Assembly: GCA_946965045.2 (NCBI GenBank)
Contig: OX337230.1
Location: 3,410,001-3,474,000, forward strand
DNA: 64,000 nucleotides
Source of the DNA: Epithemia pelagica
Lineage: Eukaryota > Protista > Bacillariophyta
Direction of reading: 5' to 3'
The notes below the pieces were generated by a model. The model saw nothing but the letters and a program-made list of their open reading frames with translations, was not told the origin of the DNA and ran no database searches. Shown in pieces: positions 1 to 64,000 of the stretch (the first letter of the stretch is position 1; each line of letters begins with the position of its first letter). Made by a program: the position numbers and the translations under genes.

Positions 1-61
1 CACCTGATACCTGATGTTTGTCGGACCGCGGTTACTTTCTCTCGTGCATTCCCGTCGCGTT

Positions 62-92
<31 letters not shown>
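62..92. repeat. (GA)n microsatellite
   Basis: agagagaaagagagagagagagagagagaga. Confidence 0.9.
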
Positions 93-811
93 TATATGTT
101 GCATTCGCTGAGACGATCGACTCGCCCAGATCCCGGTCTTACAGTTTTATAGCTCCACGCCCGTCGCCGCGATACATTCGGCGGCCATCTACTCGCCTGT
201 TCCAAACAGCACACAACCAAGCTCGCGAACTAAATCCGGGATGCCAGCATGTCATTTACTTCCTTCTCCAATACCTTCCTCGTCTATCCAACACATTCCG
301 TAATGCATCAGACATAAATCTTGAAGAACCCACTAACCTGATCCCTCATCATCCCTGTGATGTTCGACCAGCGGACATTGGACCGCTATCTACTTCAATA
401 TGTTGCGAATTATGTCACTGTCTGTCCTTGTCAATTTCGCTGCGCAGCAGTGACGGGCAATCGGCGAAGTAAAGGCGAAGTTCTATGGTCACCGAAAGAT
501 CCATACTTTTCGACGAAAACCTGAGAGGGCCACCCTCAGCAGGATCACACAATTACAAAAAGTGTCATTGGCTCCAAAAAACATGAGACTGTTCACCCTG
601 TTGCAATGCTGCTCAGTCTTGGTCAACGGATGTCTCTGGAGGAGAGGTAGGAAATGGATCTCTCACAAGAGATGCGTCATGATGACGGTGATAGTGTTGC
701 AGCTCTCTGACTTTATTCTTCTCTTCCAACCATGTTACATCATTTTGTTCAGATCAACTGCAACCAGGGGAGCTTGCAATACTTCATGTTACGCATCATG
801 ACAGGATGGTG

Positions 812-1203
812 GCCATGACGCTTTCCTCAAAGGCCCTTGAAGCAGCGGAAACGCTTGATTCGAAAATAGAGGACGCTATCACGGAATTCTCAGAGGCCAT
901 TGAAACAACAGAACGTCGTTACGAAATGTTTGATTAGGAAATAGACGACGTCATGACGCAATTGTCAGAGGTCATTGAAACAGCGGAACATCGCTACGAA
1001 ATACTGGAAGGTGACGCCATGACGCACCTCTCAAAGATCATTGAAACAGCCGAACGTCGATACGAATCGCTTGAATCGAGCATGGAGCACGCGATGGACC
1101 ACTTTTCAAAAATCATTGAAACAGCAGAACGTCGATACGAAATGCTTGACTCGAAAATAAAAGACACTATGACGCACTTCTCAAAGGCCATCGAAAGACA
1201 TGA
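812..1203 (+). pseudogene. Degenerate coiled-coil protein made of ~75-bp (25-aa) tandem repeats
   Basis: Units DAITEFSEAIETTERRYEMFD*EID / DVMTQLSEVIETAEHRYEILEG / DAMTHLSKIIETAERRYESLESSME / HAMDHFSKIIETAERRYEMLDSKIK. In-frame TAG at 935-937; a further partial unit lies at about 1433-1570. Confidence 0.6.
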
Positions 1204-3076
1204 GGGTACTGTCTTGGAAGGCTTCCCAGCGGTGGCCAAGCGTGTCTTCTGGAAAAAAGGTAGGAAAGGCTTCTCTCACGAGAGATTCTCCATCTCAATG
1301 ATCTTTTCTTTGTAGGTCTCTGACTTTTGAGTTCTCCGTTCCAATAACTTTCTGACACGACACGCTGTTCAGACGACCGTCAAACGGGCGAGCTTGCAAT
1401 ACTTCATGAAACACATCGTGGTAGAAACCCCATAACGTCGCACTTCTCAAGGGCGACTGCAGAACGTCGCTATGAAAAGCTTGATGCAAAACTAGAGGAT
1501 GCGATCACAATGATAAAAGATCTGATTGACCAAATGGAACAGAGATTGGAGAAAGTGGAGAACCGGCGTCCTTCTGATTACATGACACTCGATCGTTCGA
1601 AACGCATGGATATCTCTTCGCCTCTGTTGGTTCTCTCGGTTGGTGTCGAGATCGGATTCTTTCTTTTTCTCGCCTTCTTGTTGAACTAAAGCTCAACTTT
1701 CTTATTCCCATGGACTTCGCATAATATTCATTGTGACTAAAAGTGCGATATTAGATTCAGTGTGTGCTTTTCAGCTTGTTCCCGTCAATATGGCGTGTTT
1801 TTGGATGCTAGGAATCGGTTGGATGGATGGATTCGAGCCTGGTGGCGCCTCACCCTCTCACGGAATGGGATTTTGGTCGAACCGTTTGGTACCTGTATAT
1901 TCGTCGGATGCTTCTCGGACCTCAGTGGTTTTGTCTCTTGCATTCCCGTCGAACAGCACCACTTGTGTTTCCGAGACTGAGTCGCGTAGATCCTGCTCTT
2001 TTTCCGGTTTACCACCGGATCATGAATCCATGTCGTTTTCAGGAACCATTACATCGGACAAAATTATGTACATCTGTTGGTGGGGCATTCCCGTCACATG
2101 CCATGGAGACACAACTCATCCCCTGTGGTTGCATCACCACAATCCTGGATACCATGACGGTCCTTTTCAGGCGGTTTCACATGTTAGGTTCAGCAAGGAA
2201 TGCCACGAACACAACCGACCATCCATGTTTGCTTTTTTCGATCCATCCCCAAAGCCAGTAGTACCTCTCGTATGATGTCCGTGTGTGTCTCTATCGTACT
2301 TGACGAAAAACTATGTGTGCTAATAGGAATCGGACCTTGTGTGGGTCAATTTTTCCAACGATCCCGTCTCCACAAGACTGAAAAGAACTACCGACGTCAG
2401 GCACGTGCACTCAACTTAAAAAAAGGTACAGTCTATTTTAACGCTGCCGCGTGCACCCGCTAGGGTGACGTCGACCGACGCGCCCGGCTCCACACAAAAT
2501 GAGGAGCGAGGACAATAAGTAACCGAGCGTGCTGCTTCAAGCGACTGGATGGCGTGACAGATGCGGGAGGATGCAGCCCGCGAACGAAATTTCGGAGTCC
2601 ATCCCCGACTGCAAATTTTGCACGGCGGATGCAATTTACGGGACCCAGACCCAGTGTGTGAACGTTCTTACGATCGCTGGCTCGACCGGCGCACCGAGGG
2701 GACCGTTATTCTACAGGAAACACATGCCGACTCAATAGTACTGTAGATCCACCTCGGACGTTCCTTGGCACGATATAAAGAGTACCTTGGATGCACAAAA
2801 TTTTCGTTCCAGGCGGAGGGCGGGATCTCTCACAGATTCATTCTTGTGTCGTTCCGAGAGCATGTCGTGAGAGAGCTCTGGGTGTCTTGATAGGAAACGA
2901 GAGAGATCACACTGCATTCGAGAGACAGCCATTCAATCTTGGAATGGTTTGCTAGAGACGAGTGGATCCACATACAATCTCAGTCTCGTTGACGCAAACG
3001 ATTCTGGTGGACCGACTCTGTGCAAGAGGAGTCGAACGACTGGTTGTTGTTTGTGCTGTTTCGAGGTTCTACCAAC

Positions 3077-3078
3077 AG

Positions 3079-3109
<31 letters not shown>
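3077..3109. repeat. (CAA)n microsatellite upstream of the TPR gene
   Basis: About 10 CAA units. Confidence 0.9.
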
Positions 3110-3110
<1 letters not shown>

Positions 3111-3285
3111 AGTGTTGCTCGGTGTAGCTTTTGGTGTGGTGCGGTAAGAACTCGAGGACCGAACAGCAGAGACCGAATCACAAATCCAGTGTGGCATCGA
3201 CCCGGCCTCTAGAGTAGAACGTAGACACGACATTCTCGGTTTGGCCTTTTGACAGAACAACCTACAACAACAACAACACACAATA

Positions 3286-6200
3286 ATGGTCAAGGGTCCG
3301 TTTGCTGGTTCTTCCAAACAGGCCTCATTGCCACTGGCACCCTACCATTTACGGGCCAAAAGCGATGATGACGACGATGATAACGATTATGACCAACAAC
3401 GTGACCATAATAACTTGAGACAAGCGTGGTCCGACGATGAATTGAGATTGAATCAGGATGCTACGGCCCGAGAAAGTGATACCGATCTTTCTTCCGCCTG
3501 TTCCTCTTCGGCAGCGTCGTCTTCCTTGGCAGCGCAAAAGAGAAGACGGAGGCGAAAAAGTAAACACTTGTTTCGTCTCCGAAGATCCAGTTCTGGAGGC
3601 GAAGAGCAACATCCCGAGACGTCTCTCTCCCAAAAAACAGCCGCTGCTGGACCCGAGCAGTCACCCACCTCCACTGCCACCACGCTTCCTTCGCCCATCT
3701 CGCTGGCGGAAAGCAAGGAGGGTGTCTTGGTGATTACTCCATCCTCCTCCACGGGTGTGGTCCCTCCTTCTACTCCTACTCCAAGAGAGTCTCCCGTGAT
3801 TTCGTCCTCCGATCTTCCTCCCCGATCGGCCTCTCCCTTTTGTATTGCCAACAGCATGGGAAAAGTGGGACGCAAAAGTAGCCGAAAATTCTTTTCCTTT
3901 CGGAAACGACGAAATTCCTCGTCGCAACAGCCGCAACAACCAAAACACCAACAACCACATTTCTTGAGACCATCTCTGTCTCTGAGTGAAAGCGAAGCCG
4001 AAACCGATGGCAGTCCTACCATGGGTCGCATTCCCCGCAAAGCGTCCAAGACCAAGCCTCGTCCCCACAGTACTCCACGAACGACGACCATGGCACCGAG
4101 CAATCTTCGATCCTCCACGGCGGCGGACGAGTCTCCTCATCGGTCCTCTCCTACCCGGTCCACTGAAGAGCGATGTGGGTCCGAAGATGACCCGGTCGTT
4201 CGATTGTTTGAACAACGTACCACACAACGAGTTCGATTTGCCTTGGAAGGAGTGGGTGCCGAAGACATGGGACCCCCACCACAACAACCCTCGAAACCCA
4301 AGACGGAAGCCTCCAAAAAACCGTCCGTTTCGTTTTCATCCAACAACAACACCAACGACAACACGGGCCGATTAAGTCCTCCCGCGTCTCCCAATCGCAA
4401 ATTGGCCCGATTCATGAAGGGAGCCTTGTTTGGAGGCAAATCGGAACGAGCCGCGGTCGATGCCGAAGTGGAACGGGAATTGGAATCGGTCAAACAGGAA
4501 CTCGTGTGGGAAAATACCGCCACGGCCACGGCGGGAGGAGAAGTGATTCGGACACAACCCGGAGCCTTGACGACGACCTTTGTGGAAAATGCCCAAACAC
4601 GAGCGCAAGTCATCAAATTACTCAACAAGGCACGACGAGCCCAATACGTTCATTTTCGCTACGAATATGCCGTCAAGTGTTATGTCAAAGCCTTGGAGCT
4701 GCTCCAACAAGCAAATTATCCTCAGGATCATCCCGTCTACACCAAGACAATGCAAGCCTTGGATCATGCGCACAATGTACTGAGTTCGTACAACAATTCG
4801 TCCAACATTGTCAAAATGGGTATCAAATACGAAGATACTGGAGAATTGGTCCGTGCCTTGAAAATGTATACCATTGCCTACCGAATCCGGGTCGAGTTGT
4901 TGGGACGACAACATCCCTCCCTCGTCGTTCTGCTCAATATGTTGGGAAACATTCAAATCAAACGAGGCGAATTGCACGAAGCCATGCAAATTTACGAATT
5001 GGCACTCAAGGATGAAACCACCACGACTTGTGGTACGACGGGCACCACGAGCAGCAGCAAAAACTCCAACAACAGTCCGACACGAAGCAATACTCCGATC
5101 GGTGACTCGTTTACCGAAGGTGGTGATTCGCAAGAACACTTGGCTCCACCCGATCCTCCGCGCAATTTGCTAGCTCGGAGTGCCACGTACCGTGATATGG
5201 GCATTGTCTACGAAAAGTGGGGCGAACACGAGTCGGCCTTGGCCATGTACCATCAAAGTTTGGATTGTTTGGCCAAATACAAGAAACTGACCGGATCGAC
5301 CCCTCTGGCACTCACCACAAACAACAACAACAACAACAAGACCAATTCGAAAGAGTCTTCCTCTCCAACACCACCGCCCCTGTCTGTGGATGTGGCTCAC
5401 GACGATGCCGTATCAGCCTCGAGTGCCATTGGTATGGAAACGGTCGGTTCGCACGACTTGGCGGTCCATCCTACGACCACGGACCAACTCAAATCCACTG
5501 TTTCCCCTCCTACCACAACGACAACGGCTACCGCCAATGCGACGGGAGGCGACGATGGAATGGAAGTCCTAGTCGGACGGGAATCAGCCCAAGAAGACTC
5601 GAAACGACGCGTCATTTTTCAAGCCTCGAGTGATTACGATTTCTTTTTTCCACCCGAATTGGACGCCGTCTTGAGAGATCAACCACACAGCATGTCATTC
5701 CAAAGTAATAGTACGAAACAACATCAGCAGCAGCAACAACATCGAGGTGATTTTGCCGATTTGGATGCCGCCATGACCTTGCATCAAATTGGACAATTGC
5801 ATCGTTCCGTGGGAGAATTCAATTTGGCGTTGAGTGTCTTTTCGGTTTCTCTTCGAGGCATGAAGTATTGTGTCGGCAAGAATCATCCCAATGTGGCCGC
5901 GATTCTGGGCAATATTGGCAATTTGCAAAAGGAAATGGGCGACATGGATTCGTCCTTTGCCACGTACCAACAAGTGTTGGGGATTGAATCCTATCGATTG
6001 GGCTTGTCTCATCCCGATGTGGCAGTAACCTTGCACAATATTGCCACGATTGATGCCGCGCGGGGCAATCACGAACATGCCTTGGCCTTGTATCGGCAAG
6101 TGATTGCCTTGCAACGCAAATTGTTTGGGTCCAATCATGTGGCCGTGGCCGTCACATCGGCCTGCATGGGCGATGTCTACGAACGCGTGGGCGAAATTTC

Positions 6201-6558
6201 GGAATCCATTGCCTGTTTTGAAGAAGCGGTCCGGATCAAATCCTTTGCCATGGGTCGGCATTCCTTGGAAGTGGCCCGATTGATTCACAAGTTGGGCAAA
6301 TTGGCCATTTCGCAGGGCGAATATCATTTGGCCGACAGCTATGTGTCCCGTGCCATTTTAATTTATCGATTGAATCGATTGTCGGAATTGGATGAATGGA
6401 TGGTGGAAGCGACACGGGATGGTGCCGATATTGATGCCGCGATTGCCATGGGAGGAGGAGCCGCCGAAATGACCATGGAAGGCCACAATTCGGCCAGCTT
6501 TCAATCGTCGGCCGTCGGACCCGATTCGTCCATGGATGGTGGTGAATCGGAGGTCTAG
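3286..6558 (+). CDS. TPR-repeat protein (kinesin-light-chain / TPR_12-like repeats) with a disordered Ser/Pro-rich N-terminus
   Basis: 1090-aa ORF. Repeated TPR helices such as HPNVAAILGNIGNLQKEMGDMDSSFATYQQVL, HPDVAVTLHNIATIDAARGNHEHALALYRQVI, HVAVAVTSACMGDVYERVGEISESIACFEEAV. Confidence 0.9.
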   Translation: MVKGPFAGSSKQASLPLAPYHLRAKSDDDDDDNDYDQQRDHNNLRQAWSDDELRLNQDATARESDTDLSSACSSSAASSSLAAQKRRRRRKSKHLFRLRRSSSGGEEQHPETSLSQKTAAAGPEQSPTSTATTLPSPISLAESKEGVLVITPSSSTGVVPPSTPTPRESPVISSSDLPPRSASPFCIANSMGKVGRKSSRKFFSFRKRRNSSSQQPQQPKHQQPHFLRPSLSLSESEAETDGSPTMGRIPRKASKTKPRPHSTPRTTTMAPSNLRSSTAADESPHRSSPTRSTEERCGSEDDPVVRLFEQRTTQRVRFALEGVGAEDMGPPPQQPSKPKTEASKKPSVSFSSNNNTNDNTGRLSPPASPNRKLARFMKGALFGGKSERAAVDAEVERELESVKQELVWENTATATAGGEVIRTQPGALTTTFVENAQTRAQVIKLLNKARRAQYVHFRYEYAVKCYVKALELLQQANYPQDHPVYTKTMQALDHAHNVLSSYNNSSNIVKMGIKYEDTGELVRALKMYTIAYRIRVELLGRQHPSLVVLLNMLGNIQIKRGELHEAMQIYELALKDETTTTCGTTGTTSSSKNSNNSPTRSNTPIGDSFTEGGDSQEHLAPPDPPRNLLARSATYRDMGIVYEKWGEHESALAMYHQSLDCLAKYKKLTGSTPLALTTNNNNNNKTNSKESSSPTPPPLSVDVAHDDAVSASSAIGMETVGSHDLAVHPTTTDQLKSTVSPPTTTTTATANATGGDDGMEVLVGRESAQEDSKRRVIFQASSDYDFFFPPELDAVLRDQPHSMSFQSNSTKQHQQQQQHRGDFADLDAAMTLHQIGQLHRSVGEFNLALSVFSVSLRGMKYCVGKNHPNVAAILGNIGNLQKEMGDMDSSFATYQQVLGIESYRLGLSHPDVAVTLHNIATIDAARGNHEHALALYRQVIALQRKLFGSNHVAVAVTSACMGDVYERVGEISESIACFEEAVRIKSFAMGRHSLEVARLIHKLGKLAISQGEYHLADSYVSRAILIYRLNRLSELDEWMVEATRDGADIDAAIAMGGGAAEMTMEGHNSASFQSSAVGPDSSMDGGESEV

Positions 6559-7549
6559 GTAGGTCCCCTGTCAACCCAACCAGAGAAGTAGTATTCCAGC
6601 TAGGAGTAGAAAGTAGCACCCGTAAGGCTCTTGAAAATCTTATAAAGAATGTTAGAGAATGGTATCTAGTTTGGCGATGTTTGACCTTCATCGTGCGGGA
6701 ATCCTTGTCCCCGCAAGAGGATTGGCACACTCCAATCTCGGTGAATGGCCCTAGTCTTATTCCTCTGGTGTGTGGTTGGGACGTGTGGTGAATATGCGTT
6801 GCTCCTCTCTCATCCAGAAGGATTTCAATAAGGAGCTTACCGATTTACTCCTACGTGGGACTCGTCTGTTCCATGCCAACAAAACGATTGATCCCGAATC
6901 CCGCCGAAACTCCAAATTGTGGCAGAGATCACCGGACTAAATAATTCCCAAAGAGAAACAGTGTGTGCAATAATGGGAGATACCAACTTCCTTGGACATC
7001 TGTTTGATCTTGATCCCACTCGAATAGCGCATGACGTGTATTTCCTATACACCACAGTGTAGCAACCCGGTAAGCCCAAGTCGTCAGAATGACTGGGGCA
7101 ATGTTCTCGTTTGCTCCCTTTCTCCAATCCCATGAACCTTTGATACCTTCAATAGTTGGATGGGTTGTTACGCCAATTTGCTACCCGGTGTCACACAGTC
7201 CGCGAGTCCGGGGTGCGAAGGGCGAACGACTGGGATCTGTAATCGAGTACGAGTACCGAGCATAATACTCGAGTAATACTCGAGTATTGGTGCTAAAATA
7301 CTCGTACTTCCTCCAATTTTGACATACAAGTAATTACTCGATACTCTTACTTTCTTGTCGAGTATTACTCGTGTACTCGTACTCATGGATTCGTAGTTCG
7401 GCAAGTACATACTCTCTACTCGTACTCGAGCTACATCCAATACCCGAGTAATACTCGAGTGTTACTTCATCGTACTCGAGTATTTTCTATGCGCATGGTT
7501 TGTCCCCCCATTTGCACCTATTTCTTTTGTATCATCACTCATGAACCCT

Positions 7550-7612
7550 CGACCATCGACCATCAACCATCAACCATCAACCATCAACCATCGATCATCG
7601 ACCATCCTCTAT
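7550..7612. repeat. 7-bp tandem repeat CCATC(A/G)A
   Basis: gaccatcgaccatcaaccatcaaccatcaaccatcaaccatcgatcatcgaccatc. Confidence 0.8.
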
Positions 7613-9344
7613 CCTACCTCGTCCATCATCCATAGCCTTTCTGTTTGTCGGACAGAGTCGTCTGTTCCAGCCGATTCAATGAAGAACAACACACTTACGA
7701 TCCCTGGAATGGATTCAATTTCAACCTGCGGTGATTTGCAAACTCTTGCCCAATTTCTGTTCATTGAATCACCAAGTTTCATGAGTGGGCCCAAGGTCGA
7801 TTGCTGGCCAGGCCAACCAATTCCATTTTTGACTCTATGGTCATGAGGACTGAAGATTTGATGCATCGCTCTACTCCATTTACCATCATTTGTCAACTCG
7901 CTGACTGTGTGGGATTGTCCAAACCCATGGCTCAATGGTCTTGTCTCAGCAGTCACAAAAGGATTCAAGATTTGGGACAATCCGGTATTGGGCCACTCAC
8001 AAGAATGGCAAGACAATCAATGCCTCATTCTCCTCCATCATTACTATGGGAGCAAATGTCCTTGTGGTTTGAAAATGAGTTTTGGTTTTCGACAACTACA
8101 ACAACCTTTTCTATGAGTTTCTTTGGTCAAGGAGCCGTGGGAGGATCTGCTCCAGTGGTTCATCCCTAGTTTGCGGCAGCTTGTCATCAACAAGCAGACG
8201 GACAACTGGCATGTACCAGCAAGGACTATCTGGATAGCAGTCCTCCTCCCTGGGCCTCGTCGTCGTCGTCGTCCCCTCTGGGGTCTGGGCTACGACGACG
8301 ATTCCTCCACAAACAATACTGCCACACAACAACGACCCCTGGGTTCTTTGTTTGAGGTGGAGGAGACTGAATGGTACCCGCCACGACGTCTCGCTTTGGC
8401 GCCGGCATTACTGCCACGGCAACAGCATCCTCCTCGTTATTGTACTGGTGGCGTCGTCCCTTGGGCATTCCGTGGTTCGCAGTGGCGGCCATGGCCTTCT
8501 TGGATGTGTGGTCCCCTGGACCAGTTTGGTTCTGGAACAAGTCCCAGCCGGACGACGGGAATATTGTTGTTGTTGGACCGTTGGAACCGCTCCTCCTCAT
8601 CCTGAAACTGAAAATCCGGAACGAGTGCCGCCACCATCCGCGCACCAATCTCCCAATCATGTTTTGCCACCACACGATGGATCCTCCAACTGTTCCACCA
8701 CTCATCACAATCATCATACCAATGGTGGTGCTGGTGGTCCTGCTTCGTCTCGCTTTTCACCTTCACGCCACAACACTTCCAATCACACCAATCATGCTCA
8801 TCATCACTTAAAGCCCCATGGCTTGCCGCCACCAACAACGAATGCGACAACAACCACCTCCTCCATGCCATCCACACAAACAATACCAACAATACCAACA
8901 ACCCCAGACTGGATGAGGTGGATTGGCCCGTAGTCATGTGTGGGGATCCTTCTTGAGTATGACACTCGCCCTGTTCCTGGCATTGGCACTGTGCTTGTAC
9001 ACACCGTTTGTTGGTGTGGATTCCAATGAGACAACAACAACAGTCTCATCGTCCATGGTGTAGCTAGTGTGGCCTTCGGTGACTGTCGTGTCACATACGC
9101 TCGCCTTTGTGGTGGCCACATTGCCCGCTGCGGCCTCGCCAGTACTGACAGCCCACCCAGAAACGCCGATCATGTGATATCTTGCCCAGTAGACACCCTT
9201 TGATGCCAAATATAAAGTGGCAGAAACTGAAGATGATGCCGGCCCAACCATGACTCTAGACTCGGCAGATGAGGAGAACCCGAAGAGTTCTATTAGCAAA
9301 GATGAAGAGGAGATCGATCTAGCTGTAGACAATATGGATGGTGC

Positions 9345-9690
9345 ATCAGCAGTGGTACACCAAGCACATTGGCGGCTCCATTGATGCACCCACAGAAGGT
9401 GGCCTAGAGAAGCAACTGTAGACCAACCAACACTGCACTCCTCCATTATTCACTGATACCATGCAGGACACGCTCAGCACGAGTACCTGTGTACCCAGTG
9501 GTACAACAAGCACATCGGCGGCTCCTTCGATGGACCCACAAAAGGTGACCAACAAAAACAACTGTAGACCTGACCAACCAACACCATTCACTGATACCAT
9601 GCAGGACACTCTTACCTGTCCTGACACCCAGTTCCCAGTAGTACAGCACCAAGCACATCGGTGGCTCCTTTGATGGACCCACAAAATGGT
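9345..9690. repeat. Degenerate ~140-150-bp tandem repeat (about 2.5 copies) inside the TIR element
   Basis: Core caagcacat(t/c)gg(c/t)ggctcc(a/t)t(t/c)gatg(c/g)acccaca recurs near 9361, 9508 and 9650; ttcactgataccatgcaggacac recurs near 9449 and 9587. Confidence 0.8.
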
Positions 9691-10095
9691 GGCCTTGATG
9701 GTTCTTCAGCGGAATCAAACTTGAGTGGAAACTTAGTTGCGATACCCCACCCAAGATCTCTCCACCTCTTCCATGGAAGAACTTGCCTTGACATTTGACA
9801 TGGATTGTCAATAAAGACTCACGTCCACATGACCTCGTCGCAACAATGTATTGAACAATGCTATGCCCTGTAACACTCTGGTTTCTCCCAAGACCCAAAA
9901 CAATGAAGAGGACGTAAACCTAGCTGTAAATGAGAGGAGGTGGATCATGTTGTAAGAAGGAGACGATATACTTGGATTTTAGGTAGATGTTTAGTTGTGA
10001 AAAGTGGCTTGTACGTAGATTCCCTGATCCCTGAGTGACAAAAGGAGCAGGCTAGGTGGGGACAAATGGCGATGAAAAGGATAGAAAGAAAGGTG

Positions 10096-10290
10096 GGGAC
10101 GAAGTGCATGTGAAGGAAAGAGCAGGAAAAGTGAGGACAAAATAGGATGAAGCAGAGAGCGAGAAAAGTGGGGACGAATTGCATGTGAAGGAAAGAGCAG
10201 GAAAAGTGAGGACAAAATAGGATGAAGCAGAGAGCGAGAAAAGTGGGGACGAATTGCATGTGAAGGAAAAAGAGCATAAAAAGTGGGGAC
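10096..10290. repeat. 75-bp purine-rich tandem repeat (about 2.5 copies)
   Basis: gggacgaa(g/t)tgcatgtgaagg starts at 10096, 10171 and 10246. Confidence 0.9.
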
Positions 10291-11772
10291 AAATCGGCAC
10301 GGCTAAAATGAAAAACTAGCCGGCCTAGCACGTAGTACGACTCGTGACTACCATAGCGGGATTCGTGCAAGTAATACTCGAGTATAGTGGAATACTTGCG
10401 AGTATATACTCGATACTCGTACTCTCTATACATTCGATGGACGAGTAATCATTGATACTCGTACTCGTACAGTCAGGAGTGGCTGGGTACTCGTACTCGA
10501 ACATGTATGAGTACAGAAGTAGGTACTCGATACTCGTACTCTCACATTAGGGCTGTACTCGATACTAGTACTCTAGGCGAAATAAGGTCGATTACAGATC
10601 CCAGGCGAACGACATATTATGAAAATGATGTGTCTTGTAGAAGAATTGATGGCCGCTCTGACCATCCAGTACTAGTCTACGTAGATATACGTATGTAGGG
10701 AAATGTACCGGACAAGTATGTAGGGCATGGAATTTGGAATCTTGCTCATGAGGATTTCTGAAATAGGGAGACTATGGCTTAGTTGCGTGAAAACTACCCG
10801 TCGTCACAAAGGAGATTTCAAGTTTTTGAGTGAAGCAAAGCTCCTCTGGCTTTTGGGCTTGGTTTGCGTATCTTAACCGATGTTGGCTATAAAATCAACA
10901 TGGCAAAGGTTGTGGATGCATTGGAAGGTCTTCTGTGGATCACGGCCCTTACACCACTCTGGGTTCTGTATTTTCGAACCAAAATGTCTACAGTGGCTAC
11001 TGTTCACCTTCTGGTGACCCAGTGGTGGAATCGTGGGATGGTCCTTATGTGTTTTTTGCATGAACAACTCTCTTAGTCTCTATAACACTAGGTAGAAGCA
11101 TAGTATTCATCAATTTTGCCACCCACTTTGCCATTCAGTGGCGGCAATCGAAATTCTTTGAGTTCCGGGAGATCCTTGAACCAGACGGGAAACAAGAGTG
11201 TTTGTGGTAGCTGAAAGCATGAGAGGAGTAAACCTTCTCTGCCTACTCCCAGTGTCATGTATAGCTATAGTATAAGTCTTGTTCACGTATTGCTATTTCC
11301 GTTGCTTGGCAGTGGACAAATCTTGATCAATCAACATGGCTAGTTTACACCCAACTTGGAAGCATATAGTCGGGCTATCCGTAGAACAGTTTCAAATTGG
11401 ACTGCACCATTGCATTATTGGATACTAACCTGCACCAACTCCATGGATGGTTGTTCTTGCACTGGTGCATGGGTGGTGCTGAAAAGGTATCATTGGGCTG
11501 ACCGGATGTCCCTTTTTCGCTTCCATCCTCGACTCCAACTCCATACATGATAAAAGCTCTGCTCCTCATCGTTTGTCCTCTTTTTTGTTGTACACACTGT
11601 AGTATTTATCCAAAGAGAGATCCCTATTATTCATGGTCGGATCCACTTCTATTGCTAATTGCTACGCTCAACTAGGTACTCCTAGAGACTCTATGTATGA
11701 TCTGTCGTAGCTACTCCTGACTACCATGATTCCATTGCCGCATCTGGTCTGTACGTAGCCAACCTACCAGAA

Positions 11773-11895
11773 ATTCTGATGGCCATTCGGCCAACATAAC
11801 TTTCAAGACGCTGATCATTGCCAATTACTACGGAGCTACCCAGGTCGACTATTTCTAGTCATCGCAAAATTGTCGGTCAAATGGCCATCAGAAAT
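11773..11895. mobile_element. Possible ~120-bp MITE / inverted repeat
   Basis: TTCTGATGGCCATT (11774-11787) and AATGGCCATCAGAA (11879-11892) are perfect inverted repeats; CAGAA flanks both sides (11768-11772, 11896-11900). Confidence 0.45.
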
Positions 11896-12560
11896 CAGAA
11901 GGTGCGATTTTACCGCGACTTGGCCAACAAAACCGAGGTAATGACTTATCCCTGAGGAACGCGAAAAAACGATGACTGCTATCACCGTATCCTAATGGCG
12001 CTTCGACCCATTTGTTGTCTTGGTTGTCCTTCATCAAGATACTTTTAGCGTTTCTCTACTCGTATACTTCAAGCGCTGAAACGACAAGTCTCAAGCCATT
12101 GACTCTGTGGGAGAGATCGCGCAACCGCAAATGCTGGTTAAGGCTGGTTAATCACTCTTCAAGATTTCAGACCAGGCATCTCCATGGTGCGAGTAACGAA
12201 GACCAATCTTCGTTGCGGCGTCCTGCCAATGCGTTGCTGGTTCGTTTCCTGAGACAACGGTGGAATCCTTCATACCAAACGGCCTTACGGACCCTTCCAC
12301 CGAACCCAACGGTACTATGTGCACACCGAATTCTCGCAAGACACAGTCTGCCCAAACAATCCATGCATATGCATCGCCTGTGACCAAGAAGAAAATAAAC
12401 CAAGTGCTTGATCAAACCAGAAACTAATATCGAACGAACAGGCACTTCTGCAATTTAAAACCGTCTACCGAGAAGCTTTCCCTCAAATGATAACGCATGG
12501 CTTTCGTACAGAACAAGTCATCGAATGTATGATCACGCCAGGTGTAGCAGGAGGAGCATA

Positions 12561-13121
12561 TCATACCCAGGGCCCAGGCTCCGCAAGTCGAAACGAAAAC
12601 GTGGGGCGTCCGTTCATTTGGGATTCTTGACTGGTAAGATCAATGACAATGCTTGGAATGGTCGGATCTCGCGGTATCTGACTAATGAACAACCCAGCAA
12701 AGAAAATTCCTGCACCGATCACCATCAAGGTAGCCATGGCTCCTTTTGCCTCGAAGTCGTTTACAACCACAACGATACCAAGGATCATAAATAAAAGGCC
12801 AACGGCCGTGCATGCCCAAAACGTCCAGCTACAAATCTTGGATCTCTTTTCGCGTCGTGGCAGCTCAATTTGGTGACAATCGTCCCATGCTTTTGCGGAT
12901 AGCAAAGTGGTCTCGATTGCATGCGGGTCGACCTTTTCTTGAACAAAGGCAAGTAGTCTTCCGTTGTCCTTGTATGCTTTCACGTTCACACTGGGCGCGA
13001 CCCTGATCATGCAGTTATGGAAAGTTTTGATGGTTCCTGCTTGACGTGCAGCATACCAAATGACAGCATTGTGGTCGCCATGGTTGAGGTGAATCTGGAG
13101 TTCGGTCGACATGATGAACAC
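12561..13121 (-). CDS. Small membrane protein with two predicted TM helices, unknown family
   Basis: 186-aa ORF with hydrophobic segments ICSWTFWACTAVGLLFMILGIVVVV and GAMATLMVIGAGIFFAGLFISQI. Start may be the second Met (MSTELQ). Confidence 0.65.
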   Translation of the reverse strand: MFIMSTELQIHLNHGDHNAVIWYAARQAGTIKTFHNCMIRVAPSVNVKAYKDNGRLLAFVQEKVDPHAIETTLLSAKAWDDCHQIELPRREKRSKICSWTFWACTAVGLLFMILGIVVVVNDFEAKGAMATLMVIGAGIFFAGLFISQIPRDPTIPSIVIDLTSQESQMNGRPTFSFRLAEPGPWV

Positions 13122-13317
13122 AATTGTGGTTTGGTTTGTACTCCTAGGGCATGGAGGTTATCTCTGTATCTCTATCATCGTTGCTCCGTTTGGTAGGGTC
13201 TTCAAACTTAGGTAAATGAAATTTTTGCTTAACTTGCTATGAAATTTAGGCTAAGTTTAGGTTTTGAAGTTTAGGTAGTTTAGGTGGCTATGGAATACGG
13301 CTATGGAGTCTCATTTT

Positions 13318-15972
13318 TCAATACATAGAAATCGAACCAAACAAGTCATCATCACAATGATCCACAACTTGTTCATTCGTTGCTTTACGGACAGTGGATC
13401 TTACCTTCATTAAGTACCGTAAGTTCAGCCCAGCTCGCAGACAGACTTCCGCCTTGTCTTGCCCAAGATTACTGCGCAACTTACTCCAAACGTTGTTTTT
13501 GAGTGGCTTGGCAACTCGCTTGACAGAGATAGAGCCAGTCGAACAAATCAAAAGAAGTGGTTCAATCACAAGATCGTACAACTTTCTTGGAGGAGCAATG
13601 CTAAAAAACTCCAGCCTCCCTTGGTGGCCACCTGTGGTACTCACCCACTGACTCACCATTTGGATCGTGAGTTCGCGCTCTTCCTGGAATCGATCAGAAG
13701 GTGGACGTGGGCTCTCTGTGGGGAAGAGATCAATCCACTTGCCTGTGTGACCAAGATAGGACCTGAACTCCTGATCCACAATCAACCTGATGTCCCTTGT
13801 GTCCGGAGCTTCGACCCTTCCCCACACAGTGGGACGCATATTGGGTGGCTCGACAGGTCCAGCATTCGGTGGTGGGGGTGGAGGTGGTTCCTGTGAAGGA
13901 ATCACAAAGAACTCAATTGCATCCTGCATGCAACGAGCAATTGATGGGTGAATGATAGGTCGCTTGGGGATTCTGGACCTGAAGGGATCCACGAGAAAAG
14001 CCCAGATTTGGTACTTGTCTAAGAGACCAACTTTCCGTCCAGGTGGTTCCGATCCATCATAGTTGAACCGATTGTCGCAGAACTCAACAATGGAGTTCCG
14101 TGCCCCACGGAGATTGAAGATTGCATCAATGGATCTGCTGCCACTTGCTGTTCCTGAACCCAATACACCATTCAACTCGTTGCGCATGGCAACAATCACG
14201 GGGTAGTACGCGGAGACTGGAAAGTCATCGTCCGACACAAGCTTTGTTGCATGTTCAATCACAGCATAAATCTTGGCAACAACTTCCACCTTAGCCCATA
14301 GATCACGTGTAACTAGTCGAAGGGTTGCATCAATCTTTTCCTTACGCCTCTGTGTTTGCGAGTTGTAGTATCGCTCAAACATGGGATGGTGCCCGTTGCA
14401 CCATTCATAAAAAGGCTTTTGGTTCAGAACCGACTCCAAGGTCATACCAACCTTGTTGAACCTTGTCTCAGAGTAGTTGGAGACATTGCCACAGGTTGCT
14501 GGTAGATCGCCAGTTCGGACTAGCTCATGTCGAATCCCATCTACATTGTCTGTGGTTGAAAACTCCATCAGCATGGCAATGTCTGACAGGAGTGAATCAA
14601 TACATGGGACCTTGGCCACATCCTTTGCCAACAGGTCAATACAATGAGCACAGTCACGATTGCTCAGTATGTTGGGCTCTTTGGGGTTGTTGGACTTGTA
14701 GATTTCACATGCCTCTTTCACAACTTTCGTGGCAGCGTTGTCTGTTGCAACACAGCACAAGGGAGAATTGTACTCACGTCGCGTCTTCACCATGAAATCA
14801 ACCATGTCTTGCGTCTCAGCCTCTGTTGTATGGGCGAGGTTGCAAAGACGAGAGGCCTTTGCAAATAAACTAACACTACCTTTCGCAATGGTGTAGAGAA
14901 TGGTGCTGGTACCGTTGCAGGTGACACCATCAGCTGCAATGGTCATGCCTCCTGGAATCTTTTGCATCATGGTGTTGAGCTCTAGTTGACACTGTTTGTC
15001 AATCACCATGACGTAGCGCTTGTAGATTGTGTCTGGGTGGTGGGGCACAAACTTCATAATACCCTTACCAAACCGTGTGACGAGTTCGTCTTGGACGAAC
15101 GGGTCCAACAGACGTTGCATGGGCTCGAAGCGTGCGAGGGTAGTTTCGACAGACTTCATGATGAGACGATTGGCCATCTGTTCTGTCAGAACAGTACCAA
15201 AACTCTGTATGGACGACTGCTGGTGTTTCTTGCGACCTGCTTTGTCTCCTGGTTTGGACCTGGCCTTGTCTCGTAAACTTGTCGACAGCGAGGATACAGA
15301 ACTTGATGCACCTGAAGACTCTGATGCTATCACCCTCTCTTGGCTGAGTGGACCACCAACAATCAAACCCAATTGTTTCTTGGCACGCTTACTAGCTTGA
15401 GTTTGGCCATCACAGAGTTGGCGAATTTCAGTAGGAGCGTTCTTGCATTTCTGAACGATGTGATCAGATGCAACACTTGCATTGAAAGTCTTCCAATTTT
15501 TGTACATCTTGCAATGGATGCACACAATCTTCAAGTATCCTTCTCGATCCGGGTCAGGGGAAATCTCAAACTGCTCTCGGATGTATTGGTTGGCTTTCTT
15601 TTTGGGTGGCTTTCGCTTATTTTGCGACGACGTCGTTGAGTCGTTGGTCGTAGTATCGTCTTCATTGTTGGCGTCACTTCGTCCCGTAGCCACTTCGAAT
15701 GGTTCATCCTGCTCCTTGTCGCCTTCCGTCGTCGTCGTCGAAACCATGGCCGTCGTCGTGCCTTCTTGTTGTTGCTGTTCCTCGTCTTGTCCTTGTTGTC
15801 GTTGTGTTTCAGCTGTCAACGGTGACAGATCTTGGAACGTCACAACAGTAGTATTCGGCTGCTCGTCAGCAGTACTTTCGTTCTCCATTGCAACTTCTGC
15901 TGCTCCTGTCTCCAACAAATGTGATCGGAGTTTGTTTGATTGCTGAATCGTTTGTTGTTGTTCATCGTTCAT
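13318..15972 (-). CDS. hAT transposase (BED finger, DUF659/RNase-H-like core, C-terminal dimerisation region); third catalytic Glu appears changed to Lys
   Basis: BED-like F...VCIHC...H...C. TIAADG (D1), VATDNA (D2), DCAHCIDLLAKD (CxxH), ETRF, SISVKRVAK at the usual ER position, SKLRSNL..DKAE...N. Confidence 0.9.
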   Translation of the reverse strand: MNDEQQQTIQQSNKLRSHLLETGAAEVAMENESTADEQPNTTVVTFQDLSPLTAETQRQQGQDEEQQQQEGTTTAMVSTTTTEGDKEQDEPFEVATGRSDANNEDDTTTNDSTTSSQNKRKPPKKKANQYIREQFEISPDPDREGYLKIVCIHCKMYKNWKTFNASVASDHIVQKCKNAPTEIRQLCDGQTQASKRAKKQLGLIVGGPLSQERVIASESSGASSSVSSLSTSLRDKARSKPGDKAGRKKHQQSSIQSFGTVLTEQMANRLIMKSVETTLARFEPMQRLLDPFVQDELVTRFGKGIMKFVPHHPDTIYKRYVMVIDKQCQLELNTMMQKIPGGMTIAADGVTCNGTSTILYTIAKGSVSLFAKASRLCNLAHTTEAETQDMVDFMVKTRREYNSPLCCVATDNAATKVVKEACEIYKSNNPKEPNILSNRDCAHCIDLLAKDVAKVPCIDSLLSDIAMLMEFSTTDNVDGIRHELVRTGDLPATCGNVSNYSETRFNKVGMTLESVLNQKPFYEWCNGHHPMFERYYNSQTQRRKEKIDATLRLVTRDLWAKVEVVAKIYAVIEHATKLVSDDDFPVSAYYPVIVAMRNELNGVLGSGTASGSRSIDAIFNLRGARNSIVEFCDNRFNYDGSEPPGRKVGLLDKYQIWAFLVDPFRSRIPKRPIIHPSIARCMQDAIEFFVIPSQEPPPPPPPNAGPVEPPNMRPTVWGRVEAPDTRDIRLIVDQEFRSYLGHTGKWIDLFPTESPRPPSDRFQEERELTIQMVSQWVSTTGGHQGRLEFFSIAPPRKLYDLVIEPLLLICSTGSISVKRVAKPLKNNVWSKLRSNLGQDKAEVCLRAGLNLRYLMKVRSTVRKATNEQVVDHCDDDLFGSISMY

Positions 15973-16080
15973 GTGTCATCATTGTTGTTGTTCTTGCAAA
16001 GATCCCAAAGATATGAGCCTGTCAAGATCTCATGCCAACTGCCAACATCAACGGTTGGATACCTACGGTACCTATGCCTA

Positions 16081-16889
16081 CCGTAATTTGCGGATTCCTG
16101 TCCCCCCGGAATGTACAAAAATTAAGAGGAGGGGGACAGGACTACGCAATTTTTGATAATTTTTCTTAAGATTCCATTCACACAATACAATTAATTTCTT
16201 AGTATTAATACTTCCCGGTGTTGAGTCCTTTCAAGGAGGGACCGCCCGGCGCGGAGGGTAGAATGACGAGGAGGGCAATGGTCGAGGAGGGCGCACGCCC
16301 GACAAGACAGTTGCCCGTCGAGTTATCCTCCCGACAAGCCGGGCGCGCCCGACGCGAGAGGACGGCCAGACACAGGGAAGTAGTAAACTTACTCCCTATC
16401 AAGCTGTGTAGGTAGTGAGAAATTCCTGGAAGCCATGTCACAAAGTGTCACACAAGTGTCACACACGAGAGGGAAACCGCGCGACTCGCACGAAACTACT
16501 TTCCGGTCGTACAAAAATTCCTACTGTAGTATAAAAATGTGAGACGAACTACCTACACAGTCTGGTATGGAGTTAGTAAATTAATTTTCAACCTCGGGGT
16601 TGTAGATAAGGTTTGGTCGCACAATTCCAGTCAGGGGAAAGACCGTGCTTCAATGCGTAGCCTTAACCCTAATCAAAATACCCATCATGCTTTATCTCTT
16701 GTTTCTCCTCTTTGATTCACTCCCATGTTATGTCAGGCAGTGCGATAGAAAGCTCGGAACGTGAGGAATGTGGGGGTAACCCATAAGCCCAGAAAGAACC
16801 TACAGATAAAAAGTTAGGGGGCCATGTACGTTTAAGGGGAGTGGGGGGGGGACAGGACTATAGGGGGGACAGGAATGCGCAAATTACGG
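16081..16889. mobile_element. pogo/Tc1-mariner-type MITE nested in the 5' subterminal region of the hAT
   Basis: 27-bp TIR CCGTAATTTGCG(G/C)ATTCCTGTCCCCCC at 16081-16107 and 16863-16889. TA on the left, AGTA on the right. Left end resembles the pogo left end at 52511. Confidence 0.85.
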
Positions 16890-17106
16890 AGTAGTTAACA
16901 AAAGGGCATACCTAAACTTCGGTGGACATGGCGTTGAGTCTTGTAAGTTACGAAAACTTAGGCCCCTAAATTTAGGCGGAGAAACTTCGGCTAAGAAACT
17001 TGAAGACCCTAGTCTTTGCAAGCAAACCTGTGCATGAATGAAAGGTGGCCACACAAAGATCCGCAACAAAATTATTTGAACAGGATCAAAAATCCAAGAT
17101 CAAATC

Positions 17107-19410
17107 ATGACCAAAACATCTGTCTCTTTGTGTCTTGAGACTGTCTTTGTTGTGTCGCAACAATGGTTGTCCCAGTCGGAAGTCAGAAGTCGGAACTTTT
17201 GTTGCCCACCATTCACCATGAGGATTGCCGTTGAGGAGGACATGGACCCGTCCACCACCAAGTCGAGCGAGTGCCATCACCAACGACAGAGTTCCTCCTC
17301 CACCACCGACTGTTTTGGATTCCGCAAATCATCATCATCGTTTGGTTCCGTGATTTATTATTGCCTTGCTGGTTGGATGGTTGTGCTGCTGTTGGGTCCA
17401 GGACTACCTCGGTCGCATGGTTTCGGTCCATTGCAGCGGCTTGCCGGTCGTCGTCCGCTTTGTCTGCAATTCTCCTGGACAGCTCGATGGCCATTGATTC
17501 AAACTTGCCAGTGGCTTGAGGAGGTAAACTGCCACAGACGACAAAAGAGTGTCGCAACGTTTGTTCGGTTCCAGACACACTACCACCACCATCACCATGG
17601 TGCGATCCATAATTCACCGAAATCAGTGCGGTTGTCCTCTTCTGTCTCGTTATCCTCGGGTCATGTTCAAGACATGCCCGAGACGGAACAGGAACTGATT
17701 CATGGACCGGCTTTACCAATGGGTGGTAGTTTTCGGTATGGTTGCCTGGTTCGAAATTTGCAGGCCGAGGCCAAAAGCGACCCAGAGGAGGACGAGAGCG
17801 ACGTTAATGATGGTAACGATGAGACGGAACACTTGTGGATGGACCAGTTACCACAAGGGTTAAAGAGTGAATTTCGTGTGGTCAAGTATTATTGTTTACC
17901 GCCAAAATCGTTTGATTCATTTTTTGACCCACAACAACAACTGCACCAAGATCATGGCAGTTTCAATGGCGCTAAACTCGAGTCTGCCAACACGAGTCTT
18001 GATGTGAAGGACACCGACACCGGTGCAGAACACAAGAACAAATCTACCGCCTCCTCCTCGTCGGCCATTCGATCTATTATGAGTGAGAACGACATTGGTC
18101 GATTGGAATTGTCACGATCCAATCTCACACTTCCCGTCCTACTCATGCTGTTGGATCCTTTGGAATTTCCATCTCTTTCTCGTGCTCGCAAGGCCTGTCG
18201 CAAGGGCAATATCTTGGTGCATCGAGGACCCTTGCATTCCACCACCAACAACAGGACCAACGACGACGACGACGAGTCATCCTTGGGTGAGACACTCCCA
18301 TTGTTCAATCAATCCAATTGCGAAGTGGGTCGAGTCGGCGATCGTTTGTTTCCCGGTGATGTCATTGCCAAACAAATCCGCATGGGGAGTGGATATTTTC
18401 CAGTGTTGGCCTACAAACAGCCACCGTTTGAGGTACCGGTTGTGTATCAAGACGATTCCTGGGCCATGGTGAACAAACCCGCGGGTGTCGTGGTGTATGC
18501 GCACAAGAATGGGGGTCATGGAACCATGACCTTGCGGGCCGCACTACCCTTTGTCTTGGATCCACCTCGTTATGGGACCTATTCCGTCATTCGTCGACCC
18601 GCATCGGTACATCGACTCGACAAACCAACCAGTGGAATTGTCTGTGTGGCCAAAACCAAACCAGCCCTGTTACACTTGTCCCGACAATTTCATGATCGGA
18701 TTGTCCAGAAAACGTACATGGCCATTGTCAATGGCATTCCTCTGGAAAACAAAGATCTTCAAGTATCATCGCATGAGGCCTTTCACACATATGGCGTGGA
18801 TGTCGACCCTACAGCTACTGATCAGTATTGGAATGTGATTGACCAGCCCTTGGAGGAACGATCCGCCTTGACCCTTTGGCGCGCTGTACGCTATGTACCG
18901 TCGTTGCATGGGACGGACGGATACCTCACGTTGGTAGAGCTCAAACCCAAAACGGGTCGATTTCATCAACTGCGTCGTCACATGTCGTGGTACGCCCATT
19001 GTCCCCTAGTCGGGGATGATGTGTACGATGGAGGAACGCGTTCCGCTCTCAAATTTCGAGAACGAGGCTTGTTTCTGTGCGCTACCCGCATTACACTCCA
19101 ACATCCGTACTACAATACACTTCCGGAAGGACGACAAGCCTGGGATCAACTTTGGCAGGCCCAGTCGTTCGAAACGCCACCGAATGAATCGACACCCATG
19201 ACGTTCCGCAAAAGCCAGGACGACGACACAGCATCCAGTGTCACGCAATTGTGGTATTGCTCCCAAACGGATAAGGTCCTGGTTCGTGCCGAGATTGAAC
19301 TACCGAGAAAATTTTATCACTTTATGGACCATGAACAGGCGAGACATGAAAAGTTTTCGACACGCTCACAAGATGAGGAAAGGGACGACAAGCAAGTATG
19401 CAACCCGTAA
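17107..19410 (+). CDS. RluA/RluD-family RNA pseudouridine synthase with S4-like region; start codon uncertain, possibly plastid-targeted
   Basis: VNKPAGVVV, catalytic HRLDKPTSG, KTYMAIVNG, TGRFHQLRRHM, PLVGDDVY, LFLCATRITLQHP; S4-like SLSRARKACRKGNILV. Confidence 0.9.
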   Translation: MTKTSVSLCLETVFVVSQQWLSQSEVRSRNFCCPPFTMRIAVEEDMDPSTTKSSECHHQRQSSSSTTDCFGFRKSSSSFGSVIYYCLAGWMVVLLLGPGLPRSHGFGPLQRLAGRRPLCLQFSWTARWPLIQTCQWLEEVNCHRRQKSVATFVRFQTHYHHHHHGAIHNSPKSVRLSSSVSLSSGHVQDMPETEQELIHGPALPMGGSFRYGCLVRNLQAEAKSDPEEDESDVNDGNDETEHLWMDQLPQGLKSEFRVVKYYCLPPKSFDSFFDPQQQLHQDHGSFNGAKLESANTSLDVKDTDTGAEHKNKSTASSSSAIRSIMSENDIGRLELSRSNLTLPVLLMLLDPLEFPSLSRARKACRKGNILVHRGPLHSTTNNRTNDDDDESSLGETLPLFNQSNCEVGRVGDRLFPGDVIAKQIRMGSGYFPVLAYKQPPFEVPVVYQDDSWAMVNKPAGVVVYAHKNGGHGTMTLRAALPFVLDPPRYGTYSVIRRPASVHRLDKPTSGIVCVAKTKPALLHLSRQFHDRIVQKTYMAIVNGIPLENKDLQVSSHEAFHTYGVDVDPTATDQYWNVIDQPLEERSALTLWRAVRYVPSLHGTDGYLTLVELKPKTGRFHQLRRHMSWYAHCPLVGDDVYDGGTRSALKFRERGLFLCATRITLQHPYYNTLPEGRQAWDQLWQAQSFETPPNESTPMTFRKSQDDDTASSVTQLWYCSQTDKVLVRAEIELPRKFYHFMDHEQARHEKFSTRSQDEERDDKQVCNP

Positions 19411-20103
19411 CAAGATTACGTATAGAGTGACTGCTTTCGATTCACTTGAAATGGTGGCCAACCTTCTCGGAAGCACGGGGATGAACAGAAATGTTTTTCC
19501 TGGAGTTTGAACTCTGCTCATCACTCCATGAGTCGAACCAGAACTACTGGATGATGATGAGTATATACGAGTCAGATCCATGCATCTTTGCCCTATGCCT
19601 TGCAACTTTGCCCTATGGATCGATATTGCCTCGGTTCAATGGAATGACAATGATACTGCAATATCCTGCTCAAACTAACTGTACATAGAAATGATTGACA
19701 AAGCTTTGGTTCACTATACTAGACATTTAAAACAATCATGCCATGAACACTTCATATCTATCAAATAAACACACGCATAGGCGTGAAAAGTTGACCGATC
19801 AGACCAGACAAACCAGATTCATTCTTGGTTCACGTCTGAGTCAGTCACAGGACATTCAAAATTGCACTCTTGATGCTAATCCACGGCCGAAAGGGTTTTG
19901 TACAACGGGTTGATCCATTTTTCGTCCGTCGGAGAAAGGATCCGAACATTACAAACATGTGGACAACTCTTCTTGTTTGGATTCAGCCTTCCGAACGTTC
20001 GCTTCGGTTCTCGGTCGCGCCTACAGAGAGTTTCGCTCTCGCGCTGTTTTCACCATGTGACATATACCGGAGCATGTTGTCGTGATTGGACTGCGTTCCA
20101 CGT

Positions 20104-20688
20104 CTAATCTTTGGATAGGGCGATGTGGTTGTCGTCTTTGCTCTGGGGTTCACTACTTGGAGGGCCTCGAAAGAGTTGAACCATGTATAATCTTCCATCG
20201 TGCTTCCCACGCGCTGTTCCAACACCAAATTCCACAAACTTTCGATTCAAGATCTTTTTGTAGGCTGACCGATCACGATTCTTCATGGATTCTTGGTGCA
20301 TATCCATAACACTCGGGCCTCGTTGAATGATTTCTCCAACTTTGTACGAACCAAGGAGTGCCCGTAGCTCCGGTAAGGTTTCGGCTGCGAATGAAAGCTC
20401 CCCTTGATCCGCCATGAACTCCGCTTGCAGAAGACATATTTGGTCCAACTGTACGTTTCGTTGCAAACTTTCACGTCCTCGAAAGACGCGCTCTCGGTTG
20501 ACCAAGGCATGGGCACTTTGAAACCCCATCCGGCCCGGTATCAGCATGTGTGTGCTGCTATCACTGCTGCTAGTGCTGGACTTGGTCGAAGAGGAAGTGC
20601 AGCTCGTCATCGTCTTGGCCGACAAGTTGCGGCATGATGTATTCATCCAAGCAGGGGTGTTCATTGTTTTCCTCGCCATTTTCTTCAA
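20104..20688 (-). CDS. CAP/SCP-domain protein (bacterial-type, Cys-poor, no signal peptide), copy 1
   Basis: HALVNRER...L.R...LD..C..QAEFMA...GEIIQRG...KIL...F.EFGVGTA.G..G.LYMVQLF. Confidence 0.8.
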   Translation of the reverse strand: MKKMARKTMNTPAWMNTSCRNLSAKTMTSCTSSSTKSSTSSSDSSTHMLIPGRMGFQSAHALVNRERVFRGRESLQRNVQLDQICLLQAEFMADQGELSFAAETLPELRALLGSYKVGEIIQRGPSVMDMHQESMKNRDRSAYKKILNRKFVEFGVGTARGKHDGRLYMVQLFRGPPSSEPQSKDDNHIALSKD

Positions 20689-21936
20689 TGATTGACTAAA
20701 AGATGTTGTATGCTGACTATTTTATGGATTTGGATGGCTGTCGATGCCGTGCTTCCGGTTGTCCTCTCTCTGTGTAACGAGACGAGAAAAACGAAGACTG
20801 ACTGGTTGTGTTTTTCGTGCAAATATGGAGACGACAAAGATGGAACGAATGCGGCATTTGTGGAATTGGCCGTGGTTACGCTCGAACGTGACATGCTCCA
20901 GGATGATCTTCGCTGTGTCTTGCGGAAGAGCTCGGCGCGGCGAACGACAAACTGGTCGATTTTTATGGCGAATCGAACGTTCGACTTGCGCGAATGGGGG
21001 GCCTCTCAATTCCGTAGAGCATAAATGAACACATGCGAAGGGCTTATCAGTAGTATAGGTTTAAAAGTAGTGTTTGGGGGAGACGGAGATGCGGGGGGCT
21101 TGCAAGATTCACTACCTCGCGTGAAACCTGGAAATATGTATCCTGTCTACCAATTCCATAACTCGTGATCGCTTCGTAGTTCGGACACCCCCGACTTACC
21201 AGCATTGTATGCTGCATGCCTCTTCCGAGTTGCATTCAAATTTAGAAGTCGGAGTAGCACAGCAGGATTGCTTCAACATACCACGTGAAGACACATGACA
21301 GACAGCGAAATCTTCGTCATGGGTGCTATGTGCACTGTGCACTACCACAGCTATGATGCCTGTAGCTCCTCAAGTTCAAAGGGTATACTCCTAGGTAGTA
21401 GGAGTAGGAATAGTAGATAAATCCATGTCAAGAGTGATGGAGAGGAAAGACAACCATCATTCAAGGTAGACAGGTGAGAGGACAGTGACACCTGGGTCGA
21501 AAAGATGCGCCACGAAAGATCCTGGAGCTTTTGCTGTTACTCGTAGAGCGTTCCGCAATCGCTTTTCTTGGTTTTAGACGACATGGGGTTAGATTCGCCC
21601 TTGTTCCTGTTGGACTTTTCATGAGGCAAAGGGGTTGGATGTTAACGAGGGACCGCGATCCTTTGTGCGAAAGTGCGTCAGTGCCGCACGATACCCACAT
21701 TGTTCGAGAGGTTTGCAGTTTGCACCTTGCGCACTTTTCGGGTTCTCATTCGGTTGCTACCCTGGTAGGAGCAAATCGCTTTCATGGAAGCGAATTCGAA
21801 CTATCGCGGAACAAAAATCCCAAACTACTTGGGTAGTCTCGCAGAAGCATCAAAGGCTCATAAACCAAAGAATCACAAATTGGAAACATTCCAAGAAACA
21901 AAATCAACAAACACTACTTTGACAACCACATCCACC

Positions 21937-22253
21937 ATGTTGAACTCGTCCCGTGCCGCTGCTGCCCAATCCCTCAGCCGTAATACTAGTAAACGAGCCT
22001 CTTCCTCCTCGGCATCCACCCCAACGCCCGCCTCCTCCTCGAGTAGTACCATGAGTCCATTCAAGAACGTTTTTGCTCCTAAATCAAGTCGTCACACGGA
22101 AAAGACATGGGAGAACTATGGTTTTAACAAGAAAGAGGTACGAACGCAGAGCTTCCCATACCAGTACTGGCCATCACCGACAACGCTCACAAACACTTTT
22201 CTCCTTTTGGTTTCGTACAGTGTGGCTGGGGAGCTTGGTATCTTGTCCCGTAA
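21937..22253 (+). CDS. Spliced microprotein A (77 aa); exons 21937-22137 and 22221-22253
   Basis: CCACC-ATG start; GT-AG intron 22138-22220 (83 nt, polypyrimidine tract). Spliced product ends SRHTEKTWENYGFNKKE|CGWGAWYLVP*. The paralog at 22887 has the same intron position. Confidence 0.85.
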
Positions 22254-22886
22254 TGCTTAGAGCTATCGGCATCAACGCAGAAAAATGGGAAAACACTTTG
22301 CCCAGGACATATCAAAACCCACCCCATGTTTATATCCACACACCACAAGCAGACTTGCAGAACCAAACCACTTGGTCGTTTTTGTCGACCTTTTGCGTGA
22401 GGCCGACGAAAACGAGCAACATCTTCCATTTCCAATACCAATTTCCAATGGACGTCGACGCTTAGCCAGCTATATGCTACAAAATCTAAAGACAAGATAT
22501 ATTGACATGTTGTCATTTGTCATGACTTTCTAGCGAAATGAGTTAGTTGTTTCTCTTGGAGAACGTCTAGCAGAAAACCTGAATTGCTGAAGATGATGTA
22601 GGGATATGGATCGTCCGTCAGATGGCAAATAGGCCTGGATTCGACAAAAGTTGCTCCGAGAAAACTAGGGCCAAGGCCAAGGGCTTTGATCTCGCTCTCA
22701 AAAGATCGAAGGAAATAGGAAATGCCGCGAGAGTACGTACGTTCGGAAAACATAGGGAGGGTAGCTCAAACGCGAACTTCGTCCATGCCACATCATGCTA
22801 CGGCTCATTCAGTCCCGAGCGTGACTGAGGTCTGCAATAATTGAAGACATCATGACATCATTGCTTGAGACCCCAGCGCATAGCGC

Positions 22887-23203
22887 ATGCTCTCTGTTTT
22901 CTTGTTCTTGTTCTCGCTCCTCGCTCCCACAACTCTTCCCGTTCCAACTTCCGAGTTCTTTGCTGCCCCCAACACGACCGCCAAGTCGAACCTTTCTCCT
23001 GCCACAACCACAAGCCTTCCTCTGCCACTCGCCACGAGGCATACGGAAATGACATGGGAAGCCTATGGTTTTGGAAAGAAGGAGGTACGTTTAAGAACAG
23101 CGTATTCTCGAAGCAAACAGAAGCAACTTGGGAATGGCTGATTCTCATTCGATTCCATTTTTTCGTTCAGTGCGGATGGGGTGCCTGGTACCTTGTTCCT
23201 TAA
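22887..23203 (+). CDS. Spliced microprotein B (76 aa); exons 22887-23084 and 23171-23203
   Basis: GT-AG intron 23085-23170 (86 nt). Spliced product MLSVFLFLFSLLAPTT...TRHTEMTWEAYGFGKKE|CGWGAWYLVP*. Start codon less certain than in copy A. Confidence 0.8.
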
Positions 23204-23466
23204 GTCTCGTACAGCAATGCCACACCTGAGAGATGTAGTTCTTGTTTTTACCGTCAAACCACCACTTCTACCTTGGACGTGGTGTTTCTCCAACAAGAAA
23301 TGGATGCATCCATTGCCTGCCTGCATACTATTCCCCTGTTGCGTACACACTGTGATAGACCCCCATGAAATCATTGCATATTTCCAAGAACTGCTTCCAT
23401 TTGCTTTTCATTCCCTGCGTACATTCTACCAATCTTCACTTTCTCTCTCTGCAAACTGATACACAC

Positions 23467-23610
23467 ATTCTATACAAACGAGAAAGCGCAGCGTGGTGAC
23501 CCTGCTATACCCAACGAAACCTTTGGTTCTCAATACAATTCTATACAAACGAGAAAGAGCAGCGTTGTGTCCCTGCTACCCCGCGAAACCTTCGGTTCTC
23601 TCTCTATACA
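23467..23610. repeat. ~71-bp imperfect tandem duplication
   Basis: attctatacaaacgagaaag(c/a)gcagcgt(g/t)gtg(a/t)ccctgcta at 23467 and 23538. Confidence 0.75.
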
Positions 23611-24077
23611 TTGACCTATACATACACATTCTGCTTCTGTATGACACCATTTCTCTATAGTTCTCTTTGCACATACAATGTAGTAGTTTGCCTTTCTATA
23701 AATGGTATATTCGTACAAATAATGGTGACTGGTCATGGTTCGCTCGAGGGCGCACACGACACATCCGTGTGTCGGTTCGAGCCAAAAAGGAACGACCCAT
23801 TCCTGTGACGACTGGTGGGTCTCGTACTGCAAGCACTCCACCCCCTGGTGAGCTGCACTCCGAGCTGCACCTCCGATGCGCCATGGTCGGGTGATTCGAC
23901 GCCAGCACGTCACTAGTTTTTCTTCCAACACTTCTACTCCAAGACGCGACCGAGAGAAGTTTCCGTGGAAATCGTAAGGCCACGCCTGGTGCGAGTCCAG
24001 AGGGAGAGAAGCTTCCTCGGAAATCGTGAGTGCCCTGAAGTGCACCAAACCAGTGGATGCCGTTTCGTGGGGGTTCC

Positions 24078-25716
24078 TCAAATGCTAAACAAGATCAAGG
24101 AGAGCGCCACCAAAAACATGCCAGCCACACAGGTCCACGTGACCAAGGTGCCTTGGGGATGAAATCGAAAGGCCATGGGCAGCAATTCATCCAAACAAAT
24201 GTAGACCATCATGCCGGCCACACCACCAAACAAGATTCCATAGGCTTGTCCGGAAAAGGAGGATTGCAAAATAAGCCATCCAGTCAAGGCTCCCAAGGGT
24301 TCGGACCATCCGGAAAAACAGCCCCACCAAAAGGCGGTCCATCGACTGCCCGTCGCGTAATAAATGGGCATGGCGACACACAAGCCTTCCGGAATATTGT
24401 GAATGGCAATGCCAATCGCCAAGGCGACCCCAACGGCCGGATCTTCCACGTAGGCAACAAAGGTGACGAGACCTTCTGGAAAATTGTGCAAGGCAATGGC
24501 TGCCGCTGTCACGAGACCCATGTGAAACAATTGCGCTTGTTCTTGTTTGGCAGGCGCCGCATGGGGCGGCAACAACAACTTGTCGTCATCATCATTTCCA
24601 TTGTGCGAGGGATCGTGACTGCCACTGCCCACCGTCACAACACAGGTGGGTTCGGTACGTGTGGTGGTAGCCGCGGAACTAAAGCCCGTTTCAACCAATT
24701 CCAGCAAATCACTCACGGGAGGAAGACTGCCCGTCGGATCCTTGGTTCGATCTACCAACAGTAGAGTGGACTGTTCTTGTTGGTTGTGATGGTGGTGGCT
24801 GCTATTGCTGCTGTTACCCACAAGATGAGTCGAATGACTACTTCGCAAACAATCATGTTCACTACTTTCTTGAGACGACGATAAGGACGACGGTTGATGT
24901 TGCGTTTGCCACAAAAAAGTCGCAGGATGATGAGGTGGAGCAATCACAGAGGACGATGACACCGAGGAGCCTGTGGCCATTGTGGTTGTTTCGTCCGAGG
25001 TCAAGGTCTCATTCGCTGTTGCACTGGACAATGGTGGTGATTCTACCAGCTTTTTCGAACTAAAAGGATTGCCTTCCTCTTCTTCTTCTTCCTTGTCCTC
25101 ACTCGAGTCTGCATTTGGACTGTTTCGCAACAAGGCCAATTCTTGATTGCGTGCCACCATTTCTTCCATGCCCAATTCAAGCTGAAATTCAGTTTCACTC
25201 GTGCACTTGTGAATCAAGACATCAATGGCCTATATGAAATTGGAAAAACACAGGACAAGGACAAGAGGAAGCAGCATTGGTATGGTAAGGACAAGAACAC
25301 AGAACCATCATCATCATTGTCAAGCCGAACCGTGTCAAAGATCGGAACCTCCACCAAGATTCTTTGGCAAATCTTGAACAACAAACAACTCGTACCTTCA
25401 TGAGCAAGATACCGGCAAAGAAGGAAAAGGTGGTATAACAAAAGGCTTGATCGGCCGTGTATCCCTGATCTTGAAAGCCCGTCATGGATTTGGTATAAAT
25501 ATCCACCAAACTCACATAGAGCATGACACCACTGGCAAAGCCCAAGGATGCGGCCAAGACATCGGCCGTAGCCCATTGCGCCAAGGACGGATAAAAGACG
25601 GAACAACTTCCCAGTGCTGTGGCACCCGCTGCCGCCAAGACCAAGACAAAGGCACGACCGGTTCGTGCCGTCACCAACACGCCCGTCGTGGCTGGATCAT
25701 TCCCAAACAAGGTCAT
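24078..25716 (-). CDS. ZIP/ZupT-family metal (zinc/iron) transporter, copy 1; exons 25716-25396 and 25229-24078 (~490 aa)
   Basis: LGFASGVMLYVSLVDI, ALHNFPEGL, AIHNIPEG, SGWSEPLGA, AGMMVYICLDELLP. The GT-AG intron 25395-25230 joins the two ORF-track ORFs in frame. Confidence 0.9.
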
Positions 25717-27349
25717 TGTTCTTGTTCTGGTTGTGTTGGTTTTGCTAGTTTGTTGGTGGCAACAAATGAGAATCTCGAACTGAATCTCCCCTACCACAAA
25801 CGAGGAATACAATGACTGATACCCACGACAAAACAAACTCGATATACGTTCAACAACACGGAGCAGCCGAAACGGGCTTGTGCTGGCTGCTGTGGGTGCA
25901 ATCTCATAGCAGCGCAAATCTCAAAGACTCAACGCGATAATGCGAATCCTGTCGTGCACTGCGTCAATCACGGTGTCATCGCGTGCAATGGCGAATCTTG
26001 GTGACTTGGCTTCTCTCTTGTTTGCATTCGCTGCGAAGAAAGGGACTTGTGTTCTTTGCAAGCTGCTTTGGGCATGCCACGTGCAAATGCACCCACGGCA
26101 CTCGTTGTGTGCAGTGGGAGTCGCACGAAACACGTCGGTGCTAGCGAACGTCTGCGACATCACTGCGACTGCAAAGTTCGGTCGCAAGCGCGACCGCAAC
26201 ATCAACTTCCGGGTTCGGAAAACACGTGCCGTCGTGTGGCCGGCGTGATGGGAACGTGTCCGTTGCAGGGCGCAACCAAAGAAAGCAAGAAGGTGCAACA
26301 TCAAGACGCAACCATGATGTCCCCACCGAGAGAGGAGCATGTGAATGTGGGGTGTCTTCTCTAGATTGGAGCTCCACTCTCCACGCGCAGTCACTTGTCA
26401 CGCGTCACTCACAGTGTGTGTCTTTCTCATGACCAGACGAGTGTGTCATTCCCATTTGCGATTGTTTGTTGTGGTGATGGTGTTTGCATCGTGCATCGTC
26501 TCGTGCCCGCAGGGGCAGGATGTGTGGTTCTCACCCACTGGAGACACTACAAAGTAGACACACGATTGTGAAACTGACCATGGCAACCAAGCAGTTGCCA
26601 CGCAACCCCCAAAAACAAAGAAAACAAGGACCCAAGCTGGTGCAACGTCTGTCACGAGCAACCATGATCCACCAAGAGACGCATGTGGGGTCTCCTCGAG
26701 TCACTCGCCATGTCTCAACACCCGAAACTTGTGCCTTTGGGATTCATGCATGATGATTGTTGTGTTGGTGGTGTTTCCAGTGCCTTGCATCCTCTCGTGC
26801 CCAAATTGGCATGTGTATTTGTTCCAGACACGACACACCACACCACAACACGGAAACGATGGCCTTTATCATCAAAGAATGATGATGATCTTGGTCGTGA
26901 CAAGCAAACCATTGGATGTTTTGAACCCAAATAGGATACAGCAATCACCCAGAATGGATCCAACCAGATTTTCCTTCCATTCCAATCACACAGGACGCTT
27001 CATCATTCAGCGGTCCAGATCAACAACAACAACAACAATGTCAGATCTCCAAGACGACAAACGTCTTTTTGGATTTGGATTGGTAAGGATCATGGTGGTA
27101 CCAACTCTAGATTATAGAGATACCAAAGAAGTGACTGGATGGATACCAAGTCAGGGTTTGTCTTCTTTGTTGCAGTGGACTGCAAGGCCCACCAACGACA
27201 GGCCGTTTGTTCCACAGCCAGCTGGTCCGCGAAGGCACGCCCGACGCCCTCGCGCAGGAGCGACCACCCAGCACCACAAACCACAACAACGACGAAAGAC
27301 AAAGACAAAGAGGAGTTGTTGGATTTGGCGCAATAGGATAATCTTTGAA

Positions 27350-28123
27350 ATGAAGGAGCAGCACATTCGACAGGCGTATGCCGTGAGCCTTTGGTTCCTG
27401 GTCGTTCTCACACTGACGCCAGTGGTGGTCGGCGTTCCTTATACGATCCTTTCATCTCCATCGCAAAAATGTGTCTTCCTGGAAGTGTCCAATGAAATGG
27501 TGGTGACGATTGAATATCACGCACCCGATGTCGTCGTACCGAACAACAATGGCAAACAGGACATGTCTCTCCTGGTGTTCCAGAACAAGAGTCCCAAAAA
27601 GACTTCGAATCGTCGAAGCACGGGATCTTCTCGGATTCGTACCGAGATTGAAACACCCCAGGGCGCCGTTCACTTTTACACGGGGAACAGCGGAGGAGGG
27701 CAATTGGAAATTTGTCGCCAATCCTTCCAGGCGACACCGGCGGCGCCACGTCGGATTGCGCTCAACATTACGCAGCGAGCGGCCACGGCGCAGGAACAAG
27801 AACAGAACGCGCCCATTCTCGATGAAGTGAAGCCGCAGAAAAAAGAAACAATTCCAGAGAAAGAAGAACAAGGGACGGCATTCTTGAATGTGGAATCGAG
27901 CCGCATATCTCTGGAACTGGGTCGTATGGAAGAGAAACTCCACGAGTTGGCGTCTCATTCGGAACGTTCGCGAGACATGGAACAAGAGTTTCACCAAAAG
28001 CAAGTCCAGTTACAGGGAGCGGTTCGATATTGGCCCATGGTTCGAATCAGTGTGGTACTCATTGCGGGAGTGGCCCAAGCGATTTGGGCTGTCAATCACA
28101 TGAAGAGTCGCCATGTGTTTTAG
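27350..28123 (+). CDS. emp24/gp25L/p24 (GOLD-domain) cargo receptor; likely start MKEQHIRQ at 27350
   Basis: Signal peptide (AVSLWFLVVLTLTPVVVG), GOLD Cys pair KCVFLEV ... GQLEICRQS, coiled coil, TM VRYWPMVRISVVLIAGVAQAIW, short basic tail. Confidence 0.8.
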   Translation: MKEQHIRQAYAVSLWFLVVLTLTPVVVGVPYTILSSPSQKCVFLEVSNEMVVTIEYHAPDVVVPNNNGKQDMSLLVFQNKSPKKTSNRRSTGSSRIRTEIETPQGAVHFYTGNSGGGQLEICRQSFQATPAAPRRIALNITQRAATAQEQEQNAPILDEVKPQKKETIPEKEEQGTAFLNVESSRISLELGRMEEKLHELASHSERSRDMEQEFHQKQVQLQGAVRYWPMVRISVVLIAGVAQAIWAVNHMKSRHVF

Positions 28124-28991
28124 AACGAGGGAAGGAACGTGTGTCTGGGAGATTCCGTTAATGACCCAGAACGAATGCCCAAAAGATTCTCGAAGGATCT
28201 ATCGAATGGAGTGAATTTTCAATGAGTATAGTAGCCACGAATAGAACAGTCTCGATTCTCAATGTTGGCAGAGACTCGAACAACTTTTTCAAAGCCTTGA
28301 GCAAGCAGCGAACGGAAAAGAACCCATTAAACTTTGAAGCAGTAGAAGTATCACTACATGCCACTATCGAAGAGTGAAGGATTGCTCTGGAAATTGAAGT
28401 ACCATCTTGCGCAATCCTGACAAGTCTCATTTTACAAAAAGAACAATGAGCTAGGTTCTGATTGGTGCTGTATTCTACATTTATATAGTTCGTGTGGACC
28501 CTATTGTACATACAATTATGGTTTCTCCTTCTTTGCCGTTTGTTTGTTCAGAGGGAGCAGCCACAGTGGCTCTCGTTTTGGAATCCAACCCCAAAGAGAG
28601 CACAGTGTCCGCAGCGACAAAGAATTGGAAACTCGTTTCTAGTCTGTCACAAGAGGATGAATGTGCAGTAGTATACTGATGAACAGGAAACAGTAGTTTG
28701 TTTATGCGTCACGGTCGTGGTAGTAGTGGTTGTGGAAGAGTTGGTTGTAGGCTCGTAAGGCAAATGGGAAGGTTGTACAATGCCGCCCGAAGGCTTCCAT
28801 CGCACGCAGCAGCAAGTGAACAGAACATTTCTGGAACCGCACTGCACTCATTTCCAGATACTGCAGTGTCCAGTTGATACAACTTGTCCAGTGCACCGGC
28901 ATTGTCGCGCTGATTTCTGCTCTTGGACGAGTGGTGGAATGGGCAACCGATCGATCGATGGAACGTTTGTGTGGGTCTGGATTCATCTCTC

Positions 28992-30810
28992 TTAAAAGGC
29001 ACTTTTGAAGAGCATGAGCGAAATGGCCACGAGGGACATGCCGGCGAGGCAGGTCCATGTGACAATGGTCCCTCGAGCATCAAATTTAAAGGCCATGGGC
29101 AACAATTCATCCAAACAAATAAAGACCATCATGCCCGCCACCATACCGTACAAGATACCATAGGTATCGCCCGAAAAGACGCTGTTGCGTAAAATGAGCC
29201 AGGCAAAGAGTGCTCCCAGAGGTTCCGAACTAAAGCAACACAAGGTGCCCCAGACAAAGCCCTTCCATCGATCGCCGGTTCCGTAATAAATGGCCATGGC
29301 AACACACAACCCTTCGGGAATATTGTGAATGGCAATCCCAATGGCCAAGGCCACACCGACTGCCGGGTTTTCAATATACGTGACAAAGGTCACGAGGCCC
29401 TCCGGGAAATTGTGCATGGCAATTGCCATGGCGGTTGCCGCACCCATGGATACCAAGTCTTTACTACGACCAGGACCACCACTCGCACCTTGTGGATGTG
29501 GCGGTGCTGCCTCCAGAGGCATGGGTGCACCCGAATGATGACGATGATGATGTGAGGAATGGTGCCCACTGGTTTGTGGGAGTGGTGGTTGTTGTGGGGG
29601 TGGTGACACGGTTTGTCGCGTCGTACTGGGTAAGGAAGATGCCGTTTCCGGTGTGGGAGGACGTCCACCAGCACCTCCACCACCAATGGTGGTGATTGTT
29701 TCGGTCACACTGCTTGTCGTATTCAACGTGGTATTGGGATTGTGGAAATAGCGACTGTTGTCGTCATGGGCTTGTGGGTAACAATCTACCATGGATTCCA
29801 ATGGATTCGTTCTTGTGGTCGTCGTCGTAACAAAGCCATTTTCCACCAACTCGAGGACTTGAGAGACGGGAGGCAAGGCCGATGTCGATGACAACATGGG
29901 AATCGGAGAAGCCTTGCCAGTCGATACCACCAGTGGTAACATTGTGCCATGATGATGATGATGATGATGGTGCTGTTTCATGGGTGGTTCTTGTCCGCCC
30001 CCTGAAAAGGACGAGGCAGACGATGACGAGGACAAATCCTTGTGGTGCAACATGGGATCAGCCGAAGTACCATGATGAGGCCAATGAGATTGACATTCCA
30101 AAAACACCTCTTCGCCATCGTCTTCTTCTTGTTGTTGATGTTGTGGCTCGCTCCCATTCCACGGTTGAGGTTTGGACGAGCCTTGGTATTGATTGCGAGC
30201 TACCAGTTGTTCCATCATTCCAGATTCGTCTTCGTATTCATCTCGATTCGTGCATCGTTTAATGGACCAATTGATAAACTGTGCACAAGAGAAAACCATA
30301 ACATGAGAAACTATAACAATTGGACGAATCCAATTCGACATGGAAACGTATCGAATAGAAACAAGCCTATTACAATAGACGTATACGACACGTACGTACC
30401 TTCATGAATCCAATTCCGGCAAAAAAGGCCAAAGTGGTATAGCAAAAGGCATTGTCTTCGGAATGACCTTGTTCGACAAAGCCGGCAATGGCCTTGTTGT
30501 AAATATCCACCAAACTGACATAGAGCATGACGCCACAGGCAAAGCCGAGGGAGGCCCCCAGGATGCGGGCCGTGGCCCAATCGGCCAAGGCTGGATAAAA
30601 GACGGCACAACTGCCAATAGCCGTGGCCGAAGCGGCCATGACCACCAAAGCAAAGGCCGACAAGGCGCGATTGTCCGAGACTGCGGCAGACGATGTGGAT
30701 GTCGCCATGGCCGCGGCATCTTCTGGGGATGCCGATAAGGGAGAGGCCCAAAAGGTTTCGTGTTCGGTCGAATGGTCCATGGTTCCTGGATACATCAATT
30801 TCCAAACCAA
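28992..30810 (-). CDS. ZIP/ZupT-family metal transporter, copy 2; exons 30810-30400 and 30278-28992
   Basis: Same motifs (AMHNFPEGL, AIHNIPEG, SEPLGA, DELLP). Intron 30399-30279 at the same codon position as copy 1 (after MK). His8 and other His-rich tracts in the loop. Confidence 0.9.
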
Positions 30811-31540
30811 GAATCAATCGATTCCTTCAAAAATCAGTGTTGGTTGCCACCACCACCTTCAGCTGACAACACTGGAGAGGAATCTCAAGATCCAGTGTTC
30901 CCCAAAGAAAAAGTCAAGGAAACAGAAGAGAAGCGCTCGTTCTTATATTCGCAATGGGAAACGATCGGACGTGCTTTTCTCGGTTCGGTCTTGGAGACCA
31001 CTCCTCTCAACCAAGAGTTGCAAGAGGCAACCTCCACAGCAACCGAATCTAAACGCAGCAACGCAACACCAGAGACACAACCACAAACGGCTCAATAATC
31101 CAGCAATCAATGGAACTGTTGTGTGTTCTGGTATTCCTGTTTTCTTGTTTGCAGTAGTGGCTTTGAGAATTGGAATGTGTGTTGATGTGGAACCCAACAG
31201 AAGGAGAGACTACTCGAAAGACACTCACGGAAGTGTCACCCAACAGAAGGCAGGGACACAAGATCCACGACAGAAAAAAGAAGCAGACAACCGGATGCTG
31301 CTGCTTGTTGTTGTGTCGATTTGAGAACCTGTTATCTGTTATTCGATACTGCTACGGGACAAACACCTCCACCGGCTGTGTCTGTGACTCGCAATTGGCA
31401 GACGGAATGAAGCGGCAATGGCCGTTGACCCAATACTGTGTGGTGACACCGGCTGCTCGCACTGCCTTTGGGCGTGTCTGTTGTGGCGACAGCAGCGGGG
31501 CAGGTTTTTGTGGGTGCGTGTGTGAGAGTTGTGTGGGAAG

Positions 31541-31654
31541 TACCCCCAAGTAGGGGTGAATATTTGGGTCGCACATGTGTCGTGAATTCGAGGTGCATAG
31601 TTGCACACCACAATCGAATCACTAATCTTCATGACTCACCCCCGCTGGGGGTTA
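31541..31654. mobile_element. Tiny MITE (~114 bp) of the TAYCCCCAGCGGGG family, upstream of ZIP copy 2
   Basis: Left TACCCCCAAGTAGGGGTGAAT; right end reverse-complements to TAACCCCCAGCGGGGGTGAGT. Flanks TGTGGGAAG / TGTGGGAGG (8 of 9 match). Confidence 0.65.
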
Positions 31655-32444
31655 TGTGGGAGGGTCTTGTGTCTTTTGAAACCGATCGAAGTCGTCGGAA
31701 CAGATGGAATATTGGTCGCACATACCCTGGCTTCCGTCCTTGGGACGGCAACGAAGCGGCAACGAACCGGCAACGAACCGAAGCCCGACATCCACTCATA
31801 ACACTCTTGAGCGTTTTTAAGAATCAAATATCGATACATGGTGAACGCGATTTGCACGTCGGAAACGCTGGATTCACTGACGTATGCTTGAGCTTCCGAA
31901 TTCGGAGCCCGATTCTCATCCCCTCCTCCTCATCATCTTGTGGTCCTGGACCATGAGAATCCGAATATTCTCACGACAGTCGACAGCAGACGACCATCAG
32001 AACGAGTGGTGGTGGTGGTCGTCGCCCTCCCACATCACAGGGCGACAAGGGACCAACATCAACAACAACAAGCAAGAGTTTTCCAAAAGATTCGAATTCG
32101 GGCCTCAAGAGTAGCCAGCTGTGTGTGTCCCTGGACCTCCGGCATGTTCACACGAGTGCGGTGCTTCTCTCGTGGCTTTGTCCACATAGGACGAATCGCA
32201 TGATGGAACCACCACCACCACCAAGAAACCCCCCTGTCATCAGAAGAAACCAAATGGCCCAGTTCGGCCGCAAACTGCCACCAAGTTCCAAGTGAGACAT
32301 GCCGTTTCCGTTGAGTGATGGACGGATCCACAACAGAGAAAGAGAGAGGGAGAGAGAAAGAGAGGACAAATCACAAAATGGCCAACAAACAAAACTGAAA
32401 ATTATTGACACTACAAGAAGAAGAAAACCAGATTACGGTACCGG

Positions 32445-33346
32445 ATGGATCACTACAGCATAGTGTATTATATTCGGAGGTCCGACCGACTCGGCAACGA
32501 CAGGAAAGCATGGACGACCGTGCAACACTGCCCACTCGTTCCAGGATGGTTTGTTTGTTTCGACGGGGAGAATGGGTCGGTCATTTGCCCACACAACTCT
32601 AGAGGATCCAGCGAGCGATTGGGTGCAAGCTGGACGACCACAAATAAGAATGGACTCGAGTAGGCAGCCATGTGGTGGAGGAGCGACTGCGGACCAATTC
32701 TACCACACAAGAGCGTCCCGTGAGATATTATATCCAAGAGAAGAACTACAAGGACGACTACAGAATATGGTGAAACACTGGGGAAATGCATACGGAGAAC
32801 TGCCACAACTAGATGGTATCATGTCAAACGACTGGCCTAGCAATAGCAACAACCGCACAATTGAGTGCAAGTGTAACTACAAGAACAACCGCTTCGCTAC
32901 CCTTGTGGTCCGCCCTTTCACTGAACCAAGTTTGCTCGAGAATGTCTCGTTGCATTGCAAAGCACTACTACAACCAGAACGGCGGCAGTTGCCTATAGGA
33001 AGGGTGGTGACTGGTGAAAATGTTCCGCAAACAACAAGGCGTCAGTGAAACCGACATGTATCGACAAGCCATGTCGTCACAAACCTGCCTCCATGATTCA
33101 TCCAGGGGTGGTTGGGCTTTGCACAAAGGACGTATGAACCTTTGCAACAACGACGTTGTCTCATGGCGAATCTTGCCGATGCAATTATATCTGACACTGT
33201 CAATCCCAGACATTAACTTGCCATTCCGACTGCAGCTGAACGAAACATACCTGGCGGGATGGTTTGGGATGCTTTATTCAAGGCAAGAACAAGACGCATC
33301 CATGCGCGTACAAGCACATAGTGGAGAGCGTCCACGTGTAGTATAA
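32445..33346 (+). pseudogene. Probable disrupted coding remnant, family unresolved
   Basis: Protein-like stretches in alternating frames (YYIRRSDRLGNDRKAW..., VKHWGNAYGELPQLDG..., KMFRKQQGVSETDMYRQAM...) broken by stops and frameshifts. Confidence 0.3.
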
Positions 33347-34029
33347 AATCAGCATTAGATTTTGTCTTGACTTATAATAATATTTCAGACAATCATCCAT
33401 CACCGAGGGCATGACCATGAAGGGACTTCGAAGCGCTACTAGCGCCATCAAAAATCAAGACACTGACAACACGACACCAAATCACTCCAAGAGGTCGAAG
33501 CGCCATTAGCTGGAATCGAAAATTGAGATCTCGACATAGGCAGAGGGTGTCCGTGTCTTGGGACAACTCTGATCCGGGACCGTAAGTGCGCTTGATTCTG
33601 GTCTTGGTCCATATGTATTACATCGAGGGCTATTCAATTCCCATGATGTCATGGACTGACATTACTCGTCTATTTATTGTGTGTTTGGGATTTATGTCCA
33701 AGCTGTTTTTTAGCATTTCACGCACGCAAGTCGTCGGTGTCTGTGCACCAAGCACGTGAATAACTTCCAAGCGTTCTTCCCTAAGAAAACCCCGTTTCTG
33801 TCCATTGCCTTGCATGGCTGTGAAGTTCTTGTGAGATGCATCCACCGCTCAGAGCCATGCCGAAATAATTATGTGGATCTTGGCTGTCTTGTAACAAACG
33901 CGCACACCAAACCCAACGACGAATCTCGACAAAGATTTCGTCCGTTCGATCATCCTCTCACAAATCGATGAACTCTCAACTTTACAAGCACATCAACAGC
34001 CAATTCCAACAACAACAAGTTGCACAAAC

Positions 34030-34530
34030 ATGACAGCCGGATGCTCCTCCAGAAGAATCTCGCTCAATAATACGCGCAGAAACAGTCATGCATACAGTGC
34101 CAAGACACAAATGACCATGATCCCAGGAAAGTTCGGCTTCCAGAGTGCCCATGCTCTTATCAACCGTGAACGTGTCAAGAGACGCCGCAGCTGCCTCAAG
34201 CGATGTGTGGACTTGGATCGATTGTGTCAAGCACACGCTCAAGCTTTGGCTCAGGCCGGTCAGTTGTCCCACTCCGTCGCGACCAAGACGCTGCGAAGCA
34301 GCATTCTCATGGATGCTGTCGTTGGGGAAAATGTCCAACGGGGATCCTCTGTATCCGAAATGCACCATGAAGCCATGACTCGACCAACCTTAATGAAGAA
34401 TGTATTGAATGACCGTTTTTGTGAGTTTGGTGTCGCAACGGCACTGGGGAAACAGGACGGGAAGCTCTATATGGTACAAATGTTTCGTGGCAAGGACGAA
34501 GACGAAGAAGAAGACACGGCCACACAATGA
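34030..34530 (+). CDS. CAP/SCP-domain protein, copy 2
   Basis: HALINRERVKRRRSCLKRCVDLDRLCQAHAQALA...LSH...GENVQRG...NVL...EFGVATALGKQDGKLYMVQMF. Confidence 0.8.
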   Translation: MTAGCSSRRISLNNTRRNSHAYSAKTQMTMIPGKFGFQSAHALINRERVKRRRSCLKRCVDLDRLCQAHAQALAQAGQLSHSVATKTLRSSILMDAVVGENVQRGSSVSEMHHEAMTRPTLMKNVLNDRFCEFGVATALGKQDGKLYMVQMFRGKDEDEEEDTATQ

Positions 34531-34640
34531 GAAGATGAGGAAACGGAAGCCAAGTACGCTTTGAGTCCCTCTTTCTCTCTCATGCAGCGACCGACGACAT
34601 TGTTCCACCTCCCTAATTTTTTGTTTAGTTTTGATAAGGG

Positions 34641-35499
34641 TGCGATTGGGGGGGTACCTTTGTTCGTCCGTCATCCGAATGGAAAAAAATTGTCTCGTAT
34701 TTTTTCCCAAAGCGCCAGCCGGGTGATATCGCCAGCCTCCCTTCAGTCGTTCGAAATCGACGCGCCGGTCACGCCTTGTATTGCTGGCACATGGGGCCAA
34801 GAATCGTCTCACTTTTCGAGCAACACCACAAAAGACGACCATGAGCAGTGAGCACACCAAAAACCAAAAGAAAACCACCCAGCCGGACGAACGACCAAAG
34901 TGACAACTCTTTGGTCAAAACCATCCACCTAGATCACAAGTGAAGGTGGAATGCATCAAAGGAAGGATGACAACATGAAACATCACAATCCACCAGTGCA
35001 ATGAACAATCAACCAGTGCACTGGTTGACAGCGTCATCATGGGGTATGTAAGCCCAGGAAGCAGGAAGCCTAAATTAGTAGAGGACTATGCTTTTATCTT
35101 TCCCATAGACAAAGTGCCAGGAGCTTGTTTTGATACTCCTCTAGAGGTGCATGCACCATGTGTGTGTATTTCATGGTTTGGTGTGCGTGTGTGTGTGATG
35201 ATTCCGTGAAGCTAGATCCACTACTGCGTAAAGAGTACGCGCTTCTGAAACAATAGACTATTGAGTACAAAATGGGCTTGTAGATTTCTTTGTCCATGTC
35301 TTGTCAAGTCTGACGGCTCACGGTCATGCATGAGCGGAAGCGGCTACACAATAAGGCGAAGCCAGTTATTACAGTTGGCTTGGACGTTATAATAATGTGC
35401 TAAATCGAAAGAAATTTGCCAGAAATAATTTTAACATTTTTTAGGAAAATTTGAGAATAACCGTATGGACAGCAGACGGGAGGTACCCCCGCAATCGGA
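34641..35499. repeat. Imperfect inverted repeat pair ~860 bp apart (possible old TIR element)
   Basis: TGCGATTGGGGGGGTACCT (34641-34659) matches the reverse complement of AGGTACCCCCGCAATCGGA (35481-35499) at 17 of 19 positions. No convincing TSD. Confidence 0.4.
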
Positions 35500-35679
35500 G
35501 GGTTTCCCTGTACGACAAATTTGAAATCAGCTTTTTGGATCTACCTAGGTGGATCGACTAGGTAACGAATGACGAACAAAACCGAAGTGTATAGTTGGAC
35601 TTCGTGCGGAAATCCATGTTGTGGAGAACGTTTCGTTACTTCCAAAACGATGCTGTAATGACACTCTAGACTGGTGACC

Positions 35680-35757
35680 AGTGGTCATGCTCTCATGAAC
35701 AGTGAGTGTGTCAAGAGACATCACAGCTGTCTCAAGCGATATGTGGACTTGGATCGA
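35680..35757 (+). pseudogene. Fragment of a fourth CAP gene, closest to copy 2
   Basis: Reads SGHALMNSECVKRHHSCLKRYVDLDR versus SAHALINRERVKRRRSCLKRCVDLDR at about 34144-34221; similarity is lost on both sides. Confidence 0.75.
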
Positions 35758-36186
35758 AAAGACGATGTAACGCTCTCTTGTCGCAACTCGTAACCATGGG
35801 AAAGGAAAGACAGCTCCATGTTTCAACGTACTTGAGCTTATGACCTCTGCTTGGGAAGACCAACATAGTCGATATTGAGGCAAATAAGAGAACCAATACC
35901 CCAAATATCTTAGATGATATTCAAAACTATGCTTGACTAATACACTGAATCAAACTCTGCACTGGCCCTGTCTTTGCCATGTATCTATCGAATTGAAAAT
36001 TGGACGTCAGAAGACGAATGTGTGTTCTCCAATGGTGCCATACGTCAATGGTCATGACCAATTGGGTACTACATCGTCCAAATCAACTGCGGCACGTTGT
36101 CGACATCAGTTCGAGCTCTCGGAATGGGATGCCGCGGATCGTGTTATTCAAGGAACAGGTCTGGGGCTGCTCCAACAAACAATCTC

Positions 36187-36672
36187 TCAATTTTTTGTTT
36201 CCGGTACAATCACGTCTCCTCTGAAAAGCTGTACCATATAGAGCTTTCCGTCTGATCCTCGAGCAGTTCCCATACCAAACTCTGTGAACTTTCTGCTTAT
36301 AATGTTCTTATAAGCGGATCGGCCTCCGTTCATTGCTTCTTCGTGCATGGCCTGAATATTTGGACCTCTTTGGATGTTCTCCCCAGCACTTTTGGAGTTT
36401 ACAAGTTCCTGGAGTTCACTATTCGAGTCAGAGGTATGGGAGAGTTCCCCTTGTTCCGCCATGGTTTCGGCCTGCAGCTGGCAGACTCGATCTAAATATC
36501 TGTTTCTCCGCAAACTCTCTCGCCCTCGTCGTACACGTTCCTTGTTGATTAGTACATGAGAGCTCATGAAACCCAGCATACCTGGAATCAAAACATGATC
36601 GGACGAATTCGATGTTTCCGACGACGATTCCGACGACGTCTTAAGACGTGGCTCACGTTCAATCGTTTTCAT
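36187..36672 (-). CDS. CAP/SCP-domain protein, copy 3
   Basis: HVLINKERVRRGRESLRRNRYLDRVCQLQAETMA...LSH...GENIQRG...KNII...EFGMGTARGSDGKLYMVQLF. Confidence 0.8.
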   Translation of the reverse strand: MKTIEREPRLKTSSESSSETSNSSDHVLIPGMLGFMSSHVLINKERVRRGRESLRRNRYLDRVCQLQAETMAEQGELSHTSDSNSELQELVNSKSAGENIQRGPNIQAMHEEAMNGGRSAYKNIISRKFTEFGMGTARGSDGKLYMVQLFRGDVIVPETKN

Positions 36673-37192
36673 TTTGCTTGCTTCTCAATTTTATGATTAC
36701 ATTGTTTGTTTCTTCACACCAAAGACGTCGCAAGTGCCGCAGGTTTGCTTCCGCATGTCTCTACCGGTAGATTCAATTCACCAATCTCCCCCATCCGTGT
36801 AATCCTCAGAGCTATGCATGTTCCGCAAAAAATGATCGACTTCAATATCTTTTTGGACTCGTCCATCTATCGTGAGTGCCACACGCGGGGGAAGTGTCCC
36901 AGGACGACTGATTCCCCCAGCTCGCGCGAGTTTCCCCCAGTCGTGGCCATTGCGAGCGGAGAGCGGACGGACGGAATCTTGTACTGAGTCGTGCGGAGCT
37001 TTGTCGTACCTATGTCCTCTATGTATGTCAGCACAGCTTCGACGACTTTGCATCTTCTCGCGTTCATCATTCCATCAAATTAGTTGGCCTGGTCCATGAG
37101 GCAACGCAAACCTCGTTCCCACTACTTGTCTCCGAACCGTTTAAAGTCTTGTGTGGGGCCATCCTCACTCCTGCTGAAGTCTACCACAATCG

Positions 37193-38536
37193 TTAACCAA
37201 AGAGGGATGAAAAGAATCGGTCCACACCATCAATGATATTGGAAAAGGCAACCAATGCAAAGTGGTGTTCGACCTGATACTCTCCAATAATGTTTCCAAT
37301 GGAATCAGCAGCAAGCCATAATCCCATGGTGGCGAACACATGGGAAACGGATTCGTTCAAAACCAGTATTTGAAAGGCAATCCGTGTCCAAATGGCGGAA
37401 ACGATTGTCACTTGCCAGTTCAAATGGCCAAACAAAGACAAGCATTGAGCAGCATTACTGTACCCGTCTTCTTTGCAAAACGCTCTTAGGTATCCCAAGG
37501 CAGCGGCAGCCCATAGATCCGAGGAATATCCCGATCGCGCCGGGGAAGTCGCCATTCCTCCGTGACCATTCCAGAGAATCACATCCAGGTTGTTCCAGTT
37601 GGCCAAGAAGAAACTCATGACATTTCCAAAACCAGACGTCGCAATCATGAAAACGGACACTGCGAACGCGTAATTCAAGTTTGAATCCTCGGTCGTCAAT
37701 CGAAAGATTGACTTTTGCGCTTGATGTGCAATTTGTTCATCCATGACGGCCAAAGTGGGCGCCATGAACAACCATACATCCACCAGAGACACAAAGGTGG
37801 AGGACAAACGTCTTTTGGGCATGGGCCAAAATCCTCGCAACATGGCCTCTACCAAGGGATGATACGAACTCGGTTGCGATGTGTCCTGAATGAGCGTTAG
37901 AACCAAGGCAACAAGACACCACCCCAAAAGCAGTTGATAGGCTTGGAAATAACGCCGCTCTTGAGGTTCTTGATACCACAACAAATTTTCCAGTTCTTGT
38001 AGTTTGTTGAGATCCTTTCGCTTGGTACATCGACGTAGGGAAGGATTTCTTGGAAGCAACAAAAAGTCATGTGCCAATCGACAGACCTGAGATTTTTCGA
38101 GGTTGCATTGACTGGTCTGACCGGCCCCCAAGATTTGTAAACGAGGTTTGTTCCGCTTCGTCACCACTCGTACAGAAAAGAGCAAGTAGTTCACGACAAC
38201 GCCATTTCCGGATTGTGTTCTTGAAGAGGACGAAGCATCGTCCGGGGAAGTCAGAATCTCATAGGCTCGGTACAGTTTTTGTGCGTATAGCTGCAAGTCG
38301 ATATCTTCGTCGTCTTGGGTTCGTCGGCTCGAATTGGCGCTTTTCCAAGCTCTTGGAAATCGATCCATCCATTCTTGGTTGGCCGGGTTGGTAACGATGC
38401 AAAATAGAAACGCAATTGTGACGAGGAACAGCCGACCATAGTACCAGCGACGTGGTCGACCAGGACCCGCATCGTCTACAAGATGACCATCAACCAGCCT
38501 TCTGCCTCTTCGAAACATGGTGAACTTTGATTCCAA
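37193..38536 (-). CDS. Multi-pass membrane protein, possibly rhomboid-like
   Basis: 447-aa uninterrupted ORF with several hydrophobic helices. RSGYSSDLWAAAALG and VSHVFATMG resemble the rhomboid GxS and H..G regions (weak, by eye). Confidence 0.6.
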   Translation of the reverse strand: MESKFTMFRRGRRLVDGHLVDDAGPGRPRRWYYGRLFLVTIAFLFCIVTNPANQEWMDRFPRAWKSANSSRRTQDDEDIDLQLYAQKLYRAYEILTSPDDASSSSRTQSGNGVVVNYLLFSVRVVTKRNKPRLQILGAGQTSQCNLEKSQVCRLAHDFLLLPRNPSLRRCTKRKDLNKLQELENLLWYQEPQERRYFQAYQLLLGWCLVALVLTLIQDTSQPSSYHPLVEAMLRGFWPMPKRRLSSTFVSLVDVWLFMAPTLAVMDEQIAHQAQKSIFRLTTEDSNLNYAFAVSVFMIATSGFGNVMSFFLANWNNLDVILWNGHGGMATSPARSGYSSDLWAAAALGYLRAFCKEDGYSNAAQCLSLFGHLNWQVTIVSAIWTRIAFQILVLNESVSHVFATMGLWLAADSIGNIIGEYQVEHHFALVAFSNIIDGVDRFFSSLFG

Positions 38537-39168
38537 ACAATTTCAAAGTAAACTGATGCGATTCGAAGGAAGGTCGTGATAATGGCGATAATGTGCTCTC
38601 TGTTGCTTTGATCACAAGACAAGTACCTACCTAGGTAGATCTGCCACAGAGCATCTCATCCGTTGTGTTGTGTTAACACCAAAACTGCCACATGTCGCGA
38701 TTTCAGCACTGTCACGTATTCTATGTGCGACTGCATCTTTTCGTCCTTACATAAGTCCTTCTCCCAAGACTATGAATCTGCTAAAAATTGACTGGTGGAC
38801 TCCATATCTCATGGAAATCCACAAATGGCTTCATTCATGGAGCTTCCGCAATAGAGACATTCACCTTTGAGTCATAGAGAATCTACCTAGACAGGTCATA
38901 ATTGGCTGAACGTGTCGTATGAAAAGAGGATCTACTAGTGATGCTAAAATCACAGCCCCTTATATCTCTCTAAACTTGACATGCAATGAGTAAGAAGGTA
39001 GTGTCTGCGCTTGTGATTCTCAACAGGTGGAGACTTGTTTTTCACTGGTCACACCGAGCTAGCAAGCGCTGGAGACGAATCATTTAATTTCTTGGGGAAT
39101 CATGTGGGCGTAACCAGTCCCCACGGAGTCCGACAATGCGGCAATAGGAGCCCAATTGGCAAGTGGTG

Positions 39169-39984
39169 TCACACTTTGAGTCGCTTTGAAGGGCCCGTCA
39201 TGGTGTCTTCTACATCATCCTGCTGGTCAACTGGAGTCAAAGTAGTGCCTTCGTCGGTTGTGTTTGATGATTCCCTGGCTTCGGTTGGTGCGGATGTCGT
39301 TGACGGTTCTTCTGCTTCACTGGGGTTGCTTCGTTTCTTTGGATTTGCGAGTTCCACAAAGGTGGCATATGCAGGCCGTGACCATTTGGCAAGGCAGATT
39401 GATTCAGTATCCTGTCCGTTCAACAAGCCAAACCGGTCCGTGTGCAACATCTTGAAAATGCGGCGGTTCATCGTCCCAAATCCCTTATACCCACTCGTAA
39501 CGATAGCTCGGAGAGAAGATTGGTCTTCAGCATACTCAACGGCATAAGCCGTTCCCTCCTCTAGATGCATCTTGGAAAACCAATGCATCCCATAGAGCGT
39601 TGAAGTGGAAATTCTCATTTTAAACAGTGACTGGGCACGATCCATGAGGACGCAAACGAAGAGGATGCGCGTCAAGCGAAAGTCTTGAAAGATGTTGGCA
39701 ATTTCCTCTTCATATCTGTTCTTATCAGCAGAGGTCTCCCAGGCATTTACTAGTTCGTACAAAAGCTCAAGGCATGCCCCGCGATCCTTGTTGAGCGTCT
39801 TGTGGGGGTCCTGAAAAGGATTGTCACGAAACTCCAAATACAAGTTTCTTGCCCAAATTTCCCACAGTTCCGCATCTTGACTTCGCACACTATGACCGGA
39901 ACTCGAATACAAGCGGTTCAACCGAGCTTGGAAGTCAGCATGATTGTACTCTTTGACGAAATGGCTGACTGGTTTGGAGAACAT
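39169..39984 (-). CDS. Protein of unknown family, copy 1
   Basis: 271-aa ORF with a diverged but colinear paralog at 48291-48977. Confidence 0.75.
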   Translation of the reverse strand: MFSKPVSHFVKEYNHADFQARLNRLYSSSGHSVRSQDAELWEIWARNLYLEFRDNPFQDPHKTLNKDRGACLELLYELVNAWETSADKNRYEEEIANIFQDFRLTRILFVCVLMDRAQSLFKMRISTSTLYGMHWFSKMHLEEGTAYAVEYAEDQSSLRAIVTSGYKGFGTMNRRIFKMLHTDRFGLLNGQDTESICLAKWSRPAYATFVELANPKKRSNPSEAEEPSTTSAPTEARESSNTTDEGTTLTPVDQQDDVEDTMTGPSKRLKV

Positions 39985-40424
39985 GGTTGTAATTTGCTTG
40001 TGTTGGACTGAAAATCTTTCTGCCTGCTTTGTTTTGGGTCAGTGTGGCTCGAGATCGAGAAGGATACACGGACCAGAAATCTGACCCGACGTACAATATG
40101 GCTAGAATGTATACTATCGATCATAAAGTACGACCCGCAACCTCACGCGAGTCTAGGTTGTGTGTCTCTAGTATTGATCATTAAGTACAGCTACTACTTC
40201 CTCTTCTGAGCCTCTAGCTAGAGAAGTAGTTGCGATAGTTGCGCTATGCTTCAACTACTCCTACCTAGGTGGATGGGGTGCGCTTAGCGAAATGCCCCAC
40301 CGAGAAGGGAGGGGTGCAGTTTTCTGAGGCAGCGATCTGATTGGTGCCTTTTCCCCCTCCACTTTATCCTCCAACTGTCAACCAACCGTCGGAACAACAC
40401 TATTAATTAGTCTAAAAAAATCCA

Positions 40425-43400
40425 ATGGCGATCCAAATAGCTATAAAAATTGCGCAAGTACGACTATTCAATGTTTCAAAGTCGGTGGTCCCGGTCGGAA
40501 GGAATTGGAACTTGCCGATTCCCCACCGAGTTCACCAGAAAATGCCAACAACAAAAATTCCCTCCTCAGCTCTCCAGAAAAACACACAACACGCAACTAC
40601 GCTCATAATTGGAAAAACAAAACAAAAACTAAGAGGGATGGAAGAGGAAGAATCTAATATGGGCTTTAATGCCCACAGTGGTGGTTTCTATGATGAGTCC
40701 AACCAAGCACCCGAAGACACTGCTCTAGAACCAACGCTCCCAAAAAAGAGTGACAAACGGCCGGCCCTCGATCCTTTCTTTTTTCGCTGCTACGTTCATT
40801 CTCAAGACGCCCGCAAAGTAGAAAAGGAATTGGATTCAACAGACAACAAGAGCAAGATGGGTATTCAAAGCCAAAAGCGCCAACCTGCCAACCAGGCAAT
40901 CAAGCGCAAACCAGAATATCAGTTTGCCTGTTACCAAAATCAGAACCGAATGATTGGAGGTACAGGCGCCAACCCATTTGCATTTGAAGGTGTGGCTTTC
41001 GATCCTGTGAAGCACTGTGCCGTTTGCAACGCCGAAGCGAATGGCCGCAAGAAACCTCACCGCAGACACCACAAGCAATGTCCAAAAAACCGCAAGACCA
41101 AGGGATCTAAGAGCGACAACGACGTGAAGTTTGACGAAGCGGACAAAAAAGTTGCGGCTAACAACAGTAAGCCCTTCAACGGCTTCAACACTTCGAGTGC
41201 TCCCCCTCAAGTCCGCGAGTACGCACAGAAGATGCTGGCTCCTTTAAGGACAGACCACACGAATCTCCATGATGCTGTCCGGGACGCCATGTCTGACCCC
41301 GAATTTGTTTCTTCGGCGACAGACAGGAAGTCAGGGGCTCCCCTTCCTATTATGGCAGTGGTACGCCACCTGGTTTACCACAAAGAAAAGAAGTGGTTCC
41401 AACCCAACACACTGGAATTCAAAATTCCTGTGGTTCGGTACGGACAAAACATCGACCCTCACTATCATTCAGTCGAGGGACAGGTGATTCTGAATGTATG
41501 CTGGGAAGAACAATTTCCCGGACTGGAAATTGTGTGTCCTTCATGCTCTGAAGGCAAACTCCGTCGTGACCGGACAAACTTCTCTAAAAACAAGAGATTG
41601 TTCGCGATCTTCAAGCAGGGAGGAGCCCCTACTTGGGCAATCGTCATGACGTACAAGTGTACGCATTGTTCATTGCGTTACGACGCAAACGACGGGCAAT
41701 TGCTCATGGCCTTACCCATTCATGTCCGGAACGCGTATCCTGTGTATCCAAAATACGCAGACAATACCATGTCGTTCCACTTGGATAAGCCGACATCACA
41801 AATCCTTGAAGGATTGATGTTAACTTACGGAAATGGTGACAAGGTTTCCCGGATGATTTACGAAGGGATCACCTCGCAACATCTCGAAAAGTTCACGGCG
41901 TACTTGTCGGAGTGGAAAAGTCTACTGACCATGAAAGGGAATGAAGACGCTCCACCCCTCTACCCTGATCTGCATGGTGATTTTATTACCACCTGGCCAC
42001 CCAGTGGTGACTCGTTACGAGACCTGTACGAGAGAGCTGCGATTTCCCGATGCAACCAGTACGGAGTCTCGGACAAAGACCGCTGTACTCGAGAGATACA
42101 GTCCGTCACCACTACCAAGATGTTTGCTCAAGACCATACCATGGAACCGATCAAGAATTACAAGAAATCCCTGGGGGCTCATGCAGTATGGGACTCCGCC
42201 ACCGAGACCGGAGAAATTGCTACTGCTGTTTGTGTCCGAAACACAAAGACAGCTGAATTTGCTCACGCTGCGAAGGCCCTTGTACGTCGTCATGGATTTG
42301 AACCTGTGGTTATGTATAGTGATACATGGCCCAACAAGTTGAAATTTTGGAAACTATTATTTGGTGACGATTTGAAAGGATGCCTTGGTCTATACCACTT
42401 TCAACAGCGTATCATAAAGACCATATCACCTGTACAACAAGGCCCTCAATGATCTCTTACAGTGTGTTTATGGATTCGATTCCGAATCATACAATACACT
42501 GCTGAAGAATCTGAAGAATGGCAAGATGGGTCGTGAGGGAATCCCGTATACCAACCAAGAGATACTCGACATGCAGGAAGGAACGGAATTCCGTCGGCGT
42601 TTTGCCAAGTATCTCATGAAGGTGATCCACCCCCCTGAGGTCATTCAACATAACCTTCAGAAGTGGTTCGACACTTACAAAGGTTGCGAGGACCCACGAA
42701 CAGGAAAAAACTTTTCACTGTTGATACGAAGACAGCAGTTACAGAGCAAATTAAGAATGCGGAGCACATTCAAGATACTCTTCCCCTGGCTGACGTATAC
42801 CGCTCTGTTCCACCCACCGCAGCAACGAAGCACGACTGCCACGAGTACTACTCACAGAGGTGTGAATCCAAAGTGGAAGCGTATCATGATCATCTGGCTC
42901 ATTTCGCAAATTGCGGAATGAGAGTTGATCTATGTGACATTTTGAATCTTGTCGGAACAGCGAATTACAACGCAAAGATTCGCCACAGATTGCGAATGGC
43001 AGACGGTGCAAAAGGCTACGAATCGGTTCCACTTGGGTGGAAAACTCATCCTGACTATTACAATCATTCCGATTTGATTGTAGCCAATGGATTGGCTGAT
43101 GAAGTGAATTATCCATTTCTTCCCTTTGATTTTGCAAGACCCTTGCCGGAGGACAACGGTGAACGCTTTTTCGCGCATTACATGTTGGACCAGATTGAGC
43201 GGGATAGGAAATATCCCAAAAGCAATCTATCCGATCGATGTCAATGCCCGTCATGCGCCACGAATCCAACGCCACTGCCGCACGAGGTCGGAAAGAACTC
43301 GTTGGTTCCGTCGCATTCTCCTCCTACGTGTCAGGAATGCCCACCCCATGATTCTCCCTCGGGAACTTTCGCGAAGATGTTGGAAACATCTATAGACACG

Positions 43401-43961
43401 ATCACGGATCAAGCGTCTGATGAATCCGAGACGATCGTTCCTTCGTCTCAAGATTCTCGTGTCGATTCCATTCAGGATACGTTCGGGCGTTTGTTGAATG
43501 AATCGACACTCTCAGACAAGACCGACGTGCCCGAAACACCAGTGGTAATGACGTGTACCCCCAGTGCTGAGATTGTAGAGGTGGGACAAGAGAGTCGGTA
43601 TTGTCAGGATGTGACGACAGAGGTAAAGGTCATCTCGGGATCAAGTTTTGTAAAGATTGAAAATCCTTACAAAAAGCGTCGAACTACCATCCCTTTGATG
43701 CCCTACAGGGAACATTCCATGCCCCCGGCGCTAATGGCGACGGGAACAAAGTGGAGTCCCATTGACGTAGAGTGTGAAGACAAGTCAGCAGGCAAGAAAC
43801 GTCCGCCTTCGCAGTGGTTGAATGATGAGATCCAACGTACCAAGCGTCCGAAATCTCAACAACAGGTCTGTTGCTCTGCTTTCTTGGAGTGGGTGTGGAA
43901 GTACAATCGCAATGGACGTCCTCCCCATCTGGAAGGCTGTCCCAACCGTACGACCACATGA
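40425..43961 (+). pseudogene. Frameshifted DDE-type transposase (Mutator-related / DUF6729-like, by motif recollection)
   Basis: CAVC..HRRHHKQC and CPSC...CTHC Zn motifs; FAQDHT (D), ETGEI, MYSDTW (D), LGLYHFQQRI, RCESKVEAYH (E). Frame changes near 42421 and 42705. TIRs not located. Confidence 0.7.
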
Positions 43962-44085
43962 CGTCCAAATAAAAAGGATCGTCACCACTACTAATTATTC
44001 ACAATGACGTTCCACCAAAAAAGAAACATTGAATTCTGGAGCTGTGAAGTGATGTGTATTAATCTCTTCTGTTGCAGCATGCGTA

Positions 44086-44268
44086 AGGTACGAGTATGAA
44101 CAAGACCATTATAAGTTAGGTACGAGTATGAACAAGACCATTATAAGTTAGGTACGAGTATGAACAAGACCTTTATAAGTTAGGTACGAGTATGAACAAG
44201 ACCTTTATAAGTTAGGTACGAGTATGAACAAGACCTTTTTAAGTTAGGTACGAGTATGAACAAGACCA
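44086..44268. repeat. 32-bp tandem repeat, 5.7 copies
   Basis: AGGTACGAGTATGAACAAGACC(A/T)TT(A/T)TAAGTT at 44086, 44118, 44150, 44182, 44214 and 44246 (partial); no spacers. Confidence 0.95.
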
Positions 44269-44449
44269 TGGCAAAAGATGATATCATGGAAGACGTAACA
44301 ACGATTTACATTATAGTAGTAAATCATTAAATTCTTTGCTGCCAAAGACCTTTTTATACTTTGTAGAGTTCTAGTACAACTGGAACTCCAATAACGAAGA
44401 CAAGTATGGGTTGCAAACCATGGGCCCGTTCTAACGACGGGAATGGTGG

Positions 44450-45965
44450 GTGAGGTGCCCTCCTTCCACGTGATGTGTGTTGGTTGTCGTCGGAGGATGT
44501 TTCATCACGTCGGCGGCCTTTTCGTAGATCTTAGTCACGTTCTCCTTGTGAGGCATGACCGCATAGTATTTGACGTGTGGGACAATTTGGAGCGATTGGC
44601 CTTGCTTTAAGCGGATTTCTCCTTATCAAGGCCAATCACTTGGGCTTCCTCTTTCGCAGCAACTTTGCGATCTTCTTGTGGAGGAGAATCCTTTTTGGGA
44701 GGTTCCTTGGTATCATCATCATCCTCGTCCTCTTCCATGGCAGGACGGTCCTTGTCTGACTCCGGGGAGGAGTGGGACTCTTTTGTGTGTCCATCTGATG
44801 TTGGGGAGGCATCAGTGGTGGAAGGATGATGTTGTTGGGAAGGAGGACGAAGAGTCGACGGAACAAATGCCGGTTTGACTCTCTTAAAAAAGGTCACAAC
44901 CACATTAAGAAAAGAGACGGCGTCTTCCAGGCGGCTTGCGGTCTCCTTTAAATCGTCGAGGGGCGATTTGGGTGGAGAGGAGGGAACCTTTCTACCATCT
45001 TTGTCGACGATGGTGAGATACCCCAACTCATGGAGAACCTTCTGCGTCACTGGAACAGTTGCGTCCTTTTTCCTGCTATACAACCATTGGCCACATACTG
45101 CAAACCCGTTGAATTTGCATTCACCTTTATTAGGTAGAATAACAGCAACAGGTGTTGTGACACTCACGCTTAGAATATCGAATTCCGGCTCTTTGAGCTG
45201 TCGCAAGCAGTACATGGGCCTGAGAAGTGTGTTGATTTTGTTGTTGAAAACTTGCAACAAATTCAATTTTTCGTTGGCCAGGGTGTGGTATTTGCAAGTT
45301 TTCATTTGCCAATATCCAAACAATTCCCCACCGGTACCCACCGGGTGTATTTTTATCAGTCGGGGTAGGGAACCACATGTTGTCATCGATGGCGTTGGCC
45401 AAGGCGACGGCGGCAGTCCCTTTCGTCCGACCGACTGCGGTGTACGCCAACGACTTAGGCATGTGTCGTGATTGAAAACGAAGCACAGCCATGTTGGGAT
45501 CGGTGAAGCGCCAGTCTTCATCGTAGTCCGATAAAACCTCTTCCTCCTCATCGGCATCTTCGTTCTCGTCCGGTTTAGGCTCTTTGATTGCCTTTTTTTG
45601 TTTTCTGTTTTCGACTCTTTTTTGGATTCTTTTTTTCCATTCGGAAAAACTTCCTCCACGTAGTCTTTGGAGAACGAGTACTCCGAGCCAGAGTCTGAGT
45701 CCTTCGGTGGTGAAGGGTCATAACTCTCCTTCTTCTTCTTTTTAGGAATGGGAGAGATTTCAGAACTCGAAGTTGCACGAGGACGCGCGGCCTTTTTCCC
45801 GGATGAGGGAACGTCGTCAGTCATTGAAACAGGAGGTTTCTTTTTCAATGAATCATTGACGAAAAGGCCTGGAGTGGCTCTAGGAGGAAGAGGTTTTCGT
45901 ACACGCCCCATTGTGTTGGAGACCGTTGCGAGATACGGCTCTGGGGGGCTTGAAGACCGTGTCAA
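44450..45965 (-). pseudogene. Disrupted second gene convergent with the DDE transposase, unknown function
   Basis: Lys/acidic low-complexity ends. The most protein-like middle section (EEEEVLSDYDEDWRFTDPNMAVLRFQSRH...GGYRWGIVWIL) lies in the alternative frame 45130-45492, implying frameshifts. The 3' boundary is approximate. Confidence 0.5.
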
Positions 45966-46021
45966 GATGCGGCTTCAAAAAAGCAAACCGTGTCGAGATA
46001 CGGTCACTGTAGGACGGGGAG

Positions 46022-46181
46022 GCGACTTCGAGATGAAGCTCCCAACGGTGGAGACGACTTCAAGATGAAGCTCCAGAGATTCAGGCCTTGATAGACGTTG
46101 GTTTCAAAATGGAGACGACTTCTAGATGAAGCTCCAAGGACTCGGGCTTTAGGAATGGAAGACGACTTCGAGATGAAGCTT
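46022..46181. repeat. Four dispersed copies of GACGACTTCNAGATGAAGCT
   Basis: Copies near 46022, 46053, 46114 and 46160. Confidence 0.8.
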
Positions 46182-46186
46182 CCTTT

Positions 46187-46528
46187 GGGTTTCTCTGTGA
46201 AAGCCACAATGGAGAACGTGGTTAGAGTTGGTGCAAAAAGGGTTGGTGCATCGATTGGACTTACTGTTGGGAGTACGGGTTGGGAGTTTAGACGATGGTG
46301 AGTAGTGGCTTCAGACAATGGACAATGGATTGGAATGATGGGAAGAATGGGATGTTAAGGGTTTCTCTGTGAAAGCCACAATGGAGAACGTGGTTAGAGT
46401 TGGTGCAAAAAGGGTTGGTGCATCGATTGGACTTACTGTTGGGAGTACGGGTTGGGAGTTTAGACGATGGTGAGTAGTGGCTTCGGACAATGGACAATGG
46501 ATTGGAATGATGGGAAGAATGGGATGTT
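46187..46528. repeat. Near-perfect 172-bp direct tandem duplication
   Basis: gggtttctctgtgaaagccac...gaatgggatgtt at 46187-46358 and 46359-46528. Confidence 0.9.
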
Positions 46529-48290
46529 GCTGGATGGAGGGTGGTCGATCGTACTGTGTTGTCGCAAAAAAATTTCGGGTGAGAGTGTGTGAGCCGTGGT
46601 GATGGTGGTGATAAAATGAGCTTGGTTGTGTTTGATACTGAATGATCGTATAGTAATTTTCTGGTAGGAAGTTAGCGTTCAAAGGTACTTACATGATTCC
46701 CCAGTAGAAACCTTGGTACTTGGTTTCTGTCTGTGTTCCGTTTCGCGATTCATTTGATTGGATGGGAGAAGGATCGGCGAGTCATTTACATATGCCTTGT
46801 GTACCGAAAGAGGGGGAGTTGTGTAGGAGGATTTAATCCCCCACGACAAAAAAATGACTATAGGCAATTAAGTACTCAAGACTAACCAAGACTAAAATTA
46901 AGCGACGGTTATAACTGTTTCCCGTTAGGAAGTGGAATCCCCTTCCCTCGGGCAAGTCCTTTCCTTTCCCCTTCCTTTCCCCCCTCCTCTGCCTCTTCCC
47001 CCACTAAAGTCGGGGGGAGGGGTCCTGTGAGCGAACATAGGAGTAACTTAAAAGACAACGATATCTGTACGGAAAGGTGGTTTTTTTCATCAAAAATTTA
47101 CTTAGGAAAAGTCGAAAATGGCGGTTTTCGTTGGAACGGTTTCCAACTAGTATCCGTTTTTATGACATCAATCGAAACATAAAGACGATAGACATAACAT
47201 ATTGACACCAGAACAACTTTCACCGTGTCGTTTTGGAGAGAGCCATGGTCAAAGTTTTACATCCGGGTGGCGAATCTGGGATCATGACCAAGGAACTGAT
47301 ACGAACAATGGTGAAAAAAAAGACTTGCGTTCACGCCTGACAACTCAGAACTAAATTGATCGATCAATTGAATGAACGGTGAGAGCAAAGATATAGTAGC
47401 TATTATGGAATCAAATACAAATGTGATTTGATAGTTCTTCGTCATGGTTGATGAAACAGATGATTCGAATTGATGAAGAAACAGGGTTGCACGCGAGCCT
47501 CGAGCCGGTATGGTCATCGATCTAGAAGTACACTTTAAACGAGAGTAAAATTGAAACGACTGACCAGGCGTTCAGGGAAATTCTGTGAATACAATGAGTC
47601 ACGAATATGACGTTTTCATCATAATGCTAATGCAGTCCCCAAAATTTTTAAGTCACGAATAGAAAGCTCATGAGAAAGAAAAGGAAGCTCTCTTTTCAAA
47701 CGAACCATCACGTTGTCTTCACTATGCCACTCCGCCATAACAAAAGTATTACGACGCCGCATAAATCTATGATATTAAATTTCATTCAATATGAGAATGT
47801 GACCTCATGTTGCCGCATATGTGAGGCCACCACAAACAACAGAATTTTTTCTAGATTGACTTGGATTTCTTTTCCCCTTCGATGGTTCGGTTCTACTCCC
47901 ACGAGTATTGGACGGTTTCAAGTTTCTAGACGTCATGCTTAACTTCCATGTCTAATTTTGATTTTCGGTGTTTACTTTAACGTTGTCGATTTAATCTTCT
48001 ATCCGTTTTTTCCCACTATTTACTACTTTGCGCGCTACTTGGCACTAGATAGCTCTAGGTAATGACCATAACCCAAGCGGCTTCTTTCTTAAAGCTTCCA
48101 AAAGAGAAGCAACGAGCTATGAGTAATAGTGACAATCGACAGGTCACACTATTGACAATGGTTTCGAATGAATAAGATTTTTCTCTGTACTTGGCATGCA
48201 ATTAGAAAGGTAGGGCAACGGCGCTGCATACAAGGTGGTGACTTGTTTTTTCACTGGTCAGACCTAGCAACCAAGCGCTTGTGATCACAA

Positions 48291-48977
48291 TCAATTGGTT
48301 TCTTGCGGAATCACGGAGGGCGCTGGGGCGCCACCAGCCGCAACATGTTCCTGCGGTGTGGTAATGGGAAGCTCCACAAAGGTTGCAAAGACAGGCCGCG
48401 ACCATTCGGCTAGGCGAACAGATTCAATGTCCTCTCCGTTCAACAAGCCAAACCGTTCCGTGTGCAACAACTTGAAAATACGGCGATTCATGGTCGCAAA
48501 TCCCTGATATCCATTCGCCTGGAGAGCTCGGAGAGCCCGTTGTTCTTCGGGATACTCCATGGCATAAGCCGTGCCCTCCTCTAGATGCGCATTGCAGTAC
48601 CAGTGCATACCATATTCTGTCGAAGTCGGAACTCTCATTTTAAAGAGCGACTGAGCACGATCCATGACGAGGCAGATGTACAGCAAGCGCTTCAAGCGCG
48701 AGGTTTGAAATGTGTTGGCAATTTCCTCTTCATAGCGATTCGGATCATCAGAGGCCTCCCAGGCATTTACTAGTTCGTACACAAGGTTAAGGCATGCCCA
48801 GCGATCCCTGTTGAGCGTTTGGTAGGTTTCGTGAAAGGGATTGTCGCGCAACCCCAAGTACAAGCTTTGTGCCCACAGTTCCGGATCTTGACGACCCAAA
48901 CTGGAATACGTACGGTCGATTCGAGCTTGGAAGTCAGCATGCTCGTAGTCGGTGACAAAATCGTTGACTGTTCCCAT
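48291..48977 (-). CDS. Protein of unknown family, copy 2 (228 aa, start MGTVNDF)
   Basis: Colinear with 39169-39984 (HADFQAR, YELVNAWE, RYEEEIAN, MDRAQSLFKMR, HLEEGTAYA, MNRRIFK, RFGLLNG); 3' flanks are also similar. Confidence 0.75.
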   Translation of the reverse strand: MGTVNDFVTDYEHADFQARIDRTYSSLGRQDPELWAQSLYLGLRDNPFHETYQTLNRDRWACLNLVYELVNAWEASDDPNRYEEEIANTFQTSRLKRLLYICLVMDRAQSLFKMRVPTSTEYGMHWYCNAHLEEGTAYAMEYPEEQRALRALQANGYQGFATMNRRIFKLLHTERFGLLNGEDIESVRLAEWSRPVFATFVELPITTPQEHVAAGGAPAPSVIPQETN

Positions 48978-49101
48978 TCTTCTTTCTCTTTGGTGTGTTG
49001 GGTCAGGTGGATCAGTGATTTTGTGGGCATTCCAAATTCCAAAGGAAACAAGCCAAGGCAACCTGATCGCAACCTCTCGGAACTTCACACGTCTCATTCA
49101 C

Positions 49102-49173
49102 TATCCCCAGCGGGGGAGAGAAGGATTCAGATTTTGACCATACAAAGAAAAAACTCACCCTCGCTGGGGAATA
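49102..49173. mobile_element. 72-bp MITE with a perfect 10-bp TSD
   Basis: Left TATCCCCAGCGGGGGAGAG; right end reverse-complements to TATTCCCCAGCGAGGGTGAG. TCTCATTCAC at 49092-49101 and 49174-49183. Confidence 0.8.
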
Positions 49174-49315
49174 TCTCATTCACATCCAATCGTACACGAC
49201 TGGAAACTGGAACCCCCGACGGCAAACGCCCCCGAAGTTTAAACTTGACCCCAAAATCTGAACGTCGATTATAGAGGAGTTGGGTCCAAAAAGGTTTGCT
49301 TTCATCGGATGGTCT

Positions 49316-49959
49316 TACCCCCCAGCGGGGATGAGTTCAGGTCGCTCATGAGTCGAATGCGCGATGCGCATTCGTACACTCAACATGAACTATTGGCACA
49401 ATGCTTCATGACTACTTAGATTGTATTCATATCTTTAATTTGGTTCTTGTTTATTTTGTTACAGTACTGCAGACACACGGAAAGTGGTTCCAATGCGGGA
49501 TGAACAGGCAGCCTTCCCATGTTGGTCTTCAAATAGCAACTGGATGGAGCGTTCGAGTGATGACAGGCCATGGTGGCTATTGGAAGGGAACAAAGGACTG
49601 TCGTAGGGTTTTGGATGCACAGAAAAGTAGGAGCTCGGGCCTTTGCAGCACGGTCATCGGTCTTGTTGTTGTTGCGATCCGAAACCCTTGAATTGAGAGT
49701 GTCTTGGTCCAATGAGTAGAGGCTTTGGAGAGCCGGCGCCTTCGTAGAACCGTCGTGGGTAGTATTGGTGAGAGCCTTGTGGTCGGGATGGAGGTGCGGG
49801 TATCCATGATGGATGCATTCGTCCTCACTCGTTTGGCTCCGTGGTGGCTCCGTGGAGGTGAAATCCCAGCTCCGAAAAATCGGCAAGGGGGTGAGTAAGA
49901 GAAGATGCATCGAAGATGCTGACCAACCTACGACCTGGACTCAACCCCGCTGGGGGGTA
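49316..49959. mobile_element. 644-bp non-autonomous TIR element of the same family
   Basis: 29-bp TIR TACCCCCCAGCGGGG(A/T)TGAGT(T/C)CAGGTCG with 2 mismatches. Flanks CGGATGGTCT (49306-49315) / CGGATGGTCC (49960-49969). Confidence 0.9.
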
Positions 49960-51223
49960 CGGATGGTCCAGGGTCTCTGTCGGAAAGACAAAATAGTTTT
50001 GTGATAAGTGGTTCCATTGCTTGACACATTTTTGAAAGAACACCGAAGGAGTAGCAAGCTATGTTGCGCTAGGCACGTTTCCAATATTTGCCACGAATGT
50101 CATTCGACAAGAAAGACACACCGCTCATACCACCCGCTCTCTCCACGCCCCTCATTCGTCCAAAACCAGACCAACTGGAGCACTCGTCATCGAATCAAAC
50201 TGCTTCGCTCTGTTTGAGACTTGAGCCCACGTGAGTGTCACTACCGATTGTAACCAACCAACGGCAGGAGTCCTCTTCTTGGTGTTCTCTCTTTCCTTCA
50301 CTTCACCACGTCTCTGCTCTGTTGTCTCGTTCCGCTTGGTCAACCCTAGGGACTCCCACTATTTTGTTTCTGCGGTGTCTGAGGAGTTTGTCAGTTTTCT
50401 CCGTTGTGTTGCGTCGGCCCCTCAGTTGGTTGGGGGAACAGGTCAAAAATAATGTTTATGTGTTTGCTGGTTGGGAGGAGTAAGGCTTAACGCCATTCAA
50501 CACCGAGTATCACATATGCACCTCCCGACAACAACGAGGTGCACATACGCACCTCGAGTAACTTTGATTCATCATAACTTTCTAGCTTTTAGTTCTTTCT
50601 AAATTTTGAAACTTCCAAAAGAATCTACGCAAAATTTGGAACAAATCACTCTAAGACATCCTCGTACAATTTTTGACTTATGAGCGCCGTATTTCACTTT
50701 TTTGTACGAGGACTTTTACCAGTTTTTCGTTCTCCGGAACCCATCCCTCCCTTCTCCAGTAGATATCATCACACCTCCATTGAATGAAGTACCAACAGCC
50801 CATGTGTGGGTTCTATGCTACACAAGACACATTGCTGGCGTGTATCCATGTCATCATGTCTCTGGACTTGCCTTTACGGGGCACTCAAAGTTGGATGGAT
50901 CGAAATCATTCCCTCGGACACACATCCAACAATCCAACAGAAAAACACAGCAGATGCTTTCCAACAACTTCCTCCTGCACAGCAACATGTCCATGTGCAA
51001 CAACAAGGTGTTCATGCGCTAGCTAGCCAACAAATGTTCAGTAATGGTGCAGCAATCCTCAAAACTGTCGCCATGGTGAAACGACAGTGTTTCGCGCAAC
51101 AAAATCTTAACTGAAATGCCATTACACGTGGAGCCATATCATTTGTGTTCACTTAAAATAAAGCCTTTTAATTTTCTGTTAAGGGCCGAGGTGCACGAAA
51201 CGAGGATCTTTGCACCTCGATGC

Positions 51224-52508
51224 TAGTTCCTCTCTCTTTTCAGGACATCAACACCTTCTCGTTCTCACATTCTTACACACTAAGAAAACTATGTTAAAGT
51301 ACTTGACCAACGCTGGGGGGGGGTTATAGCCCCCCACCCATATCCGTAGGAGGGATCCGTAATCGCGCCACAGTCGCAGATCTCCAGAATCTGCTAAACT
51401 GTGTTTGCCGTGGGCGAGTGTGTCTCCAGACCAGAACTCTCACTCCTTATCCTCACAAAGTGAGGCCGCATCCTCGAAATATCTTCGCAGTGATGCAGAA
51501 GTCAGCTGCTATGAGTTGCCACACTCTAACAACCAACCGTGGAGAGAGACTCCCAGTCCATGAAACAGGCCAGCTGACGGACAACAAGCGACCTGGGCTT
51601 ATACCACCAAGGTAGTACAGCCAAGTCTTACCGGGCGGGCGGGTGGGCGAAAGAAGCGAATTCACAGAACCAATGGGTGATCAGATCCTTGATGACTGTG
51701 CTCCTCTTCTTTCCAACAATTTATGATTGCTGAACTTTTGTTGGGACGGTCATAGGGAATGACCGTCCCAACCAACTCTTACTCTTGAAATCTCGTTGGG
51801 ATCGATGTCCTCTTCATCATTCGTCCGTCGGTCACTTCTTGACCGGCGCGGTACGATGCGGTACTAGTTCCTCTCTCTTTTCAGGACACCAACACCTTCT
51901 CGTTCTCACATTCTTACACACTTAGAAAACTATGTTAAAGTACTTGACCAACGCTGGGGGGGGGTTATGGCCCCCACCCATATCCGTAGGAGGGATCCGT
52001 AATCGCGCCACAGTCGCAGATCTCCAGAAACTGCTAAACTGTGTTTGCCGTGGGCGAGTGTGTCTCCAGACCAGAACTCTCACTCCTTATCCTCACATAG
52101 TGAGGCCGCATCCTCGAAATATCTTCGCAGTGATGCAGAAGTCAGCTGCTATGAGTTGCCACACTCTAACAACCAACCGTGGAGAGAGACTCCCAGTCCA
52201 TGAAACAGGCCAGCTGACGGACAACAAGCGACCTGGGCTTATACCACCAAGGTAGTACAGCCAAGTCTTACCGGGCGGGCGGGTGGGCGGGCGAAAGAAG
52301 CGAATTCACAGAACCAATGGGTGATCAGATCCTTGATGACTGTGCTCCCCTTCTTTCCAACAATTTATGATTGCTGAACTTTTGTTGGGACGGTCATAGG
52401 GAATGACCGTCCCAACCAACTCTTACTCTTGAAATCTCGTTGGGATCGATGTCCTCTTCATCGTTCGTCCGTCGGTCCCTTCTTGACCGGCGCGGTACGA
52501 TGCGGTAC
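51224..52508. repeat. Two tandem ~641-bp B+A terminal-repeat units
   Basis: tagttcctctctcttttcagg starts at 51224, 51865 and 54705; aaagaagcgaattcacagaacc starts at 51650, 52294 and 61219; GC-rich linker ACCGGGCGGGCGGGTGGGCG. Confidence 0.95.
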
Positions 52509-52683
52509 TACCGTAATTTTTGGATTCGTATACCCCCGGAATGTGCACGGATTTGTGAGGGGGGTACATGGCTAAGAGAAAAATTTCAAAATGAAAAAGT
52601 AAGATTCCGTTTTGAAGTACTACTTGATTCATAGTTGCAAATGCCAATGCGTTTTCCCTCCAATACTCCCTCCACCTCGTCCT

Positions 52684-54047
52684 ATGTTCCCATCCGTCTT
52701 TACAAGAGTGGTGGTTCTTGAGGACAATGAACAGGCCGGACTGCGCCGGAAAAGGCGGATCATCATCAACAAGAGGAAGGTAGAAATTTGTGAGAAACTG
52801 ATTGCTGGGAAGAGGATTCCTGGCTTTACTCTGAAAGGCCTTGCTCGAGAGGAAGGCGTTCAACCCTCTCAGATCAGGCGCTGGCTGAAAGATATTAACA
52901 AGTTGCGGATCTCGTGCGAAGGTAGGGGGAAATACCTTGCGTCTCTTCACACTGGGCGCCCCAACATCTTTCAACAAATCGATGCCTTACTGGACCGCAT
53001 CAGGGCGCTCAGAGAAGCCGCCATGCCCGTGTCTGTCAACATGGTTGTTATAATGGCATCCAAGCTTGATCCGGAGTTTCGAAGGAGGACACAGAGTGGC
53101 AAGTATCAGTCTATGAGAAGACTGCTAAGAAGCAATGGAATAGTGATAAGAAGCAAGACACATGAAGCTCAATGCCATCCGAGGGAAAAGAGAAAAGAAG
53201 GCAAGACTTTTGTGCAGAGGATCATCCCCTCCATTGCGCAGCCAAACAGACATCAAGACTTTGTGGCGAACATGGACCAAACGCCAGTATTCTTCTCGAT
53301 GACTCCTACCACAACACTGGAGTCACAAGGTGCAAGAACTATCAATGTAAGGTCATCCAGTGGTAGCACACTCCGACTTACCCTTGCAGTTTTTGTTACC
53401 GCTTCAGGCAATGTTCTGACTCCTTACATTGTCTATAAGGGCACGTCCAATGGACGGATTGCCAGAGATTTTCTTGCTCCTGAAGCACATGGTTACCCAT
53501 CAGATTGTTTCTATTCATGCCAAGAGAGAGCCTGGATGGATGAGAAATGCTGTCTTCAATGGGTGGAGAAGTGTGTGAAGCCGTGGTCAGAGAAGGCTCC
53601 TCCTGGCGTCTTGCCTTTATGTTGTTGGATCAATACAAATGTCACCTACAGACAGCTGTTGTCAATGCCATTCATGATCTGGGAGTAGAGATTGAATATA
53701 TTCCTGGAGGCTGCACATCTCTGACACAGCCTGTGGATGTCGGAATAAACAAGCCCTTGAAAAATAGAGTTCGTGCACAATGGGAAGAGTACATGCTTGA
53801 AGATGGATTGTTCCAAGAACAAACAAAGCCACCAAGTCGCCAACAAATGGCTCAATGGTGTGTGAAAGCTTTGAAAGATCTTCCAAAAGAGATAGTGAAG
53901 AATTCCTGGAGGCATGGAGATTATTCCTATTTTCCAGGAGAGGCAAGGTCAACAGTTGTCGACGAGATTTCAGATTCCATGGAAGAGCTTGATCTGAGTA
54001 ACAGTGAAGATGAAGAAACTACTGAGAACGATACAACAGAGAATTAG
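52684..54047 (+). pseudogene. pogo transposase (HTH + CENP-B-like HTH + DDE_1, DD35D) with one frameshift near 53610
   Basis: ANMDQTPVFF, KLTP-like VLTPYIVYKG, AWMDE, LLDQYKCH...QPVDVGINKPLK (35 residues between D2 and D3); split over ORFs 52612-53688 and 53547-54047. Confidence 0.9.
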
Positions 54048-54079
54048 GATGGTATACAACAGAGAATTAGGATGGTTTA

Positions 54080-54544
54080 TTAAGTTTTAGAATACTTTTG
54101 TGTGTGACCTTCATTGTTATCTTGGTTGTTTTCTTGCTCTTCAGTACTCCGTGCTCTTTTCCTTGGGGGTGTGGCGACCATCTCCACAAGCACAGCTCTG
54201 CACACTCCTTTACCTCTGTGACTCTTTGCCCTCTGCTCCTTTTCTTCTGATTCATCCAGGAATTCAACAACTTGGGCAAGTTTCCCTTTGTAGTAGCTTG
54301 AATGCTTTATAAGGTATCGTGGTAAGAAACCAACACGACACCTATCCAGCCCATCTGTGACCCAATACACTGCGATGGCAGGCTCTTCTCTGCCTTCCAC
54401 AGTGACTTGCACCAATCTAAATCTTACAAGAGAATCATGTTTCAAAACAGATCCACAAACAGCATGTGCTTCACAGCTTCTTCCATTGGAAGAAGTGTGG
54501 AGCCCCACTATATCGACCGTAACTCCTGTTGGGTGGACACCCAT
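54080..54544 (-). CDS. Accessory ORF inside the pogo element, HIRAN-like with a CxxHxxC motif
   Basis: Intact 154-aa ORF: VDIVGL...GRSCEAHAVCG...EPAIAVYWVTDGLDRCRVGFLPRYL, then a basic PRKRAR segment. Confidence 0.65.
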   Translation of the reverse strand: MGVHPTGVTVDIVGLHTSSNGRSCEAHAVCGSVLKHDSLVRFRLVQVTVEGREEPAIAVYWVTDGLDRCRVGFLPRYLIKHSSYYKGKLAQVVEFLDESEEKEQRAKSHRGKGVCRAVLVEMVATPPRKRARSTEEQENNQDNNEGHTQKYSKT

Positions 54545-55183
54545 GGTACGTTTGACAGCTCGTTGTAAAGCTTATAAAACGAGGAATTACACTGTGCTGT
54601 ACAAATTTGAGTACTAGTCTGTCCTCGGTTTGTACGACCCAATGTGCATGGAAAAGCAAGGGGGGTACGGGAATGCGAGGGGTACAAAACACCGAAAATT
54701 ACGGTAGTTCCTCTCTCTTTTCAGGACACCAACACCTTCTCGTTCTCACATTCTTACACACTTAGAAAACTATGTTAAAGTACTTGACCAACGCTGGGGG
54801 GGGGTTATGGCCCCCCACCCATATCCGTAGGAGGGATCCGTAATCGCGCCACAGTCGCAGATCTCCAGAATCTGCTAAACTGTGTTTGCCGTGGGCGAGT
54901 GTGTCTCCAGACCAGAACTCTCACTCCTTATCCTCACAAAGTGAGGCCGCATCCTCGAAATATCTTCGCAGTGATGCAGAAGTCAGCTGCTATGAGTTGC
55001 CACACTCTAACAACCAACCGTGGAGAGAGACTCCCAGTCCATGAAACAGGCCAGCTGACGGACAACAAGCGACCTGGGCTTATACCACCAAGGTAGTACA
55101 GCCAAGTCTTCACCCCGTTTGGTCTTTCCTCCAACATTCACCTTCATGTCTCATATCTTCTTCTCTCTCTCTTTCTCGTGTCT

Positions 55184-55480
55184 TCACAGACCTTCTGAGA
55201 ATTTCACCAACGCTTCCACAGATGCCTTTGCATCCGAGTACCGCTCGATCATTGACATTGATGGAAGTATCCCTCTACCCTTCAAGTGTTTTTTCCAATG
55301 GTTGTTCATCTCGATGATGTCCTTTGAAATGCCCCGGTTCTGCGCCTCCGTTGTGGCGCCTCTCCGGAAGGATCGACGGGTACTGAACGCGTCCTCAATT
55401 TTTGTGCTTTCGACTATCAATTGAGGATGTCGATGTTGTATCCTCTTCCATAATGCATGGAACAAGATACCACTGACCGA
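55184..55480 (-). pseudogene. C-terminal remnant of the tyrosine recombinase
   Basis: STRRSFRRGATTEAQNRGISKDIIEMNNHW...MIERYSD (RxxR box, W, catalytic Tyr region); fused directly after RNase H, so most of the YR is deleted. Confidence 0.8.
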
Positions 55481-55499
55481 ATCTTTCTGGCGGTCTCAA

Positions 55500-58400
55500 A
55501 TTGGATTCTCTTCGAATTTCGACCTTCCCGCAACGTTTTCATCAGCAAGTCAGTACCTTGTTCGATCATGCGCGTCCCCGCGACCCAAATGACTCGGAGA
55601 AAAATGCAACCACGCATCTCCATCCGTTTCGTCCTCAACACCAGATCATACAACAATTTGGAGGTCGATGTCCCTCGGAAGAAGGCGGCCTCTGCCGTTG
55701 AGTTGTCCGTAAACATGAAGACCTCGGATCCATACTCGATCGTTCCATCGTCCACCAATGCTTCGAGACGCAATACAAGGTTGTAGAATTCCCGAAAATT
55801 GGACGATCGGGATCCGTATGCTCTTGTCCACAGCCCATGTTCTGTTTCTATGGTTGATGTCCCATAAATCCAGAGCGACGACCCAAATCCTTCGCCCGAG
55901 GCATCTCCGAACAAGATAGCGACCTTGGATCCTTTGAGAGGCCTCGCCAGAATCTTTGGCGGTGTTTCATCCTTGGTAAGTTCACTTAGGGCCGCGACAT
56001 CGCCATCGTACCTCGGGACTTTGGCTACATACTCTGGCAGAATCTCACTCGCTTTCTCCCTCCATTCACGAACTCGCTTTCTGCGATCCTTTTCAGGCAA
56101 TCTCCAGCCCTCCTCATCCCGATCCTGTCTCCACGACTCTAAGGTCAAATGGATCCCGGGATCATAATGTCGTATGTAAGTGAGACGTAAACAAGGAAAC
56201 CTCGTATGCGTTCGAGTTCCTTTTGGTTGATCCGGTCCGGCGATTTCGCCCATTCGCTCAACTTCATTACATGTGCTTTTGTTTTGTTCCAGCGATCTTG
56301 CGCCACAGTCTTGTAGACACGGCATCCTTCTCCGTTTCCACAATTGCACCAGCCCAGGGTCCCGGCGACTTGCTTGGTTCTCTCCTTTTCCTGGCCGCAT
56401 CCTGCAGCCCAAAGAATGAAGCTCCCTTTGCCATCCAACTAGCCGCAAGCCATGCCTCCTCTTCTGAAGGAGCCGTCTCACGCAGATCATCGACGTACAG
56501 GTGTACATCAGCTGCAATGTCACCATTCGCTCGCAACTTGCTTATCCAAGGTAGGGACAGATCATAGTGTGCGTCACCAGGTAAGTTCAATCTGACATCC
56601 ACCCACCCGAATTATTCGCTTGACGCGTTGAGCGCACTGGGTTGTCTGGTAAGGCGAGGTTGTGAGGCCCATCGCACATCTCGTCCACGCCTCCCATATT
56701 CTTGTTCGTCCGAATTTGTCTTGCAATTCCTCCGGGAAAAGGTCAGTGATATCAATGCCTGTGTAACATCTGAGTTCAGGATGAACCCAAAAGTGCAAAA
56801 ACATCTCACCAAAGTCGTTGTCCGCCGACCACGTTTTCCCTTCCATAGACCGAAGCATCGCATTTACATTTCCTAACCCGAACCACGGAGCAAACAGAGC
56901 GGCATTCAAACCGCTTTTCTTTCCATCATAAACCATTTGGATATCATCCTCGCCTTTCGGCACGGAGAAAAAGCTCGTCAGAGATTTGATGCCCGGTGTT
57001 GGAGCAATATACCTTCGCTTCCTAACCTTTGTCAATTTCTTCTTCTCCAATGCCTTGCTCTCCTCATTTGGATTCACTTGTTGACGACGTCTATACGCAG
57101 GTGGCGGTCCAATCCACATTGGGGCCACTCCATCTCTCATCTCGGTCATCCAACCCAAATCCGGCATCCTCCAGAAGAAAGGGGACGACCCCGCGTCCCA
57201 ATCCCACCAGGATGCTCTTGATGCATGATCCAACGCGCTGAGTCCTGCTCGAATGGTTCGATCTCGCACATCCTCCTCGTCGTCGGCAAAGACTTGTCCC
57301 TTCCACCACGACCAGAAATCCGAGCAGACTCGTCGCTTCCAATACCGTAACGTAACTTTCCGTATCGCATTCAACGCGTTGATCACATCTCGGCGTTTCC
57401 CTTCATCTTGTATACCCAATTTTTGACAAATGCGGTCGTCCCACAGGTACGTTGGGATTTTGGCATCGTCTGATTTCGTTGCCTTGAGGTTCCTGTCCTC
57501 ACGCCTTTCTTCTGTATTGAGAGAGCCCCCTCCTTCTTCACTATCGGGAATCGCATATAAAGGTATATCCTCTTCCGTCATTCGTGATTCATCAGGACAC
57601 TCGTCTCCAGCCGTAAGCAGACTCTTTGAGTCCAGGTCGCTCTTACTTTTCTTCCCTTCTACATTTCCGATACTCCTTTCCTTCGTTTCTCGTGTCCATT
57701 CTTGCAGCGATCTTACAACCTGCACTCTTACCTTGAACGGAACCGAGATGGCCTCCAACCAACGTGCCAATTCCAATTCAGATCCTCGTTTGTGGAGACC
57801 CGCCGGGAAATCCATCGCAATAGCCAGCTCCTGTGAACTGAGCCGTCGTTTCACAAGGCCCGTCGACGCAAATACACTTGGCAACTCATGATCCGAGAGT
57901 CTGTCCCTCTTCCAGTTCAGTTTCCTGTTCAAAATCGACGACGACGGGCGTGCACCACGAACACAATCCAGCGATGATTTACATTCTCTTCCGTGTACCG
58001 TTGGATCAATCACCCCCCTCATGGTAGTTTTCTTGAGGCCATCCTCGAGAAAATCGGCCCAATAATCAACGAACCTCGGTGCGCACTTAGGCTCATCCCC
58101 TGCGAGGCCGTGGTTGCGTTCCGCGACGTGAATCCACGAAACCAAATCGGTAACCCCTCCAAGATACTGATGAGAGATTTTTATTACCGACTTTGACCAT
58201 TTTTCTTGCTCGAGGTCCTCCCTTGGAGGACCGGCCCACTTCCGACTTCCAATCCACAACACCACTTGGACCGATTCCATGTTCCAAACCGGATGATTTG
58301 GACCCGGGGATAATCCACCCTCAAAAAAGACAACATCGACAGGCAACCGCCGCGACCATTCTTGCGATTCTTGAAATTGTATTCGCTGTTTCTTCACGCC

Positions 58401-58658
58401 ACGATTCTTTTTTAATCTTGACTCCAATGGTATCGCCAGCTCTCGCCATTCCGAAGCGCCTGTTTCGTCGCCAACATCCTCCATATCCAACACATCAATC
58501 CACTCTACCGTGCCCAGCGAAGGTACCGCCCAAAACCAAAAGGGGGTTCCAACACTCGCTATACCTATTCTCCAATTTCCCTTTCCTACACTCCAACGAC
58601 CAATCTTCTTTTCCGCGACGCCGGTTTGCGACTCATCTCTTGTGTTGACCGTATCTAC
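55500..58658 (-). pseudogene. pol: N-terminal MTase-like region, reverse transcriptase and RNase H, with several frameshifts/deletions (~56590, ~56300, ~56160)
   Basis: RT: FFSVPKG, MVYDG, DNDFGEMFLHF, MGLTTSPY, LYVDDL. RNase H: LFGDASGEGFG, SSNFRE, FTDNSTAE, VIWVAG. Confidence 0.9.
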
Positions 58659-58784
58659 TTAACGTTTCAGCATCGGACTCCTCGCTACCTCTCGCTTGTT
58701 TCTACCCTTCGCCTCGGCTCCTTCTCGCTCCCACGTCCTCTCCTTGCTCCGAGGCGGAAACACAATCTCCGCTTGCATCAACTC

Positions 58785-61153
58785 TCAAGCCTTTTCCTTC
58801 TTACTCGCCGCCTTGTTCGTGGCCGAGACCGCGGCGTTGACGGAGCGTTGTAATTTCTCAAGACGTTCCTCCAACGAGGATTTGAGAGTACCAAACTTCG
58901 ATCTAGGAGTCGCAAAACGAATCAAATGCTCATGCAAGATGAGCGCGATTTTGGGGTGACCGCTGAACTCAGCCGCCCTGTATTCCTTCATCACGTCGTG
59001 CGCCTTCAGCGTGCCCCACAACATGCCCGCCGGAGTATTTGACGCTCGGCCCGGTGCTCGTGCCTCCCTGAGGCTTTTGAATACCGCCCGAACGCAATGC
59101 GAAATGAGGATCCAGACCTCTTGTTCGCTGGCCTCACTTTCCGTCTGGACCTGACGATGGTACCGGACCATCCAATGACAGAGATCATCCCAAAACGCTT
59201 TGCTTAAATGAAGCATCTCCTTGGCCACGCTCGATGGTGCAGTTCCAAACGCAAACAATTCACCGATTGCTTGTTCAAGAGTTTGCCTTCCATCTCTGAC
59301 GTGATCAAGAATCCGTTGATGGATGCCCTCACGACCGGACGGAGGATGAAAATCTTCGAATTTCGGAACTCCACCCAGAGCTCGAGAGTTGGTGGTTTGA
59401 CTCTGGTCAGTTCCCTTACCCAATAGAGGAGGTACGTCTAAGTTGAATGACGCGATGTAGGCGGTGTGATAAGACGTCTTGTCTCTCACTTTGTGCCGTC
59501 CTTGCGCGCTTGTTTGCAGCACGTTCTTCGTCCAAACTCATGTCCGAAGTTGCTAAAGACAGCAACGATACGGCATCCACAAAAACATGAGGATCACTCT
59601 CAGCATGATGCAGCGCGAGCCAAGACACACAAAAGGTACGAGACGGGAAGACAATGGAGCCCACAGTAATCGCTTCATTGTCCACCTGCTCTTGCAGATC
59701 ACTCATCCCCATCTTCAACTCCTGCATCTCTTCTTTCATCCGCCGCAATTCAGCCAATGCGTCTGCAAACGCCGAGCCGCTCGAACTAGGTGGAGACATT
59801 GCCGTGGACCCTGTTGGAGCACTCACAGCAGCCCCCACTGTACCTCCACCCGACATCCAACCAAAACTTCCAACACCGCCAGACAACAATCCACCAGCTG
59901 TCGTGGGTGCTGCCGCCGCATTTCCTCGTTCCATCGCTTCCACTCGAGATTGAAGACTCGCTAACATCTGTGCCCACTTCCCTCCGGGATCCGCATTCGA
60001 ACTTGACAAACGCGACAACAACGACAAGGTGGGGTTCACAAACTGCTGACGAAAGTCGCTCTTTTCTTCAAAAAACTTGTCCAGCTCAACTTGCACGATC
60101 ATCCTAGCGGAACCCTTCACGGCATCCAACTTCTGTTCCAGTGCTTCAAACTTGGCTACGAGGCCTGGATCAGTCTTCTGTTTGCTCTGCTGTTGATCCA
60201 ACAAATCTTGAACCGTTTGTAAGGTTTCCATACAATGCTTGAGGACCGAGAACGCCAAACCTGTTCCAAATTCTTCAGGACGAACGCCTAATAAGGCATG
60301 CAACACCGACATCTTCACATTCAACTGTTCAATGGCCTCCTCCTGCAATTCTTCAACTACCTTCCGCTTGTGGGAAACCCGCTGACAGTCGGCCTTAAGA
60401 TGATTCACGTTCTCTACCAGATTACTCCACGCTCCTCCTTGGAGCACCTTGACCAAAGGAGTAGCTTGCTGCGAACCAATATCCAAAGGAACCTCCTTCC
60501 ACGGGATCGAAGAACGCCCAGCTGGAGTTCGAAGTTGTACACCTTCCAGAACCTCCATTTCGTCTTCGTCATCACTATCATTACTAGAAACGGTTTCCAC
60601 CTTTACACGCTTACTGGGCTTAGGCGTCATAGCAGCAAACCTGACTTCACCCTTCGTGTTGGCTATAACCTTTGCTGCAATAGTGGGATCGACACTCTCG
60701 CCTTCCTCGGATGCAACCTGACGCAGAGAGGCAAATGTGGCCTGCCAACTCTCGAGGGATCGCGGACTGAGCTCCATCTCACTCCAATCCACGTCACGGA
60801 GACAAGATCCGGGAAGAATTGGTTGACAGAACACGGTATCCGCGGTGTCCGAATTCTATGTTCCACTTCCGCCCCGAATAAAGATAAATGTGGCTTCGTC
60901 CCCCACCAGAGACGCCCAATCTTGCTTGCGGGCCGAATGTGAAGCGATTGAACAGTCCGAGCGAACACACACACGCTGCCCAGTCCCAATAATGCCCCGA
61001 CACGCCGTCTCAAAACTAGCTTGTTCAATACGAACAATACCGTAGAGAGAACCCGAACGAAGGGTCCCCCCCCCCCCCCCCGGTCACAACAGACTCACCT
61101 GACAACCCCACAGAGGGTGAAGAATCCGGAGTACTTCCCCACTCAAACTTCAT
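58785..61153 (-). pseudogene. gag-like ORF1 of Ngaro copy 1 (CCCH motif, coiled coils), with frameshifts at the G16 tract and ~59500 and a stop near 60853
   Basis: ATG at 61153 (MKFEWGSTP). ACRGIIGTGQRVCVRSDCSIASH. Colinear with the copy-2 ORF at 61897 onward. Confidence 0.8.
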
Positions 61154-61626
61154 GACGAACAATGACAAGGATGAGGTGGATGGCACGGTCGACAGGGAGA
61201 AACACCAAAACCGAAGCGAAAGAAGCGAATTCACAGAACCAATGGGTGATCAGATCCTTGATGACTGTGCTCCTCTTCTTTCCAACAATTTATGATTGCT
61301 GAACTTTTGTTGGGACGGTCATAGGGAATGACCGTCCCAACCAACTCTTACTCTTGAGATCTCGTTGGGATCGATGTCCTCTTCATCGTTCGTCCGTCGG
61401 TCCCTTCTTGACCGGCGCAGTACGATGCGGGGTATGTCGAAACGAGGTGCATCGGTGGTACTCGAAAACTGCTAACAGGGCCTCAAGGCAAATGGCGTTA
61501 AATCATGAAATGATTTTTGTGCGACCTATACTGTACGTATTTGTATTGTACTTAAGTCGAACCGATGACTGGGTGTATCGATGTCCGTTCCAAAAATTTC
61601 GGTCGGGCGCGAAGACTAAAATTTGA

Positions 61627-64000
61627 TACCGCATCGTACCGCCCCCGGTCAAGAAGGGACCGACAGACGAACAAGGAAAGGTCATTGCACCCAAAAGTCT
61701 CCCAATGCAAGACAACGTCGGTTGGGCGGTCATTCTATGAACGGTCCCAACAGAACTTTGACGATTCATAAATCGTCGGAAAGAAGAAGTGAACGGGTCA
61801 TCAAGGATCTGATCACCCATTGGTTCCGTATATATTTTTCTTTCGGTTTGGTTTGCTTGTCTTGTCGGCCGTGCCAACCACCTCAAGTGTTCTGCCATGA
61901 CGTTTGAGTGGGGAGGAACTCCGGATTCCTCACCTTCTGTGGGGTTGTCAGGTGAGTCGAGTGTTAGTGGCAGTGTGACCGGGGGGGGGGGGGGGGGGGG
62001 GGGGGGCTTCGTTCGGGTTCTCTCTTCGGTGTCGTTCGGTTTGATCAGTCTTCTTTCGAGACTGTATGTCGAGGGTTTGTGGGCGCTGGGCAGCGCGTGT
62101 GTGTTCGGTCAGAATGTTCCATCGCGTCGCATTCGCAACGCAAACAAGACTGGGCTTCTCTGTTTGGAGATGAGACCACTGGGGTAACTATCCGTGGTTC
62201 AAGTGGGTCTGCATCTTCCGATGCTTTGGGTACCGTCTTCTGTACACCTGTCCTAGCCGGCTCCTGTTTGAGAGGAATTGATTGGACTGAGATGGAGTTA
62301 AGCCCCCAAAGCTTAGAAAGTTGGCAAGCAACGTTTTCTACTCTACAGAAGGCTGCTTCCGAGTCTGAGGACGGAGTGGATCCAACCATGGCGGCGCTGG
62401 TGATGGAGTCAACCAAGACAGCGGTGGATTTCACTATGACGCCGGGAAGGAAGCGGCAAGCCGTCGTGGTCGAAACAGTGTCGGAGGAGGATGAAGACGT
62501 AACCACTGTCAGGACCCCCAAGATGAAACGACAGGAGATGCCTTGGAATGAGGTGCCCCTTGACATTGGCAACTCACAGCCCACTCCCACGGTGAAGGTC
62601 TTGCAGACTGGTGCATGGAGTAGTTTGGTGGAGAATGTAAATTTGTTGCGAGAAAATCATGACCGAGAAGTTTCGGATTGGCGTGAGGCAGAAGTAACGC
62701 TGGAGGAACAACTGGAGAAGATGCAAGTCAAGGTGTCAGTGTTGCACGAACTGTTGGGCAAGCGCCCAGAGCAGTTTGGGACGCGGTCCGCTTTTCAGTT
62801 ATTGGAGGTTATCATGACCACTGTATCCGCTTTGGAACAGATGGTGTTGGAACGGACGACGGATAGCAAACCACCCACGAATGTCGAGGACAGAATGAAC
62901 AAGCTGGATAGTCAAGTCGAAGAACTATCAAGCTGTCTTAAGAGTTCGGTTCGTGCGGCATTGAATGGTTTTCTGGGCGATGATTCGACCGAGTTTCGCA
63001 GGCAGTTTGTGAATCCCACGCTCACTTTGTTATCGAAGTCGTCGGCCTCGAATGCCAATCCCGGAGGCAAGTGGGAGCAGTTGCTTGAGAAGTTGCAGGA
63101 CAGAATGAAGTCGTTGGAAAAGAAGGTTTTGCGAACAAGTGTAGATTCGACAAGCAGGGCTGGGACTAACACAGGAGGATCAATGGGTAGCATGTTTTCC
63201 TGGTTGTCAGTCGGACCGGATGTGGACAGTCAAGCAGCGAATCGGTGGGGTTCCTCGTCAGGAGTTGGAGTCAGATTCGAAGATTCCGTGGCCGATGGGG
63301 CTCGGAATGATATTTCAATGCTGAAAGAAGAGTTGCGTCAGATGCGTGCCGAACTGCACGACTTGCAGGAACAGGCGGATTCCCATTCAATCACCATTGG
63401 GTCGCTTGTTTTTCCGTCAAGGGCCCATTGTGTGACTTGGTTAGCCTTGCACAATGCAACGGCCAATCCACATGTCTTTGTGGACGCAATATCTCTGTTG
63501 TCACTTGCAACCTCCGATGCCAGCCCTGACGAGGAGAAAGCGGCGAATCAGCGAGCGACGACAGCCAAGGTTCGCGATAAGACGCCATATCACATAGCGT
63601 ATATCGCGTCGTTTAACTTGGAGGTCCCGCCATTGCTTGGCAAAGGCTCCGATCAGTCGATGACTACAAATTCGAGAGCTTTGGGCGGTGAGCTTTGGGC
63701 GGTGTACCCAAGTTTGAAGATTTTCATCCTCCGTCGGGCCGCGAAGGTATCCACCAACGCATATGGGATCATGTAAAGGATGGCTCTTTGACGATTCAAC
63801 AGGCGGTGGGAGAGTTGTTTGCGTTTGGTACCGAACCATCCAGTGTGGCCAAGGAGTTGCTGCTGTTAAGCAAAACCTTTTGGGATGAACTGTGCCATTG
63901 GATGGTTCGGTATCATGCACAGGTGCAGGCCGAAAGCGAGGCGAGCGAGCAAGAGGTGTGGATATTGATATCCCATTGCGTCCGTGCCGTTCTTAAGAGT
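61627..64000 (+). mobile_element. Second, diverged Ngaro-type element (A repeat plus gag-like ORF1), running off the window
   Basis: 61627-61843 is a diverged reverse complement of the A repeat. ORF1 starts at 61897 (MTFEWGGTP), with a G26 tract at 61981-62006 and a 14-bp duplication GAGCTTTGGGCGGT at 63676-63703 that causes a frameshift. Confidence 0.9.

Follow-up and report, generated by a model that had tools for sequence, protein, structure and literature searches.

Genes A and B, a tandem pair of spliced microprotein genes in the window (the whole 64,000-nt stretch of Epithemia pelagica DNA that was analysed), are members of a real, undescribed family that falls in a known class, that of small proteins with an organellar or regulatory role, and the two are best explained as old paralogues. 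For the role of this family we tentatively favour, at slightly less than an even chance, that of an imported mitochondrial microprotein that loses its presequence by cleavage and docks through its aromatic tail onto a conserved partner, copies without a basic leader acting elsewhere. Of the options put forward by an earlier sequence-only reading of the same DNA, the best fit is a small interaction module with different targeting.

Exon 1 of gene A (positions 21937-22137, forward strand) holds 67 codons and comprises a presequence-like start (21937-22011; the first 25 codons according to a crude rule, the function being putative), a Ser/Thr/Pro-rich spacer and the first part of a conserved tail, E-x-x-W-x-x-Y-G-F-x-K/R-K-E/D (22090-22137). 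An intron of 83 nt (22138-22220) separates it from the coding part of exon 2 (22221-22253), whose 10 codons end in Pro-stop and are predicted to supply a beta-hairpin with its turn and its second strand. The 3′ untranslated region (22254-22555) is delimited by the reach of an RNA-like contig (X4 record 12) that starts at 21938, giving transcript A an extent of approximately 21938-22555. An ATG at 21784 was considered as the start of gene A and rejected, as the region was without RNA coverage and the start Met of the orthologue from Epithemia clementina (P0003) is equivalent to the Met at 21937. Gene B, on the same strand, has an exon 1 of 66 codons in its assembled version (22887-23084), of which the start codon and hydrophobic leader are doubtful, the 5′ part is polymorphic (22900-22967; X4 record 13, with a loose end of an X5 contig at 22961) and the last part (23037-23084) belongs to the conserved tail according to the tail alignment. 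It continues over an intron of 86 nt (23085-23170) into the coding part of exon 2 (23171-23203) and a 3′ region (23204-23900), in which an RNA-like contig runs toward a convergent ZIP gene and thus gives only a provisional 3′ end. An imperfect direct repeat with a period of ~70 nt was seen by eye within this 3′ region, at 23467-23600.

Both introns had been called from the letters as GT-AG introns, and both were confirmed as such, lying in phase 0 at the same codon. Junction reads had been proposed as the check, and contigs from run X4 indeed skipped exactly 83 and 86 nt, with GT..AG ends; in the DNA-like runs X3 and X5, which covered the whole stretch, the introns were not skipped. Run X4, which comes from the same organism, was taken as RNA on the grounds that it covered the two transcribed units only, its library type being unrecorded; it possibly stems from the assembly's own project, and it shows splicing rather than an independent population. 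The 10 residues encoded by exon 2 are identical in A and B, and their codons differ at precisely the seven synonymous sites listed earlier and at no replacement site. At the DNA level, the two genes have just a single block of 50 nt in common, at the end of exon 1 (82% identity). The sizes claimed for the two products, 77 and 76 residues, match both exon structures, but for gene B the length and N-terminus hold for the assembled haplotype only.

In the other haplotype of gene A, the single listed SNP in the tail is silent, and three of the four listed leader SNPs replace a residue. Moreover, a 2.9-kb contig from run X5 aligned to 22054-22990 (40 substitutions, 38 gap letters) but carried unrelated sequence upstream; this junction at 22054 is a structural variant that breaks or replaces the gene A leader in one haplotype.

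Throughout the E. pelagica genome (60.5 Mb in 23 contigs, ~48% GC), the exon-2 pattern yielded 10 matches, compared to none in the reversed control, and the exon-1 motif was located upstream of each, indicating that these matches are not due to chance. A profile of the exon-1 tails recovered the identical set of 10 copies. Three contigs carry them, in four close pairs plus two isolated copies, and their products have 70-106 residues; the intron is present at the same place in nine of them, and one is intronless. The intronless copy (G000:C9:2456846-2457115; L014) has a syntenic counterpart in E. clementina (L023:11446-11550, - strand) that retains an intron of 104 nt, a difference suggesting that one of the lineages lost the intron precisely. 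In another assembly of E. pelagica (L020:5771-10270), a Copia-type retroelement (RVT_2) is found ~500 nt downstream of the intronless copy; it is a haplotype-specific insertion, the present assembly having a convergent paralogue within ~750 nt at that location.

E. clementina carries at least six copies, at the loci of four proteins annotated by NCBI merely as hypothetical (ACA910_016456, ACA910_004313, ACA910_008030 and ACA910_014863), and at least one of these copies is without annotation. ACA910_016456 is the syntenic orthologue of gene A and adjoins a convergent ZIP gene, and the other loci consist of a tandem pair, a convergent pair of which the second member is unannotated, and one single gene. 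The NCBI model of ACA910_014863 (KAL7574188.1; L022:10001-12076) fuses two tandem family genes and thereby displays a false double motif. From the orthologue pairs it follows that part of the expansion is older than the split of the two Epithemia species.

The named neighbours of the copies are genes for ZIP, CAP, Serinc, DEAH helicase, CNNM and globin proteins. In the window, two ZIP genes (PF02535) with His-rich stretches (24078-25217 and 28992-30341, - strand) lie within 6 kb, the first being convergent with gene B. The linkage of ZIP to gene A is kept in E. clementina, and another family copy is found near a CNNM transporter gene; no transporter was identified near the other copies, and no functional link is claimed. 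Upstream of the genes, the 8-mer ATCAACAA was present within 500 nt in 7 of the 16 family members, the shuffle maximum being 5. This marginal 8-mer was the sole common non-coding motif and may reflect general 5′ composition.

For the database searches the exons were queried separately, with the intronless paralogue or database proteins serving as whole-motif queries. Pfam returned nothing, at E-values up to 1-10, for exon 1 of A and B, the intronless paralogue, three E. clementina proteins or the exons of the type-2 genes described further below, and PDB searches by sequence and by profile gave chance matches only. A word search of 5.8 billion proteins, which detects proteins of similar length only, returned only the query itself with a single sequence and five Epithemia proteins with a profile. 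Using phmmer with the intronless copy against 1.84 billion representatives, we recovered, besides the query, four proteins of E. clementina and an unrelated protein with repeats. The ESM Atlas, searched by features, gave no usable match, the prokaryotic genomes and viral contigs searched held no relative, and literature searches for pieces of the motif found no paper. The family, which the sequence-only reading could not recognise, is one that has no name in these resources.

Selection on the family is concentrated at its C-terminus. Over 15 Epithemia genes, pN/pS was 0.085 for exon 2, while within exon 1 it was 0.25 for the final 16 codons and 0.91 for the 16 codons just upstream, ratios that are rough since synonymous sites are near saturation, and this gradient bears out the strong purifying selection that had been proposed for the last ~26 codons. 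The near-invariant tail reads E-x-x-W-x-x-Y-G-F/L in exon 1 and W-G-A/P-W-Y/F-L/F-V-P-stop in exon 2, with one unannotated E. clementina copy having Y-S-F. Its earlier description as a Trp/Cys motif has to be given up for the Cys, as this position is occupied by C, Y, S or E; since several members have Tyr, Ser or Glu there, the role of the motif does not lie in disulphide or thioether chemistry. AlphaFold modelling, resting on four sequences (pTM 0.24-0.35), gave a pLDDT below 50 over the first 50 residues and of ~90 or above over the C-terminal hairpin; the leader is predicted to be disordered, and after it come a predicted short helix and beta-hairpin with six aromatic residues. Fold searches with the 34-residue model gave nothing significant.

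The same tail might in turn be read as a ribosome-stalling nascent chain, in which ~26 residues would fit the exit tunnel, end in Pro-stop and regulate their own mRNA or the ribosomes. TnaC and cytomegalovirus gp48 uORF2 are arrest peptides that end in Pro-stop, and here the Pro-stop is invariant in all 17 genes with the tail of A and B (type-1 genes), conservation being confined to a C-terminal stretch of tunnel length. We nevertheless consider such stalling improbable. In the tail of the Phaeodactylum tricornutum member, the two aromatic blocks lie three residues closer together, so that the register is lost, and a conserved presequence-like leader would be unnecessary. Moreover, no copy is followed by a conserved ORF on the same strand, and transcript A ends near 22555; without such an ORF after any copy, the genes are not uORFs.

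A processed signalling peptide or RiPP precursor, as envisaged by the sequence-only reading, would have the last 10 residues after K-K-E/D as its core, and the multi-copy nature of the family, its near-invariant C-terminal decapeptide ending in Pro and the basic residues just upstream all agree with this. What makes it a very unlikely reading is that a signal peptide, expected across the members of a secreted-peptide family, is absent from 15 of the 16 members and doubtful in gene B, that the Cys is unconserved, and that the dibasic site is missing from the P. tricornutum gene and two E. clementina copies. In comparison with MSDIN, dikaritin and burpitide precursors, the core is invariant instead of variable, the leaders differ between paralogues, and no genuine double-motif protein was found. 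The nameable neighbours include no gene for a modifying enzyme, a peptidase or other biosynthetic function, although eukaryotic pathways need not cluster.

The N-terminal part of gene A was predicted to be of a mitochondrial type. Its first 25 residues have a net charge of +4 and no acidic residue, are amphipathic, and contain a possible R-2 cleavage site near residues 21-23. The transit-peptide-like leader that had been suspected on A is supported in that it passes a simple presequence rule (~25 residues rich in Arg/Ser/Thr/Ala, at most one acidic residue, high hydrophobic moment) and is conserved in the E. clementina orthologue (P0003; 50% identity over exon 1, z 9.0 over the first 30 residues). 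The leaders are not freely variable, as had been supposed, for orthologues from different species agree over their first 30 residues, with z values of 6-12.5. The rule was passed by 8 of the 16 type-1 members compared to 3 of 87 background N-termini, a difference whose significance is overstated since the rule was written after seeing the sequences and the members are related. Gene A is among those that pass, together with its orthologue from E. clementina and with the P. tricornutum gene; gene B as assembled fails, and half of the Epithemia copies fail. The E. pelagica complex I 24-kDa subunit has the same N-terminal style and passes the rule, which misses two of three mitochondrial controls (citrate synthase and SDHAF4) and is therefore to be taken as a lead rather than a test.

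In the import model that we favour, the ancestral form would be a nuclear-encoded diatom microprotein that is imported into mitochondria. The first ~25 residues, in which Arg, Ser, Thr and Ala abound and acidic residues are absent, would act as a presequence and be cleaved after import, while the Ser/Thr/Pro-rich spacer would serve as a flexible tether. Docking on one conserved partner, possibly an enzyme complex or an inner-membrane surface, would be the task of the aromatic tail with the free Pro at its C-terminus, and the protein might there be a small regulator, an assembly factor or a stress protectant. Copies without the basic leader (around half in Epithemia, perhaps including B) would bring the same tail to another compartment.

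Those copies might also hint towards a protein that is not imported at all, but stays in the cytosol or nucleus with the leader as a disordered, possibly phosphorylated tether and the tail as a protein-binding module, such as a competitor of the docking motif in some larger protein. The N-termini are neutral or acidic in half of the copies, whose tail is nonetheless under full selection, and the leaders consist for 41-67% of Ser, Thr, Ala and Pro. We consider this reading rather unlikely, as seven members lack acidic residues over their first 46-62 residues, and conservation in the leader falls on the basic, amphipathic start, as would be expected of a presequence. A length-unrestricted search found no longer protein with the tail, which speaks against this alternative.

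Gene B had been credited with a signal peptide, which we find doubtful. As assembled, it is the only member with a strongly hydrophobic N-terminus (0.87, the next member reaching 0.63), and this start is encoded by a tract of 78% pyrimidine and matches no other family leader. In the transcribed allele (X4), frameshifting indels are found, with 7 nt missing at 22922 and 2 nt added after 22945, and ~499 extra nt are present between two copies of the 7-mer at 22961-22967; DNA-like run X5 shows the same break in the leader, with its loose end at 22961. The 30 letters upstream of the break encode an in-frame Ser/Thr/Ala-rich stretch similar to the leaders of other members. On the simplest reading, most of the B leader was lost from the assembled haplotype, and the supposed signal peptide is in-frame 5′ untranslated sequence. 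The net length change of the long allele amounts to +501, which is a multiple of three, and this allele may thus still start at the same ATG.

The family extends beyond Epithemia. In metagenome contigs, the strict exon-2 pattern had no matches, and a loose version had 26, of which 25 were chance matches and one was the P. tricornutum gene. This member, which keeps the two-exon layout with a slightly shorter tail, is located on chromosome 10, ~350 nt after a Serinc gene that belongs to the cluster of the P. tricornutum protein XP_002180794.1; on the reference chromosome 10 no called gene covers it. Synteny with Serinc and helicase backs the orthology of the P. tricornutum gene. In Epithemia, two family copies have Serinc upstream of them on their own strand, at a distance of 7.6 kb, and the helicase that flanks the convergent pair in both Epithemia species is matched by a DEAH helicase near the P. 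tricornutum Serinc. An Epithemia-only family, which had been entertained, was rejected by this gene at the syntenic position after Serinc. The Serinc neighbourhoods of Nitzschia inconspicua, Seminavis robusta and two further diatoms, the only part of these genomes inspected, held no copy, which is not the same as absence from the genome, short two-exon genes being usually uncalled.

P. tricornutum has no nitrogen-fixing diazoplast, and the family is therefore older than this symbiosis. There is accordingly only a small chance that the family is a diazoplast host effector, expanded in Epithemia with some copies retargeted to the symbiont or its membrane. Its main attraction is the copy number, with 10 and at least six copies in the two Epithemia species versus one seen in P. 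tricornutum (not a genome-wide count), a comparison that leaves out the symbiont-free relatives Entomoneis and Amphora, and part of the expansion predates the Epithemia split. Also in its favour, proteins below 10 kDa are easily missed in proteomes. The presence of the family in P. tricornutum and the lack of a bacterial relative weigh against it. Among the diazoplast-enriched host proteins of a published study, four import candidates are of 23-51 kDa and one is an E3 ligase, while the family encodes proteins of 8-11 kDa (PMC12377750). Five of the six diazoplast import candidates are accordingly not family members, a comparison that leaves out Ec_g25610, as NCBI locus tags do not correspond to the Ec_g numbering. 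A combined reading, which we hold to be equally improbable, is that of an ancient mitochondrial microprotein amplified about tenfold in the diazoplast-bearing lineage, in which leader exchange would have brought copies to the symbiont or its interface, the tail acting as a host regulator of the new organelle that proteomics missed for its size.

The layout of the favoured mitochondrial microprotein has counterparts among known systems. SDHAF4/Sdh8 is a mitochondrial protein of ~100 residues in which a presequence and a flexible linker precede a conserved, aromatic tail at the C-terminus, by which it docks on an enzyme; it is single-copy and has bacterial relatives. The diatom family resembles SDHAF4 (PF07896, DUF1674) in this layout, but there is no sequence match, and the C-terminal DUF1674 motif is absent. 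E. pelagica has its own SDHAF4, at G000:C6:2402826. The plant LEA_3 proteins, including LEA5/SAG21 (PF03242), are mitochondrial and carry a W-motif of Trp1, Pro3, Asp4, Pro5, Thr7, Gly8, an aromatic residue at 10 and Pro12 (PMC7410210). Like the diatom proteins they are small and multi-copy, with an N-terminal mitochondrial-type signal (in our case a candidate one, in the 8 of 16 members that pass the crude rule), a variable, Ser/Ala-rich disordered middle (disordered by prediction in our case) and a short conserved Trp-containing motif, and their biochemical function is open (PMC7410210). In contrast, the W-motif is absent from the diatom tail alignments, Pfam gave no match, and the diatom tail lies at the very C-terminus with six aromatics and a predicted hairpin. 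The resemblance to LEA_3 is an analogy only.

Selection on this family is as strong as on a core gene, yet no name, domain model or paper was found for it, and diatom genome annotation pays little regard to short two-exon genes. The P. tricornutum copy makes location and partner testable at once, as tagging and knockout are routine in this species. If mitochondrial, the protein would be a diatom-specific regulator of an organelle that is central to carbon and nitrogen handling. The many Epithemia copies might also offer a handle on how the small-protein repertoire of the host changed around the diazoplast, a link that is speculative.

Next to the P. tricornutum member, 543 nt further on chromosome 10, we observed a second microgene of the two-exon kind (L061:10835-11029, + strand), referred to as type 2, whose exon 2 is only putative, the CAG acceptor nearby having a stop after it. 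Orthologues after Serinc were found as a 74-aa gene in Fistulifera solaris (L059:13818-14207) and in another diatom (L066:13829-14178), and their presequence-like leader is conserved; the genes of P. tricornutum and of the latter diatom pass the presequence rule. No type-2 gene was found in the E. pelagica genome, and profile comparison of the type-1 and type-2 exon-1 parts gave no significant match. The type-2 tail, W-D-Y/F-x-x-L/I-D followed by E-Y/F-G-D-P-C, differs from that of type 1. However, the two types share locus, strand, a two-exon phase-0 layout and a presequence-like leader, and several positions of the type-2 tail (W...L/I-D, then E...P) line up with those of the type-1 gene in P. 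tricornutum, and on these sequence features we suspect that type 1 and type 2 are of common origin.
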